Below are positions 1-64,000 of a stretch of 64,000 bases of DNA, one piece after another (position 1 is the stretch's first letter; every line of letters starts with the position of its first letter). The stretch is taken from NCBI GenBank assembly GCA_965214095.1, contig OZ243938.1, positions 2,272,001 to 2,336,000 on the forward strand, in the 5' to 3' direction. A program made the translations under genes and the position numbers. The DNA comes from Candidatus Poribacteria bacterium (GTDB lineage Bacteria > Poribacteria > WGA-4E > WGA-3G). Below the pieces are notes generated by a model. That model was not told the origin of the DNA and made no database searches. It saw only the letters and a program-made list of their open reading frames with translations.

Positions 1-2
1 GG

Positions 3-419
3 GAACCTTTTGTTGGCAGAGCAGGAAAATTACTTACAGACATTATTAAGGCGATGAAATTAACACGTGAAGATGTCTACATCGCTAACGTGTTAAAATG
101 CCGTCCTCCAGGCAACAGAAATCCTACGCCTGATGAGGTAGAAACTTGTAGTCCCTATCTATTACGACAAATCACGTTGATCCAACCGAAAATCATCGTA
201 GCACTCGGTAGTTTTGCTGCACAGATGCTATTGGATACGAAAACAGGAATATCCGCACTCCGCGGGCGGTTCCATGAGTTTGCTCTCGCCCAACAAGACG
301 ATAATGCTCCTACCGTTATGCCGACCTATCATCCTGCGTATCTGCTCCGAAATCCGAGTGCGAAACGCGATGTTTGGGAAGACATGCAACAGGTGATGGA
401 TTTATTACATGGTAAATAA
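3..419 (+). CDS. udg: Uracil-DNA glycosylase family 4 (5'-truncated by window edge)
   Basis: Frame is open from position 3 (EPFVGRAGKLL...). Contains NVLKCRPPGNRNP and TYHPAYLLR motifs. Confidence 0.92.
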   Translation, partial: EPFVGRAGKLLTDIIKAMKLTREDVYIANVLKCRPPGNRNPTPDEVETCSPYLLRQITLIQPKIIVALGSFAAQMLLDTKTGISALRGRFHEFALAQQDDNAPTVMPTYHPAYLLRNPSAKRDVWEDMQQVMDLLHGK

Positions 420-485
420 TGCTTACACGATGTAACCGCTTGTACGTCTACCAAGACCTACCATTTATTTGGATAGAGTAAGATA

Positions 486-2999
486 ATGAATTACGCCAAC
501 GTTGCTTTTCCTATAGCAGTCAACCGTCTGTTCACTTATTCTGTTCCACAACACCTTGATACAATTTTACAACCCGGTATGCGTGTGCTCGCCTCTTTCC
601 GCAGAGATAGTCAGGAAGGCGTTGTCGTAGAGCGGACAGATACAACCGATTTGTCACCAGACCAGATAAAAGACATCTCCGACTGCCTTGACGATGTGCC
701 AACTTATTCTGATGAATTACTTTCACTCACAAAATGGATGGCAGACTACTATCTCACTTCCTGGGGTAACGCCCTTTTTTGTGCTGTTCCTGCAGCAGTC
801 CGGAACCAAAAACAACAAGTCGTGAAACTTGTTCCTGAATACACACCGCCAACTGGAAAGGTGCAGAAAGCAATTGTCGCACATTTGGAATCAGAGGATG
901 AACTGACTCCCAACCAGCTTGGCCGTCGCATTGGCAAAAGTTACGCACAACTCCGACCTACCATCACAGCACTTCGTGAAAAGGGTGTTGTTGAGGTCAT
1001 TGTCAGTCACAAGCCGAAAGCCACTACGCAATTTACCAATATTGCTACATTAGCATTGACAAATGCTGAAATAGAGGGTGAGATTTCTGAACTGACTACA
1101 GGTGGAGATGGATATGAAGCAAATAATGAGAAGAAACAACGCACCACACATGCAGCCGCTGCCAAACATGCCGAAATTCTTCAGACACTCCTTGATGAAG
1201 GAGGCTCAGTATCCACAGCAGAAATAACAAAACGGGTCAAGACAAGCATCTCACTACTTCGCACACTTGAAAGACGGGGACTAATTAAGATATCTCGCGC
1301 GGAAGCGGTGCGCAACCCACTCAGCAGTCAGCATGTCGTACCTACATCGCCACTTACTCTAAATTCAATCCAATCTGAAGCATTTGAAGACATTCTGAAA
1401 GGCCTCCAGTCGGAAGATAGATCACATTACCGATACTTACTTCACGGTGTCACAGGTAGCGGCAAAACAGAAGTGTATATGCAGGCGATGACGCATATCC
1501 TTGAAAGTGGAAAATCAGTTATCGTGCTTGTTCCGGAGATTTCTCTGACACCGCAAACAACATCAAGGTTTATTGGTCGTTTCGGTGAGCGCGTTGCACT
1601 CCTTCACAGTCGACTCAGTGACGGTGAACGTTTTGACCAGTGGCATCGTATCCAAAAAGGGGATGCAGATATTGTTATTGGTCCCCGATCTGCTATTTTC
1701 GCTCCTGTAAAACAACTCGGTCTACTGATTATTGACGAAGAACACTCAGATTCATATAAATCGGATACTGCACCGCGTTACCATGCACGTGAAGTTGCAC
1801 AAAAACGAAGTGAACTCGCAAACTGTCCGATAATACTTGGCAGCGCGACACCGTCCCTTGAAAGTTATTATAACTCTCAGAACGGCACTTATAAACTGCT
1901 TAAACTGCCTTCGCGTGTATTAGACAGAAAGATGCCAGAAGTCCATATTGTTGATATGCGAGAAGAACTAAAGAATGGCAACCGCACAATCTTCTCCGAA
2001 CTCCTCAGAAACTCAATTGGTGAAAGGTTGGAGAAGCATGAACAGACTATACTGTTTCTAAACAGACGCGGACATTCCAGTTATGTATTCTGTCGCACTT
2101 GCGGTTATGTAGAGAGGTGCGAAAACTGCTCTATTTCATTAACATTCCATTTTGAAACAAAAAGAATGGTCTGCCACCATTGTGGACATCAACGTGACAC
2201 GCATGCATCTTGTCCTGATTGTGATGGCGTTGCAATTGATTACTTTGGTCGCAGAGGATTTGGGACAGAAACAGTTGAGCAAGAGGTGCGTAAATCTTAC
2301 CCAACGGCAAATATCAAAAGATTTGATGCAGATTCAACTGCACGAAAAAATGCACATCAGCACATTTTGGACGGTTTCCAACGACAGGAAATTGATATTC
2401 TCATCGGGACACAGATGGTGGCAAAAGGTTTGGATTTCCCCAATGTGACCTTGGTTGGGGTGGTTGTTGCTGATACTGCTTTGAATTTACCGGATTTTCG
2501 CGCAAGTGAACAGACGTTTAGTCTGCTCACACAAGTTGCTGGTCGTTCTGGACGGGCTGATACAGCTGGTGAAGTAATCGTCCAGACCTACATGCCGAAC
2601 CACTACAGTATTTCATCTGTCAAGAAACATGACTACATCGGTTTTTATCAACAAGAGATAGAAGCACGGAGTGTTTTACAATATCCTCCTTTCAGTCATG
2701 TTGCCACACTTTTGCTACGTGGTGAGGATGAAAAAGTGGTAATTGACGCTATGCATTCTGTTGATGAGCATCTTCAAGCTTTACAAAGTGAAGATTTTCC
2801 AGAGGTGAAAATTTTAGGTCCTGCTCCTGCCCCGCTCTCTAAGATAGATGGAAAATACCGATGGCATTTCCTGCTCCGATGTCAGAACGTAGACCAAATT
2901 AGTCAACTGTTTCAACGATTGAACGAAGAACCACCAGCAATATTAAAATCGAATGTAATAGATTATATTATAGACATAGATCCAACAAATACGTTATAA
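486..2999 (+). CDS. priA: Primosomal protein N' (replication restart helicase)
   Basis: LHGVTGSGKTEVY Walker A, DEEH, Cys-rich zinc region (CRTC/CENC/CHHC/CPDC), QVAGRSGR, GPAPAP. Confidence 0.97.
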   Translation: MNYANVAFPIAVNRLFTYSVPQHLDTILQPGMRVLASFRRDSQEGVVVERTDTTDLSPDQIKDISDCLDDVPTYSDELLSLTKWMADYYLTSWGNALFCAVPAAVRNQKQQVVKLVPEYTPPTGKVQKAIVAHLESEDELTPNQLGRRIGKSYAQLRPTITALREKGVVEVIVSHKPKATTQFTNIATLALTNAEIEGEISELTTGGDGYEANNEKKQRTTHAAAAKHAEILQTLLDEGGSVSTAEITKRVKTSISLLRTLERRGLIKISRAEAVRNPLSSQHVVPTSPLTLNSIQSEAFEDILKGLQSEDRSHYRYLLHGVTGSGKTEVYMQAMTHILESGKSVIVLVPEISLTPQTTSRFIGRFGERVALLHSRLSDGERFDQWHRIQKGDADIVIGPRSAIFAPVKQLGLLIIDEEHSDSYKSDTAPRYHAREVAQKRSELANCPIILGSATPSLESYYNSQNGTYKLLKLPSRVLDRKMPEVHIVDMREELKNGNRTIFSELLRNSIGERLEKHEQTILFLNRRGHSSYVFCRTCGYVERCENCSISLTFHFETKRMVCHHCGHQRDTHASCPDCDGVAIDYFGRRGFGTETVEQEVRKSYPTANIKRFDADSTARKNAHQHILDGFQRQEIDILIGTQMVAKGLDFPNVTLVGVVVADTALNLPDFRASEQTFSLLTQVAGRSGRADTAGEVIVQTYMPNHYSISSVKKHDYIGFYQQEIEARSVLQYPPFSHVATLLLRGEDEKVVIDAMHSVDEHLQALQSEDFPEVKILGPAPAPLSKIDGKYRWHFLLRCQNVDQISQLFQRLNEEPPAILKSNVIDYIIDIDPTNTL

Positions 3000-3016
3000 T
3001 ACCTACTTAACCTGAT

Positions 3017-3043
3017 GTGCAGGGAAACAAGAATTGCCTGCAC
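3017..3043 (+). terminator. Hairpin between priA and the aldolase-like gene
   Basis: GTGCAGG...CCTGCAC stem without a strong U-tract. Confidence 0.3.
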
Positions 3044-3066
3044 CAAATTAAAGGAATTAATCATAT

Positions 3067-4023
3067 ATGGGCAACCGGATATTTGAGAAACTTGATAATA
3101 CTGACTTAATTGCACAGAGTCCTATTCTCGTTTTTGCTGCTGACCCGCTTGCATCAGCAGGCATAAAAGGACTCGGACAAGTGCAACACCCAAAACCGCA
3201 CTATCGAACGCATGGCGAGTTCTTACAACTCCAACGGGATCTTGTTGCAGATGGACAACTTGATGGTCTCCTGATGACCCCCGCAGATGCGGAAATACTT
3301 GCGCTTGATGAAAACCTGTTTGAGAACACGCCAATCACCCCAATTGTTCGCATGAACTCCGAAACTGCAATCTGGAATCCGAGATTTGGTGTGTACACCT
3401 CAAGACCATCAATGCCATTTCAGACAGTTTTCCCTGAAGATATGCAACGGTATTGTGAGACGCTTGTTGGTCCTGCGTTGGATTGCCGGGTCAATCTCGG
3501 ATTATATTCAATTACTCTCAACAATGACCCACTTGTCGACGAGAAAATGTTGCATGCTTACGTTCAATTTGCACATATTGTGGGAGAAATAGAAGGATTT
3601 GATCATCTATTAGAGGTGTTTTTGCCGAATGTAAAAATGCCGGGAATGGATGAAGAAAAACGGGGTATGTATGTCGCCGATTCTATTGTCCGCACGATGA
3701 GTTATCTCCGTAAACACCAACGTCCTCGTTTCATAAAGACTGCATACACGACTGCTGATGTTTGGACGGAATTATGTCAATTTGATACAACGCTTGTTAT
3801 CGGTGCGTTGGGTGGAGCGCGGCAAAATGCTCGTAGCACTTTTGCCCTGGCACATAACGTTGTACAGAACGGTGGACGCGCTATATTGTTCGGCCGCACA
3901 ATCTTTGGTGAAGATGATCCAATTAGTTTTGTGCAATGCTTACGGCGCGTGCTTGATGGAGACTCTGATCCGCAAGCGGCACATGCAGACTATCAGAAGA
4001 ACCTAAGAACTCGGACATCTTAG
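3067..4023 (+). CDS. Class I aldolase-like TIM-barrel protein (DhnA/Cgl0159-like)
   Basis: LDGLLMT, FIKTAY (candidate Schiff-base Lys), ALGG and GGRAILFGRTIF resemble DhnA-type aldolases. Confidence 0.6.
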   Translation: MGNRIFEKLDNTDLIAQSPILVFAADPLASAGIKGLGQVQHPKPHYRTHGEFLQLQRDLVADGQLDGLLMTPADAEILALDENLFENTPITPIVRMNSETAIWNPRFGVYTSRPSMPFQTVFPEDMQRYCETLVGPALDCRVNLGLYSITLNNDPLVDEKMLHAYVQFAHIVGEIEGFDHLLEVFLPNVKMPGMDEEKRGMYVADSIVRTMSYLRKHQRPRFIKTAYTTADVWTELCQFDTTLVIGALGGARQNARSTFALAHNVVQNGGRAILFGRTIFGEDDPISFVQCLRRVLDGDSDPQAAHADYQKNLRTRTS

Positions 4024-4078
4024 CGAAAACAATTATGCTGTGTCCTTCAGTCTTGTAGGTGCGGTTTCATAACAGCAT

Positions 4079-4249
4079 CATAGGTGTCAATTTAGCGTCC
4101 TTCCAAGTACCGGTAGGTTCGGTTTCCTAACCGAACTAGCTTTGTGCCAAATACCTTCATAGAGGTTCTCGCGTAGGATCCGGTTCGGTTAGGAAACCGA
4201 ACCTACCAGCCTGGGATTATAGCGTAATTCTCTTAAATTGACGCCTATG
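4079..4249. mobile_element. MITE-like element enclosing an inverted REP pair (REPIN-like)
   Basis: TIR CATAGGTGTCAATTTA (4079-4094) / TAAATTGACGCCTATG (4234-4249), 15/16 match. Internal REPs at 4112-4136 and 4183-4207 are exact reverse complements. Flanked by ~20-bp direct repeats GGTGCGGTTTCAT(A/G)ACAGCA. Confidence 0.7.
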
Positions 4250-4274
4250 GTGCGGTTTCATGACAGCACTATAA

Positions 4275-4300
4275 GAAGGCACACATGCCTAACGTGCCTT
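4275..4300 (-). terminator. Hairpin terminator downstream of the arylsulfatase
   Basis: GAAGGCAC...GTGCCTTC stem between convergent genes. Confidence 0.5.
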
Positions 4301-4320
4301 CTTACTGATATTGCTATCAC

Positions 4321-6030
4321 CTAAATAACTCGTTTCGCATAGACATAATATGCACCAAGCGATAATTCACCTGTCTCATCAGAGAACTCTGTGTGCATCC
4401 GTGTCTGTCCTGCTTTGAGATCGAATGTAAAGTTCACACCGACAGCATCAGGTTCAATAACTTGCGTTGCAGTCTGATCACCAATACGGATTTGTGCTGT
4501 TTTCAAATTTAATGCACGTCCACCATTGTATAGGTCAATTTTCTCACCGGGAATACCTTCGGTAATTGCCCTATTTTCCTCTCGTGGCCAGCGGCGTAAC
4601 TCAAAACTATACTCACCATCTTCAGGGATCTCAATTGCCCAATATCCGTTGCATTCCATCCCGTTTCGAATAGAACCTTGATTCCAAGCATTTGCACTGC
4701 CGTGCCAATCATGTGTTGTAATACATGCAAGTTGCTCGTTTTGCGTGCCGACGACAATTGGACATTCTTCATCAAACCTTTGTGAAACTATTGTCCACCA
4801 TGCTTCATAATGTTCGCGAAGTTCAGCAACGACATCAGGGTGTTGATCGGCAATGTCCTCTCGTTGCTCGGGATCTGCTTGAATATCGTATAGTTCCGTG
4901 CCGTTGATCAGTCTCCATCTTTGTGACATTGTAGCACTCTGTCTCCACTTTACTGGATTTTCAATCCGCTGCGAATCGGTGACTACCACACGATCTTCCC
5001 ATTCTTCCGGTTTATCTTGAAATAATGGTGTAATGCTTTTTCCATGGAAACGAGAGTTATCAGACACTTCTAAATCGCATAGGTCAATTAGGGTAGGTAG
5101 CAGGTCAATGTTGGCAGTGAGTTCGTCAACTTCTTTCTTTTCTGAAAAACCACCGCTGGGCCAATGCATAAACAGGGGTACACGATGTCCACCTTCATAA
5201 GGTGAACCTTTTTTACCACGCATCCCAGCGTTATATCCAGACTTAACATACTGCTGTCCATCTAAGTCGCAGCCATTAGCAGAACCATTATCTGTCATAA
5301 AGATAAGGATAGTATTTTCTTCAAGTCCGAGAACTTTAAGATGGTGTCGAAGTCGTGCCATATTATCGTCAATGTTGGTAATCATTCCATAAAAACAGGA
5401 ACGTGATTCTGGTTCGCCTTTCCTTCGGTAAACTTCACTATATGCATCGGGAACACGGAAGGGGCCGTGGGGTGCATTGGTCGGAATATAGCAGAAAAAT
5501 GGACGTTCCTTATTGCGTTCAATAAACTTCATTCCTTCCTGAAACCAGACATCTGTGCAGTAACCCTCAAAAGGTTGTTCAGAACCGTTGCTGAAATAGG
5601 TGTCGTCAAAGTAGTCGTTTCCCCAATAGTCTGGTGTTTGACTGATACCGCCGCCGCCGTGATAGAGTGCCTCTTCAAAACCTCGGTCATGCGGACGGAA
5701 CGGATAATTATCTCCAAGATGCCATTTACCGAACATACCTGTTTTATACCCGTTGCGTCTGAAGATATCTGCCATCGTGACTTCATCACTGCGGAGGAGT
5801 GACCTTCCTCCGATGGTATGCCATACACCTGTTGAGTTGCAGTAACGTCCGGTCATTATGCCTGCGCGCGTCGGTGAACAGGTGGGACCGACATGTAGGT
5901 TCTGCAGTTGAACGCTCTCTCCAGCAAGTGCGTCAAGGTTTGGGGTGTTGATGACAGGATTTCCAGTGCATCCTAAATCACCGTAGCCTTGGTCGTCGGT
6001 AATAACGAAAACAAGATTAGGTTGTGTCAC
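4321..6030 (-). CDS. Arylsulfatase (Cys-type, formylglycine-dependent)
   Basis: PNLVFVITDDQG, CSPTRAGIMTGR signature, GKWHLG, TDNG. Confidence 0.95.
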   Translation of the reverse strand: MTQPNLVFVITDDQGYGDLGCTGNPVINTPNLDALAGESVQLQNLHVGPTCSPTRAGIMTGRYCNSTGVWHTIGGRSLLRSDEVTMADIFRRNGYKTGMFGKWHLGDNYPFRPHDRGFEEALYHGGGGISQTPDYWGNDYFDDTYFSNGSEQPFEGYCTDVWFQEGMKFIERNKERPFFCYIPTNAPHGPFRVPDAYSEVYRRKGEPESRSCFYGMITNIDDNMARLRHHLKVLGLEENTILIFMTDNGSANGCDLDGQQYVKSGYNAGMRGKKGSPYEGGHRVPLFMHWPSGGFSEKKEVDELTANIDLLPTLIDLCDLEVSDNSRFHGKSITPLFQDKPEEWEDRVVVTDSQRIENPVKWRQSATMSQRWRLINGTELYDIQADPEQREDIADQHPDVVAELREHYEAWWTIVSQRFDEECPIVVGTQNEQLACITTHDWHGSANAWNQGSIRNGMECNGYWAIEIPEDGEYSFELRRWPREENRAITEGIPGEKIDLYNGGRALNLKTAQIRIGDQTATQVIEPDAVGVNFTFDLKAGQTRMHTEFSDETGELSLGAYYVYAKRVI

Positions 6031-6064
6031 GATAATATCTCCATTTATTTAATTTTATAGTATG

Positions 6065-7252
6065 TTATTGCAACGCCTTTTTAATGCGATCTAACCCACG
6101 ATGTATCTCTGTCAAAGAGGTAGCGAAGGAAAGACGCAAATTGTTGTCTGCCCCAAAACCATCACCAGGTACAACACCGACACCAGCAGAGCCAAGTAGA
6201 TAATCGGTTATGTCCATTGAACCTTCAATCTTGTTGCCCTCAAGTGTTCTGCCGTAGTGTGCAGAAAAGTCGGGGAAAATATAGAATGCACCCTGCGGTT
6301 TGACATAACTCACACCATCAATATCATCAAAACGTTGACAGATGACATCGCGGCGTTCTTCAAAAGCCTTACGCATTTCCTCAACGGCATCCTGTGGTTC
6401 TTTCAGTGCGGCAACTGCACCTTTTTGTGCAATTGAGGTCGGATTTGAAGTGCTATGGGATTGGATGCGGGACATCGCTGAAATCGCATCTTCGGGACCT
6501 GCAGTATAACCGATGCGCCATCCTGTCATGGAGTAGGCTTTCGATACACCGTTCACAACAAAGGTTATCGCTTTTGTTTCCTCATTAAATGAGGCGGGAC
6601 TCTGATGGGTCGCACCGTCGTATAGCAGTGCTTCATAAATTTCATCAGAAATGAGGTAGACCTGATTTTCAACAGCGAGTGCTGCAATCTGTTTAAGTGT
6701 ATCAATATCGTAGGTTGTGCCGGTGGGGTTGCTCGGACTGTTGATGAGTATCGCCTTGGTTTTTGGTGTTATCGCTGCTGCTACCTGTTCAGGTTGCATA
6801 CAGAAGTTCTGTTCTGCAGTTGTTTCAATGACTTTTGGCACAGCACCTGCTAATTTGATCTGCTGTGGATAACTCACCCAATACGGTGCTGCAAAGATTA
6901 CCTCGTCTCCCGGATCACATATCGCTTGCATGATGTTATAGAGGGTGTGCTTTGCACCGCATGAAACTATGACTTGGGATGTTGTATAACTCAATCCGTT
7001 ATCGTTCTGAAATTTCTCAACGATTGCTTCCCGTAGTTCGGGAATACCGGGGACAGGTGTGTATTTGGTAAAACCTGCATCAAGTGCCTCTATTGCGGCG
7101 GCTTTGATATAATCGGGTGTATCAAAATCGGGTTCACCTGCTCCGAATTTGACAACATCTACGCCATCGGCAATCATCGCGTTGATTTTCGCTGTGATGG
7201 CTAAGGTGGATGACGGTGTTACGTTTTGACTCCGTTGTGATAGTGAAATCAT
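6065..7252 (-). CDS. aspC: Aspartate aminotransferase (class I/II PLP)
   Basis: GAGEPDF, NSPSNPTG, DEIY, SKAYSMTGWRIG. Confidence 0.9.
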   Translation of the reverse strand: MISLSQRSQNVTPSSTLAITAKINAMIADGVDVVKFGAGEPDFDTPDYIKAAAIEALDAGFTKYTPVPGIPELREAIVEKFQNDNGLSYTTSQVIVSCGAKHTLYNIMQAICDPGDEVIFAAPYWVSYPQQIKLAGAVPKVIETTAEQNFCMQPEQVAAAITPKTKAILINSPSNPTGTTYDIDTLKQIAALAVENQVYLISDEIYEALLYDGATHQSPASFNEETKAITFVVNGVSKAYSMTGWRIGYTAGPEDAISAMSRIQSHSTSNPTSIAQKGAVAALKEPQDAVEEMRKAFEERRDVICQRFDDIDGVSYVKPQGAFYIFPDFSAHYGRTLEGNKIEGSMDITDYLLGSAGVGVVPGDGFGADNNLRLSFATSLTEIHRGLDRIKKALQ

Positions 7253-7282
7253 TAATTCTCCTTATCTTTATATATCGTTCCC

Positions 7283-7514
7283 TTATGACGATAAGATTAG
7301 TCTAAATTCATCAATGTTTGAAACTTCAAGTGCCTGCTGGCATAGCTGCTTGAGTTGCTGTAGTTCTTCAATGCTCTCAAGGATAGGTTTTAGTGGCTGC
7401 ACTTCATCGGGTGAAAAATGGAATTCTAATATATTCATGAGTGATTCAAGAACGCCTTTTCTCTCACCTTGTTCAATACCTTATCTAATTGTCCACTCAA
7501 CTGTGGTGTGTCAT
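7283..7514 (-). pseudogene. Remnant of an Rpn/DUF4351-like C-terminal helical domain
   Basis: Minus frame reads ...TIR*GIEQGERKGVLESLMNILEFHFSPDEVQPLKPILESIEELQQLKQLCQQALEVSNIDEFRLILSS*. There is an in-frame TAA, and the upstream ATG is out of frame. Confidence 0.55.
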
Positions 7515-7535
7515 CAATTTCCTTATTTTCTTTTG

Positions 7536-8399
7536 TCATAACGTCTTCGCAAGTTGCTTTAACAAATCCTTCTGTTTTCGTGTCAAGGCTTTGGGAACTT
7601 CCACAACAAGTCGAACACGTAAATCCCCGTTGCGTCCAGTGGGGTCAACTATTCCTTGTCCACGGATACGTAACTGCTGCCCGGGTTGTGCTCCTGATGG
7701 TATTTTGAGATCCACATTACCTGATAGCGTTTGCACTCGGACTGTGCCACCTAAAGCTGCGGTTGTCATAGGCACTTTTACATCTGTTACTAAATCAAGA
7801 CCATCTCGCGATATTGTTGGATGAGGTTGAACGGATATTTTAACCATCAAGTCCCCTGATTGTCCCGCACCGATGGATTCTCCTTGTCCCCGCACCCGTA
7901 GTGTTTGACCGTCTTTAATGCCCGGTGGAATCTTAATAGTAATGTTTCTTCCTTGTATAGGAACCTCTTTCTTTGTTCCAAGCACAGAATCCTCAAAAGG
8001 AATAGTTAGGTTTATGCGATGGTCACGCCCGCGGTATGTACGAGTAGTTCTCCGTTGCGGTCCAAATACATCACCGAAAGCATCATCAAATCCACCGTAA
8101 CCCGACCGTCCAAGAATATCGTTTAAGTTTATGTGAGAAAAGACATCGTTCACATTGGTGAAGCCTTCAAACCCCATACCGTGCACGCCAGCATGACCAC
8201 GGGTATCATAGGCGCGTCGCTTTTCTGGATCAGATAGCACGGAATAAGCATTAGATGCCTCTTTAAATCTCTCTTCAGCAGCTTTGTCACCGGGGTTCTT
8301 ATCCGGATGGTATTTGACTGCCAATTTGTGATATGCTTTTTTGATTTCTTCTGAAGTAGCGTCTCGATTAACGCCAAGAATTTCGTAGTAGTCGTTCAT
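7536..8399 (-). CDS. DnaJ class II chaperone (CbpA-like, no zinc finger)
   Basis: J-domain with HPDKN, G/F region and DnaJ_C domain; no CxxCxGxG repeats. Confidence 0.92.
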
Positions 8400-8454
8400 A
8401 GGTTTTGTTACTATTCATTTAGTAGTTTATTTTCATTTATCACAAAATACAAAT

Positions 8455-9588
8455 TTATAATAATTCTATCATTTCATCAACAGAAGCGATTTTATGTCGT
8501 TCTTTCACGATTGTCTTACCAAAATCTAGTATAGCGGTTTCAACATGCAGTTTTCGTTGCAAATCTGAAATAACCTCAATGTCTTTGACATGTGCTGCCC
8601 CTATGATTCGTCTCAACATTTCCAATCCAGCAAATCCTACAGACTCCCGGAAGATCACTTGCAAGATGCGAGACTTTAGCGACAAGTCCATCTTAAACTC
8701 GTCAGTATATGTTTTCCATGTCTGAATTATTGCAGTAATTATTTCTGACTGAACTTTAGTATTGTCTGTATGAGAATAATAAGATAAGAGATAATTTGCC
8801 CAGAACAAACCAATGTCAAATCCGACAGGACCGTAGAAAGCAAATTCAGAGTCAATAACTTTGGCAGAATTACCTTTTACCATAATGCTACCCGTGTGAA
8901 GGTCTCCGTGTGTCAACCCACGCTGTACTCTTAGAAAAACGCTCTTTAATTCATCTACCTGTTCCAAGAATTGTTGGTCAGTTCTCAATCGGTCAACCAC
9001 TGTCTCTAAACCTTCCGTGTGGTAATTTGTTTCGTGATCAGTAAAAGGAAAAGTGAAAACGTAATCGGCAGTTATAGCCTGCATCACGGTGTTTGCAAAG
9101 TCTTTCTGGTACTTATTAATAATGACTTTATCAAGGTTATCGGTGTAGGTTTGGCTATGTACAATTCCCATAAACCTTCCGATTAGTACAGGGATTGTCT
9201 GACTGACGTTCCCCGCAATGAGATCCTCTCGCAGCAGCTTGTAACCTTTGAGATCCTCCATAGCAATTACTGCAGCCTCACTATCAAAATAGTATAGTGT
9301 TGGCACTGTCTCACTTGCAAATTGATTGTAAACTTGAAGTGAACGTAACTCATAAGTCAAACGTTCTGAAGACAATGGATAGTCAGGTCCCAATATTTTA
9401 ATATAAGGTGGTGCTTGCTTTAACACCAAAGACCTTTCCGAGTGTGTTGAATCGGATACTCGAAAGACAAAGTTGAGATTCCCATCTCCGATCTCTTCAG
9501 AATGCAAGTCTGCACCCGAATCAAAAAAAACTATTTCAACTTGTCGTTCACGAAGATATTGAGGGATGGTTTCTCTATTAAGTTCCAT
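8455..9588 (-). CDS. mtnK: S-methyl-5-thioribose kinase
   Basis: EIGDGNLNFVF, KQAPPY, HGDLHTGS, DSEFAFYGP, RRIIGAAHV. Confidence 0.93.
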   Translation of the reverse strand: MELNRETIPQYLRERQVEIVFFDSGADLHSEEIGDGNLNFVFRVSDSTHSERSLVLKQAPPYIKILGPDYPLSSERLTYELRSLQVYNQFASETVPTLYYFDSEAAVIAMEDLKGYKLLREDLIAGNVSQTIPVLIGRFMGIVHSQTYTDNLDKVIINKYQKDFANTVMQAITADYVFTFPFTDHETNYHTEGLETVVDRLRTDQQFLEQVDELKSVFLRVQRGLTHGDLHTGSIMVKGNSAKVIDSEFAFYGPVGFDIGLFWANYLLSYYSHTDNTKVQSEIITAIIQTWKTYTDEFKMDLSLKSRILQVIFRESVGFAGLEMLRRIIGAAHVKDIEVISDLQRKLHVETAILDFGKTIVKERHKIASVDEMIELL

Positions 9589-9622
9589 ATATCGGTAAGA
9601 ACAACCCGGAAGAAATCTTTAT

Positions 9623-10624
9623 CTACAACAAGAGTTCTTCTGCAATTTGGATTGCATTTAAAGCTGCACCCTTACGAAGATTATCGGCAACAACCCACAT
9701 ATTTAATCCGTTTGAAATGGATATGTCTTCACGAATACGTCCAACATATACATCATCTTTCCCAGCAGCTTCTATCGCCATGGGATACTTGTAGTTGTCC
9801 GGATCATCTATCAGCTGCACACCAGGAGCATCTGCAAGACATTTATGTGCTTCAGCAGGAGTAAGTTTTTCATGGGTCTCAAGGTTAATTGACTCTGAAT
9901 GTGCAAAGAAAACTGGCACACGTACAGTAGTTGCTGAAACACCGATAGTATCATCAGAAAGGATTTTATGGGTTTCATTGACCATCTTGAGTTCTTCTTC
10001 GTTATCACCGGTGTCAGTAAAGGGCCAATCAAAAGCGACATTAAATGCCATCTGATGCGGAAAACGATCAAGAGTGATAGGTTTGCCTTCTAACGCTTCG
10101 GTTGTTTGTAGAATCAATTCATTCACTGCCTGACCACTCTTACCGGAAACACTTTGATAAGTAGAAACAACAATTCGTTTGATTCCAACAGCATCATATA
10201 TCGGTTTGAGTGCGACCATCATCTGTATGGTTGAACAATTTGGATTAGCAATAAGTCCGTTATGTTTGTGTGCAGCATCCATATTGACTTCAGGCACAAC
10301 TAAAGGCGTGTTATCATCCATACGGAAAGCACTCGTATTATCAATAACCAATGCCCCTTTATCAACTGCTGTTGGCATGAATTCTCGACTGACTGATGCC
10401 CCCGCCGAAGAAAAGACAAGGTCAACATCATCAAACGAGTCGTGAGTCAATTCTTCTATGACGATGTGTGCCCCTTTAAAAGTTAAGATTTCACCTGCAG
10501 ATCTGTGAGATGCCAGCAGTTTCAGACTCCCAACAGGAAAAGCGCGTTCTTCTAAAAGCCCCAACATAGTGTTGCCAACTGCCCCTGTTGCCCCGACAAT
10601 CGCAACACGATAACTCTCATTCAT
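9623..10624 (-). CDS. asd: Aspartate-semialdehyde dehydrogenase
   Basis: VGATGAVG, NPNCST, RVPV, DNLRKGAALNA. Confidence 0.97.
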   Translation of the reverse strand: MNESYRVAIVGATGAVGNTMLGLLEERAFPVGSLKLLASHRSAGEILTFKGAHIVIEELTHDSFDDVDLVFSSAGASVSREFMPTAVDKGALVIDNTSAFRMDDNTPLVVPEVNMDAAHKHNGLIANPNCSTIQMMVALKPIYDAVGIKRIVVSTYQSVSGKSGQAVNELILQTTEALEGKPITLDRFPHQMAFNVAFDWPFTDTGDNEEELKMVNETHKILSDDTIGVSATTVRVPVFFAHSESINLETHEKLTPAEAHKCLADAPGVQLIDDPDNYKYPMAIEAAGKDDVYVGRIREDISISNGLNMWVVADNLRKGAALNAIQIAEELLL

Positions 10625-10927
10625 CTTATTTTACCTCAAAGTCTATCTTTTCTAATTATATAATAATGTTACCACAAAGTTAAGACTTAAGCAAACCTGT
10701 TTTACAACACGCATTGGTGTGATATAAGCGAGTTTCGCTAAATATTGATAAATCATACAAAAATTAACATTAAAAACCCTATTTATGTAGATAAATACTA
10801 TATTGAAGCAACCTGAATAGTAACCAAATTTGCTAAACATCGTTATTAGTAGTAAGCAAATGGGATTCCTGCGTTATTTAGCGTGGAAAACTATAATGTT
10901 AAGTTGTTTTGAAGTGAATTAACTAAC

Positions 10928-11340
10928 AATCCCACTGCTTTCGCTGTGGGTCTAACCACATAAACTCGTACGGGAGTATTTTAAGTCATTTGAGAAAAGC
11001 AAGGCTCTATAGTGTAAGTCGAACCGAAGTCCACACTACGCAGATAGTCAACTGGCACCGTATCTATGGGAAGTGTGCAGATAGTAAAACTTGGCGGATC
11101 CCCAGAGGGACAAGTTGCGGTAGACATCATCGCCCGAGACGCTATCTTATCAAAGAGATTTAAGATGCGACGTGCGAATCACTCTTTAACCTCGCGGTAG
11201 GGTATACCGAGAGACTAAACGCCTGTGGAGTCCAAGTTAGACCTCATGCAGTTCAGGAAGGAGGCACGAGAGATGGAAGCAGGAATCACGCTGGTTGTGT
11301 GTTAAAGAGGGAAACGACTTTAGTCGTCGTGAGTATCACA
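10928..11340 (+). mobile_element. ORF-less IS200/IS605-derived element carrying group II intron-like RNA segments
   Basis: LE-like hairpin CCCACTGCTTTCGCTGTGGG (10931-10950); intron DI-like block 11010-11137; omegaRNA-like block 11194-11290; RE-like hairpin ACGACTTTAGTCGT followed by GAGTATCAC(A). Boundaries approximate. Confidence 0.6.
11010..11190 (+). ncRNA. Group IIB (chloroplast-like class) intron domain-I-like RNA fragment plus a GUGCG 5'-end-like motif
   Basis: GTAAGTCGAA...CGCAGATAGTCAACTGGC...GGCGGATCCCCAG...GGTAGACATCATCGCCCGA resembles, from recall, DI of cyanobacterial-type IIB introns. GTGCGAATCACTCTTTAAC at 11172-11190. No clear DV/DVI. Confidence 0.5.
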
Positions 11341-11360
11341 CATCCAGTTGTACCTTGACA
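11194..11360 (+). ncRNA. TnpB omegaRNA (reRNA)-like scaffold plus putative guide
   Basis: GCGGTAGGGTATACCG...AACGCCTGTGGAG...TAGACC...GGCAC...GAAGCAGGAATC is the typical tnpB 3'-end/RE pattern. The guide would be ~11341-11360. Confidence 0.65.
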
Positions 11361-11383
11361 ATGTTGGGGAAATATAGTATCCT
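11355..11383 (+). promoter_or_regulatory. Sigma-70-type promoter of hup
   Basis: TTGACA-17 bp-TATCCT. Confidence 0.6.
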
Positions 11384-11571
11384 ATAGATAGAAACTATTT
11401 TATTTCAAGAAGAACTTAAGACATTCTATATAATTTTGTTGCAAGTTGGGTAGTTTCTATCAAATTTAACTTTTCAGTCAGATGCAATGTAATCATCTTA
11501 TGTAAATTCAAAACTTATATGTGATTATTGTTTGACTGTATATATATTCTTTATCAAAAGGAAGTTGAATC

Positions 11572-11856
11572 ATGGCTAAGAAATTGATGAAAGACGACAT
11601 CATCAACAGTGTCGCTGACAAAGCAGAACTTACCAAGAAAGATGCCGCCGCTGCTGTTGAAGCGTTTACAGCAACTGTTCAAGACGCTTTGGAGAAAGGC
11701 AATTCAATTGGACTCATTGGTTTTGGTACGTTTGAAGTCAGAACCCGTGCTGCTAGAGAAGGTCGCAATCCGCAAACCGGTGCACCTCTCAAAATACCTA
11801 AGAAAAAGGTTCCGGCATTCAAAGCTGGTAAGAAACTTAAAGACGCTGTCTCCTAA
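11572..11856 (+). CDS. hup: DNA-binding protein HU
   Basis: [21 protein letters not shown]...[14 protein letters not shown]. Confidence 0.97.
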
Positions 11857-11880
11857 ATGAAGTCGTTTGACTTATTTTTG

Positions 11881-11923
11881 AAAGGTCGTGGAATATCATT
11901 TATTTCCACGACTTTTCTTTTTT
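11881..11923 (+). terminator. Rho-independent terminator of hup
   Basis: GTCGTGGAA...TTCCACGAC stem followed by TTTTCTTTTTT. Confidence 0.85.
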
Positions 11924-12175
11924 AACGATCCATCCTATCAAATAAATTACAATCAAGACTTCGCAATGACAGTAGGTGTGCTTTGTAACGGCGCATACCA
12001 TTTGTGTGTAAGTGCTGATTGATTTACCAATATTCTCCAGAAAATTGATTGAAAATACTCGGATACTATGCTATCATGATAAGCGATATACAACTCCAAA
12101 TTAAATGTCTGTTTATTCAAGAATATATTGGAGTTGTCAGAGCAATGGAAAAGAGTATATTTCAGGAGAACTGTG

Positions 12176-13228
12176 ATGTTAATCAGAGCAAGAGCACCTG
12201 TCCGTATTGATTTTTCAGGTGGTTGGAGTGATGTTGCCCTTTTCACTGAGGAAACTAAAGGACTTGTTGTCAACGGAGCAATCAATAGATACGCTTATGC
12301 AACTCTTGTATGTGGTAGTCAAACAACTTTCGCCGAATCTGTTGAACTTCAACGTATTCTAGGGAAAAAGATTCGTATCTATTCCGCAGATTTTGATACA
12401 TTCGTTGGAGCTGAAGATGTACGGCAACTTGAATATGATGGTAATATTGATCTCGTGAAAGCAGCTGTTCGTCAGATGTCAATCCAAATTGGGAGTTTTG
12501 ATCTGATTACACAGTCCAACGCTCCACCGGGAAGTGGACTTGGAACTTCGGCAGCGATGGGAGTAGCTCTTATAGGAGTACTCGGTGCGATTAAAGATGT
12601 GACATATCTCCCATACCAGTATGCTGAACTTGCCAGCAGAATTGAACGACATGAATTGGATATCCTTGGTGGTAAACAGGACCATTATGCTAGTGCTATC
12701 GGCGGAATAAGTTTTATGGAATTTCAAGGGGAAGAAGTAAAGACATCTCCATTAAAACTACCTGCACATATTCGATATGAACTTGAAAAAAACCTTGTGC
12801 TATGTTACACCGGACAATCACGTCTCTCAGGGAATATACATCAGAACGTTACACAAGCATATAAAAGTGGTGAAGTGGGTGTTAGGAAAGCATTAGAAAA
12901 TCTAAAAACTATTGCAGAATCCACAAAAGCAGCTCTTATACGTGGACGTTTTGCAGATTTCGGTGAACTCTTAACAGAAAATTGGACAAATCAGAAAAAA
13001 CTGCATACCTCTGTAACAAACGAACAGATTGATAAACTCTTTAAAATTGCAAAAAAACACGGTGCAATTGGCGGTAAAGCGTGTGGTGCTGGCGGTGGTG
13101 GCTGTCTACTATTCTACTGTCAACCGACACGTGAGCATAACGTCCGACAGAAACTTGAAGAGGCAGGCACAAGAATTATTGATTTCAACTTTGATGCCGA
13201 CGGTCTCCAACTGTGGCGAGTTGAATAA
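12176..13228 (+). CDS. GHMP sugar kinase (HddA/D-glycero-D-manno-heptose-7-P kinase-like)
   Basis: RAPVRIDFSGGWSD, PPGSGLGTS, GGKQDHY, GAGGGG. Start moved to ATG 12176 (AGGAG RBS). Confidence 0.85.
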   Translation: MLIRARAPVRIDFSGGWSDVALFTEETKGLVVNGAINRYAYATLVCGSQTTFAESVELQRILGKKIRIYSADFDTFVGAEDVRQLEYDGNIDLVKAAVRQMSIQIGSFDLITQSNAPPGSGLGTSAAMGVALIGVLGAIKDVTYLPYQYAELASRIERHELDILGGKQDHYASAIGGISFMEFQGEEVKTSPLKLPAHIRYELEKNLVLCYTGQSRLSGNIHQNVTQAYKSGEVGVRKALENLKTIAESTKAALIRGRFADFGELLTENWTNQKKLHTSVTNEQIDKLFKIAKKHGAIGGKACGAGGGGCLLFYCQPTREHNVRQKLEEAGTRIIDFNFDADGLQLWRVE

Positions 13229-13343
13229 GTGAACTGAAATAGCAGACATCGCAACCCGCAGATTATTCAGCACAACATGTGCCTCTATTACAATATTGTA
13301 AGCAATCTGATTGATCCTGTATACTACTATGGAAGGAATATTA

Positions 13344-14357
13344 ATGGAAACTACCCAAATAGAAACAGATTTAGAAGCCGCCGAGTTCTTAAAAACTGCT
13401 CGTGGAAACATATTGACTGAACTGAAAAAACGGATTATCGGACAAAGCGATGTGATTGATCAACTGCTTATCGCTCTATTTTCACAAGGACACTGTCTCC
13501 TTGTAGGTGTGCCGGGTTTGGCGAAAACGCTGCTTATCAGCACATTTGCTAAAATACTAAAACTTCCCTTTAACCGCATCCAATTTACACCGGACCTTAT
13601 GCCAACAGATATCATTGGCACAGATATAATTGAGGAAGAAATAAATACCGGGAAACGTGCATTCCGGTTTATCAAGGGACCTGTTTTTGCAAATATTGTG
13701 CTTGCAGATGAGATTAACCGAACTCCACCAAAAACACAGGCAGCCCTCTTACAAGCGATGCAAGAGTATAAGGTGACTGCGGGAGGTAATACTTATGATT
13801 TGGAACTTCCTTTCTTTGTGTTAGCCACACAAAATCCTATAGAACAGGAAGGCACATATCCATTGCCTGAAGCACAACTTGACCGCTTTATGTTCAATAT
13901 CTACATTGATTATCCAAAGAAATCTGAGGAAAAAGAAATTGTTCTAACAACTACCTCCGCGTATGAACCGGAGATAGGGGCGGTAATTTCGGGTGAGGAA
14001 GTGCTTAGATTACAACAGATTGTACGGAAGGTTCCTATTGCTGAGGCGATGGTAGATTATGCCGTTGAACTTAGCCTAAATACGCGTCCATCACATCCAG
14101 ATGCACCTGATTTTATCAAGGATTGGGTCAATTGGGGCGCGGGACCACGTGCATCGCAATATCTTGTCTTAGGTGCAAAAGCACGGGCTATTATGCACGG
14201 ACGCTATCATGTCAGTTATGAAGATATCAAAGCAGTCGCAAAACCTGTCTTACGCCACAGAATATTGACAAATTTCAATGCTGAAGCAGACGGTATTACC
14301 AGTCTTGATATTATTGAAAAGTTGTTAGAAGAGGTCCAACCACAAGAAGATAATTGA
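13344..14357 (+). CDS. moxR: MoxR-family AAA+ ATPase
   Basis: GVPGLAKT, RIQFTPDLMP, DEINR, ATQNPIEQEGTYPLPEAQLDRF. Confidence 0.93.
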   Translation: METTQIETDLEAAEFLKTARGNILTELKKRIIGQSDVIDQLLIALFSQGHCLLVGVPGLAKTLLISTFAKILKLPFNRIQFTPDLMPTDIIGTDIIEEEINTGKRAFRFIKGPVFANIVLADEINRTPPKTQAALLQAMQEYKVTAGGNTYDLELPFFVLATQNPIEQEGTYPLPEAQLDRFMFNIYIDYPKKSEEKEIVLTTTSAYEPEIGAVISGEEVLRLQQIVRKVPIAEAMVDYAVELSLNTRPSHPDAPDFIKDWVNWGAGPRASQYLVLGAKARAIMHGRYHVSYEDIKAVAKPVLRHRILTNFNAEADGITSLDIIEKLLEEVQPQEDN

Positions 14358-14466
14358 GTTATTACCTCCCATACATATACCTTCTATCATTGTAGCGCGG
14401 GTCTGTGTGTCCCATACTGCAAAGTGTTAGATGTGATTTTAACTATAAGAGGCGTAATCCACGAAG

Positions 14467-14703
14467 ATGAACAAAAAAGATACCCACACTCCTCAAAGCC
14501 TAAGTCTTATGAAAATGGACAAGTCTGCATTTTCGGTTACAACGCTTTCTGATAAAACTAACGACAAGGAATACTGGTTGTCGAAAACGCCTCAGGAACG
14601 TTGGCAGGCACTTGAAATTATGCGACAGATAAATTATGGCTACGATCCAACTACCGTCAGACTTCAAAGAGTTCTTGAAATTGTTGAACGCACATCAGAT
14701 TGA
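14467..14703 (+). CDS. Small protein, putative antitoxin partner of the downstream nucleotidyltransferase
   Basis: 78 aa, YWLSKTPQERWQALE motif, overlaps the next gene. Confidence 0.6.
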   Translation: MNKKDTHTPQSLSLMKMDKSAFSVTTLSDKTNDKEYWLSKTPQERWQALEIMRQINYGYDPTTVRLQRVLEIVERTSD

Positions 14704-15082
14704 ATACCTTCTCGTTGGAGGATACGCTGTTAGCTTTCACGGATATCCACGTACAACATTGGATATGGATATATGGATAGCGATACAGCGTGAAAATGCC
14801 GTGAAAATGGTTGATGCCTTGAGAGAATTTGGTTTTGAGAGTGCTCAATTAACTGTCGATCTCTTTTTAAAGCGAGATCAAATTATACGAATGGGAAATC
14901 CTCCAGTCAGAATAGAAATAATGACTACGATTTCTGGTGTCAACTTTGATGAATGTTATTCGGAACGGATTACAGAAGTGATTGATGGAGTTAAGGTTGA
15001 AATTATAAACTTGGAGCATTTGAAATTAAACAAACAAGCGGCTGGACGATATAAAGATTTGGATGATTTAGAAAATCTATGA
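14636..15082 (+). CDS. Minimal nucleotidyltransferase (DUF6036-like)
   Basis: YLLVGGYAVSFHGYPRTTLDMDIW (GG...DxD) and NKQAAGRYKDLDD. Confidence 0.8.
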   Translation: MATIQLPSDFKEFLKLLNAHQIEYLLVGGYAVSFHGYPRTTLDMDIWIAIQRENAVKMVDALREFGFESAQLTVDLFLKRDQIIRMGNPPVRIEIMTTISGVNFDECYSERITEVIDGVKVEIINLEHLKLNKQAAGRYKDLDDLENL

Positions 15083-15218
15083 GTTATTATTTTTGACATA
15101 ATTTTTGTCTATCAAAGTTGACGCAACTTTGATAGGGACAAATAGGAATAAAACATTGGAAGATAGAGAAGTTATCGTGAATCTATGGTATGTGATTGAT
15201 GAAGAAGGATAAATTTAT

Positions 15219-16562
15219 TTAATTCCCTTCATAAGCATCCAGTTTGCGGTATAAAGTTCTTACGCCAATGCCAAGTATTTTCGCAGCCTCAGTTTTATTG
15301 TCACCTGTTTCTTTGAGCGTCTTATAGATCGCAGCCTTTTCAATATCTGCCATCTTCATACCAACCCTACCTATGATTTTGTCCTCATCAAGTACAGGCA
15401 AATGCTCTACCGGTTTAGATGAAACTTCCTGCTGTTCTACCGATGTAACGATTGATGTAACCTCATCTTGTGTTAGATTTTCCAAGCCTTCTTGACTTGC
15501 TAAAAGAACATCATAGGCTTTCCTAAAAATATCGGCTGCATCGTCTGATTCTGCAATGTGTATCCACTCATTATCATCATCGGAAATTGGAATTCGCACT
15601 TGATCATCTATCGGCATAGAGTTTGATTTAAGCAGACGAGATACCAATGCAATCAGTGCTAAAATTGTTTTGTAAATGGCAACATTTTCTGTTGGAATAG
15701 TGTCAGTATTCTGGTTTACAAGTTGTATAGATGTCCCAGGTTCACCAGTGATTTGAACGGGTAACTTTGTCCGTCCAAATTCTGTATCTAAAGGAAAATC
15801 CTTCAGTTCAAGTTCATCTGATGTTGCTACAATGATGGCGGATTCAACGGCATTTCTGAGTTGGCGTATATTTCCTTGCCAGTCTGCATTTTGAAGATGG
15901 TTGAGCGCGTCCGGTTTTATACCAGTTACCGCTTTATTGTGTTTTTCGCTTAATTCAGATATGAAGGTATCTACAAAAAGCGGGATATCTTCACGCCTGT
16001 CTCGGAGTGGTGGAATCTGAATGTGGAATAGATTGAGCCTGTAGTAGAGGTCTTGTCTAAACTTTTTGTCCTTGACTGATTGTTCAAGATTGACATTTGT
16101 AGCTGCAAAAATTCGGACATTCACATGGACGTTTCTCTCACCACCGAGTCGTGTGAATTCTTGTGTTTCTAAAACACGGAGAAATTTTACCTGTACCTCA
16201 GGGGACATTTCCCCGATTTCATCAAGGAACAGAGTGCCTCCATCTGCAAGTTCAAACACACCACGTCGTTGACTTGTTGCACCCGTAAACGCCCCTTTTT
16301 CATGTCCAAAGAGTTCGCTTTGAAGTAGGTCTTGATAGAATACCCCGCAATTCACTGCTTTGAAGAGGCGATCTTTTCGTCTACTATTTTCGTGGATAAT
16401 CTGTGCGACTACCTCTTTTCCAACCCCTGTCTCTCCAGTGATAAGTACGGTGGCATCTGTTGGCGCGACTTGTGTGACTTGGTGCCAAACTTTTTGCATC
16501 GGTTCGGATTTACCGATGACAAGATGTGTATTGGGAATGGAAAGGGTTGGTGGCAGGTTCAT
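15219..16562 (-). CDS. Sigma-54-dependent enhancer-binding protein (AAA+ plus Fis HTH) lacking an N-terminal sensor domain
   Basis: GETGVGKE, SELFGHEKGAFTGA, FLDEIGE, FRQDLYYRL, NKTEAAKILGIGVRTLYRKL. Confidence 0.92.
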   Translation of the reverse strand: MNLPPTLSIPNTHLVIGKSEPMQKVWHQVTQVAPTDATVLITGETGVGKEVVAQIIHENSRRKDRLFKAVNCGVFYQDLLQSELFGHEKGAFTGATSQRRGVFELADGGTLFLDEIGEMSPEVQVKFLRVLETQEFTRLGGERNVHVNVRIFAATNVNLEQSVKDKKFRQDLYYRLNLFHIQIPPLRDRREDIPLFVDTFISELSEKHNKAVTGIKPDALNHLQNADWQGNIRQLRNAVESAIIVATSDELELKDFPLDTEFGRTKLPVQITGEPGTSIQLVNQNTDTIPTENVAIYKTILALIALVSRLLKSNSMPIDDQVRIPISDDDNEWIHIAESDDAADIFRKAYDVLLASQEGLENLTQDEVTSIVTSVEQQEVSSKPVEHLPVLDEDKIIGRVGMKMADIEKAAIYKTLKETGDNKTEAAKILGIGVRTLYRKLDAYEGN

Positions 16563-16605
16563 TTCGATCCTTATGAAATCCTTGATGTATGTTCACCCAA
16601 CTATT

Positions 16606-17310
16606 TCATTGGATAATGTCGAGGATCAGTTGTGGGTCATTCTTAATATCTTCAAATACTTGAATACCATTGTTATATATCTTCTTACACAACCTTTTGA
16701 ACACAAGTCCTTTCATATCATTATAAGTGGTGTGCAATTGCTTCCTTAAAATTTCTCCTGCCAATATACAATGGTAATTTGGAAGCTCAAGTTCAATGAT
16801 CATTTTCCTGTCAGTCTTGCCCAGAAGGAAAATCTGAGTAACCAAATCCGTACCCTGAATAGGAAGTTGCAATGCTTTAACGTATTTTCCACCTAACAAA
16901 AAGAAAACAAGATCATAATTTTTGACTAATTTTTTTATATTCGCATTAAGTTTCTCTCTGCCGCTGCCGCATAAAATATCACTTTCACCGTTAGGAACAT
17001 TGTAAGGAACTATATCCTTACGTTCATTGATTAGTCCAAATCCTGTTGAAATAATGTGTAAATCAATAGTTGTTTTCCCGGATTGATTATGTTCTCTGAC
17101 ACTTCTTAATCCATCCATCAACAATATATGACCGCGACCTTTATACATATCTGCAGCAGGTGCTTTGTAATCACTGAGTTCTTTTATTCGCATAGGTAGA
17201 TGATTGGGATCGGAAGATTGAAAATCTGTAGGTTTAAGTTGGTTGGGAAGTCTCCTATATTTCTGCGTAGCCGTGCATGGACTAATTATCAATATCTTCA
17301 TTAGTTTCAT
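16606..17310 (-). CDS. Hypothetical protein, YaaA/DUF6884-like
   Basis: ILIISPCTATQK...PAADMYKG...HIISTGFGLI...IVPYN pattern. Confidence 0.55.
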   Translation of the reverse strand: MKLMKILIISPCTATQKYRRLPNQLKPTDFQSSDPNHLPMRIKELSDYKAPAADMYKGRGHILLMDGLRSVREHNQSGKTTIDLHIISTGFGLINERKDIVPYNVPNGESDILCGSGREKLNANIKKLVKNYDLVFFLLGGKYVKALQLPIQGTDLVTQIFLLGKTDRKMIIELELPNYHCILAGEILRKQLHTTYNDMKGLVFKRLCKKIYNNGIQVFEDIKNDPQLILDIIQ

Positions 17311-17315
17311 CTGCT

Positions 17316-18059
17316 TTACTGTTTCTGCACAATCTCAATCAACCGCTGCGGATCATTCTTCACTTCCTCAAATACGTGAAAGCCATCACGACACGCAGCC
17401 TCACACAACCGTCGAATCACAACACCCTTCAATGCATAATTTGAGGTGCGTAGACCTTTCTGCAAATCTCTCCCTGTCTCAACAACATGGACATTCGGCA
17501 AATCTTCATTGACCGCCTTTCTCTGACTTTTAGGCAATAGGAAAACTAACGGGACCGAACGTTCCACTTCAAAAACGCGCTGCAATGACTCTATATCGTC
17601 CGGTCTCAATAACGAAAAAACAAGATCATACCTTTCAAGTAATTCCACCGTCCGTTCAGGAACACCACTATCATCAAACTCCATGACATCAAGTTCGTGA
17701 AGTGGAGCAGTGTCAAAGGGAATAACAATGTCCTTTTCGTTCACTGGGTTCTTTTTGCCATCTATACGACAATAATACCACGGAAAATATAGGTCAACGA
17801 TATTCTTTCCATAATGTTCATGTTCTCTAATCAGATTCAAGCCTTCACGTAGTTGAACAAATAGAGGTCCAGTGAACATTTCACCTGCAGATAAGCGGTA
17901 GTCGTTACTTTTGTTATACCATCCCTCAGCATTGAAACCGCACAATTCTTTTATACGTGCCTTCAGTTTGTCGGATGAACTGCAATCTTCAGCACTGAGA
18001 GGATTGTCAAGTTTATGTTTCTGTCCCGTTGTGTAAGAATTAAAAATTAATATTTTCAT
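17316..18059 (-). CDS. Hypothetical protein, divergent paralog of 16606-17310
   Basis: Shares MKILI..., RIKEL, A.xM.xG, KDIV.P, YDLVF, LKG.V.xRLC and G.xVFE.xKNDPQ with its neighbour. Start at ATG 18059 just after the secF stop. Confidence 0.7.
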   Translation of the reverse strand: MKILIFNSYTTGQKHKLDNPLSAEDCSSSDKLKARIKELCGFNAEGWYNKSNDYRLSAGEMFTGPLFVQLREGLNLIREHEHYGKNIVDLYFPWYYCRIDGKKNPVNEKDIVIPFDTAPLHELDVMEFDDSGVPERTVELLERYDLVFSLLRPDDIESLQRVFEVERSVPLVFLLPKSQRKAVNEDLPNVHVVETGRDLQKGLRTSNYALKGVVIRRLCEAACRDGFHVFEEVKNDPQRLIEIVQKQ

Positions 18060-18063
18060 AAAA

Positions 18064-19404
18064 CTATGCTTTGGCACCTTGTTCTTTTTGTTGCCAAATA
18101 TAAAGTATCGGACTGGCAATAAAGACAGATGAATAAGTTCCTATCAAGACGCCAACGATCAAGGCTAATGCAAATGTATTTATCTCCTCTCCCGGACTGG
18201 AAAGGACAAAAATGACAGCAACGACAAACAGGGTTGTTATTGAAGTGATAACGGTTCGACTTAGCGATTGATTGATGCTTCGGTTTAACACGTCAATGTA
18301 TTCAGTGCCGCGTAAAGATGCACCGTTTTCGCGAATTCTGTCAAACACAACAATTGTGTCGTTGAGTGAATATCCAATAATCGTAAGGAATGCCGCGACG
18401 GTAGGAAGATTTATCTCTTTTGAAAAGATAGCAAAGATGCCTAATGTGATAAGTACATCGTGAACGAGTGCAGCAATCGCACCGATGGCAAAACGGAATT
18501 CAAAACGCCACGATATATAGAGCAGTAAAATTGCGATTGATGCCAGAACCGACCAGAGTGCTGCCCATTGTAGATCACGGCCTACACTCGGTCCTACTTC
18601 AATGACATTTACACCCTCTGGGACAGATTTCCAACCGTCTCCCCCTTCAAATAGTGCTTCAGCAAGGATACCTCCAACGCTTGCTTGTATTTGAATAATG
18701 GCATTTTCAGTTAAATCAATACCGATTTCTTCGGCAAGTGCCACTTGCATCACTGTGCCATCAGCAATTAGTTTCACAGAACTAACCTGATTTTGTCTTC
18801 GCTCATCACCATCTACAAACTCTATTATGTCGTTCTCTGATAAAAGATGCACTTTCTCAACTGTGCTGCTGACTTGAATGTTCTTTGCAGTTGCATCTCC
18901 AGGGTCAGACAAAATAGGTATGTTGATGGACTGTTGCTGGAAATCGGGACGATATCCTATTGAGATGAACACCTCGTTTTCTATAGGATATTTTCCCGGT
19001 TCAATCTGAATCTTAGCTTCATAACCTAAGCTGCTCAACTTCGCTTCTAATTCAGTTTCAGTTATAACAGCTTTACCTGTTGGTAGTTCAAGTTTTTTAT
19101 CATAACCTTTGTCGTTTAGTTTTTCTTGCAGTTCAGTCTCAGTTATAACCGTTTCGCCAGATGCCATATTAATCACATTCGTATCAAGACCTAATTCGGT
19201 CAGTTTTGCTTGTAACTCAGTTTCTGTTAACGGTCTACTGATTTTTGCATGAACTTTGACCCCGCCACGGAAGTCAATTCCGAAATTCGGACCGCCTTGG
19301 ACAAAAAGAAAAACAATACCGATACTGATTAGGACAGCAGAAAACAAAAATCCGGTACGATGTCTATTAATAAAATCAAATTTTGTATCTCTTAGGAATT
19401 GCAA
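18064..19404 (-). CDS. secF: Protein translocase subunit SecF
   Basis: GIDFRGG, VGPSVG, GYSLNDTIVVFDRIRE, GTYSSVFIASP. Confidence 0.96.
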   Translation of the reverse strand: MQFLRDTKFDFINRHRTGFLFSAVLISIGIVFLFVQGGPNFGIDFRGGVKVHAKISRPLTETELQAKLTELGLDTNVINMASGETVITETELQEKLNDKGYDKKLELPTGKAVITETELEAKLSSLGYEAKIQIEPGKYPIENEVFISIGYRPDFQQQSINIPILSDPGDATAKNIQVSSTVEKVHLLSENDIIEFVDGDERRQNQVSSVKLIADGTVMQVALAEEIGIDLTENAIIQIQASVGGILAEALFEGGDGWKSVPEGVNVIEVGPSVGRDLQWAALWSVLASIAILLLYISWRFEFRFAIGAIAALVHDVLITLGIFAIFSKEINLPTVAAFLTIIGYSLNDTIVVFDRIRENGASLRGTEYIDVLNRSINQSLSRTVITSITTLFVVAVIFVLSSPGEEINTFALALIVGVLIGTYSSVFIASPILYIWQQKEQGAKA

Positions 19405-19431
19405 TTTCTAAATCCTTCCATATTCAGTGTT

Positions 19432-21381
19432 TTAGATGCTTAATTTCTTTACATCTCTATTGCCGATTGTCAACCCGTATACCTCTCGTGTTACAATAAT
19501 CGCAGTGAACATACTTGCGAGAATACCTATACCGAGTGTTATGGCGAACCCTTTTATCGGACCTGTCCCAAATTGATATAGGACAAGAGCGGTAAAGAAC
19601 GTGGTGAGATTGGCATCCAGAATAGTTACAAAAGCGCGTTGATAACCACTCGTGATGGCATCCCAGACCGATTTTCCTGTTCGTAACTCCTCGCGTATAC
19701 GTTCAAAAATAAGTACATTCGCGTCAACGGACATCCCAATTGTCAAGACTAATCCCGCGATACCAGGGAGTGTCAATGCCGCCCCGAAACCTGCTAATGC
19801 ACCAAGAATGATAATCATATTGAAGACAAGAGCAAGGATAGCAATAAATCCCGATAAGCGATAATAAATAATCATAAATATCAAAACACCGAGAAGTCCA
19901 ATGATTGCAGCTTTTATACCATTATCAATAGAATCTTGACCGAGACTGGGACCGACAGCACGTTCTTCACCAACTTGCACACCAACAGGAAATGCACCTG
20001 CGTTGAGGATATTTGCAAGATAGTTTGCTTCCTCAAAATTGAAGTTACCTTCAATCATTGCACTTCCTCTTATCTGCGAGTTGATTCTGGGGGCAGATTG
20101 CACCTTATCGTCAAGAAGAATTGCCAAATGTTCTCCGATATGAGCACCCGTGATTTTAGCAAATTTGGTTGTACCTTCAGAGTCAAAATCCATCAGGACA
20201 ACGATTTCAAAACTCGTACTACCTGTACTGGCTCTGGAATCCTTGATGTTATGTCCTGAAAGCAGCACTGGACTTTCTAAAACATACCAATCGCCTGTTT
20301 CATGATGATACCGAATTTCTGTGTCCTCTGGAAGATTATCTGGGGGTGGTGTGTTTGCTGAACCCGACCAAAAATTACCACCAGAAGGATTTTTTGCTAC
20401 CATCTTGAACTCTAATCGACCCATTGTTTGCACTATACGAAGCGGTCCCGATGAATCCTTTGCTCCCGGTAACTCTATGATAATTCGTGGACGATTTGCT
20501 TCCTGACGGATAGACGGTTCGGCAACACCAAAAGCATCAACTCTATTTCTTAAGACAATCAATACACGTTCAATTGCTTGATCGCTGTATTTCTGCATTC
20601 CTTGTTCAGTTAAGCGAAGTTGATAGGTAGATTGTGTGTCCTTTGCAACAGCTGCCTCTGCATTTTCAAAATAATCTACCTCATTTAACAAATCTACAGC
20701 TTTTTGCAGGTACTCATCCTTCTGTGCTTGATCTGATCTAAGTCGAGAAGGGATTTCAATAAGTACATTCAATGCATCTTCCCCATCAACCTGATCAACT
20801 TGTCGGCACAAAATTTGTTCAGCTCTAAGCATCTCAGGAATAGTGTATGTATGTGCTTTCAACAATTCACTTTTAGATTTCTCCAGATCAACTTCCAGGA
20901 CAAGGTGAACACCGCCTTTCAAATCTAACCCTAACTTCAGACGATTTCCCGGCAGAACTGGTCTCAAAGACGTTGGAATACTACCGTATAGATGTAAATT
21001 CTCCAAAGTAGCAGCAGGGTTTACTTTCGCTTTGTCGGAGACAAGTTTGACAAAAAATTCTTTGGTTTCAGTAGTATCAAACTGGTAGTCAACCGTTTCT
21101 TCAAAATCGAGTTTTTCTAAATGGACTGTGAAAACATCCTGGAGTTCATCAATTGCCTCTTGGAAGTTTTTTCCCTCCGGATATTCTACGTCCGCTAAGT
21201 TTACTTTAATTGCGTTGTCTTCAGTGATTTCAAAATGCGGGAGTGATTTCTGCATCCACAACGGCAAATTGCCATACAACGGCAAATAAAGACTTTCTGG
21301 TGTAGGAATAAGGTATAGAACTGATAACAGTAATACACCGATAATTAAAACAATTTTCCAGATATTGAATCTGTACATCAA
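19432..21381 (-). CDS. secD: Protein translocase subunit SecD
   Basis: LGLDLKGG, RVDAFGVAEP, VGPSLG, GMSVDANVLIFERIREE. Confidence 0.97.
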   Translation of the reverse strand: MMYRFNIWKIVLIIGVLLLSVLYLIPTPESLYLPLYGNLPLWMQKSLPHFEITEDNAIKVNLADVEYPEGKNFQEAIDELQDVFTVHLEKLDFEETVDYQFDTTETKEFFVKLVSDKAKVNPAATLENLHLYGSIPTSLRPVLPGNRLKLGLDLKGGVHLVLEVDLEKSKSELLKAHTYTIPEMLRAEQILCRQVDQVDGEDALNVLIEIPSRLRSDQAQKDEYLQKAVDLLNEVDYFENAEAAVAKDTQSTYQLRLTEQGMQKYSDQAIERVLIVLRNRVDAFGVAEPSIRQEANRPRIIIELPGAKDSSGPLRIVQTMGRLEFKMVAKNPSGGNFWSGSANTPPPDNLPEDTEIRYHHETGDWYVLESPVLLSGHNIKDSRASTGSTSFEIVVLMDFDSEGTTKFAKITGAHIGEHLAILLDDKVQSAPRINSQIRGSAMIEGNFNFEEANYLANILNAGAFPVGVQVGEERAVGPSLGQDSIDNGIKAAIIGLLGVLIFMIIYYRLSGFIAILALVFNMIIILGALAGFGAALTLPGIAGLVLTIGMSVDANVLIFERIREELRTGKSVWDAITSGYQRAFVTILDANLTTFFTALVLYQFGTGPIKGFAITLGIGILASMFTAIIVTREVYGLTIGNRDVKKLSI

Positions 21382-21627
21382 ATGCTCCTATTCTCTATTA
21401 CTATATTTACGGATGATAGAACTCTGCAGATTATGGATATAATCTTAATACGTGTTTGTTATGTTCAGTAATCCTATGATAATTCCTTAGGATAAAAATA
21501 TTGTTATTGAAGCGTAGTCTACCTTTCATCCGTAATTCTTCAATCGTTGTACATATCTGAAAAGTGAATACTCACAAGATATGTCTTTGAGATGACCACA
21601 CTTTCATTTCTTTGAGGTATATTATTA

Positions 21628-21703
21628 TGGTGCGCCTGGGAGGAATCGAACCCCCGACACGAGGCTTAGGAAGCCCCTGCTCTATCCCCTGAGCTACAGG
21701 CGC
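21628..21703 (-). tRNA. tRNA-Arg (anticodon CCT)
   Basis: GCGCCTGTAGCTCAGGGGATAGAGCAGGGGCTT-CCT-AAGCCTCGTGTCGGGGGTTCGATTCCTCCCAGGCGCACCA; 76 nt cloverleaf with encoded CCA. Confidence 0.96.
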
Positions 21704-21762
21704 GTCAACTTTAGGAACTACCAATACGATAATCTACTACCCTCGTTGAATTACAATCTATC

Positions 21763-22278
21763 CTAATATTCAACAAGAGAAAAGATCGGTGGTCCTGTAA
21801 CTTTTTTTCTACCCTCAAATTCCGTTAATTCTAATAAAAGCGCAACGCCAATTATTTCCGCCTCCAACTGTTTAACGAGTTCAATTGAGGCAGAAAGCGT
21901 TCCACCAGTCGCCAATACATCATCACATATTAGCACACGACTCCCACGCGGAAAAGCATCCTGATGAATAGCAAGCGTGTCTGTACCATATTCCAGATTA
22001 TAGGTCACTTCATAACAATCAAAAGGCAGTTTGCCACTCTTACGGATAGGAACGAAACCTAAATCTAATCGGTGCGCAAGTGCCGCACCTAAGATAAAAC
22101 CACGAGCATCAATGCCTACAATTACATCAATCAACTCAGATTTAAAACGGTTTGCGAACACATCAATTGCTGCATTAAATGCTGATCCGTTTCCTAAGAG
22201 AGGTGAAATATCTTTAAAACTGACACCTTGCGTGGGGAAATTGGGTATTACTCGGATATATTTTGAAAAATCGCTCAT
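21763..22278 (-). CDS. apt: Adenine phosphoribosyltransferase
   Basis: FKDISPLL, ARGF, RKSGKLP, LEYG, DDVLATGGT. Confidence 0.96.
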   Translation of the reverse strand: MSDFSKYIRVIPNFPTQGVSFKDISPLLGNGSAFNAAIDVFANRFKSELIDVIVGIDARGFILGAALAHRLDLGFVPIRKSGKLPFDCYEVTYNLEYGTDTLAIHQDAFPRGSRVLICDDVLATGGTLSASIELVKQLEAEIIGVALLLELTEFEGRKKVTGPPIFSLVEY

Positions 22279-22310
22279 ACCTACTTAATTTGACACCTCC
22301 TTGTAATATT

Positions 22311-23363
22311 TTATATAGGTTCAGCATGCGGATGAATCATTATTTTCATTCCTTGTCGGGATTCCATAGTTTCAAAAGCTTTATCAATTTCTGTAAGTGG
22401 AAAATGGTGAGTAATGAGCGGTTGTACCCGAACTAATCCTTTTTCAAGAAGTTCAACTGCTAACTCATGGTGTCGAGGAACACAGCCGTGAGAACCCGTT
22501 ACGAAACACTCTTTATAATGAATTGTGTTTGAAAGCACGTTCATTGGACGCATGGTCTTTGGTAATCCACCGAATAGGTTAACATAACCGCGGTGTGCTA
22601 CCATTTCAACCCCCTGTTCATGTGCTTCAACTGAACCGCAAGTCGTAACAACGATATCTGCTCCTTCACCATTCGTTTCTTCACGGCAACGTTCAACTAC
22701 ATCCTCTTCTTCTGAGGCAATATAAACATCTGCTTCGTAGAACTTTGCTATTTCCATCCGGAGTTTGCTACGTTGAACACCAATCACTTTCGTTGCACCC
22801 ATCACACGTGCAAGGTCAATCATCATGCAACCGATCGGTCCCAATCCAATAATCACAACACTCTTCCCAAGAGACATGTTCACCAACTCAAGACCATTAA
22901 TTGCACAAGCGAGAGGTTCTGCAAGGGCGGCTTCGTCAAAACTGAGACCAGTACCAAATGCTGTAACAGGACCTTCTTCCAAAACCAAGCGAGGTAGTTT
23001 CATATATTGAGCAAATGCCCCGGGTATTTGGTATCCGATGGCGTAATTAATTGCACAATTATTACCGAGGCCATTTCTGCACCAATGACACTGTCCACAC
23101 GGCACATCCGCACCGATGGACACGCGGTCACCTTCTTTTACACGCGACACGTTTTTACCGACTTTAACAACAACGCCTGAGTTTTCGTGCCCAATAATCG
23201 TCGGTGGTTCAACGCGTGGGTTGCCATGATGGAAAATACGAACATCGGATCCACAGATACTGACCGATTCAATTCGCATTAGCGCGGATTCACTATCTAT
23301 TTCCGGTTCAGGCACATCTGTCACATTGAAGTTTTCAAGGCTTTCAAGTATAGCCGCTTTCAT
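22311..23363 (-). CDS. Zinc-dependent (MDR) alcohol/polyol dehydrogenase
   Basis: CGSD, GHE, CxxCxxC structural zinc site, GLGPIG. Confidence 0.9.
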   Translation of the reverse strand: MKAAILESLENFNVTDVPEPEIDSESALMRIESVSICGSDVRIFHHGNPRVEPPTIIGHENSGVVVKVGKNVSRVKEGDRVSIGADVPCGQCHWCRNGLGNNCAINYAIGYQIPGAFAQYMKLPRLVLEEGPVTAFGTGLSFDEAALAEPLACAINGLELVNMSLGKSVVIIGLGPIGCMMIDLARVMGATKVIGVQRSKLRMEIAKFYEADVYIASEEEDVVERCREETNGEGADIVVTTCGSVEAHEQGVEMVAHRGYVNLFGGLPKTMRPMNVLSNTIHYKECFVTGSHGCVPRHHELAVELLEKGLVRVQPLITHHFPLTEIDKAFETMESRQGMKIMIHPHAEPI

Positions 23364-23387
23364 ATTTCCTCTTGTTTTAGATATTAA

Positions 23388-24449
23388 TTACGGTTGAATA
23401 AGAACTTTAGCATAAAATTCGGTTTTATCTCTCATCATGTTTAAGACTTTAATAGTTTCTGTCAATGGCACTTTGTGAGTAATAAGCGGAAAAAGATCTA
23501 ACTTTCCAGATGCCATCGCTTGCAGTACCGTCCGCCAATCATCGTCGTTACCAGATACACTGTAATCGGAATTCCATGTTCCCAAGATACGAACTTCGCG
23601 TCGCATTAGTTGTGAGATCAGTGATGCAGGAAGGGTTACATCTCCAATTGGATTCCCTAACAACACCACACTCCCACCGCGTCGAACACTCCCTAACGCA
23701 TATAAATAAGTTTGTGGTACACCAGCTGCTTCAATACATACATGTGCACCTTCTCCTGCTGTCTGTGTGTTGACAACATCAATCGGGTCTACCCGCGTGC
23801 TGTTAAATACGTCTTCAAAACCGAGACGTTTTGCTAATTCAAGTTTATCGGGTATAATGTCAAACAGCAGTACTTGTGTAGAACCCATAGTCCTTGCCCA
23901 TTGTGCTACCATCAACCCGATTGGACCGGTGCCAAAAATCGCCACCGTTTTTCCTACAAGTGACTCCTGGACCCGTTGAATTGCATGGAGTGCTACAGCA
24001 GCAGGTTCAGTCTGTGCTGCCTCTGCTAACGTTACACCTTCGGGGATGCGAATGATATTCTCTTTTGGTGCAACAACAAATTCAGCAAATGCACCATCAC
24101 TTCGTGAACCGAGGTAGTCGTAGTCGCTACATTGAACATATTTCCCGTTCTCACAAGCCACACAAGTTCCACACCAGATAAGCGGAAAAACGACAACATT
24201 GTCTCCCTGTTTGAATTCATCAACACCTGCCCCACATAAATCCACCGTTCCAGCAAATTCATGTCCACAGACTGTAGGAAAACTATATGTGCCTTTAGAG
24301 AATATCCTCGGAATATCTGAACCACATACACCACAGAAGCCAATTCGGACTCGGACGTGTCCATCAGAGACGGTTGGAATAGACATCTGTTCTAAACGCA
24401 AATCTCCAACACCGTGGAGGACAAGTGCCTCCATCAGTCCGTTTTCCAT
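23388..24449 (-). CDS. Zinc-dependent dehydrogenase, galactitol-1-phosphate 5-dehydrogenase-like
   Basis: CGSDIPR, GHEF, YDYLGSRSDGAFAEF, GTWNS. Confidence 0.85.
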   Translation of the reverse strand: MENGLMEALVLHGVGDLRLEQMSIPTVSDGHVRVRIGFCGVCGSDIPRIFSKGTYSFPTVCGHEFAGTVDLCGAGVDEFKQGDNVVVFPLIWCGTCVACENGKYVQCSDYDYLGSRSDGAFAEFVVAPKENIIRIPEGVTLAEAAQTEPAAVALHAIQRVQESLVGKTVAIFGTGPIGLMVAQWARTMGSTQVLLFDIIPDKLELAKRLGFEDVFNSTRVDPIDVVNTQTAGEGAHVCIEAAGVPQTYLYALGSVRRGGSVVLLGNPIGDVTLPASLISQLMRREVRILGTWNSDYSVSGNDDDWRTVLQAMASGKLDLFPLITHKVPLTETIKVLNMMRDKTEFYAKVLIQP

Positions 24450-25174
24450 TATACGCCTCTATCTTCAAGTCCAAGTGAAATCGCCTGATGAATCCGTTTT
24501 ACATTTTCTGTGCGTGAACCGGATTTCTGAAAAACGCTACTGCTTCCTCCGACTAAGATATCTGCCCCTGCCGCTACCATTTTCGGTATATTTTCAAAAC
24601 TGACATTTCCGTCCACTTCAATTGGCATGTTCACACCTTGTTTGTCCAAATAGGCTCGACAATCTGAGATTTTTCGTAATGTCGCAGGTACTAACTTCTG
24701 ACCGGCAAATCCCGGATTCACTGTCATAATTAGCACAAAGTCAAGTCTATCAACAACATAAGTCAGCGCGGAAAGCGGGGTCGCTGGATTCAAAGCAACA
24801 CCCGCTTTAATATCATACCCTTGAATTACTGATAAGGTTCTGTCCAGATGGATAGCAGATTCAGCGTGTACAGCGATCTGTTGCACACCGATCTTTGCAA
24901 CTGCTTCTACAAAAAAATCGTTATTATCCACCATCAAATGAATGTCAAACTCACAATCGGTCTTATCGCGTAGTTGTTCTATGAGTGCCAAACCGATTGG
25001 CATGTTAGGGACGAAGTGTGCGTCCATCAAGTCAAAATGAAGTAGGTCTATCCCCGATTTTTCTAATAATTGAATATCTTTTTCTAAATTACAGAGGTTA
25101 GCACACATAACTGATGGTGCTATGCGGATGTTGTTATTTTTAGTGTTTGGGGATTGACTCTCAGGAGTCGGCAA
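24449..25174 (-). CDS. rpe: Ribulose-phosphate 3-epimerase family protein
   Basis: IAPS, HFDLMDAHFVPN, DIHLMV, MTVNPGFAGQ, EVDG. Confidence 0.88.
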   Translation of the reverse strand: MPTPESQSPNTKNNNIRIAPSVMCANLCNLEKDIQLLEKSGIDLLHFDLMDAHFVPNMPIGLALIEQLRDKTDCEFDIHLMVDNNDFFVEAVAKIGVQQIAVHAESAIHLDRTLSVIQGYDIKAGVALNPATPLSALTYVVDRLDFVLIMTVNPGFAGQKLVPATLRKISDCRAYLDKQGVNMPIEVDGNVSFENIPKMVAAGADILVGGSSSVFQKSGSRTENVKRIHQAISLGLEDRGV

Positions 25175-25268
25175 GGTTTTTCTCCAAATAAATTCGTGTA
25201 TTTCAATTTTATTATTATAACATGAAATGAGTGAATTGTCAAATTTTGGGTAAGGTGGTTAGGAACAT

Positions 25269-27221
25269 TCAAAACAAAAACCGATACATAGGCGTATTCG
25301 TTGTAATCCCAATAAGACTCCACACACCGCCAACAATAAACTCTCCCAGAATCAACCCAAGAAAAAATGGAATAAATTTACGATGCAGATTCATCCCACC
25401 TTGCCTCAAAATAATCCACTTGATAACGGAACTGACAAAGATTGAGAACCAGAACACATTCATAGACCAACTGCTCGAAATCGCAAACCCCGCGGGATGA
25501 AAGGGCCACCAAAACAGACGTATTCGCATAAGCATCAAGAATCCTGTTATCAGAAAACCGACACACATGGCAACAATTGCAGGAACGTCTGGCACTTTGG
25601 GAGAAGTCAACCAACCCTGAAGGCGATTGAACGGTCTTCCAGCAAACCAATCCCGTGCACCTTCAATGTATGAGATATGGTAAAATGCCCAAAATGAACC
25701 GAATGTACCGACAACTATTGCCACACACATGGCAATGAGAAGTCCGCGATTGGAAATTCGTGTCCGTTCAGCAAGCTTAAAACCTTCCAGGATATGTGGC
25801 ATTGGATGACCACGATAAGCACGATTGAATGAGAACAGATACGCCAACATCGTCAGGTTTTGCGGTCCAAGTAGACGTGTCCCGAAGATACGAGGCATCA
25901 TCTCATCCGGTCCGATGAAATGCAAATCATGCACAGGTGAACCGAGTTCAGCACGCATGCGGGTTACAGCAGTAGAAATCGCATAGTATATGCCAAAGAA
26001 AACTACAATTGCCCAGATTGACATACCCGCAGCATTGCAAAAGATTGCGATAAACAATAGACTGCCGATAAGACAAAGGATCATACCGCGATAGGACATC
26101 GGTTCATCAGAATCGACACCTACCCGCGGTCTAAAAACCTTGCGTGCCACTTGTGCAAGGTGTTTTCGCGTAGCAACAACAGCAATCACAAACAGACCGA
26201 TATACGCGCCAAACGACTGCTCATCGGTGAACGGAAAATTCGGCATCCCTCTAATACCCAACGCATCACCAAAAATCCGTTCCACCTTCCAAAACAGATA
26301 AAAGAACCAGCAGGAAAACGACAGATCCAACGGAATAAAGAACGCCATCCCAACAGCAAACGGAAATACTGCGACTGGTGTCCATCCCACTGCACTCCAC
26401 GGTTTCTGTGTAAAAAATGGACGTAAATCATACAGACGACCACCCAAACTCGGTACATTCGGAAAAAGAAAGTGCAACCCGTTCAGAATATCAATCGCAC
26501 CCGCAATCCCAAAACCAAGCCACATCATCTTATTTGTCAGCAGTTTTGTTCTGCCGACATTCGTAAGCTCAAGAGGAAGTTGAATAATCGGATAACTCAG
26601 TTTTTCATGTTCTGTCCACTGCTTACGAACAAGCGTATTGATGAAAACCATGACGAACACAAGCGCGCACAAAAAACCACCCCAAGTTAACGTGGTAGTC
26701 AGCCATCCTTCAATGATTTCCCATTGATATAAACTGGTTTCTCCACGATAGTACTCCGTTAGAAATGTCTTATCTTTAACTGCAATCCAATCAGGGATAT
26801 ACCGATGAAATAGATGTGTCCAATCGTTCTCTGGTGTAGCATACCAGAATGCGTACGGAATCATCGGTATTAAGACGCGGAGAACATCGTGTCCTGCCAA
26901 GGAAGAGGCAATCGCGAGCATGACATAGATAGTCAGCAATTCACCTTGTTCAAAGGCAATTCGTGGAAGCACCTGTTTCAATACCAAATTCGCACCTGTA
27001 AGAACAAAGATGCAGAAAATGACATTAAAATAGAGCGAAATCGTGGTTGGATACCCTTGTCCTGCGGAATCTAAAATCCAATAGACATTGGGTATAGTGA
27101 GCGCGGTGCCGATTAAGATCGCACGCCATGTCGCACCAAAGCGACGGGGATTCTTGCCTGTTAAATCGCGATGTCTTCGTCCATCATCGCTTCCTGATTG
27201 ATGTGAGGTAGTAGGTCTCAA
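25269..27221 (-). CDS. Polytopic membrane protein, DUF6785/DUF6784 (OPT-superfamily-like)
   Basis: About 17 hydrophobic segments; RKQWTEHEKLSYPI, RMRAELG, WWPFHPAG, PFFLGLILGE. Confidence 0.75.
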   Translation of the reverse strand: MRPTTSHQSGSDDGRRHRDLTGKNPRRFGATWRAILIGTALTIPNVYWILDSAGQGYPTTISLYFNVIFCIFVLTGANLVLKQVLPRIAFEQGELLTIYVMLAIASSLAGHDVLRVLIPMIPYAFWYATPENDWTHLFHRYIPDWIAVKDKTFLTEYYRGETSLYQWEIIEGWLTTTLTWGGFLCALVFVMVFINTLVRKQWTEHEKLSYPIIQLPLELTNVGRTKLLTNKMMWLGFGIAGAIDILNGLHFLFPNVPSLGGRLYDLRPFFTQKPWSAVGWTPVAVFPFAVGMAFFIPLDLSFSCWFFYLFWKVERIFGDALGIRGMPNFPFTDEQSFGAYIGLFVIAVVATRKHLAQVARKVFRPRVGVDSDEPMSYRGMILCLIGSLLFIAIFCNAAGMSIWAIVVFFGIYYAISTAVTRMRAELGSPVHDLHFIGPDEMMPRIFGTRLLGPQNLTMLAYLFSFNRAYRGHPMPHILEGFKLAERTRISNRGLLIAMCVAIVVGTFGSFWAFYHISYIEGARDWFAGRPFNRLQGWLTSPKVPDVPAIVAMCVGFLITGFLMLMRIRLFWWPFHPAGFAISSSWSMNVFWFSIFVSSVIKWIILRQGGMNLHRKFIPFFLGLILGEFIVGGVWSLIGITTNTPMYRFLF

Positions 27222-27372
27222 AATTGATTACGAACTTTCCGCGTTGTCATCCTGTAATCCAAAGCGTTGGTAATGTCTAAATTTTCTTGAGTTTTTCAGT
27301 AAAACCTTGTATACTTAACAATCAAAACTTCTCAAATTGTCCAAAGTGTTACTTATATTTTTTTGAATAAAG

Positions 27373-28218
27373 GTGAAAAAAATGGAAACAATGAACGATT
27401 TGTCTGAGGCGGTAGTCCTTTCGTCAGAACAAAAGCAGTTTGTTGATAACAACGGATATCTCTTAATAAAAAACGCATTACCCCCAGATGTCGTAGCAGA
27501 AATTGATGCTGCCGTTGATGAAGTTTACGCGAAACAAGAGGAAGCAGGCAATCTGGAAGGTGGAGGTAAGTTGAATCTTCGCAATTGCATTACACATCAT
27601 GAGGCATTTCTCCAACTTCTCGACTGGCAGAAGACTTTTCCTTATGCATGCGGCGTTCTGAATTGGAATATACAGATGATTACGTCACATCTGATTGTGC
27701 TACCTTCAAAAGAGGAACCACCCGATGATGTTAAAACCAAAATTGGACTTCATCGTGATGGTGGAACGTCATATCGTGAAATGCAGGAACCGCATCCGCG
27801 TATTCTGCTTAAAATTGCTTATGCAATTAGCGATCAGAGTGATCCTGCTTCAGGTGCAACGGTGTTAGTGCCAGGAAGCAACAGGTTGACTGGAATGCCA
27901 GCAAGAGACCCAGAAACAGGATGGGCACGTGGCGCAATTTCTATGAACGTCAATGCCGGCGATGCATTCCTCTTTGAACAACGGACATATCATGGTATCG
28001 GACATAACTGGTCTGGACTTCCGCGCAAAACTATCTTTATGGGATACGCATACCGTTGGGTCAAACCGATGGATTATATCATGATGCCTGATAAATTAGT
28101 TGACAGATGCAATCCAATACAAAAGCAACTCCTCGGTGTTGTTGATGATGCATTGAGTTTCTATATCCCACAAGATAAGGATGTCCCGTTGAAATCCATC
28201 ATGAATGGTGGCAAATAA
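27373..28218 (+). CDS. Phytanoyl-CoA dioxygenase (PhyH) family protein
   Basis: NGYLLIKNAL, HRD, GAT..VPGS, AGDAFLF...H. Confidence 0.88.
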   Translation: MKKMETMNDLSEAVVLSSEQKQFVDNNGYLLIKNALPPDVVAEIDAAVDEVYAKQEEAGNLEGGGKLNLRNCITHHEAFLQLLDWQKTFPYACGVLNWNIQMITSHLIVLPSKEEPPDDVKTKIGLHRDGGTSYREMQEPHPRILLKIAYAISDQSDPASGATVLVPGSNRLTGMPARDPETGWARGAISMNVNAGDAFLFEQRTYHGIGHNWSGLPRKTIFMGYAYRWVKPMDYIMMPDKLVDRCNPIQKQLLGVVDDALSFYIPQDKDVPLKSIMNGGK

Positions 28219-28250
28219 GATTTAGCGCATCGGCAACGGAGACACTTCGG

Positions 28251-29165
28251 TTACTTTATCTCTGACTTAAGTGATAGACTGTGTTCCAACAAAGCGCGGG
28301 CATAGGGAATGTTGTGCAGTCCGTAGCCACTGTCTCCTTTTACCATATCATAGTTCAATTTAGCATCAATATACGCCTGAGAGGTTTTATCCTCAGCGTT
28401 GTCAAGTATTGCTTTGACCTCCTTCATTTTTGCTTCAATTTCTGCTTGATATACAGGGAGCTTCTTCGCCATATCGTTGTCAACAGTATCATGACATCCT
28501 GCACTGCTGCAGGTTGAGAAGTCCGCCTTGAAGGTATGACCACCATGTTTTTCCTCTATCTTCTCGTCATCTGTTGCCGTTTCAATCTTTGCCATGTGGC
28601 AGTGGACACAACGTTTTTTCATGGCACGCACATGGGGTGATGGCATACGCCTAACACCAGCACCTTCGCGTCCCAAAAACATCTCTGATTGTGATTGATG
28701 TACTATACCAGCACCAGCACAACCGCAGTCCATTTTGTGACAAGTGACACACAATTTCTTTGCTGGCATCACTAATAAATGTTCTTCTTGGCTGCTGTGT
28801 GAATGGCAGGATGAACAAGCGACAGCATTAACCGCTGTCTTTTCGTTATACGGGTGTCCGGGTATGGCATATTCTGCGAAGGTTTCATAACCCGATGAGT
28901 GGCAGCTCAGACATGACGGCTTTACCTCATACGGTCCTTCAAGAAGATTAACAAGAGCATGTGAATGTCCAGCCTGTGTCCATTCTGCGTAAGCGGATTC
29001 ATCCCCGTGACATTTGTTGCAACCTTCTGCAAATGGTGTTTTGGTCTGTTCTGTTGTGTCCTGTTGTGTTTCCTCAGTCTCAGCTTGTATAGTCGTCATT
29101 AATATTACAACAAATGAACCCATCAATAGAGATAGCACAAAAAATAAGAATGTTTGTTTCATCAA
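28251..29165 (-). CDS. Periplasmic multiheme c-type cytochrome
   Basis: Signal/TM segment; CNKCH, CLSCH, CSSCH, CVTCH, CVHCH plus CSSAGCH; C-terminal DSGYGLHN. Confidence 0.88.
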   Translation of the reverse strand: MMKQTFLFFVLSLLMGSFVVILMTTIQAETEETQQDTTEQTKTPFAEGCNKCHGDESAYAEWTQAGHSHALVNLLEGPYEVKPSCLSCHSSGYETFAEYAIPGHPYNEKTAVNAVACSSCHSHSSQEEHLLVMPAKKLCVTCHKMDCGCAGAGIVHQSQSEMFLGREGAGVRRMPSPHVRAMKKRCVHCHMAKIETATDDEKIEEKHGGHTFKADFSTCSSAGCHDTVDNDMAKKLPVYQAEIEAKMKEVKAILDNAEDKTSQAYIDAKLNYDMVKGDSGYGLHNIPYARALLEHSLSLKSEIK

Positions 29166-29306
29166 CTCTACAATGTCCTTGAATTATTTTCTTAAATAGT
29201 CTATATTGATTTTCATTTAAGATATGTCATTTTTCAAATTTTGTCAATCAAAAGTTTGCGTAATTGATTGCACTAACTAACATGTATACAAAGGTGGTAT
29301 TAATTT

Positions 29307-29966
29307 ATGTCTCAAATTGCTTTATTTAATGGTAAAAACTTGGATGATTGGCACGCCAGAGGCGGTGCATCAGAACATGCATGGTCTGCTATCGGTGATG
29401 TCGCGCTCAATCCAGATGATCGTAAGTTGTTGACAGCAACTCCCGGCGAAGGCATCTTTTACAACGGTCCCACAGGACGAACCGCTGATCTCTACACAGA
29501 ATATGAACATGGAGATTGTGAACTACACGTAGAATTCATGGTGCCACAAGGTTCAAACTCCGGTGTTTATGTGATGGGTCGGTATGAAATTCAAATATTG
29601 GATAGTTGGGGTGCAACAGAACTCAACTACGGCACATGCGGAGGTGTCTATTGTCGTTGGATTGACAACAAACCTGTTGACGGTGTGCCACCCCGTGTCA
29701 ATGCAAGCAAACCACCCGGTGAATGGCAAACTTACGATATTACATTCCGTGCACCGAAATTTGATGCTAACAATAACAAGACGGCAAATGCTACCTTTGT
29801 CAAAGTCGTATGGAATGGACAGGTAGTTCATGAAGACGTGGAAGTAGTTGGAGTAACACGCGGTGCAATGTTAACTGAAGAAGCCGCTACGGGTCCTTTA
29901 CTGCTGCAAGGAGATCACGGTCCAGTAGCATACCGCAATGTCGTCTTGACACCTATTGACAACTAA
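29307..29966 (+). CDS. DUF1080 (3-keto-disaccharide hydrolase-like) protein
   Basis: LFNGKNLDDW, NSGVY, YEIQILDS, GEWQTYDI, LQGDHGPVAYRN. Confidence 0.88.
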   Translation: MSQIALFNGKNLDDWHARGGASEHAWSAIGDVALNPDDRKLLTATPGEGIFYNGPTGRTADLYTEYEHGDCELHVEFMVPQGSNSGVYVMGRYEIQILDSWGATELNYGTCGGVYCRWIDNKPVDGVPPRVNASKPPGEWQTYDITFRAPKFDANNNKTANATFVKVVWNGQVVHEDVEVVGVTRGAMLTEEAATGPLLLQGDHGPVAYRNVVLTPIDN

Positions 29967-29976
29967 TTTGAAGCTT

Positions 29977-30002
29977 AAGGTTCGGTTACCTAACCGAACC
30001 TT
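29977..30002. repeat. REP-family palindrome, probably acting as terminator
   Basis: AAGGTTCGGTTACCTAACCGAACCTT, 11 nt after the DUF1080 stop. Confidence 0.7.
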
Positions 30003-30104
30003 TCCTAAAATCAATAAATAACATCCCAAAATATAAAGAATTTAATAAATCTGATCTTCTTTTCAACAACATATAAAATACACAAACTAAAACGAGACAG
30101 ATCT

Positions 30105-33100
30105 GTGAAATATCTCCGTTTATTTATTACCATTATTATGTTCTCAACCTTCCTGTTTCCCAGTTTTGCTCAGGAAGAAGCACCCGAAGAATATATTGTC
30201 AAAATTGTCTATTTCCTTCCAAATGACCGAACAACACGTGAAGACATAGATGAGAAAATTGAGAAAATGGTATTACGTGTTCAGAACTTTTATGCCGACC
30301 AACTGGAAAACTACGGACACGGAAGAAAAACCTTTAGAATTGAAACCGATGAAAATGGAAAGGTAGTAATACATCATGTCATCGGAAGGAAAATTGCTGA
30401 AGAATATAAAAAGAAACCTGCAAGTTGTTTTGGTGAATTTGCAAATAGAATCCAAACCCGTAATACTATATTACTTGTCTTTCTGGATCATGGCAGTGGA
30501 ACGATAGGGAAGGCATGCGGGGTGGCTTATACAGGAAGACGCACACTCATTCCTGCCTCCGGTGGTTGTTTTAATTGGAGAACAGTCGCCCATGAAATCG
30601 GACACAACTTTGTCTTGCCACATGATTTCCGAGATGGTAGGTATATCATGTCTTATGGACCAGGTCCGCAAGACATGATTTCGGAATGTGCAGCAGAGTT
30701 GTTAGCACTCAATCCCTACTTCAACGGAGGCAGACTTGGGATAGAACAAGGTTCAAAGGTTGAGGTGTTTTCAACTATCGTGTATCCACCAGATAATACG
30801 CATGCCTTTTTTGAGGTGACAGACCGAGATGGACTCAATCAGATATTTTTCTTACACGGTCCTACATTAATGCACAGTTGCCACTCCATATCTGGCAATC
30901 GAGCAATCGTCTACATTGATACTGCAACAATAAGGGATAGGGTGGTAATTGTTCGAACTGTGGATGTTAATGGCAACACAAGATATCCAGGCAAGTTTCC
31001 AATTCCTGACATTGAGCCATCTATCGTAATAGACATTTCTCCACAACGATTAGATATAGATAATGGGTTAATCGGTTATTGGACGTTTGATGAAGCAAAT
31101 GGACAATATGCATTTGATGCAAGCGGAAACGGCAACTACGCACGCCACGGGAGAGGGACATCAATAGAATTTAACGGCGGTAAAATTGGGAGTGCGCTGT
31201 TATTTGATAGTAAAAAGGAAGATGCCATTGTCAAGAACGGTGGTGACTTAATCAATGGATTGACTGATTTTACGCTAAGCCTTTGGGTGAAAGCTTCTAA
31301 AGTCAATAGCGAAAGAGGATTTATTTTTTACAGATCACCTAACGACAAAGATCAGGTTTTTGCAATGCGTTACGACGCGAAAGGCTTCAAAGGTGGTGGA
31401 AAGAATGTTATTAAAGCGGCTATTACCACAACAGGTGGCACTCAGATTTATGAGAGTGCAAGCAACATGCAAACAACTGAGTGGCAACACCTTGCATTGA
31501 CATGGCAAACGGGTAGCAAACTGAAACTACACATCAACGGAGTGCTTGATCAACCAACATTTAACAGTGATGCAACAGAAGGTGAAATTACTGGTGTTGA
31601 AAGATTGATAATCGGCAGAGGTAGTAAAGATATAAACAATTCCTGGAATGGTCTCGTTGACGATGTACGCATATACAATAGAGCTTTGAGTGCAAATGAA
31701 ATCGCTAATTTACCCTTCGTTATAAATAAGGTAGAGCACTTTCACGGTGTCGCTTTAGCAAGTGTTGCCAATTTTACTACTCAGACAGTTGATGCTGGAA
31801 AAGGGATTGAATATAGTTTTAGCGTCACTAACACAGGAAACGTCAATGACACGTTCAATTTAACAACATCAGGTAATGTTACCACTACATTGAGCGAATC
31901 ATCAATATCACTTCCCCCTGGAAAATCTTCTGTTGTATCAATCACAGTTCCAGATAATGCAGCTATTGCAGGTGATTACACTGCTGAAATTACTGCTACA
32001 TCAGTAGCCGATAATACGAAATTTGCTCAGTTAACAACAACTACTAATATCAAACCAAAATATGGTGTCTCTCTTCAAGGTGTGGAGAGTTTAGCGATGG
32101 AATTACAACATGCGGATGCGGGAGTCGACTATACACTTACCGTCATAAACAATGGCAATACAGACGATAATATACTGTTGACTACAGAAGGTGATATTGA
32201 AGCGACATTAAGTAATACTTCAATATCGCTTGGTCCCGGCGCGGCTGAAGAAATAATTCTAACGGTACCAGGAAATGCGTTCGCGGCTTCGGGAGATTAT
32301 GCCGTTAAAGTTACTGCTACATCCGAAACTGAAAACACAAAATCCGCACAAATCACCACCGTTACCTATATTTTTTCACCAGAAGATTTAGGGATTCAAA
32401 AGGGGTTAATAGGACATTGGAACTTTGATGAATCGGATGGAAACACTGTATATGATGCAAGTGGAAACAACAACGCTATACTTCTAAGTGGTGCAATCTT
32501 AGAACCGAACTCTGGAGTCATTGCTGGGGCGATCCGGTTTGATAGTAATAGTGATGAGGTAACTGTTGAGAACGGTGCAGATTTACTCAATGGCCTGGAT
32601 GCTTTTACCATCGCACTCTGGGTAAAATCTGATGCAATCTTCACCGATAAAGGTTTTATTTTCCCACAAACACCTAATGGCAATGATGGGATATTCTCTT
32701 TACGTTATGACGCAAAAGGTGCAGATGGTGGTGGGACGAATGTAATTAAAGCAGGCATCACCACAACAAAAGGGAAACAGATATATGAAAGTGCAAGCGA
32801 TGTACAAACTACCGAATGGCAACACATTGCTTTGACATGGCGAAGTGGTAGAGGATTGACACTTTACATCAACGGGGTGCTTGATCAACCATCATTTAAT
32901 AGCACTGCCACAGAAGGCAAAATAAAAAATGCCAAAAAATTCATAATCGGAAGAGGTGCTAAGGATGAAAATGGGTCATGGGATGGTCTCATTGATGATC
33001 TACGTCTCTATAATAGGGTATTGAGTCCAAGCGAAATTTTGAATTTAGTAAGTAGTATTGAGACGGTGGCACCCGATCCAATTCATGGTGTCGGTTTAGT

Positions 33101-33692
33101 AGGTAGGGGAGATTTGACGAACCAGACGCAAGATGCAAGTGACGGTGTCACATATTATTTTACTGTCACGAATACTGGCAAAATGACCGACACCATAAAG
33201 TTAGCAATTACAGGAGATGCCGAGGCAACATTAAGTCAAAACTCTGTTTCGCTTGCAGCTGAAGCATCTTTAGATATGACTGTAACGATTCCTGGGTCTG
33301 TCCTTGAGGATCCAGGTGAATATGTGGTCACAGTTTCTGCCACTTCCGAGGGTGATGAAACACAAACGGCTGAAATTGTCACAACAACGACAGTTTTTCC
33401 AAAGACATTTGTCTTTCCGAATTTTCCGAATCCATGTAACCCAGAGACGTGGATACCTTATCAATTGACCGAACCAAGTGATGTTACGATAACAATTTAT
33501 TCTATGCGAGGAGAGGAAGTGCGCACTTTAGCGTTAGGGCATCAGACACCAGGTTTGTATCACAGCAAAGACCGTGCAGCGTATTGGAATGGAACAAATA
33601 AATTGGGTGAACAAGTCGCAAGTGGCATCTATGTCTATAGGTTTGAAACAAGGGATTTCAGCACTACGAAGAAAATGTTAATTCTGAAGTGA
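30105..33692 (+). CDS. Large secreted protein: metzincin-like peptidase, 2 LamG domains, Ig-like repeats, C-terminal FlgD-Ig domain
   Basis: Signal peptide; HEIGHNFVLPH...IMSY; two duplicated LamG blocks (GYWTFDE/GHWNFDE...DDxRxYNR); NFPNPCNPETWIPYQL...ASGIYVY. Confidence 0.85.
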   Translation: MKYLRLFITIIMFSTFLFPSFAQEEAPEEYIVKIVYFLPNDRTTREDIDEKIEKMVLRVQNFYADQLENYGHGRKTFRIETDENGKVVIHHVIGRKIAEEYKKKPASCFGEFANRIQTRNTILLVFLDHGSGTIGKACGVAYTGRRTLIPASGGCFNWRTVAHEIGHNFVLPHDFRDGRYIMSYGPGPQDMISECAAELLALNPYFNGGRLGIEQGSKVEVFSTIVYPPDNTHAFFEVTDRDGLNQIFFLHGPTLMHSCHSISGNRAIVYIDTATIRDRVVIVRTVDVNGNTRYPGKFPIPDIEPSIVIDISPQRLDIDNGLIGYWTFDEANGQYAFDASGNGNYARHGRGTSIEFNGGKIGSALLFDSKKEDAIVKNGGDLINGLTDFTLSLWVKASKVNSERGFIFYRSPNDKDQVFAMRYDAKGFKGGGKNVIKAAITTTGGTQIYESASNMQTTEWQHLALTWQTGSKLKLHINGVLDQPTFNSDATEGEITGVERLIIGRGSKDINNSWNGLVDDVRIYNRALSANEIANLPFVINKVEHFHGVALASVANFTTQTVDAGKGIEYSFSVTNTGNVNDTFNLTTSGNVTTTLSESSISLPPGKSSVVSITVPDNAAIAGDYTAEITATSVADNTKFAQLTTTTNIKPKYGVSLQGVESLAMELQHADAGVDYTLTVINNGNTDDNILLTTEGDIEATLSNTSISLGPGAAEEIILTVPGNAFAASGDYAVKVTATSETENTKSAQITTVTYIFSPEDLGIQKGLIGHWNFDESDGNTVYDASGNNNAILLSGAILEPNSGVIAGAIRFDSNSDEVTVENGADLLNGLDAFTIALWVKSDAIFTDKGFIFPQTPNGNDGIFSLRYDAKGADGGGTNVIKAGITTTKGKQIYESASDVQTTEWQHIALTWRSGRGLTLYINGVLDQPSFNSTATEGKIKNAKKFIIGRGAKDENGSWDGLIDDLRLYNRVLSPSEILNLVSSIETVAPDPIHGVGLVGRGDLTNQTQDASDGVTYYFTVTNTGKMTDTIKLAITGDAEATLSQNSVSLAAEASLDMTVTIPGSVLEDPGEYVVTVSATSEGDETQTAEIVTTTTVFPKTFVFPNFPNPCNPETWIPYQLTEPSDVTITIYSMRGEEVRTLALGHQTPGLYHSKDRAAYWNGTNKLGEQVASGIYVYRFETRDFSTTKKMLILK

Positions 33693-33715
33693 GATGAGAT
33701 CGCATTCTATACCCT

Positions 33716-33780
33716 ATAGATTTGACTTCCTAATCGAACCCGTTTGCAAAACACGGTAGGTTCGGTTTCCTAACCGAATC
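33716..33780 (+). repeat. Tandem REP copies (one degenerate)
   Basis: GGTAGGTTCGGTTTCCTAACCGAATC at 33755-33780 and degenerate ATAGATTTGACTTCCTAATCGAACC at 33716-33740. Confidence 0.7.
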
Positions 33781-33795
33781 TTAGAAGGAACATCA

Positions 33796-34737
33796 ATGAT
33801 CAAAAAACTAAGATTTATACTTTTCATCCCTATAACTATGTTGTATTTCACTTCTGTTATTGGCTCAGTGTCTGATACTTATGGTATAACGTTAACGGGC
33901 ATCGGCAATTTAAAAGTTGAAATACCGAAGGGCAATGGCAATGTTTTATATACAATTCGGATAACAAATATTGGCACTGAACTAGACACAATATCCCTGA
34001 CAACAGAAGGGACAGTAAAGACATCGTTAACACGAAACTCTGTAACCCTTGCACCAGGGGCATCTACGGATGTAGTGATGGTCATTAGTGAAGAAGAACT
34101 ATCGGATGTGGGGACGTATGAAGTCAACGTGACTGCAACTTCCAAAGGCGATCCCACAAAAACGGCAACTATCACTACTACCACAATCATCTTTACCTGT
34201 GGCGTTGAAGTTGACAGTATCGGTGATGTGAAGATTGAGACAACTGAATCGGGAACGTCAGCAAGTTATAAAATCCACATTACAAACATCGGTAGCAGAT
34301 CTGACACAGTATCACTTTCAGTTTCAGGTGGTGTTGATGTTGAACTAAGTGAGACTTCAGTAGTCCTTGAAGCGGGAACTTCTGCGGAGGTGATATTAAC
34401 GATTGATGAGGATGTGTTTGCCGGTCTACTGTCAACTCCTGGTGAGTATAAGGTAGTAATCACTGCTACATCAAGTAGCATTAGCACGGAAACAGATGAA
34501 ATTACTACTACCATTATAGTAGAACAGATACCCGCAGACCTTACTGCTGATGGAGTTGTGAATATCCTTGATTTAGTGAAAGTTGCCAATGCATTTGGGA
34601 GCGAAGGGAACGGTCTTGCAGCAGATATTACTATGGACGGTATTGTGAATATCCTTGATTTAGTGAAAGTTGCTTCACATTTCGGAGAAACACAGATTGA
34701 TTATGCTTTAGCAAACTTTAGTATATCTCACAAGTAG
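33796..34737 (+). CDS. Secreted protein with two Ig-like repeats and a dockerin-like C-terminus
   Basis: ITNIG...DT.SL repeats shared with the upstream gene; ADxxxDGxVNILDLVKVA twice. Confidence 0.8.
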   Translation: MIKKLRFILFIPITMLYFTSVIGSVSDTYGITLTGIGNLKVEIPKGNGNVLYTIRITNIGTELDTISLTTEGTVKTSLTRNSVTLAPGASTDVVMVISEEELSDVGTYEVNVTATSKGDPTKTATITTTTIIFTCGVEVDSIGDVKIETTESGTSASYKIHITNIGSRSDTVSLSVSGGVDVELSETSVVLEAGTSAEVILTIDEDVFAGLLSTPGEYKVVITATSSSISTETDEITTTIIVEQIPADLTADGVVNILDLVKVANAFGSEGNGLAADITMDGIVNILDLVKVASHFGETQIDYALANFSISHK

Positions 34738-34929
34738 TTGGCGTTGAACGGAATCTCGCTCATCCTCAACAATGAATATGCCAAATACTACTTACTATTT
34801 GGTGTTGACTATAAATAAGATTGGTAAATACAACTACAATCGGATGGAAAATGTTGGAACAACAAGACTTCTCGCAGCTAAGCAACACTGAAACTAATAC
34901 CGTTTACCATCTTCAACTTAAAAGGTTAA

Positions 34930-35232
34930 CTGATATTCTGGAGAGTCATTGGTATTCTGGTGTTCATTATAACAATTGAGTATATTCTCACTGTTTCTTT
35001 TGGCTTGCTATTTGCATTCTTAGGACTAATTCATAAAGTTAGCGCGGGTTCTACAATCATTTATGTGCTTCAGGCACCATTTGACCTAAGCCGTATAGAT
35101 TCAGTTGCTTCCGCAATTATGAGATTTCTTGATATCGGGGCAAATGCTTTCACCACACCGATTTTCGCAATCAGTGTGACACTTCTTTATTTTGACATTC
35201 GTTTTCTGATGAGACGTGTGCCATCAAGGTGA
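34930..35232 (+). pseudogene. Probable C-terminal fragment of a membrane protein
   Basis: KG*LIFWRVIGIL...PIFAISVTLLYFDIR resembles the C-terminus of GDPD-membrane-domain-like proteins. In-frame stop upstream and no N-terminal part. Confidence 0.35.
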
Positions 35233-35357
35233 GAATATCCCAAAATCAGGATCCATCTCGTTCTTAAGTAATACATATTTTATATTTGAAAGCATTACGT
35301 CCTTGGTTAGTCCATGTTTTCAGTAGTTTGAGTTTCCAATTGTCCGGTCCTCTAGAC

Positions 35358-35386
35358 TTGACAAAGTATATGTGATTTACTATAGT
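35358..35386 (+). promoter_or_regulatory. Sigma-70-type promoter whose -10 box coincides with the MITE left end
   Basis: TTGACA (35358)-17 bp-TATAGT (35381). Confidence 0.55.
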
Positions 35387-35476
35387 GAAATTGGACTGAC
35401 AATAAGAAAGTTGACACCGGTTCGGTTAGGAAACCGAACCTACCGTCGTGTGTAAATAATTATGGTTTTTACTATA
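35381..35476. mobile_element. MITE-like element carrying one REP
   Basis: Ends TATAGTGAAA / TTTTACTATA; the last ~60 bp are nearly identical to 56939-57002. Confidence 0.7.
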
Positions 35477-35507
35477 ACTGTTTCATTTTAAAGGATTTAT
35501 TAGAAAT

Positions 35508-36566
35508 ATGAAAAAATTTAAACTTGGTGTAATTGGTGCTGGTGGTATCGTTTGCCGTATGCATCTACCCGATATAAAAAATGGAGACGATTTTGACATC
35601 GCTGTTATTGGTGGAAGGCGCGAACACCGCCTCAAACATCAGTGTCAAGAATTTGATATACCCCGTTGGACACAGGATTATGACGCAATTATCGCAGACG
35701 ACTCACTTGATGCAATCCTCGTCGGCACACCGCATCCCTTACATGTTTCATGGGGTGTGAAAGCATTGGAAGCAGGGAAACATGTCCTGATGCAAAAACC
35801 ACTCTGTGGTGAGATGGATGAGGCAAATCAATTTGTGGATGCCGCTGAAGCGAGTGGCAAAACAGTCATGTGTCTTCCACATTTTAGTGCAGGTATCTAT
35901 AAAGTCCGTCAACTCATTGCAGAAAATGCAATCGGACGCGTCTCTGGCGCGAGAATGCGAAGTAGCCACGGTGGACCGGAGATATATTATGCCGAAATCA
36001 TGGATATTTTTGGCGAAAGCGGAGACGACTTGTGGTTTTTTGATGCGAAACAAGCGAGTGTCGGTGCACTCTTCGATATGGGGGTTTACGCTGTATCAGG
36101 TCTCGTTGCCATGCTTGGAACTTTCAAACGTGTTACCGGCTTCGTTTCAACTTTTGACAAACCGACAGAATTAGAAGATGTCGCAACACTCGTGCTTGAG
36201 ATGGAATCAGGTGGAATTGTCACCGCAGAAACATCTTGGTGTGACCCCGCACGTACAGGTGAATCAAGTATCCACGGCACAGCAGGCAAGTTCACAATGC
36301 CGGGAAAAGATGGTGCCGGTCTCACACAATACACACCTACCTCATATACGCGCGAACATGCTCCTGTTGATACGAAAGCCATTGATTGTGGTGATGTCGC
36401 ACCCAGTGGGATGCACGCACATTTCGCGGAACATATCCGAGCAGGAACACAACCACCCCTCTCCAATGTTTATACAGCGCGGCATGTGACTGAAATTCTA
36501 CTGGCAGGACTCAAATCATCTGAAACTGGTAGTGCTGTTGAACTCACGACAGTATCGGACAAGTAA
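35508..36566 (+). CDS. Gfo/Idh/MocA oxidoreductase
   Basis: GVIGAGG, GTPHPLH, GKHVLMQKP, GALFDMGVY. Confidence 0.9.
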   Translation: MKKFKLGVIGAGGIVCRMHLPDIKNGDDFDIAVIGGRREHRLKHQCQEFDIPRWTQDYDAIIADDSLDAILVGTPHPLHVSWGVKALEAGKHVLMQKPLCGEMDEANQFVDAAEASGKTVMCLPHFSAGIYKVRQLIAENAIGRVSGARMRSSHGGPEIYYAEIMDIFGESGDDLWFFDAKQASVGALFDMGVYAVSGLVAMLGTFKRVTGFVSTFDKPTELEDVATLVLEMESGGIVTAETSWCDPARTGESSIHGTAGKFTMPGKDGAGLTQYTPTSYTREHAPVDTKAIDCGDVAPSGMHAHFAEHIRAGTQPPLSNVYTARHVTEILLAGLKSSETGSAVELTTVSDK

Positions 36567-36580
36567 GTTGTGTACAAAAA

Positions 36581-36626
36581 GACATCTCCATGTAGTTGAT
36601 TTTCTCAAATACTACACGGAGATGTC
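36581..36626. terminator. Bidirectional hairpin terminator
   Basis: GACATCTCC-TGTAGT...ACTACA-GGAGATGTC between convergent genes. Confidence 0.7.
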
Positions 36627-36633
36627 AACACAA

Positions 36634-37089
36634 TTAATCTAAACTTGCATGAAATTCATACCAATCATCAAGGTTGTTAAGGTTGACAGCATCTAAAATA
36701 GAACCATCATCTTCAATACCGCTCGCACCGAGAATACCACTTCGGGTATCGTCATCGTGATGGTACCCCTCTATCGAAGCATTCAACTCAGCAACTGCAT
36801 CAGCATCAAGGCTACCACCTTTTTGCTCTAAAACCCACGCCTCAAATTGAGGATATGTCGGGGAATTATCTCGGATATATGCAAGGGTCGTATCCTTATC
36901 AAGTCCAAGACCATCTAACACCATCTGATCATAACCCGCGCCACAGGCAGGATAGTCTTCGTGAAGAACACCTTTTGCATCCATCAATACTTTAGACCAA
37001 AATCTTGGGAGATGTAATACACCTAAGGGACCAGCTACCGCAGAACTAATTGTCGGGATCAGAGCTGATTTCTTTTTCCTTCCAAACAT
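36634..37089 (-). CDS. DUF5069-like small protein
   Basis: GPLGVLHLPRFWSK...DYP..G.GYDQMVL...PTYPQFEAWV. Start MFGRK follows an AGGAGG RBS. Confidence 0.7.
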   Translation of the reverse strand: MFGRKKKSALIPTISSAVAGPLGVLHLPRFWSKVLMDAKGVLHEDYPACGAGYDQMVLDGLGLDKDTTLAYIRDNSPTYPQFEAWVLEQKGGSLDADAVAELNASIEGYHHDDDTRSGILGASGIEDDGSILDAVNLNNLDDWYEFHASLD

Positions 37090-37262
37090 AACAAGCCTCC
37101 TTGCTACTATGGATAAGTTTATGTCGTAACTTGCAAGTACATCTTGCAATTATCCGCATTATACCAAAAATGTAAAAAAATCGGAATTAAATTTTCAAAG
37201 GTAGGTGTATAAAGTTTTTGGCATAAAACTACGTATTTCTTCTTGGAGGGTTTTCAACCACG

Positions 37263-37573
37263 ATTTAACGAAAAAGTGCTTGGAGTCGCGCAATGCATTG
37301 CGCCTCGGGCATTGTTTTGTCCTTTTCTTTTGTCTGAACCAGGATTTTCAGGATTATAGGATTTCCAAGATTAGGAGTTTCGCACGTTTACGTTCCTTCT
37401 CAAAGAATAACCGTTATCTTATAAATAGCACTTTGATGCATCAAACTCTTATCCTGTAAATCTGTCCCATCCTGTGAATCCTGGTTCAGACAAATAATCC
37501 TGAAAATCCTGGTTCAAACAAACAAGAGAAAATCAAGACAATTAATTGCCAATACCTCAATAAATCGTTAAAT
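37263..37573. repeat. Nested inverted-repeat (MITE-like) cluster
   Basis: TTTGTCTGAACCAGGATTTTCAGGATTA (37329-37356) vs TAATCCTGAAAATCCTGGTTCAAACAAA (37495-37522), 27/28; extra right copy 37469-37494; outer ATTTAACGA/TCGTTAAAT. Confidence 0.7.
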
Positions 37574-37649
37574 AGCATATAAAAATGTTGAATTTTTTAG
37601 TTGTTTTCTATAAAATACATTCAATATCATAATGAGGAGTACATATTGG

Positions 37650-38438
37650 ATGACACCCGAAGTCGTATTAGAAAAACGTAATCAGATGCTGCGTGATGGA
37701 TTTTGCATTGTAGACGATATATTGTCTGAAGAATTCTTGCAGGAGTTGCATGATGAAACAGAACGACTCATTGCAGGGCACGTAGAACCTGATGAAATGG
37801 TATATCAAGGACAGCATGTGAATGTCGGCGGAGCAGACAATCCATACATAAAACGGTTGCTGGAGTGGCAGCCATCACGGGACGCACTGGAACAACTCGG
37901 TTTCGGGGATTTCGGAGCATCAGGTGGTATTATTATCTTAACAAAAGAAGCCGGAGGTCCACCACTGTATTGGCACCAAGATTGGATGCGGTGGAATGAC
38001 CCGCTTAGTTGTACACCGTGGCCACAAACCATCTTTCTTAATTACTATCTTTCAGACACGACACCTGAAAATGGGTGTTTAAGGATTATTCCCGGCACAC
38101 ATCTAAAACGAATCGAGTTACACGATCTACTTGTTCCCGCACATGAACAAGGTGCAAGGTTTGTTGATGAAGATCACCCCTACATGTTTGACAATCATCC
38201 AGATCAGATTGATGTATGTGCCAAAGCCGGTTCATTAGTTATGGCAGATGCGCGGGTGCTACATTCCGCACACAGAAATCACACTGATGTACGTCGCACC
38301 TTGATTCTTGCATGGCACAGTCGTCCAAACACCGTTCCTGAATATTGGGATGAAGAGATTCCTGAACTCATCGCAAATCGTGATGCAAACGGAAACTATC
38401 CAGGCTCCCGTATTCCAGGTAATTTATTAAAGCCATAA
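37650..38438 (+). CDS. PhyH family dioxygenase
   Basis: RDGFCIV, WHQDW, NGCLRIIPGTH, HSAH. Confidence 0.9.
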   Translation: MTPEVVLEKRNQMLRDGFCIVDDILSEEFLQELHDETERLIAGHVEPDEMVYQGQHVNVGGADNPYIKRLLEWQPSRDALEQLGFGDFGASGGIIILTKEAGGPPLYWHQDWMRWNDPLSCTPWPQTIFLNYYLSDTTPENGCLRIIPGTHLKRIELHDLLVPAHEQGARFVDEDHPYMFDNHPDQIDVCAKAGSLVMADARVLHSAHRNHTDVRRTLILAWHSRPNTVPEYWDEEIPELIANRDANGNYPGSRIPGNLLKP

Positions 38439-38486
38439 AACAACAGATTATCACAGAATATCAACAGAAAACACAGTGAGGTATCT

Positions 38487-39320
38487 ATGGAACAGCACAC
38501 ACTTCATTATGAAGTCTTAAATGTGTTTCATCCAGGTGAAACTGGACAATATTGGGATGTGGATGTGCATGCTACTCCAGAAGAGCTAAAACAATTCGCT
38601 GATTCCGGTTACCTCATTCGCGAAGAACTCTTTCAAGGAGAAGCACTGCAAAAGTTGAGAGATGCACTTGACCGATTAGAAGAACAGGAATCGGAAGGCA
38701 AAGATGCAGCTATCGCTTCAAAACAGGGCTGGGGTTTTATTCCGAGACATCTGATGGATAAGGATGAAGCATTTCTTGATCTCCTAAAATTTCAACCGGT
38801 TTTGTCTATTGTACGTGCGATGATGGGACTGCTTGTTAGATTACGCGGATTGAGTGCACGCATTACATATCCGGGTGATGATAGACAGCATCAAACACCT
38901 TGGCATCAACACATGCGAGTTGTCCCAAATCCGATACCTCCTTGGTTTTCTCGTCCGCATTGTGTTGACTGTTGTATCTATCTTGATGACTTAAACGAAG
39001 ATACGGGAGGTGTTGTCGTAGTTCCCGGTTCTCACGACTGGTTAGACAAGGCAACACCAAGCACTTATGAACCTTTAGATGGAGAAGTGGAACTACGAGT
39101 GAAAGCTGGCGGGGCAGTGTTAATTCACGGCAATCTCTGGCATCGTGCTTTACCAACGCTCAGAGCAAAACGGAGAATGTTAATTCTCGGTTATACACCA
39201 ACATGGCTACGAAGTTCACCACACGGTGGAATGCCACCAGAAGATGGATTGACACAAACCTTCCTCAAAGAAGCTGATATGGAAGAAAGGATGTTATTAG
39301 GTATAGGTGGATATACATAG
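38487..39320 (+). CDS. PhyH family dioxygenase (HxH variant)
   Basis: SGYLIRE, WHQH, YLDD, VPGSH, HGNLWH. Confidence 0.88.
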   Translation: MEQHTLHYEVLNVFHPGETGQYWDVDVHATPEELKQFADSGYLIREELFQGEALQKLRDALDRLEEQESEGKDAAIASKQGWGFIPRHLMDKDEAFLDLLKFQPVLSIVRAMMGLLVRLRGLSARITYPGDDRQHQTPWHQHMRVVPNPIPPWFSRPHCVDCCIYLDDLNEDTGGVVVVPGSHDWLDKATPSTYEPLDGEVELRVKAGGAVLIHGNLWHRALPTLRAKRRMLILGYTPTWLRSSPHGGMPPEDGLTQTFLKEADMEERMLLGIGGYT

Positions 39321-39371
39321 AATACAAGAATATGCGTATATCAACGTGCATGATATAATAGGAGTACTATA

Positions 39372-40187
39372 ATGAAAATCACTACAGGTTTTAAAATTTT
39401 GACACTAATGTTAATGCTAACAATTCCATTATTGATGGTTCACGCGGAAGGGGTTAGCACAGATGAACTGATCATCCATTATAGTTTTGACGAAGAGACC
39501 CAGGAGGGGACAGATATAATGGATTTGTCGGGAAATGATAATCATGGTCTGCTAAATGGTAATCTCAATGTTGTGGAAGGCAAAGTTAACGGTGCTATGG
39601 AGTTTCCAGGTGGTGCGGCTAACTTTATTGCAGTGCGAGAGCATTTTTATGATGATTTGTTCCCAGAAATTACCCTCGCAGTATGGGTTAAAACTTCAAT
39701 AAGAGGAATGATCGCCTCATGGGATCGAAGCGAATTTTTCCGATTCGGTGTAGGTGATGATGTACTCGGAAATTTGACCTTCATCGGTTTTGATGTCTGT
39801 TGTCCAATCATAGATTGGCACGGGAAGGTTGAAGTAACGGACGACGAATGGCATCATGTTGTCGCGACCTTTGATGCAGAAATGAAGCGGATATACGTTG
39901 ATGGGGAATTGGACGTGGAGGCACCAACAGACACAAACACCAAGATGATTGGAAAACAGTTAGTACGTTACGGGTTTATCGGCATCGGTTCAGAAGCTAT
40001 TGCTTTCAATGGTGGAAAAGGTCCCAACTGGGTTTTCACTGGGTTGATGGATGAGTTCCTCCTGTTCCATCGTGCAATTTCCGCTGAGGAGGTTGAAACC
40101 TTGGCAAAAGGAACTACTAATCCCTTTGCAGTTGAACCTGCAGACAAATTAAGCATCACATGGGGGAAAATCAAAGGCATGAAATAA
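39372..40187 (+). CDS. Secreted LamG-like jellyroll protein
   Basis: Signal peptide; HYSFDE, EWHHVVATFD, GLMDE; C-terminal AVEPADKLSITWGKIK. Confidence 0.87.
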   Translation: MKITTGFKILTLMLMLTIPLLMVHAEGVSTDELIIHYSFDEETQEGTDIMDLSGNDNHGLLNGNLNVVEGKVNGAMEFPGGAANFIAVREHFYDDLFPEITLAVWVKTSIRGMIASWDRSEFFRFGVGDDVLGNLTFIGFDVCCPIIDWHGKVEVTDDEWHHVVATFDAEMKRIYVDGELDVEAPTDTNTKMIGKQLVRYGFIGIGSEAIAFNGGKGPNWVFTGLMDEFLLFHRAISAEEVETLAKGTTNPFAVEPADKLSITWGKIKGMK

Positions 40188-40291
40188 TACAGTGATAACC
40201 AAAACTGTAAATCATAAACCTTACAGAAATAGAACCTTATTTGTTGTAGATAACACACCTCTAATAGTGTCTATGAATAAAAGGAGATAAA

Positions 40292-41113
40292 ATGAAAAAC
40301 TCATTTATTTTCAAAATGTTGACGCTAGCAGTAATTCTATCTATAGCAGCGTTGACTTCACATGCAGGTGGTATTAGTGATAAAGAACTCGTAATCTACT
40401 ATAGTTTTGACAAGACATCTCAAAAGGGTGACGATATATTAGATTTGTCAGAAAATGGGTACGACGGACTAATCCACGGTGATAAACTAAAGATTGTAGA
40501 TGAAGGTATAGTAAACGAATGCATGGAATTCCCCGGCGGGGCAACCCAATACATCGCTGTACGTGATCTAAACTATACCGAAGGCATACCAGAACTGTCT
40601 ATGGCAGTTTGGGTAAAAACGTCCGGCAGGGGAATGATTGCTTCATGGGATCGTAGTGACTATTTTCGGTTTGCAGTAGGAGATGCTGCCATAGACCATG
40701 TTGATTTTGTCGCTTTTGATATCTGTTGTCCTATAGAAGATTGGCACGGAGATATTAAGGTGTCAGATGGAGAATGGCATCATGTCGCTGTTACTTTTGA
40801 TGGAGATATGAAGCGTATATATGTTGATGGAAAAGTTGATGTGGAAGCAGCCGCTGCGACTAATAATAAAATGATCGGTCCGAAAGCACAACGTTACGGT
40901 TTTATTGGTATCGGTTCTGAAGCAGCTGCATTTAATGGGAATGCAAGTCCTACATGGACATTTACAGGACTAATGGATGAGTTCCTGATGTTCCATCGCG
41001 CACTTTCCGAAGATGAAATAGAAGACCTCTATAGAAACAGTGGTGATCCGTTTACTGTTGAACCGATAGGCAAATTAGGCATTACCTGGGCAGAAATCAA
41101 ACGTAGTAATTAA
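40292..41113 (+). CDS. Secreted LamG-like jellyroll protein (tandem paralog)
   Basis: Highly similar to the upstream gene (RGMIASWDRS, FDxCCPI, RYGFIGIGSEA); C-terminal TVEPIGKLGITWAEIK. Confidence 0.87.
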   Translation: MKNSFIFKMLTLAVILSIAALTSHAGGISDKELVIYYSFDKTSQKGDDILDLSENGYDGLIHGDKLKIVDEGIVNECMEFPGGATQYIAVRDLNYTEGIPELSMAVWVKTSGRGMIASWDRSDYFRFAVGDAAIDHVDFVAFDICCPIEDWHGDIKVSDGEWHHVAVTFDGDMKRIYVDGKVDVEAAAATNNKMIGPKAQRYGFIGIGSEAAAFNGNASPTWTFTGLMDEFLMFHRALSEDEIEDLYRNSGDPFTVEPIGKLGITWAEIKRSN

Positions 41114-41120
41114 AAGCAAA

Positions 41121-41145
41121 ACGGGTGATTGATCTAATCACCCGT
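41121..41145. terminator. Bidirectional hairpin terminator
   Basis: ACGGGTGATT-GATCT-AATCACCCGT. Confidence 0.75.
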
Positions 41146-41167
41146 ACATTCAAATTATTACATAGAA

Positions 41168-41941
41168 TTATGCGTTTCCGTTTTCCACTGCCTCTTGTAT
41201 ACCAGGCCATTCACGCCAAATATCGGTGTAACTATCATAACCGTTTTCTTCAACATCAACATGCCGTATACGGAAAATCACCGCATACCGAATATCTGAA
41301 GATGCATTCGCTGCTGCAGAGTGTACAACTTGGTGATGGGTTAGAACAACATCACCTGCATTTCCAACAATTTGTGTAGGACCTTCGGGGAGTTCAGGTT
41401 TTGGCATTCCGTTCGCTAAAATTTCATGTCCTTCCTTTTTGAAGTAGTCTGCAAAGAAACTGTGTGTCTTGGGCCACACCGTGAAGTTACCGCTATAAGG
41501 TTCAGGCACATCTGCCAAATAAACAACAGCTAACGCCGTAAATCCGCGCCTGTATACCCCTTTTTCCATACCGTTTGTTCCGCTTCCCAATCCATCAAGG
41601 TGTCCACCAGGTTCTTTCGCATCACGACCCAACGGCATTGGAAAACGTAGTGCTATCTGCGCTGAACCGGGAACCTGAACATTCCCTTCTCCCAACATTG
41701 ATTCGGCAATGTTCTGGATAGGCGTTTTATTGAAAATCTCAACAATCTGCGGGGCATTCCTGATTTCGTTACAATACGATTGTGCGCGAAACTTTTCCAA
41801 GTCGCCTTGATGCATACCGACTGCACCGATGGAATGATTAATCATCTTTCGGGCACTATCCACCATCAACTTCGGCACAACACCAGGAACTTTGATAAAA
41901 CCATTTTCATAGAATTCTAACTTCTGTTTTTGTGTGAGCAT
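41168..41941 (-). CDS. PhyH family dioxygenase
   Basis: FYENGFIKVPGVVP, HLDG, GNFTVWP, AGDVVLTHH..VHS. Confidence 0.85.
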   Translation of the reverse strand: MLTQKQKLEFYENGFIKVPGVVPKLMVDSARKMINHSIGAVGMHQGDLEKFRAQSYCNEIRNAPQIVEIFNKTPIQNIAESMLGEGNVQVPGSAQIALRFPMPLGRDAKEPGGHLDGLGSGTNGMEKGVYRRGFTALAVVYLADVPEPYSGNFTVWPKTHSFFADYFKKEGHEILANGMPKPELPEGPTQIVGNAGDVVLTHHQVVHSAAANASSDIRYAVIFRIRHVDVEENGYDSYTDIWREWPGIQEAVENGNA

Positions 41942-42024
41942 ATTGAAATCCTCTACGCATTATTTCAAATATTTGAAATTTAGACTATACCATAAACAAT
42001 AAGTTTAAGGTAATTCAGTTGTCA

Positions 42025-43224
42025 TCATTTCTTCAACCAATGCTGGAACACCACCTCTGTGTCAGTAGGTTCAACTACACGTAAAAGGACTTCTCCATTT
42101 GCAAGAAAATCTAATGCCATAAAACCTGAGTGTTGATGTGCAAAAAGTGTATTGTCTCCATGACTTACTTCAGTTGCCTTTTCACTTGAACCAAGTCCAC
42201 TAACAAGCAGATAATCTGTCACATCCCCTTCTAACACTTGTAGAGAATGTTCATGTCCAGATGCATAAATTAAGAGCGGTGACTTTTTCCGAGTAGACAA
42301 GGCAGCATTGAGTTGTGACACCATATATTTATATCGTGATCCGTTCAAATCCTGATCCGATTTCACCACATACCACCGAGCCAACGGATACAAAGAACCA
42401 ACAATTGGAACAGGCACCCACAACCATTTGTGGACAAGTCTACCGGGAAAGAGGTGTGCCTTCCAATCAAAGAAACCGCCATGTATGCCATAACTCTGCA
42501 AAGGATGGTGTCCAACAACGATAACTGGCAATTCCGTATCCAAATACTCTTTTAGTTTATTCACAACCGTATCTGTAGAAACTGTAGGTTTCTCGTATTT
42601 ATGTAACCACCACTGTGTATCCAATACAACTATGCGCACAACCGGAGCAGACTCTGGTAGTTCCAGCATAACGGGACCTGGCATGCCACCTTGTGGCAAG
42701 AATTGTGGCGTGCGAGTCAGGGCATCGTTAATATATTCCTCTTGTGCAAGCAGGGCACGATATCCAACCTTTTTTCCATTCGTCCAATCGTGATTACCTG
42801 GAATAAACAATCCATGTGCATCTGTAGACTTGATAACATCAAGTTGCGGTCCCAAACGCGTAGCGGCTTCGTGCTTTTTCCGTTCTGTCATCCCATCAGG
42901 ATACATATTATCTCCCAAGAAGACAACACTGGTTTTCTCAGGAGATCTTTTTGTCCATGATTGTAATGTCTGTAAGACAGGTTCATCCTGCTTCGGTAGT
43001 CCCGCATCACCAATGAGTAAGATGCGATATTGTAACGTGTTCTCCGTTACAATATCCTGTTTTTCAATTGTGGATATGTCTGGATGATAGTAAGGTGATA
43101 TATGACTGCACCCTACAATCGTCAGTTGTCCCGCCTGCACAACCAAACATAGTAGGAAAATGCTCCAAAGAAAACGCGATCGATTATAGAATTTCATATC
43201 TTCCTTTTTTAGGTCGTATCTCAT
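42025..43224 (-). CDS. Calcineurin-like metallophosphoesterase (probable lipoprotein)
   Basis: GDAG, GDNMY, GNHD, GHHP, GHEH. Confidence 0.88.
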   Translation of the reverse strand: MRYDLKKEDMKFYNRSRFLWSIFLLCLVVQAGQLTIVGCSHISPYYHPDISTIEKQDIVTENTLQYRILLIGDAGLPKQDEPVLQTLQSWTKRSPEKTSVVFLGDNMYPDGMTERKKHEAATRLGPQLDVIKSTDAHGLFIPGNHDWTNGKKVGYRALLAQEEYINDALTRTPQFLPQGGMPGPVMLELPESAPVVRIVVLDTQWWLHKYEKPTVSTDTVVNKLKEYLDTELPVIVVGHHPLQSYGIHGGFFDWKAHLFPGRLVHKWLWVPVPIVGSLYPLARWYVVKSDQDLNGSRYKYMVSQLNAALSTRKKSPLLIYASGHEHSLQVLEGDVTDYLLVSGLGSSEKATEVSHGDNTLFAHQHSGFMALDFLANGEVLLRVVEPTDTEVVFQHWLKK

Positions 43225-43231
43225 AAATCAT

Positions 43232-43257
43232 TTGTAGGGTGGAACCCATCCCTACAA
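43232..43257. repeat. GTAG-type palindrome (second REP-like family)
   Basis: TTGTAGGG-TGGAACCCAT-CCCTACAA. Confidence 0.45.
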
Positions 43258-43385
43258 TGAATTGAAATTCTGAGGATAATAAGGTTTCACTCTATATTGG
43301 TACTACCTATGCACACATTTATCAATAGACTAACACGAAATGATATGATATAATTTAAGTTGAAAAAATAAAATATGGTGAAAAA

Positions 43386-44990
43386 ATGAGACGTTTTGGC
43401 ACACAAGGACGCGTATATCCTGAGCAACATTATATTGTATCTCGGAGTAAAGAGATAGCAGATTTTCTCACACGAGTTAAAGAGGGAAGGTATATTGTCC
43501 TTTTTGCACCACGACAAACAGGAAAAACCACCTTTTTCCGAATGGCACTTGAAACACTCACAAATGAGGATCCATCCTATTTTCCTATCCAACTCAATTT
43601 TGAAACATATAAAAACCTATCTGCTATAGAATTTTACGAAGCTACATGCAATAGAATGCGTAAAGAGATTGAACAGATTTTTGAAAAACGTGGACAAACA
43701 CTCTCTGGTAAACTCTCGCGATTTCTTTTAGACAGCAAAATAACAAATCATATTTCAATGATGGACTTCTTTGAAGAGTTCTCAAGTATTTTAAATGATG
43801 ATTATGGAGTTCAAAAAGTAGTTGTCATTATTGATGAATTTGATGGTATTCCTCAAGCTGTTTTAAGTGATTTTCTCCATTCGCTTCGAGACATCTACCT
43901 TTCAGATCAGACGCGTTGCATCCATAGTGTTGGTATTATCGGTGTCAAGAGCATCACACAACTCAACTACGATAGATCCGTTTCTCCATTCAATATCCAA
44001 GACGAATTTTTCTTACCCAATTTCACTCTCCAACAAGTGAAAGAATTACTAAGACAATATACAGTTGAAACAGGTCAGCCGTTCTTGCCTGAAGTTGTTG
44101 AATCCTTACACAAACAAACTGCTGGTCAACCGTTCCTCGTAAATCGATGCGCGCAAATACTTACTGAGGAATTGGATATCTCAATAAGCGAAATGATCAC
44201 AGATCAACACTTCTCAACAGCACACATAAAACTGCTTCGTGAACGAAACACAAACATTGACCACCTGATAACAAATATACGAAGAGATCGTAGATTTGAA
44301 ACATTACTCATGAAGATTACTTCTTATGATAAAGGTATAGAATTTAATTTATACAATGAACTCATCAACGAACTTGCCACTTTTGGTGTTATCGCTGAAG
44401 GGGTAGATGGCATGTGTGAGATAGTAAACCCTATTTATCAGTATTGCATTATACAGGCATTCCAACCCCTTGTCAACGGACTTGAAGGGAACTATTTTCC
44501 TGAAAATACCGATACAGAATTCACGGATTTTCTCACCACTGATGGTAAACTTGAGATGTTACCACTTCTGAATAATTTTCAAGAATTCATCGCTCGTGCA
44601 GGGCATAAGATTTTAGATGTGCCTGATACACCGAAAGAGTTTATTGGACAATATCTACTCTATGCCTATCTTGAGCAGTTTGTTCGACTCGTACGCGGCT
44701 TAATGTACCTTGAAGTTCAAACCGGACGAGGTAGAATTGATCTACTTATCCTTCACAACTCACAAAAGTATATCATTGAAACAAAGATATGGGAAAGCGA
44801 ACGTCGATATCAAGCAGGAAAGAAACAACTCGCTGCATATCTCAAATTAGAAGGTGCAGTGGAAGGATACTATGTTGTTTTTGATCATCGGTCAGAAACT
44901 GAACCTCGGACTGAGACTGAAATAATAGACGATTTTACAATTCAGAGTTATGTGATTCCTGTAATCCAAGAACGACCTTCTTCTGTTTAG
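43386..44990 (+). CDS. AAA-like ATPase with C-terminal PD-(D/E)XK nuclease-like domain
   Basis: APRQTGKTT, IIDEFD, SPFNI, GQPFLVN; GRGRIDL...IIETK. Confidence 0.82.
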   Translation: MRRFGTQGRVYPEQHYIVSRSKEIADFLTRVKEGRYIVLFAPRQTGKTTFFRMALETLTNEDPSYFPIQLNFETYKNLSAIEFYEATCNRMRKEIEQIFEKRGQTLSGKLSRFLLDSKITNHISMMDFFEEFSSILNDDYGVQKVVVIIDEFDGIPQAVLSDFLHSLRDIYLSDQTRCIHSVGIIGVKSITQLNYDRSVSPFNIQDEFFLPNFTLQQVKELLRQYTVETGQPFLPEVVESLHKQTAGQPFLVNRCAQILTEELDISISEMITDQHFSTAHIKLLRERNTNIDHLITNIRRDRRFETLLMKITSYDKGIEFNLYNELINELATFGVIAEGVDGMCEIVNPIYQYCIIQAFQPLVNGLEGNYFPENTDTEFTDFLTTDGKLEMLPLLNNFQEFIARAGHKILDVPDTPKEFIGQYLLYAYLEQFVRLVRGLMYLEVQTGRGRIDLLILHNSQKYIIETKIWESERRYQAGKKQLAAYLKLEGAVEGYYVVFDHRSETEPRTETEIIDDFTIQSYVIPVIQERPSSV

Positions 44991-45000
44991 GATCTGTTAT

Positions 45001-46423
45001 CATATCTTCGGTGTCAAGACCCCGATGCTTTAGCACGGGGATGTAGACACCGCTAACACATTTATGAATCAATAAGACTTAACATTTTCGTGTATTTGTA
45101 GTATACTATATTCAGCATTACAGTTGTGGATATGACCTCTCGCTTGAGAGTGCCACCGCACCATTTCATAGCAGTATGTAATGCGAAGGATATGTAATGC
45201 GAACCTACAAATACAAGGGACAAAAACATAAAAGAAATCGTCATTTGCAAAAAGACCTGCATATCATTGCCCATGTCCACAACCATTTTGTTGCGTTGTG
45301 GCAACGGCACTACAGGATATATGGACAATGCGAAGGTTACAAGCGACCGAGTGCATTTCGGATGATTAAGCATTTGACAAAACTGAAACGACTTGCTAAA
45401 TATCAACACTGGACGATCCCATATTCTTGGTGTTTGCAAGAATGTATCCAACGCGTTGACAGAGGTTGGAAAAACTTCTTTGAAGGTAGGGCAAAGCGTC
45501 CACCTAAATTTAGAAGTCGGTATAAATACAAATCTATGACCTTTGATGGAAGTCAAGTCAAAATAGAACCCATTGACAAAACAGGCGGATGTCCCGTAGC
45601 GAAAATCCGTATCAATAGAAGATGGTATCGCTTCTGGTATAGTAGACCGATTGAAGGAAAGATTAAACAGGTTACCGTTAAGAAAGACGCAGTAGGCGAT
45701 TGGTATATCACTATCACAACAGACGCTGAAGGACTTGAGCCTGCCCCTAAGACTGGTAAGACAGCAGGGTTTGACTTTGGACTCAAGGATTTTCTCACCT
45801 GTTCCGATGGCACGAAGTATCAATCTCCTGAATTCTATAAGTCTGCTTCTAAACTGATAAAACGTGCGAGTCGTGCGTTGTCTCAGAAGCAGAAAGGCAG
45901 TAATAATCGCCACCGTGTGAGGAAATACTCGGCACGCGTTCACAGAAAAATCAATCGGCAACGCGAAGACCATCACTGGAAACTTGCTCTTGAACTTGTT
46001 CGAAAGTTTGATGTCTGTTTCTTTGAAGACCTGAATCTTGAAGGCATGAAACGTCTTTGGGGACGTAAAGTCTCTGATTATGCCTTTGGCGACTTCATGC
46101 AGAAAATCAAGTGGCAAGCACAGAAAAGATGCAAACGCGTTGAAACAATTAACAGATGGACACCTACAAGCAAAGTCTGTCATGCCTGTGGACAAATCCA
46201 AATGTTCTTTGATCTGAGTATTCGCAATTGGTATTGCCATAACTGTAAAATCCAACATGACCGTGATATAAACGCGGCACTTAATATTTACAAGGTAGGG
46301 GCATCTACCTTTGGAGTAGAGGGGATCAGACTTGCTTCGGCAAGCACCCCTTGTTGATACCACAATCTACCCTGTGGCATGGGACCTAAGAATCCCCATG
46401 CTTTAGCAGGGGGAGTATGTCAA
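45001..46423 (+). mobile_element. Non-autonomous IS200/IS605-family element (tnpB only, IS1341-like)
   Basis: LE hairpin CCCCGATGCTTTAGCACGGGG (45020-45040); RE GAAT-CCCCATGCTTTAGCAGGGG-GAGTATG-TCAA ending at 46423; TTAT immediately 5' of 45001. Confidence 0.88.
45197..46357 (+). CDS. tnpB: RNA-guided endonuclease TnpB
   Basis: RPPKFRS; RuvC GFDFGL, FEDLNL, DRDINAALNI; zinc finger CHAC...CHNC. Confidence 0.95.
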   Translation: MRTYKYKGQKHKRNRHLQKDLHIIAHVHNHFVALWQRHYRIYGQCEGYKRPSAFRMIKHLTKLKRLAKYQHWTIPYSWCLQECIQRVDRGWKNFFEGRAKRPPKFRSRYKYKSMTFDGSQVKIEPIDKTGGCPVAKIRINRRWYRFWYSRPIEGKIKQVTVKKDAVGDWYITITTDAEGLEPAPKTGKTAGFDFGLKDFLTCSDGTKYQSPEFYKSASKLIKRASRALSQKQKGSNNRHRVRKYSARVHRKINRQREDHHWKLALELVRKFDVCFFEDLNLEGMKRLWGRKVSDYAFGDFMQKIKWQAQKRCKRVETINRWTPTSKVCHACGQIQMFFDLSIRNWYCHNCKIQHDRDINAALNIYKVGASTFGVEGIRLASASTPC

Positions 46424-46443
46424 CTTCCATCCACTGTTTTATT
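46292..46443 (+). ncRNA. TnpB omegaRNA; guide is the antisense of the hisS 3' end
   Basis: Hairpins AAGGTAGGGGCATCTACCTT, CTTGCTTCGGCAAG and the RE hairpin; guide after TCAA is CTTCCATCCACTGTTTTATT. Confidence 0.75.
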
Positions 46444-47747
46444 CGGTCAACAACTTTATCAATCGGAACATTTTCTTGTTCTCTGCTTGCCAAATCCCGA
46501 ACTGCTACGACCCCCGCATCCAACTCATCCGATCCGAGAATAGCCGCATAAGGAATCCCCTTAGAATCAGCATATTTCAACTGCGTGCTAATACGTGTAG
46601 GTTGGAAATACACCTCTGTCCGTATACCTCCCTGACGTAACTGCGTTGCTAATTTAAGCGATTCTTCCATCAAGTCATCATCAAATACGGTCATCAATAC
46701 CTGCGTCACTGTTTTTCCCACAGAGGATGGGAACATATCAAATTCTTCCATGACATCAATAATCCGTTCAATACCGAAACTTGTGCCGGTGGCAGGAAAA
46801 CTCTGTTTGCTAAAACTCCCTATCAATTCATCGTATCTACCACCGCCTGTAATGCTGCCAATCTTCGGTTCTTCAACAACCGTTTCGTATATCGGACCCG
46901 TATAGTATTCCAAACCGCGCACCATAGCCACATTCACCCTATAATATTTTTCAGGAACACCAAGCGTAGTGATATAGTTGATTAATTCTTCCAATTCGGT
47001 TATTCCCTCAAGGGCAATTTCAAAATCCGCAAGTTGCTTTTTCATATCAGTCAGGACCGTAGTCGCACCACCTTCTACTTGTAACAGAGCAAGCAACTTT
47101 TCAATGACATCTTCCGGTATCTCATTCTCTCGCAATTCTTCAGTGACACCATCCACCCCGATCTTATCCAATTTGTCAATAGAGCGATAAAGTCCACCGA
47201 GTTGTTCGGTAGGAACACCGGAATATTCACCTATACCAGTAATCAGTTTTCTATTGTTGATATTTATCTCAAATTGCTCAAAACCGAGACGCGACAATAC
47301 TTGATAGATCAGATTTACATTTTCCGCATCTGCTAACATGCTATCACTTCCGACAGTATCCGCATCACATTGGAAAAATTGACGATAACGTCCCTTCTGT
47401 GGTCGTTCCGCACGCCACACGGGATCAATTTGATATCGCTTGAAAGGTTTTGGTAGCTGCGGATACATCGCAATAACGCGGCATAGCGGTACAGACAGAT
47501 CATAACGGAGTGAGATGTCCTCCTTTCCACCCGTGTGTCCTGCTTGATAAATTAGTTTTTCTGCATCCGGACCGTATTTACCTGTGAGAACTTCAGATAA
47601 TTCCATAGCAGGGGTCTGTAAAGGTTCAAACCCAAATTCTTCAAATACATCACGGATCACGCCTATGACATATTGCCTACGGATCATCTGTTCAGGTAAG
47701 ATATCCCGCATGCCACGTGGCACACGCGGTTTGATAAATGTTGACAT
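46386..47747 (-). CDS. hisS: Histidine--tRNA ligase
   Basis: PRGMRD, LRYDLSVP, WRAERPQKGRYRQFFQCDAD, RGLEYYTG, GGGRYD, GIERI. Confidence 0.96.
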   Translation of the reverse strand: MSTFIKPRVPRGMRDILPEQMIRRQYVIGVIRDVFEEFGFEPLQTPAMELSEVLTGKYGPDAEKLIYQAGHTGGKEDISLRYDLSVPLCRVIAMYPQLPKPFKRYQIDPVWRAERPQKGRYRQFFQCDADTVGSDSMLADAENVNLIYQVLSRLGFEQFEININNRKLITGIGEYSGVPTEQLGGLYRSIDKLDKIGVDGVTEELRENEIPEDVIEKLLALLQVEGGATTVLTDMKKQLADFEIALEGITELEELINYITTLGVPEKYYRVNVAMVRGLEYYTGPIYETVVEEPKIGSITGGGRYDELIGSFSKQSFPATGTSFGIERIIDVMEEFDMFPSSVGKTVTQVLMTVFDDDLMEESLKLATQLRQGGIRTEVYFQPTRISTQLKYADSKGIPYAAILGSDELDAGVVAVRDLASREQENVPIDKVVDRIKQWMEVDILPLLKHGDS

Positions 47748-47759
47748 GATAACTGCTCC

Positions 47760-48530
47760 TTATATGTGGCCCGGTAGTGCTTGACTCCTACGTCTCCGTA
47801 ATCCTTTTGCTAACGTCTGCTTCAATTCGTCAATCTTTTTGCGTTTCCAAGGATCCCTGAGTGATTTCGGATTTGCAATCAGTGTAGATTCAGATTCTCT
47901 TAACACTTCTATTATCTTAAGTTGGTTAGCCTTCAACGTACGTGCTGAACTACAATTATCAATTATAGCATCCGCTTCTTCTGGTGGTTTACCCTCCGTT
48001 GCTCCAAACGACAACATAAGGGTAATGGGGGATTGGTAAGTCCCGAGAGTATTCAGCCTCTTCCACGGCGTAAGAATCGCAGGTGCAATGCGGTTTTCTG
48101 TCGTTTCAAGTATATATTTCTCAGCGATATTTAAATACTCTGTCGAGATGCGGATGTTCCTATCCGCAAGGTTCACCAAATCCGTGAATGTATTGATGTC
48201 CTCCCGTTCCTCACGAACTGCAAGAACTATGTTGACAAACCCGTAATCTAATGGAAGAATTTCCTCAACATCAGCGTCCGTTTCTTCAACCCAATCCTGT
48301 CCAGTTATACCTAAATCGTAGAAGTCGTCCATACCAACATAGACCGGTATCTCTTGCGGACGAGAGATCTTTATCTGAACTTCACTGTCGTTAGCAAAAC
48401 TGGCGCGATAAGAGCGGTCAGTTGACTTATAGCCATTGAGTTCATAACCTGCTCGCTGAAACATCTCAAGAGTTCCAGATTGAATCGTACCTTTCGGCAA
48501 AAGTAAATTCAGTGTCCTTTCTGTTTCCAT
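47760..48530 (-). CDS. hisG: ATP phosphoribosyltransferase (short form)
   Basis: LPKG, RPQEIP, DLGITGQDW, GATE, DAIID; no C-terminal regulatory domain. Confidence 0.9.
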   Translation of the reverse strand: METERTLNLLLPKGTIQSGTLEMFQRAGYELNGYKSTDRSYRASFANDSEVQIKISRPQEIPVYVGMDDFYDLGITGQDWVEETDADVEEILPLDYGFVNIVLAVREEREDINTFTDLVNLADRNIRISTEYLNIAEKYILETTENRIAPAILTPWKRLNTLGTYQSPITLMLSFGATEGKPPEEADAIIDNCSSARTLKANQLKIIEVLRESESTLIANPKSLRDPWKRKKIDELKQTLAKGLRRRRSQALPGHI

Positions 48531-48588
48531 AATCAGTTTTCCTTAATCCTTAATGCGTACCATTGTTCTTCGTATCCATTCATACCTA

Positions 48589-50025
48589 TTATTCAAGGTC
48601 TTTGAAGGTAACCTCTTCTGTGTTTCCAGTATTCAAATCAATCCGTTGGATGGAGTGATCTTCATTCAACTTAATCAGATAATCGTAGTTCGCTTTAGCA
48701 GCATAGTCATGCTGGTCTTGTAGGTCACGTCCCATCAAATCTACCTCTACAGTCTTTCCAGAACATCTCAATTGTTCTGCAGTATGTTGTGCCTCACGAA
48801 GGTTATCAGTAGAGGTTGCCACGATAAAGTAATCCTTTTTCGCTTGAATAGGTTCGCGTTGTGTTTCGGCATATATCTCCATCAGGGAATCAAAATGGAA
48901 CGCAAAACCAGCACCTGGCACAGACGGACCACCAAAACTTTCAATTAACCGATCATATCTTCCACCACCACAGATCGGTAGATTGCTCTCCGACACTTCA
49001 ATCTGAAAGACTGTTCCAGTATAAAAGTCAAATCCACGCGTAATACCCAGATTTATTTCAAAATCGGTGATATTATTGTATTCCAAACATTCACACAGTC
49101 TGAGTATTTCTTGGCGAACTCCTTGCGCCGTATGATTGAGAAATGTTCCCCAAGCATCCATCACAACATCTTTATTCCCACTAATCTTTGAAACATCAAT
49201 ACAACGTTGTGCTACCTCATCAGAGATACTGAAATATCGGTGCCATCTCGCTTTATAGGTTTCCTCTGCGACAAGCGGTAACTTCTCTGTCCATTCCTCT
49301 GCGTTGTCTTCTGTTAATTCTCGGATGTCCGGTATCTCAATCTTATACTCACCTTTGTAGTCAGTCCCTTGAGATCGTCGCAACATATTGAGTTCATCAC
49401 GTGTTGCATCCAAATCCAAATGTTGACTGTCCCTTTGCAGACGAGAAAGATGATCTATATCCAAAATCACTTCACTATGGTCTTTTGGATCAAGTGCAAC
49501 CTGTTTGAATATTTCACGAAAGACACCTGTGTTACCGATCTTCAAAGTCGTCTGTGTTAAGTTCAGTTTCTCAAGTATCCGAACGGGTAACGTGATAATT
49601 TCAGCATCTGCCAATTCAGATGACGGACCAATCAACTCTATCCCCGCTTGGCGAAATTCGCGCTTCGCCTCACGATTGTCTGTCCTCGGTTCCTGACGCA
49701 CACATTGACCGATATAATATAGCTTATAAGGGTATGGTAAATGATGTAAGTCACCATTTGCTATGAGACGACATACGGGTGCGGTAAGTTCCGGTCTCAG
49801 TGCATAATCTACCCTATCCGGACCGACAAATGTGAACATTTTGTGACGTATCTCCTCACCGGATTGTGCGGATAAAAGCGCAAAGGATTCAAACAGTGGT
49901 GTCTGAATCTGTGCGTATCCATAACTCTCAAAAGTCTCACGAACAACATTCTCAACATAATTTCGTTGAACCATCTGTTCAGGTAGAAAATCGTTTGTTC
50001 CGGTGGGTTTCATAAACTTTTCCAT
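48589..50025 (-). CDS. hisZ: HisRS paralog, probable ATP-PRT regulatory subunit
   Basis: PTGTND, LRPELTAP, REFRQAGIE, YTG, GGGRYD; lacks the canonical R.E.PQ.GR motif; adjacent to short HisG. Confidence 0.75.
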   Translation of the reverse strand: MEKFMKPTGTNDFLPEQMVQRNYVENVVRETFESYGYAQIQTPLFESFALLSAQSGEEIRHKMFTFVGPDRVDYALRPELTAPVCRLIANGDLHHLPYPYKLYYIGQCVRQEPRTDNREAKREFRQAGIELIGPSSELADAEIITLPVRILEKLNLTQTTLKIGNTGVFREIFKQVALDPKDHSEVILDIDHLSRLQRDSQHLDLDATRDELNMLRRSQGTDYKGEYKIEIPDIRELTEDNAEEWTEKLPLVAEETYKARWHRYFSISDEVAQRCIDVSKISGNKDVVMDAWGTFLNHTAQGVRQEILRLCECLEYNNITDFEINLGITRGFDFYTGTVFQIEVSESNLPICGGGRYDRLIESFGGPSVPGAGFAFHFDSLMEIYAETQREPIQAKKDYFIVATSTDNLREAQHTAEQLRCSGKTVEVDLMGRDLQDQHDYAAKANYDYLIKLNEDHSIQRIDLNTGNTEEVTFKDLE

Positions 50026-50069
50026 AAGCGTTACTCCTACAATTCTCCATAATCAACATACAAGAAATT

Positions 50070-50233
50070 GTAACAAAAAAACCCAGCAAACAATATGCTC
50101 AATCATCTCAACGTGCCGATAGTTTGGCACGGAGGAGAGCGGTTAGTTCACCAGGATTGTGTAGCAAGACTCACTTGCTATGTGTCCAATATGATGTATG
50201 GAATAATCACCTCATCATTCTAATCCGCTCTAC
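50070..50233 (-). promoter_or_regulatory. Putative his attenuator RNA
   Basis: AGAGCGG/CCGCTCT long-range pair; hairpins TAGCAAG..CTTGCTA and CGTGCC..GGCACG; U-tract GGGTTTTTTT before hisZ. Confidence 0.5.
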
Positions 50234-50278
50234 TCAGCAATGGATTGAATGATGATGATAGCTGCAAATATATATCAT
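50234..50278 (-). CDS. hisL: Histidine leader peptide MIYICSYHHHSIHC
   Basis: 14-codon uORF with four His codons (CAT CAT CAT...CAT), ending ~210 nt upstream of hisZ-hisG-hisS. Confidence 0.75.
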   Translation of the reverse strand: MIYICSYHHHSIHC

Positions 50279-50350
50279 AATATTTTCGTCTAAAGTTGTA
50301 ATCTTTCTGCAAATTATACTGTTATTATCCGTGAAAGTCAAATTTTAATT

Positions 50351-50453
50351 TATGGTGAAGCATATAACTATATCTACACTTTCTATCAACGGTAGGCGAG
50401 GTTTCCTAACCTCGCCTGATCAATGTGTAGAATTAATTCAATAATTTACCATA
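50351..50453. mobile_element. MITE-like element carrying a REP variant
   Basis: Ends TATGGTGAA / TTTACCATA; internal GGTAGGCGAGGTTTCCTAACCTCGCCT (50391-50417). Confidence 0.6.
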
Positions 50454-50577
50454 GTATGGACTTGCTTATACTACTTACCTGATCGTAAGAGCTCCGTATT
50501 TCCAGAATCTCGGATTTTTGTTGACAATATTTCTGAAATAGTGATACGTTTAACTCAAAACTTATATGGAGAGACAA

Positions 50578-51210
50578 ATGGGATTTCCAGTTTACGACTA
50601 CCGAACAGATGTTAGAAATGTACTTGTTACACCGCAGATTCGCTCGCGGTTTTTAAAAATGGAACCGGGACAGAGTGCGCAACTACATAGCCATGATCTC
50701 GGACACGAAATATTTCTTATCCTTGAAGGACGCGTCGAATTTGAGATTGATGGTGAAACCGAGGAATTAGGTCCAGGACAAATGTGTGTCGCCTTAGTAG
50801 ATCAACCACACAAAGTGCGTGTTCTCGGAGATGAACCGATGACGATGTATCTGTCTGTAACACCCCATATCCACCCGACACATACACCGAGAACAGCGGA
50901 TGGGAAAAGATTGCCTCCCAACTTTGCCCCAGCAAGTGCTTATGATGTTGAACCTGATATGGAGCTAACCATAGAAGAACTGGTTTCTCGACAGATAGAC
51001 ATGTCGCAGCTGCTCGTTGAACTTAGCATCAAATGTGCTGATATTCAAAATGAGATGGGACATCAACTGAAAACTGCTGTTGCCGATGGAGACACACAAG
51101 CAGCCATTGATGCACGCAATGCAATGTGGGAAGCAATTTATCCCATTTACAAGGTCGTTGCTGAATTGGGAGATATTTGGAATGAACTTGCCCCTCGTGT
51201 TTCACAATAA
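50578..51210 (+). CDS. Cupin domain protein
   Basis: HSHDLGHEIFLILEG...PH; helical C-terminal extension. Confidence 0.85.
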   Translation: MGFPVYDYRTDVRNVLVTPQIRSRFLKMEPGQSAQLHSHDLGHEIFLILEGRVEFEIDGETEELGPGQMCVALVDQPHKVRVLGDEPMTMYLSVTPHIHPTHTPRTADGKRLPPNFAPASAYDVEPDMELTIEELVSRQIDMSQLLVELSIKCADIQNEMGHQLKTAVADGDTQAAIDARNAMWEAIYPIYKVVAELGDIWNELAPRVSQ

Positions 51211-51344
51211 TTCTCTTCAACATTTTATGCGTTATTACTTTATAGATGCTCTAACGTGCTTTAAATAGACATTGTTTTTTTTCAAAACTGTTGTTATAAT
51301 AATGTTAATATGGAAATCTGTTAATGATATTAAAGGAGTTCACA

Positions 51345-52490
51345 ATGAAAGATTTTGCTTTTACAGGGGGAAGACCCGACCCATATACATTCCCTACCGA
51401 AGCATTGATTGAAGCAAGCGCAAAGGCACTACGGAAATTAGGAGGACAGTTAGTCAACTATCCAGGGGAATCTGGCTATCGAGGATTACGTGAATTGGCA
51501 TCTATGCGGTTTGAACGGAGAGAAGGTGTACCACTGCCAGTTGATAATACCTCTATTACCTCAGGTTCAATGCAGGCACTTGAATTAGTGTTGGGAACGT
51601 TCATAAAACCGGGAGACACGGTATTAACCGAGGAATTTACCTATAGTGGCACACTCGGAATTATGCGACACCTCAAAGCCAACATTGTCGGTGTACCGAT
51701 GGACTACATTGACGGAATGGATACAGACGCGCTTGAAGACAAATTGAAAGCACTTAAGCGTCAAAATGTCACGCCTTCTCTTATCTATACGACCTCTAAT
51801 CACCAAAACCCAACTGGTGCGATATTGTCGCTTGAAAGACGACACCGTATGCTTGAACTTGCTGAGGAATACGACACGCTCATTGTTGAAGATGACTGCT
51901 ATGGAGATATTGATTTTGTTCCGAATCCAACACCCGCTTCACTCTTTAAGTTAGACACAACAAATCGGGTTATTTTTATTGCAACATTCTCAAAGATTCT
52001 GGGTGCAGGTGTACGTCAAGGTTATTTCGTTGCAAATCAACCCTATTATGGTATGATACATCAAAACCGATGGGATGGTGGCACGAGTGCACTTGCCAGT
52101 GCGATTGTTGCAGAATTTTTCATGGAACATCTTGATGCACATCTTGAAAAGACAAATGCTGCTGTTGGGACAAAGTGTCAAGCCGTGATAGATACCCTTG
52201 AACATCACGTCAGTGATATATGCACGTGGACAAAACCGCGAGGTGGACTTTTCCTATGGATAGATTTACCCGAGACAACCGATATGCAGAAGTTGAGTGA
52301 ATTGGCATCAGCGAAAGGCGTTGGATATAGCAACGGTAGTGCATTCCACTATGCAGGTGATCCAGTCAAAGCAATCCGATTAGCGTATGCGTATTGTCAT
52401 ATAGATGATGTGGCAGAAGGAATTACTTATCTCTCCGAAGCAATTCAAGGAGCACAGGTTGCAACTGTTGATGCGGCTGCAGCTGATTAA
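51345..52490 (+). CDS. PLP-dependent aminotransferase (LysN/MocR-type, no HTH)
   Basis: TSGSMQAL, QNPTG, EDDCY, TFSKILGAGVRQG, PRGGLFLW. Confidence 0.88.
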   Translation: MKDFAFTGGRPDPYTFPTEALIEASAKALRKLGGQLVNYPGESGYRGLRELASMRFERREGVPLPVDNTSITSGSMQALELVLGTFIKPGDTVLTEEFTYSGTLGIMRHLKANIVGVPMDYIDGMDTDALEDKLKALKRQNVTPSLIYTTSNHQNPTGAILSLERRHRMLELAEEYDTLIVEDDCYGDIDFVPNPTPASLFKLDTTNRVIFIATFSKILGAGVRQGYFVANQPYYGMIHQNRWDGGTSALASAIVAEFFMEHLDAHLEKTNAAVGTKCQAVIDTLEHHVSDICTWTKPRGGLFLWIDLPETTDMQKLSELASAKGVGYSNGSAFHYAGDPVKAIRLAYAYCHIDDVAEGITYLSEAIQGAQVATVDAAAAD

Positions 52491-52528
52491 TTTCAACACA
52501 CTGAAAATATAACCTCACGGAGGAGAAT

Positions 52529-53899
52529 TTGCGTAATATCATCCTATTCTCATTAGACACGCTACGTGCATCAAGTATGAGTTGTTATGGACACAAACAC
52601 CTGACAACACCACATCTTGACGCACTTGTATCAAAGGCAACGCTATTTGAAAGTTGCATCAGTCCACATATACCAACTCACCCTGCACATACCACGATGT
52701 TCACTGGCAAAGATGTACTGACACACCAAGTTATAACCCAAGGTGGACAGGTCAATCTATCTGAGAATATTAAAACACTTCCAGAGTTGCTCAGTGAAGC
52801 AGGTTATTTTACAGTGGCAGCAGACAATTTGGGTCGTTGGTTTCAACGCGGTTTTCCAGACAATCAATATCGCGGCTATCAGTGGGAAAGCCGATATCAA
52901 AATGCTCGCAAGGCAGAAGCAGTAAATAATACAGCGATAGAATTGTTAGAACTCGCGCAATCGCAAGATAAACCGTGGTTTGCATTTCTACATTATTGGG
53001 ATCCACATACACCTTATCTGCCACCACTGCCATTTGAACGCATGTTTTATAGTGGAGATGAATGTGATCCAAATAATAGAAGCATGGATGCCGTATACGC
53101 CTGTGAACCGTTTACCGATTATTTTCGTCAGTGGATGTGTAAACCGGACCCTGATGACCCCGATAATATTGAGAAGAAACGGCTATGGACAGACATAAAT
53201 TATGTGAACTCACAATACGATGCTTCAATCGCATATATGGATGCGTCATTGGCACAACTCTTTCAATACCTACAGGACAACGAACTGATGGATGATACGC
53301 TTTTAGTAATTACTGCTGATCACGGTGAGGAACTTGATGAACACGAACTGTGGTACGACCACCACGGCTTGTATCAGACAAATTGCCATATTCCACTGAT
53401 ACTGCACTGTCCGAATGTAATCCCAAAAGGACAACGGCTTGATGGATTAGTTACATTGAAGGATATCGCACCCACTGTGTTGGATTATGCTGGAAAGTCC
53501 ACACTATCAGAACGTGAAAAGATGGAGGGCACAAGTCTACGCAAATTGGTAGAAAATGGAGCCGATGAAGGCTCGTGTGATGCAATTTACCTCACAGAGT
53601 GTGGATGGATGAAAAAACGAGGATGGCAAACACGTAAATGGAAACTAATTGTTGAAACAGGCGGAACACCCGAAGTCTACAACAAACCTGACATTGAACT
53701 CTATGATCTGGAAGAAGACCCCGATGAAATATACAATCTGGCTGAAGAGGCAGAAGATATCGTAACACAACTAAAAAATGAAATGAATGAATACTTAAAA
53801 CGAAGATTGACTGAAACTGGATTGCCAGATCCCACAGATGAACAAGACATTACAATGCGGCGGATAGGAGATAAATCAAAAGCGGTACCACTACCATAA
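52529..53899 (+). CDS. Sulfatase/alkaline-phosphatase superfamily hydrolase (Thr-type motif)
   Basis: DTLRA, PTHPAHTTMFTG, WDPHTPY, TADHGE, ELYDLEEDPDE. Confidence 0.85.
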   Translation: MRNIILFSLDTLRASSMSCYGHKHLTTPHLDALVSKATLFESCISPHIPTHPAHTTMFTGKDVLTHQVITQGGQVNLSENIKTLPELLSEAGYFTVAADNLGRWFQRGFPDNQYRGYQWESRYQNARKAEAVNNTAIELLELAQSQDKPWFAFLHYWDPHTPYLPPLPFERMFYSGDECDPNNRSMDAVYACEPFTDYFRQWMCKPDPDDPDNIEKKRLWTDINYVNSQYDASIAYMDASLAQLFQYLQDNELMDDTLLVITADHGEELDEHELWYDHHGLYQTNCHIPLILHCPNVIPKGQRLDGLVTLKDIAPTVLDYAGKSTLSEREKMEGTSLRKLVENGADEGSCDAIYLTECGWMKKRGWQTRKWKLIVETGGTPEVYNKPDIELYDLEEDPDEIYNLAEEAEDIVTQLKNEMNEYLKRRLTETGLPDPTDEQDITMRRIGDKSKAVPLP

Positions 53900-54007
53900 C
53901 CTAAATTACAACATGATAGGTGAATACACATCGGGGAGACATGTTGTTACGTACTAAGTTGACACCAATGGTGCCAGCTTAAGTCAAGAACACAAAAAGG
54001 AAAAAAG

Positions 54008-55135
54008 ATGAACAATAGGAACCGGACTTTACAAATCAAAAGTAGAGAAATCATTATATTACTTGTTCTCTCCGTAGTAAGCTCTCTAATTATCGGGTGT
54101 GCTGCACTGCAAGAAGCACAAGAGAAAAGAGAGAAACGTATGCAGGAAAAACGTCAGGGAAACCACTTTTTGCTATCTGCGTCTAAGTCAACTATTAATG
54201 TTGATCCGACTCCGGTAGATGACAAACCCCACGGAGAAAGTGACCACTATACATTAAAGTTTGCAGATGATCTGATGGCTTTAGATAATTATGATGAGGC
54301 ATCAGAACGTGAGGTATTTGCAAAAAGTGCACTCGTATATATGGAGAGTCTATATGATTCAATGCATAATATTTTCGGGTTTAAACCTAAACATAAAATC
54401 CACGTGACACTTTACCAATTATTCAGAGGTTCCAATAGGCATGCAATCACTGGAACTCAGTATCGCTACGGGAACAACATTAAATTTGTAACTGGGATTG
54501 AAATGCATTTCCCAATGGATATGTATGAGAAACACGAAGTACGGGTGCATGAATTAACGCATGCATTTACTAATATCTATTTCTTACCTACGTGGTTTAA
54601 CGAAGGTGTCGCTGTATTGATGCAAAAAGAATATGCAAAGGGAGGTATGTTTACTAAATATGACAATCTTGAACTGCATCTGAAGAAGGATCTCAATGGA
54701 ATAAATGAATTAGAAAATTGGGACGGACATGGAGCAGGAGGACCCTTGACGCAGTGGCGATACGCTTATGCTTATAGCGTTGTGTCAGAATTACGAGAAA
54801 AATATGGGAACCAACTTTACATCAAGGTTTTTGAATTAATGGAAAAGGATCAACTACATCAAAAACTGATAGGAGCAATGCCAACAAGTTTTCTCGTCTA
54901 CTATATGAGCCAGGCAGCAGGAAAGGATTTAGTGCCATTTTTTCAGAATTTAAAATTTAATGTACGCAAATTGGAAAAAACAGATATTCTGGAATATATA
55001 AAACAGTTAAATGTTCAAAACACGGGGGACATTGATGTATACAAACAAACTTGGCGACAATCGACATTATTTTTTGATGATATTATTACTTCCGATTTTA
55101 CTTACTGCTTGTGTAGTCAGTCAGCAGTGGAGTGA
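54008..55135 (+). CDS. Lipoprotein with zinc metallopeptidase (gluzincin, MA-like) motif
   Basis: Lipobox IIGC; HELTH...WFNEGVA. The C-terminus is probably read-through. Confidence 0.75.
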   Translation: MNNRNRTLQIKSREIIILLVLSVVSSLIIGCAALQEAQEKREKRMQEKRQGNHFLLSASKSTINVDPTPVDDKPHGESDHYTLKFADDLMALDNYDEASEREVFAKSALVYMESLYDSMHNIFGFKPKHKIHVTLYQLFRGSNRHAITGTQYRYGNNIKFVTGIEMHFPMDMYEKHEVRVHELTHAFTNIYFLPTWFNEGVAVLMQKEYAKGGMFTKYDNLELHLKKDLNGINELENWDGHGAGGPLTQWRYAYAYSVVSELREKYGNQLYIKVFELMEKDQLHQKLIGAMPTSFLVYYMSQAAGKDLVPFFQNLKFNVRKLEKTDILEYIKQLNVQNTGDIDVYKQTWRQSTLFFDDIITSDFTYCLCSQSAVE

Positions 55136-55649
55136 AAACTACGCACTTGTGGACGGTGTTAAGGCAAACGATCCTGTTATTGTCGATGGAAATCTTAATA
55201 CCATTGGACAATCACAGCTGAAAAAGGGATCAGGAAGTTTAGACCTTGACAGATGGCAAAACTCTGAATCTATCATTATATTACCGGAAAAGAAAAAAAT
55301 CTATCGAGTGACAATTCATTCTTCAAATCTGCAAGATTTTCAACTGTTGGCTCTTAATTCACAAGCTGAATGGGATGTGATACATGACCAGCAGCATAAT
55401 AAAGCGAAAGTGATTGATGTCCATCTCAAACGTTCTGTAATAACGGATGGTATCAAATTGCTTGTGCGGGAAACAACTGATGATAAAGCCCGCCGACGTC
55501 AAAATTCCAAGATAGAACGTGAAAATGAAGTGACATCCGATGGCAAAGTCCGCAAAGGTGAATATGTCTATAAAATCACAGGTCCTCAAACGGCTCCAGC
55601 AAAGATTGCAGAGATAAAGTTGTTCGGTTATGCTGATGCAGCACAATAA
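55035..55649 (+). CDS. Hypothetical lipoprotein (galactose-binding-like fold possible)
   Basis: LLTAC lipobox; ENYAL...DGN...AKIAEIKLFG. Confidence 0.65.
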   Translation: MYTNKLGDNRHYFLMILLLPILLTACVVSQQWSENYALVDGVKANDPVIVDGNLNTIGQSQLKKGSGSLDLDRWQNSESIIILPEKKKIYRVTIHSSNLQDFQLLALNSQAEWDVIHDQQHNKAKVIDVHLKRSVITDGIKLLVRETTDDKARRRQNSKIERENEVTSDGKVRKGEYVYKITGPQTAPAKIAEIKLFGYADAAQ

Positions 55650-55657
55650 CATTTGGA

Positions 55658-56845
55658 ATGCAGTCAAATCGTATCCAAAAATTCATCGACAGATATGTCG
55701 GTATTCCAACCGTCTTATTGTTGTTTCTAATAAAGAGGATTTTTTCTTTTCTCAGAAGGACTGTCAAACTCCAAAATCAAGGATTGAGAAATACGAGTGT
55801 AGTCGGTTTCACTTCTGATAATCCTAAGAAAATTCTGTTCATTCAACTCTCCGCATTGGGTGATACAATCTTAGCAATACCTACCGTGCATGCTTTACGG
55901 AAGTATTTTCCGCAAGCAGAAATATCCTTCTTGGCATCACCAACGAATTTGACATATTTACAACATTGTCCATATATTGACAGACAGATTGAGTTCCGGT
56001 ACCCTCTACACCAGATGATTCGGACGCTTCGAAAAGACAGATTTGATTGTGTAATTGATCTGGAGCATTGGTCTCGGTTTAGTGCCATCCTTGCGTATGC
56101 AACTGGAGCACCGCATCTCATGGGTTTCAATGCTGCATGTCAATATAGACACTATCTATTCTCTGACATTGTTCAACATATCCCTGGTAAGCATGAAGTG
56201 CTTAACTTTCTGAGTATTGCGCAGCTGATGCGATGCGATACAGAGGATACAAGTCTTGCGGTTTGGATTGATGAAACAGAACGTGAGTGGTGTCGGAATC
56301 TATTAGCACAGGAACACATTATCCCATCTGATATGCTAATCGTGCTACATCCAGAAGCAGGTCGGCGCGGCGAGCCACGTCGGCGGTGGCTATTGGATCA
56401 CTATGTTGAGTTGATAGACACATTGTCTGTCCGATATGATGCACAAATTGTGCTAACGGGTGCTCCCGATGAAATAGATGTATCGGAATGGATTGATGAG
56501 CGGACGAAGTGTAAAGTAGTCAACCTATCGGGGAAAACGAAGGTAAATCAACTTGCAGCAGTGTTTGCTCGTGCGGATCTGGTGATTAGTGGGAATTGCG
56601 GTCCGATGCATCTCGCTGCAGCTACTGAAACACCTGTCATTGCTATTCACGGACCGACGAATTCTGACCAATGGGGTCCGTGGTCTGATAAGTCAACACG
56701 TCTTGAAGCAACATTGCCATGCAGCCCGTGTCTCAATTTGGGATTTGAGTATGCATGTCAGGCATTACCTGATGGCACATCTCCCTGTATGCAGACTATT
56801 CCAGTGTCCGATGTGCTGAAGGCATGTGAAACGTATTTAGGATAG
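55658..56845 (+). CDS. Glycosyltransferase family 9 (ADP-heptose:LPS heptosyltransferase-like)
   Basis: SALGDTIL, RRW, GPMHLAAA, HGPT, CSPC. Confidence 0.92.
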   Translation: MQSNRIQKFIDRYVGIPTVLLLFLIKRIFSFLRRTVKLQNQGLRNTSVVGFTSDNPKKILFIQLSALGDTILAIPTVHALRKYFPQAEISFLASPTNLTYLQHCPYIDRQIEFRYPLHQMIRTLRKDRFDCVIDLEHWSRFSAILAYATGAPHLMGFNAACQYRHYLFSDIVQHIPGKHEVLNFLSIAQLMRCDTEDTSLAVWIDETEREWCRNLLAQEHIIPSDMLIVLHPEAGRRGEPRRRWLLDHYVELIDTLSVRYDAQIVLTGAPDEIDVSEWIDERTKCKVVNLSGKTKVNQLAAVFARADLVISGNCGPMHLAAATETPVIAIHGPTNSDQWGPWSDKSTRLEATLPCSPCLNLGFEYACQALPDGTSPCMQTIPVSDVLKACETYLG

Positions 56846-56863
56846 ATAATATTGCATGAGGTT

Positions 56864-57001
56864 TATAGTGAAATGTAAAAATACGTACACACTCCACGGT
56901 AGATGCGGTTTCCTAACCGCATCTATGAGACTGAACTAACACTGGTTCGGTTAGGAAACCGAACCTACCGTCGTGTATAAATAATTATGGTTTTTACTAT
57001 A
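56864..57001. mobile_element. MITE-like element carrying an inverted REP pair
   Basis: Ends TATAGTGAAA / TTTTACTATA; REPs at 56898-56925 and 56944-56969. Confidence 0.72.
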
Positions 57002-57008
57002 ATTGACC

Positions 57009-57052
57009 AAAAAAAGCAATCGGACTGATGTTCAATCTGTCCGATTGCTTTT
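57009..57052 (-). terminator. Bidirectional Rho-independent terminator (groL / GT9)
   Basis: AAAAGCAATCGGAC...GTCCGATTGCTTTT with flanking A/T tracts. Confidence 0.85.
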
Positions 57053-57120
57053 CAAGTCTGTTCTCATAAACTTTATAGGCAGAATAGATCTGCTTTATGT
57101 TTATGCGATGATTTCTATGA

Positions 57121-58758
<1,638 letters not shown>

Positions 58759-58766
58759 TTATTTAC

Positions 58767-59057
58767 TTAGTTAACCTTGGCTAAGATATCATCTTCGCGC
58801 AAGATGAGAAATTCAATGTTATCGTAGGTTACTTCGGTACCGCCATATTTTGCGAACAGGACTTTATCGCCGATTTCAACATCAACAGCCTGTCGTTCTC
58901 CACTATCAAGGATGCGACCTTTTCCGACCGCAACGACTTCGCCTTCTTGAGGCTTTTCTTTGGCTGTGTCGGGGATGATAATCCCGCCACTGGTTTTCTG
59001 TTCATCCTCTTCGGAACGTTTTACGAGGATTCGATCACCAAGGGGTATAAGTGCCAT
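58767..59057 (-). CDS. groS: Co-chaperonin GroES
   Basis: [25 protein letters not shown]. Confidence 0.99.
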
Positions 59058-59158
59058 ATTGATTCACTCCTCCTAAATGAATTGTGAACGTAACTATGAG
59101 TTTTGTTAGACAAAACTTGTTTAGATATTTCTATACATTTCTATACGCTAAACAATAT

Positions 59159-59175
59159 AGCAAGATATGTGCCAA
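59159..59175 (-). promoter_or_regulatory. Sigma-54 (-24/-12) promoter of groESL
   Basis: Minus strand TTGGCACATATCTTGCT matches TGGCAC-N5-TTGC. Confidence 0.8.
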
Positions 59176-59242
59176 TTCGCGAAATAGTAGGTGGACTCTC
59201 AATTGGTGGGTTTTATTGAAGATTCTATCCTATCCGAAATCG

Positions 59243-59296
59243 TGACAATTTGTCCACTCCTATTAATATTTGATTGGTAAACGTGTCATTTTGACA
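59243..59296. promoter_or_regulatory. Candidate enhancer (UAS) palindromes
   Basis: GACAATTTGTC (59244-59254) and TGTCATTTTGACA (59284-59296), 70-120 bp upstream of the -24 box. Confidence 0.5.
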
Positions 59297-59342
59297 TAGT
59301 TGAATTGTCGTTATCTGAAACAACAATAAGATGTACGAGTCG

Positions 59343-60329
59343 TTATGCGCATTTGATAACCTGTCCGGTTTTGGCAGATCGGTATGCTGCATCTATAATT
59401 ATATTTGCACTCAAACCGTCGTTGCCACTTGCAAGTGGCGACATACGTGAAGTGACACATTCTGTGAAATGCTCAAATTGGAGTTGATATAGGTCTTCGA
59501 ATTCTGATGCAATGACCTCTTTTTCTCCATCAAAGCTTGTATGGATTTTCCAACCGTCATCGTTTAGAACGGTTACTGTTCCCTCTGTGCCGTAAAGTTC
59601 AAGAACGATGTCGCACTGTGCTGCTGAGAAACTGAGATCTGTGAAGGCTTGTGCGCCATTCTGAAACCGCATTAAGATACCACCCGTTTCTTCTACCTCA
59701 TAGTTATAGATAGGACTGCCACAAAATGCCGTCACTTCTGCAACTTCACCAATGAGATAACGTAACATATCAACGCTGTGGGGTCCCAAGTCCATCATAC
59801 ATCCACCGCCACCTTGTTCTGGTATTGCGCGCCATTCGTCAGCAGCTAATAGATATTTTTTAAGGAATGGCATCCTACCGTGGACTATATGTCCAAGACG
59901 ATTTGTTTCAACCCACGCTTTTATCTGTTGAAAGCAGGAGTGGAATCGGAAAAGGAAACAGACCTGTAAATGAACGTCATTGGCATCGCAAGCTGCGATC
60001 ATCTTTTCGCATTCTTGGGGATTGAGAGCCATCGGTTTGTCGCATAAAATATGTAGTCCGCGTTCTGCGGCGGCAACGACTTGTTCACAGTGCAGATTGA
60101 CAGGCGTTGAGATGTAGATTGCATCAAGGTCAGTGTCGGCGAGTAAGTCGTCTACACTGCTGTATGCTTTTGTAGCATCATGTTCATCAGCCAGTTTTTG
60201 CGCGCGCGTTGCATCTCGTGAAAAAAGGGCATGTAGTTTTGCACCTGTAGCTTTTTGGATCGCCGGCATTGCACGGCGTTGTGCAACACTGCCAGCACCG
60301 AGAACACCCCATTTTAATGTCATTTGCAT
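59343..60329 (-). CDS. Gfo/Idh/MocA oxidoreductase
   Basis: WGVLGAGSVA, STPVNLH, CDKPMA, GGGCMMDLGPH. Confidence 0.9.
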   Translation of the reverse strand: MQMTLKWGVLGAGSVAQRRAMPAIQKATGAKLHALFSRDATRAQKLADEHDATKAYSSVDDLLADTDLDAIYISTPVNLHCEQVVAAAERGLHILCDKPMALNPQECEKMIAACDANDVHLQVCFLFRFHSCFQQIKAWVETNRLGHIVHGRMPFLKKYLLAADEWRAIPEQGGGGCMMDLGPHSVDMLRYLIGEVAEVTAFCGSPIYNYEVEETGGILMRFQNGAQAFTDLSFSAAQCDIVLELYGTEGTVTVLNDDGWKIHTSFDGEKEVIASEFEDLYQLQFEHFTECVTSRMSPLASGNDGLSANIIIDAAYRSAKTGQVIKCA

Positions 60330-60404
60330 TACTCCGTTATTGATAGTTATTTGTCTAAACTAGTGTTTTGTCTACACTAACATTGTGGGTATGTAAAAAA
60401 TACT

Positions 60405-61229
60405 TTAGCCAATTAATAGATGTATACCAGTTGCGAACAGGACGATTAGGACAATTCTGGAGAAATTGCGTTCTGAAAAACGACTGTTTAGGTATACACC
60501 AACCTGCACACCGAGTGCAACAAACGGGAGAAGTACCAATGCCTCAATAATGATATCCCAAGAAAATAATCCGAGTTGGTAATAAGCAGGAATCTTTGTT
60601 AGATTGATAAAAAAGTAAAGTAGTGTTGTTGTTCCTACGAATGTGCGATTGCCTAATCTTTGTGGTAGAAGATACATGATGATTACAGGACCAGCCATGT
60701 GCGCGAGTGTTGAGAAAATCCCTCCGAGCGTGCCTAATAACACACCGTGCCAGGCTTTAAATTCTAATGCAGGTGTTTCATCAGTGGCATCTGGATTTAA
60801 GTGTTTTGTTATTCTTCCCCGTAGAAATTCTATGACAGCAAACAGACAAGCAATCCCACCGATTATCTTCTTAAGTTGTACATCAGTTAAGTCTTTTAGG
60901 ATGAGACTTGCAAGGACAATGCCAACGATTGCACCGGGAATCAGTCTCCAAATGCTTTGACGATGCCACTGTTTCCAGTAGTGTCCCAGCGAGATAATAT
61001 CTGTTGAGAAGAGTAAGAGTAGCATGAACGGAAGCACATTACGAGGAGACCGGAATTCTGTGAAGAGTGGTACGACTATCATACCGATTCCGCCACCGAA
61101 GCCTGCTTTGCTTACACCCGTTAACCATGTTCCAAAACAAAAAATTATGATTTCGTAGATATAGATTTCTCCTGATTGTACTTTTTCTATAGTGCCGTTT
61201 ATGATAACGGATTGTGATGGATTTGTCAA
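60405..61229 (-). CDS. Sulfite exporter TauE/SafE family membrane protein (start uncertain)
   Basis: GVSKAGFGGG, STLAHMAGP, KIPAY; about 8 TM segments. Confidence 0.85.
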   Translation of the reverse strand: MTNPSQSVIINGTIEKVQSGEIYIYEIIIFCFGTWLTGVSKAGFGGGIGMIVVPLFTEFRSPRNVLPFMLLLLFSTDIISLGHYWKQWHRQSIWRLIPGAIVGIVLASLILKDLTDVQLKKIIGGIACLFAVIEFLRGRITKHLNPDATDETPALEFKAWHGVLLGTLGGIFSTLAHMAGPVIIMYLLPQRLGNRTFVGTTTLLYFFINLTKIPAYYQLGLFSWDIIIEALVLLPFVALGVQVGVYLNSRFSERNFSRIVLIVLFATGIHLLIG

Positions 61230-61254
61230 GATGGAATTGGTTCCTGTCAGGTGT

Positions 61255-61300
61255 ATTCAATTGTCAAAATTCAGAAAACACAGAATCTTGACAATTGAAT
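61255..61300. promoter_or_regulatory. Inverted repeat in the divergent promoter region
   Basis: ATTCAATTGTCAA...TTGACAATTGAAT, 13-bp perfect arms. Confidence 0.5.
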
Positions 61301-61326
61301 GCCTTTGGAATAAATCCCAATTAATA

Positions 61327-61355
61327 TTGACAATAATTTGAAAATTTGTTACACT
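61327..61355 (+). promoter_or_regulatory. Sigma-70-type promoter
   Basis: TTGACA-17 bp-TACACT. Confidence 0.6.
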
Positions 61356-61388
61356 AAAACAAGTGAAATCAACTATTTGAGGATATAT

Positions 61389-64000
61389 ATGAGGAACTGG
61401 ATTTATATTGTTATATTATTATTAGTTTTTTGTGGAAACATACCAATTAGTTACGCAGCAGACGGTGAGAAAAAGTTAGGGTTATCAGATGCAGCAATTC
61501 AGATAAGAGATGAAGTATCTATACGCAACATTCGGAAAGACCTTGCACGTTTATCAAGTTTAGAGTCTCGTGTTACAGGTTATCCGCAAGCAGCAAATGG
61601 CAGTAAGTATATCTTTGACCGTTTCGTTGAAATGGGGTTAAAGAATGTTGAAAGTCGTGAATTTACTGTCACCGTGCCTATTGACTACGGTAACAGTGCT
61701 ATTGAAATCCTGTCTTCTGATGGCAATGTACTGCAGACCTATTCACTCAAGTCGTTGTGGCCAAATCTTGTTCGCACATCCCTCCTTACCGATGGTGTCA
61801 AACATACTGTTGCGGCAGGTGAAACCCTCAAAATAATCGCAGAAAACTATGCTGTCTCCCTGACAGACATTACGGAGAATCCTCATAACCAATACCTACC
61901 GTCGCCTATCGTAGAAGGTAACACAGTATTCATTCCAACGGGTGGTCTCACCGGTCCGTTGCTTTACGGTGATGATTCACAACTGGCAGATTTCAACGGA
62001 ACTAACGTTGGTGGATTCTGGTATGAACTCCAAGAGGGTGATTCACTTGTTTCACTTGCCAGACGATTTCGCGTTACGCAAGCAAGTATAACTGATGATG
62101 TACTTAACGGTCATCTTCAGAAAGCTTCTGATGGTATTGACAACGATGAAGATGGCACTATTGACGAGTATGGCGAAATCCCGCTGTTATCAGAAATTCT
62201 TGGTTGGGCAACAGATGGTATTGACAACAATGCAGATGGATGGACAGATGAAATTCCTGGCGATGATACTGATGGTATTGATAACAATAAAGATGGACAG
62301 ATTGACGAAACTGGGGAATTCATAGCAGCAGGTGAATCCCATATATTCATTCCAAAAGGTGCTATTGTCCTCGCTGAGTTTAACTCTGGAACTCGGTGGA
62401 TAAACGCTGCGATGTTAGGAGCATCCGCTGTTATCTTTATTGAACCTGAAACAACAATACGTGGAGAAGCAGAAAACAAGTTTCTTACCGTTCCCGCTAA
62501 TATCCCACGGTTTTGGGTATCTAAAACAGATGCTGCCCAATTGAAAGAGATCCTTGCGAATGAAGAGGAAGTGAATGTCCGTTTACGTGGTAAAATGAAA
62601 TGGGAACGACGTGTTGGACAAAACATTCGTGGATTCTTAGAAGGCGGTGATCCAGTTTTACGCGACGAATTGGTTGTTCTCACTGCGTATTATGATGCTA
62701 TGTCTGTTGTTCCCGCTATCGCTCCTGGTGCCGACCCAACTTGTGGCATTGCTGTGCTGATGGAACTTGTGCGATTGTTCGGACAACCAGAATACCGTCC
62801 GGGTCGTTCCGTCCTATTTGTCGCTGTTGATGCACATTTCCAAGGTTTGGCTGGCATGCGTGCATTTATGGAAGGTATCGGACAAGATATTGTCGGATCG
62901 GCAATAGACTCACCGGGAACACCTACGCTGCAAGGTCTAAGACGAGGACTGTCCACAGATATAATTGAATTTGAAGAATTAGGTCGCAAACTCTTGCTCT
63001 CAATTGATCGCACAGTTTTGGTTGACCTTGACGCGGATTTCTACCACGGTGTGCACGGTGTCAAGGATGACCTCGATTCGCTTTCTACAACACTTGAAGG
63101 ACTCTCATCAACGCGCGCACAGATTGATGTGCTACACAGGGCACAACGCGATTTTTCTGAACGTCAGAAAAAAGATGCTGAACGAAACCGAAAACGCGAA
63201 AAACAAGGATTCACTGAAGAGGAGAAATCAAGACTTGATGCAAATCTCGTCCGTTTTGAGAAGGAAGCACTGCAAACTACACACTTCCTCCGACAGATTG
63301 TTAACAGACTTGGACAGATACGGACATCCGCATTGGTAACAAGCAAGAAAGCACAACAAGAACTAATTGCAGATATTGCCCTACCGATTGCACGCTTGGA
63401 TACATGGGCAGTGGATAGATTAATACGCGAACTTGAGACAAAAGAGATAAGTGATAAATACGGCACACACCCGAATTTTTCCTACCTATTGCCTGTAAAG
63501 AACGGTACCGATTATCAAGTGCCAACACCAGACGATCTCCCTTCAGAATTGAATGCTGAAATTGAGAACTTGAACAGCACCTTAGCGAACTGGGAAATGA
63601 GTGACACACGGAAGTTTGCTTTGATGTGGACACCTGACAAAATTCTTGATCGTCATTTAGACCTGCCGACTCTCAGAAAAGCACGAGATGCGCGAAAAAC
63701 TCTGGCAAATACAACGGAAACCGAGGAAGCAATAATCTCACGAGAACGTGCATTACTCCAAAAAGTTCAAGAAAATATCAACGACAACACCCCTACAGAA
63801 AATCAGATTAAAGATGCTATCACTAAATTAGGTACTGACCGCCTTAACGATTTACCGACTGAAATAGCATCTCAGTATCTTACAGTATCAACACAAGAAC
63901 GTATTGAGAGAATAAATGCGCAGCTACGTCAACGTTTAACTGAAGCAGAAGCAGCAGATGTTGTTAGTGAAAGTGAAGACGGTCTAATCAAAGATTTGGC
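61389..64000 (+). CDS. Large secreted M28-peptidase-like protein with LysM domains and DGIDN repeats (3'-truncated; absent from the ORF track)
   Basis: MRNWIYIVILLLVFCG signal; SRVTGYP; two LysM-like segments; three DGIDNxxDGxxDE repeats; VLTAYYDAMSVVPAIAPGAD; AHFQGLAGMRAF. Appears open to the window end. Confidence 0.82.
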   Translation, partial: MRNWIYIVILLLVFCGNIPISYAADGEKKLGLSDAAIQIRDEVSIRNIRKDLARLSSLESRVTGYPQAANGSKYIFDRFVEMGLKNVESREFTVTVPIDYGNSAIEILSSDGNVLQTYSLKSLWPNLVRTSLLTDGVKHTVAAGETLKIIAENYAVSLTDITENPHNQYLPSPIVEGNTVFIPTGGLTGPLLYGDDSQLADFNGTNVGGFWYELQEGDSLVSLARRFRVTQASITDDVLNGHLQKASDGIDNDEDGTIDEYGEIPLLSEILGWATDGIDNNADGWTDEIPGDDTDGIDNNKDGQIDETGEFIAAGESHIFIPKGAIVLAEFNSGTRWINAAMLGASAVIFIEPETTIRGEAENKFLTVPANIPRFWVSKTDAAQLKEILANEEEVNVRLRGKMKWERRVGQNIRGFLEGGDPVLRDELVVLTAYYDAMSVVPAIAPGADPTCGIAVLMELVRLFGQPEYRPGRSVLFVAVDAHFQGLAGMRAFMEGIGQDIVGSAIDSPGTPTLQGLRRGLSTDIIEFEELGRKLLLSIDRTVLVDLDADFYHGVHGVKDDLDSLSTTLEGLSSTRAQIDVLHRAQRDFSERQKKDAERNRKREKQGFTEEEKSRLDANLVRFEKEALQTTHFLRQIVNRLGQIRTSALVTSKKAQQELIADIALPIARLDTWAVDRLIRELETKEISDKYGTHPNFSYLLPVKNGTDYQVPTPDDLPSELNAEIENLNSTLANWEMSDTRKFALMWTPDKILDRHLDLPTLRKARDARKTLANTTETEEAIISRERALLQKVQENINDNTPTENQIKDAITKLGTDRLNDLPTEIASQYLTVSTQERIERINAQLRQRLTEAEAADVVSESEDGLIKDL

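Follow-up and report, generated by a model that had tools for sequence, protein, structure and literature searches.

A gene-less IS200/IS605-family element of Poribacteria carrying a predicted TnpB guide-RNA scaffold and a new conserved, covarying RNA domain

We present a new conserved RNA domain, here termed module A, which lies at positions 11022..11152 of a window of Candidatus Poribacteria DNA (the whole stretch of 64,000 nucleotides that was analysed). It combines a hairpin and a three-way junction, covaries among its copies and matches no Rfam family. It is housed in a mobile element that spans 10914..11339 (426 nt; + strand, as for all features given below) and has no gene of its own. 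The best explanation of the locus, and a very probable one, is a non-autonomous palindrome-associated transposable element (PATE) of the IS200/IS605 family that bears a relic of tnpB, a predicted omegaRNA and module A, and that would be served by TnpA and TnpB in trans. The original prediction had placed an IS605-like frame here, which is borne out by empty insertion sites, by hairpins at the left and right ends and by the lack of a gene. It had further proposed that a structured RNA block separates the left end from the omegaRNA; such a block is indeed present, conserved and covarying, and it is in the naming of the block as part of a group II intron that our results diverge from the proposal.

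The limits of the element come from a search of window positions 10400-11900 against 40 genomes of the same genus, in which three empty sites (genomes G036, G032 and G021) join position 10913 exactly to position 11340, reading ...GTTTTGAA|ACATCCAGTTGTAC... (also given as ...TTTTGAA|ACATCC...). As the two flanks abut in three related genomes, the element is window 10914-11339; the earlier extent of 10928-11360 had found the right place, with both boundaries now redrawn from the empty sites. The insertion lies 3' of TTGAA (10909..10913), the target or transposon-adjacent motif in the host DNA immediately 5' of the element (empty sites ...gttttgaa|acatccagttgtac...), and no target-site duplication is seen in comparison with the three empty sites. 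Such duplication-free insertion next to TTGAA bears the signature of IS200/IS605 transposition, which the accessible part of the account by Meers and co-workers describes as insertion 3' of a short motif without duplication (10.1101/2023.03.14.532601). Throughout the aligned copies that have a 5' end, TGAA stands immediately before a conserved G(G/T)GAAT, apart from two exceptions with an aberrant left end.

Both ends carry subterminal palindromes (10931-50 and 11314-27) with compensatory changes in each. The left-end hairpin CCCAC-TGCTTTCGCT-GTGGG (10931..10950; sequence CCCACTGCTTTCGCTGTGGG), presumably the one recognized by TnpA, is present as originally described and covaries among copies, pair 28:35 of alignment A1 being changed on both sides in 12 of 23 sequences. 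The right end (11290..11339) comprises a degraded GTGTGY/GCACAC hairpin, three of whose six pairs are mismatched in the window copy according to the copy alignment, a second hairpin ACGAC-TTTA-GTCGT (11314-27) and the terminal GAGTATCAC. The ACGAC/GTCGT stem of the second hairpin appears as ACGGC/GCCGT in other copies, a compensatory change in the same alignment. The longest ORF between the ends is of 57 aa, Pfam yields a single chance-level match (E 0.3) and nothing otherwise, and no frame was found to be open across all copies. A coding reading of the interior was considered and rejected: the small ORFs belong to no Pfam family, and of 13 copies inspected only 3 have a frame that stays open across module A.

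The 3' third of the element (approximately 11148-11339) has homologues in intact TnpB elements of this genome, where it corresponds to the tnpB 3' end, the omegaRNA region and the right end. Positions 11219-11340 match seven other genomic places at 77-87% identity, and at loci L002, L003, L007 and L008 the matching DNA lies 3' of tnpB, so that homology supports the omegaRNA-like scaffold of the original prediction. L007 and L008 are broken tnpB copies; L002 and L003 hold intact TnpB ORFs of 358 aa with OrfB_IS605, Cas12f1-like TNB and HTH domains. The match starts 10 nt after these two ORFs, the identity to the DNA just 3' of them being 87% at L002 and 84% at L003. Stem H1 of the predicted omegaRNA (CUCGCGGUA-GGGUA-UACCGAGAG; 11191..11213) is paired in 99.5% of cells across 23 ORF-less copies, displays compensatory changes relative to the autonomous CUCGCUGUC-GGAUA-GACAGAGAG, and is the best-conserved segment between genera (identity 0.89). 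The omegaRNA core (11219..11289), again homologous to DNA 3' of tnpB, has the nested helices 11222-26/11279-83, 11230-32/11272-74 and 11240-45/11261-65; 7 of the 13 pairs of core helices 10-12 are changed on both sides in the 23-copy alignment, and 83-99.5% of cells are paired in omegaRNA helices 9-12. There is no Rfam match to a curated omegaRNA model in the window copy or in 14 others, and the assignment is made by position and homology. On this basis the region 11191-11339 is a predicted TnpB omegaRNA scaffold, and we infer that TnpB would bind it and be guided by it. The flank ACATCCAGTTGTACCTTGAC (11340..11359), which follows the right end, is the presumed guide part, its length being likewise deduced. 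The DNA after 11339 is identical or nearly so to that following TTGAA in the three empty sites, as is expected of a homing guide; that TnpB guides come from flanking DNA is established, as stated in the accessible part of 10.1101/2023.03.14.532601.

Between module A and this core lies a non-coding relic of the tnpB 3' end (11148..11207), which includes the pentamer GTGCG at 11172 and CTCTTTAAC at 11182-90. Blastn homology reaches 11148 in loci L022 and L026 and, at L022, takes in the final ~59 nt of the tnpB frame; in tblastn searches the TnpB C-termini ...LAVGHTE..NACGVQVRP (tails of longer TnpBs) match 11166-11250. When aligned by eye, GATGCGACGTGCGAAT of the window lines up with GATGTCAACGCTGCAAT of autonomous elements, that is, with the D-V-N-A-A-I codons of tnpB.

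The potential partners of the element are encoded in the same genome, which has four Y1 tnpA genes with the TGAA motif at all four loci, as well as a solo left end at L006. The left-end hairpin of its tnpA+tnpB elements (CCCAAGTCTTTAGACTTGGG after GTGAAG) is almost identical to that of the ORF-less copies, and the right end of our element matches that of the tnpB carriers L002 and L003. The closeness of the left-end hairpin to that of tnpA elements, together with the absence of a gene, identifies a PATE carrying an omegaRNA. In its overall build the element is hence of an already-known kind, a gene-less IS200/IS605-family PATE with a guide-RNA scaffold. PATEs "often encode omegaRNAs" for use in trans, in the words of the accessible part of Meers and co-workers (10.1101/2023.03.14.532601). 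As far as that source extends, our element shares with omegaRNA-carrying PATEs the lack of an ORF, the subterminal hairpins, the motif-adjacent insertion without duplication, ends in common with tnpA/tnpB elements of the genome, and a right-end omegaRNA for TnpB supplied in trans. It differs from them in what lies between its left end and its omegaRNA, namely an additional covarying RNA domain of 131 nt and a conserved promoter-like box, and in that module A persists in elements whose ends differ. The portions of the literature on palindrome-associated transposable elements that were available hold no mention of a block like module A. The left end is laid out as in tnpB elements, and with the TnpB-only IS605 (IS1341-type) elements L002 and L003 it shares the TGAA motif, the hairpin, the promoter position and a CCACAC leader hairpin; the right end and omegaRNA are 84-87% identical to theirs. 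Unlike these, our element has lost tnpB save ~60 nt of its 3' end and carries module A in its place, whereas module A is undetectable in L002 and L003.

Full-length relatives of 75-83% identity occur in four other genomes of the genus, which together hold 17 interior copies (six in G003, eight in G020, two in G035 and one in G013), and also in a second genus of the same family, with copies in 8 of 65 genomes. Copies of the same genome are 90-95% alike. All exact pattern matches in the named species collection are in records titled Candidatus Poribacteria. The right end follows 301-342 nt after the start of module A in 22 of the 26 pattern matches there, a spacing with no room for a gene (three of the other four are cut by the end of the stretch and one is without the exact end motif). 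Among 25 distinct flanks, the insertion site is crossed by no open frame of at least 120 aa in 20. Most copies with module A have an omegaRNA core with an extra hairpin, and at BLAST sensitivity no such core lies beside tnpB in 112 genomes of the family; the window copy and the G035 copies instead have the core type of the resident TnpB elements, perhaps acquired through recombination. The window copy is the only full copy in its own genome and has one right-end-proximal hairpin broken, on account of which it may be decaying or inactive.

Module A itself was delineated by an RNAalifold consensus fold of 19 distinct sequences in a MAFFT alignment (A2), by covariation and by a covariance model, R1. 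The fold consists of the hairpin P2 (11035-39/11044-48) and a three-way junction in which P3 (11080-85/11141-46) and P4 (11090-94/11134-38) enclose P5 (11099-102/11107-10) and P6 (11117-21/11129-33). On alignment A2, 97.5% of the cells of its helices are paired against 38-45% when the partners are slid, and 8 of 30 pairs are changed on both sides against 0-3 when slid. The observed score was reached by none of 500 shuffles, a count that is not a probability as the copies are related. The covariance model hits 11022-11152 at 152 bits and recovers two diverged versions that are devoid of P5, one from G024 within an element of another end type and one from G067 as a fragment upstream of an endonuclease V gene; with these added, double changes are seen in 14 of 30 pairs. 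A separate helix scan returned no better alternative helices, and G-U pairs favour RNA of the + strand. The minimum-energy fold of the single sequence recovers P3-P6, yet is no better than shuffles (z +0.44), and the thermodynamic test is not significant on either strand; the case for the structure therefore rests on covariation among related copies. The hairpin CGC-ATCTTA/TAAGAT-GCG (11140-11168) of the original prediction is likewise present and paired in 74% of cells, but 11080-85 is the better partner for its 5' arm, in a pairing (helix P3) that is backed by covariation.

Between genera, the P3-P6 junction of module A has an identity of 0.81. The omegaRNA core (0.65) and the left-end hairpin (0.61) fall below this, and the linker (0.34) and the right end (0.29) lie lower still. 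The interior of the element is single-copy in its own genome and 88-95% identical among copies of the genus, above the identity of the whole element. The domain is found with three different end types, and only in ORF-less elements of one Poribacteria family. Rfam returns no match to it in the window copy, whether at the gathering score or with the limit relaxed to E<=10, and the interiors of 14 further copies are likewise devoid of matches.

These observations bear directly on the proposal that the locus is a group II-type IStron or a circularly permuted group II ribozyme derivative, with 11010-11190 as a rearranged domain I, GTGCG as the intron 5' end, and 11182-90/11301-09 as a domain I helix that clamps and processes the omegaRNA. 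The proposal rightly perceived a conserved structured RNA block between the left end and the omegaRNA, and the motifs that it named do exist in the sequence. Nevertheless, 11010-11137, its candidate for domain I, has no Rfam match at the gathering score or at E<=10, and searches of the window copy and 14 others recovered no group II model at E<=10, nor any other Rfam family in those 15 copies. Over the whole window Rfam reports only a tRNA at the gathering score, and between 10700 and 11560 only three chance microRNA/snoRNA matches at E<=10, outside the element core. Domain V (RF00029) is absent from the element region, from the 14 other copies and from the whole 5.2-Mb genome (94% complete), the same model having matches in 5 of 14 control genomes. 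Rfam also has separate domain I-IV models of group II introns; a domain I-IV architecture finds no match at E<=10, the consensus fold being a hairpin and one three-way junction over 131 nt. With its 5-6 short helices module A is of the wrong size for a group II intron and lacks domain V, and no ORF in any copy encodes an intron-encoded reverse transcriptase or maturase, which is optional in ORF-less forms.

The short motifs fare no better. A conserved 5' GUGYG marks the boundary of group II introns, but the GTGCG at 11172, though present, is internal in the element, is kept only in one genus and not in the second, and aligns with tnpB codons, which speaks against its being an intron 5' end. 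CTCTTTAAC (11182-90) and its perfect complement GTTAAAGAG (11301-09) are both there; as a clamp, the pairing is complete only in the window copy, that is, in 1 of 13 copies. It reaches 6 of 9 bp in the other 12 and shows no covariation, and the 10 copies from the second genus lack the segment. When the element was shuffled by mononucleotides, 395 of 2000 shuffles contained a perfect inverted repeat of 9 bp, so that the clamp is no better than chance. GTTAAAGAG had further been taken as an insertion into the right-end hairpin, whereas it aligns with the conserved loop of the GTGTGY...GCACAC hairpin in other copies. Finally, the 20 of 25 insertion sites that lie outside ORFs do not need splicing. 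The likeness to group II introns, including circularly permuted ones, is limited to the GTGCG pentamer and a general stacked-helix look. Of the two observations that the proposal had itself named as refuting it, one is made, namely the lack of a group II match, and the other is not, since its blocks do co-occur in conserved fashion in other copies and genomes; the identity and mechanism that it assigned to them are unsupported. The literature available in part on IStrons, group II introns and TnpB, taken without supplementary files, describes no group II IStron. We regard the group II reading as largely refuted, exceedingly improbable as it stands, and one that can be set aside.

IStrons proper join a group I intron to an IS605 or IS607 element and, in the sources accessible in part, include ORF-less forms. 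The succession of left end, structured RNA, omegaRNA and right end without an ORF resembles that of ORF-less IStrons and IStron-type PATEs as described there: in both, a structured RNA sits in an IS200/IS605 frame beside a guide-RNA region. Were module A the self-splicing core of a group I intron, however, one would have to account for the absence of an Intron_gpI match at E<=10 in 15 copies, and for a length of 131 nt with a hairpin and one three-way junction, too small for a P3-P9 core. Our element further differs from IStrons in showing no group I or group II signature and no splice-site context, and in that most of its copies are intergenic insertions. An ORF-less group I IStron is accordingly scarcely credible here.

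Module A could also be imagined as a self-cleaving ribozyme, or as a site devoted to processing, that would release the omegaRNA at its 5' end: its three-way junction is compact, has invariant bases in junction and loops, lies 40-60 nt upstream of H1 and is retained in gene-less elements. Module A matches no ribozyme family of Rfam, and of the inner parts the linker that leads to H1 is conserved least (0.34) and thus offers no evident conserved cleavage site. Moreover, TnpB is able to trim its own omegaRNA, which also weighs against a processing element of this kind. We consider a ribozyme or processing site to be very improbable.

The origin of module A can be approached through what remains of tnpB around it. 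TnpB protein matches are lacking upstream of ~11166. In the second genus the copies have preserved a ribosome-binding site, an ATG and ~5 codons fused in frame to ...LAVGHTE, whereas those in the genus of the window copy retain the last tnpB codons; the deletion junction thus differs between the two genera. Two deletion junctions downstream of the same block suggest either that a parent element had module A in the leader of its tnpB or that the block is a cassette recombining between elements. A tnpB-bearing parent with module A was sought in several collections. The pattern scan of the named species collection gave 25 stretches, all ORF-less or cut, and the metagenome scan gave two, a chance match inside a large ORF and a truncated gene-less copy. 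The covariance model found none over 112 genomes of the family and 151 of the phylum; module A was present in 0 of 51 genomes outside the family. Run against 17 tnpB/tnpA loci with filters off, the module A model scored at best 11.4 bits (E 0.24). As no autonomous element with module A came to light in these scans, its origin and any link to tnpB expression are deduced from the ribosome-binding site and ATG relic of the second genus.

That same relic is what one would expect from internal deletion of a leader-bearing parent, and hence of a module A that is a mere passenger, functionless today and left over from the 5' untranslated leader of a tnpB parent since lost, its apparent conservation due to young copies or recombination. 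The 90-95% likeness of copies within a genome fits this too. Against it, the pairing of five helices is maintained by compensatory changes over two to three genera, module A surpasses both the transposon ends and the omegaRNA core in conservation, and its copies are associated with three end types and with two deletion junctions. We hence deem the passenger reading improbable.

Between the left-end hairpin and module A lies a candidate promoter reading rightward, TTGAGA-N17-TGTAAG (10990..11018), of which the -35 part, TTTGAGA.AAG, is invariant in 23 copies, and which is placed like the strong promoters TTGACA/TTGACT-N17-TATACT of the autonomous elements L037 and L034. A consensus promoter scan did not list it, because its -10 hexamer is weak. 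RNA-library contigs from two or three studies hold relatives of 10963-11229 at a word depth of 21-165. These contigs may be DNA and cannot show transcription, ends or strand, and their uncovered flanks are uninformative; the data sets X17 and X18 have identical figures and may be one set filed twice, and X22 and X23 are from one study.

We propose that the left-end promoter would give rise to one RNA comprising module A, the linker, the omegaRNA scaffold and the flank. TnpB made by other elements, such as the two with intact 358-aa copies in the same genome, would bind the scaffold, and the flank would guide it against the empty TTGAA site; TnpA from the four Y1 genes would move the element in trans. 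Within such a scheme our best guess is that module A serves as a leader to drive or stabilise the expression of guide RNA, permitting a gene-less element to make or keep its guide RNA without a tnpB mRNA, a role to which we attach somewhat less than even confidence. A more far-reaching reading, and one that we put forward only tentatively as rather unlikely, is that module A and the promoter-like box form a new structured RNA class that evolved in gene-less IS605 elements, namely a guide-RNA gene cassette that expresses, stabilises or processes the omegaRNA or loads it onto TnpB made elsewhere. If this were so, the element would compete for the nuclease without paying for its gene, and the recurrence of the block with three end types and two deletion junctions would be a mark of selection acting on the cassette as such.

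Should module A be no more than a leader inherited from a parent, the locus would be a PATE of the ordinary sort; on either view the group II reading can be set aside. Gene-less IS605 elements that carry only a guide RNA show the modularity of the TnpA/TnpB/omegaRNA system. If module A controls the supply of guide RNA, it would represent a natural way of expressing a TnpB guide without a tnpB mRNA, which would have a bearing on the persistence of guide-only parasites and on the design of compact omegaRNA expression units.

The ORF-less element (window 10914-11339) is flanked on one side by a divergent, minus-strand gene of the aspartate-semialdehyde-dehydrogenase type (9623-10624), and on the other by a gene for an HU-type DNA-binding protein (11572-11856; Bac_DNA_binding, E 6e-34), which is preceded by a strong promoter-like site, TTGACA-17-TATCCT (11355-11383), 16 nt downstream of the element. 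The window also houses a second, TnpB-only IS (45040-46425) that appears intact, with an ORF (45197-46357) coding for a 386-aa protein combining OrfB_IS605 and Cas12f1-like TNB domains. It differs from the ORF-less element in its end type, with the left-end hairpin CCCCGATGCTTTAGCACGGGG and the terminus ...GGGGGAGTATGTCAA. The whole genome G000 contains 57 instances of the left-end-type motif TGAAGNGAAYT and 87 of RRCAATCCCA, but only 18 of the right-end motif GTGAGTATCA; one left-end type appears to be common to several element families.

A simpler ORF-less element derived from the IS type of the window element, about 300 nt in length and lacking module A, the covarying RNA block, was recovered from genome G031 (L015:1354-1657). 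Its left end and promoter, with the beginning of the leader, run straight into the final ~50 nt of tnpB, followed by the omegaRNA and the right end. Separately, 130 nt past the right end of an element copy in G003, a genome of the window genus, we observed a partial match to HEARO, the IscB-type omegaRNA (L040:1-175, minus strand; 34 bits, E 0.0013), which is truncated where the locus ends.

In the second genus of the family, the frame from the relic ATG is open across the whole omegaRNA region in 8 of the 10 copies. In two loci it continues into the downstream host gene, coding respectively for an F5/8 type C domain protein (L075:1616-2509) and an HpcH/HpaI aldolase (L071:1579-2568), which could reflect either chance or a translational fusion.

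A genome of a third genus (G067) displays the promoter-like box with a diverged module A (L135:1430-1620; 51.8 bits) devoid of helix P5, where neither the left-end hairpin nor the omegaRNA is recognizable; an endonuclease V gene lies ~130 nt downstream. Finally, an omegaRNA-core-like sequence (...CCTGTGGAGACC...GTCAGTGACTTCGGTTAGCATGGCAGGG...) is found near position 1500 of L170, L171 and L136 (from G095, G103 and G107), with no recognizable element end downstream; the three species appear to share the host locus in which it sits. In L170 it is situated between two STAS-domain ORFs, in L136 the end of a different element lies just upstream, and upstream of it in G107 there is a weak match to module A (24.6 bits). 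This sequence may represent an old fossil copy.
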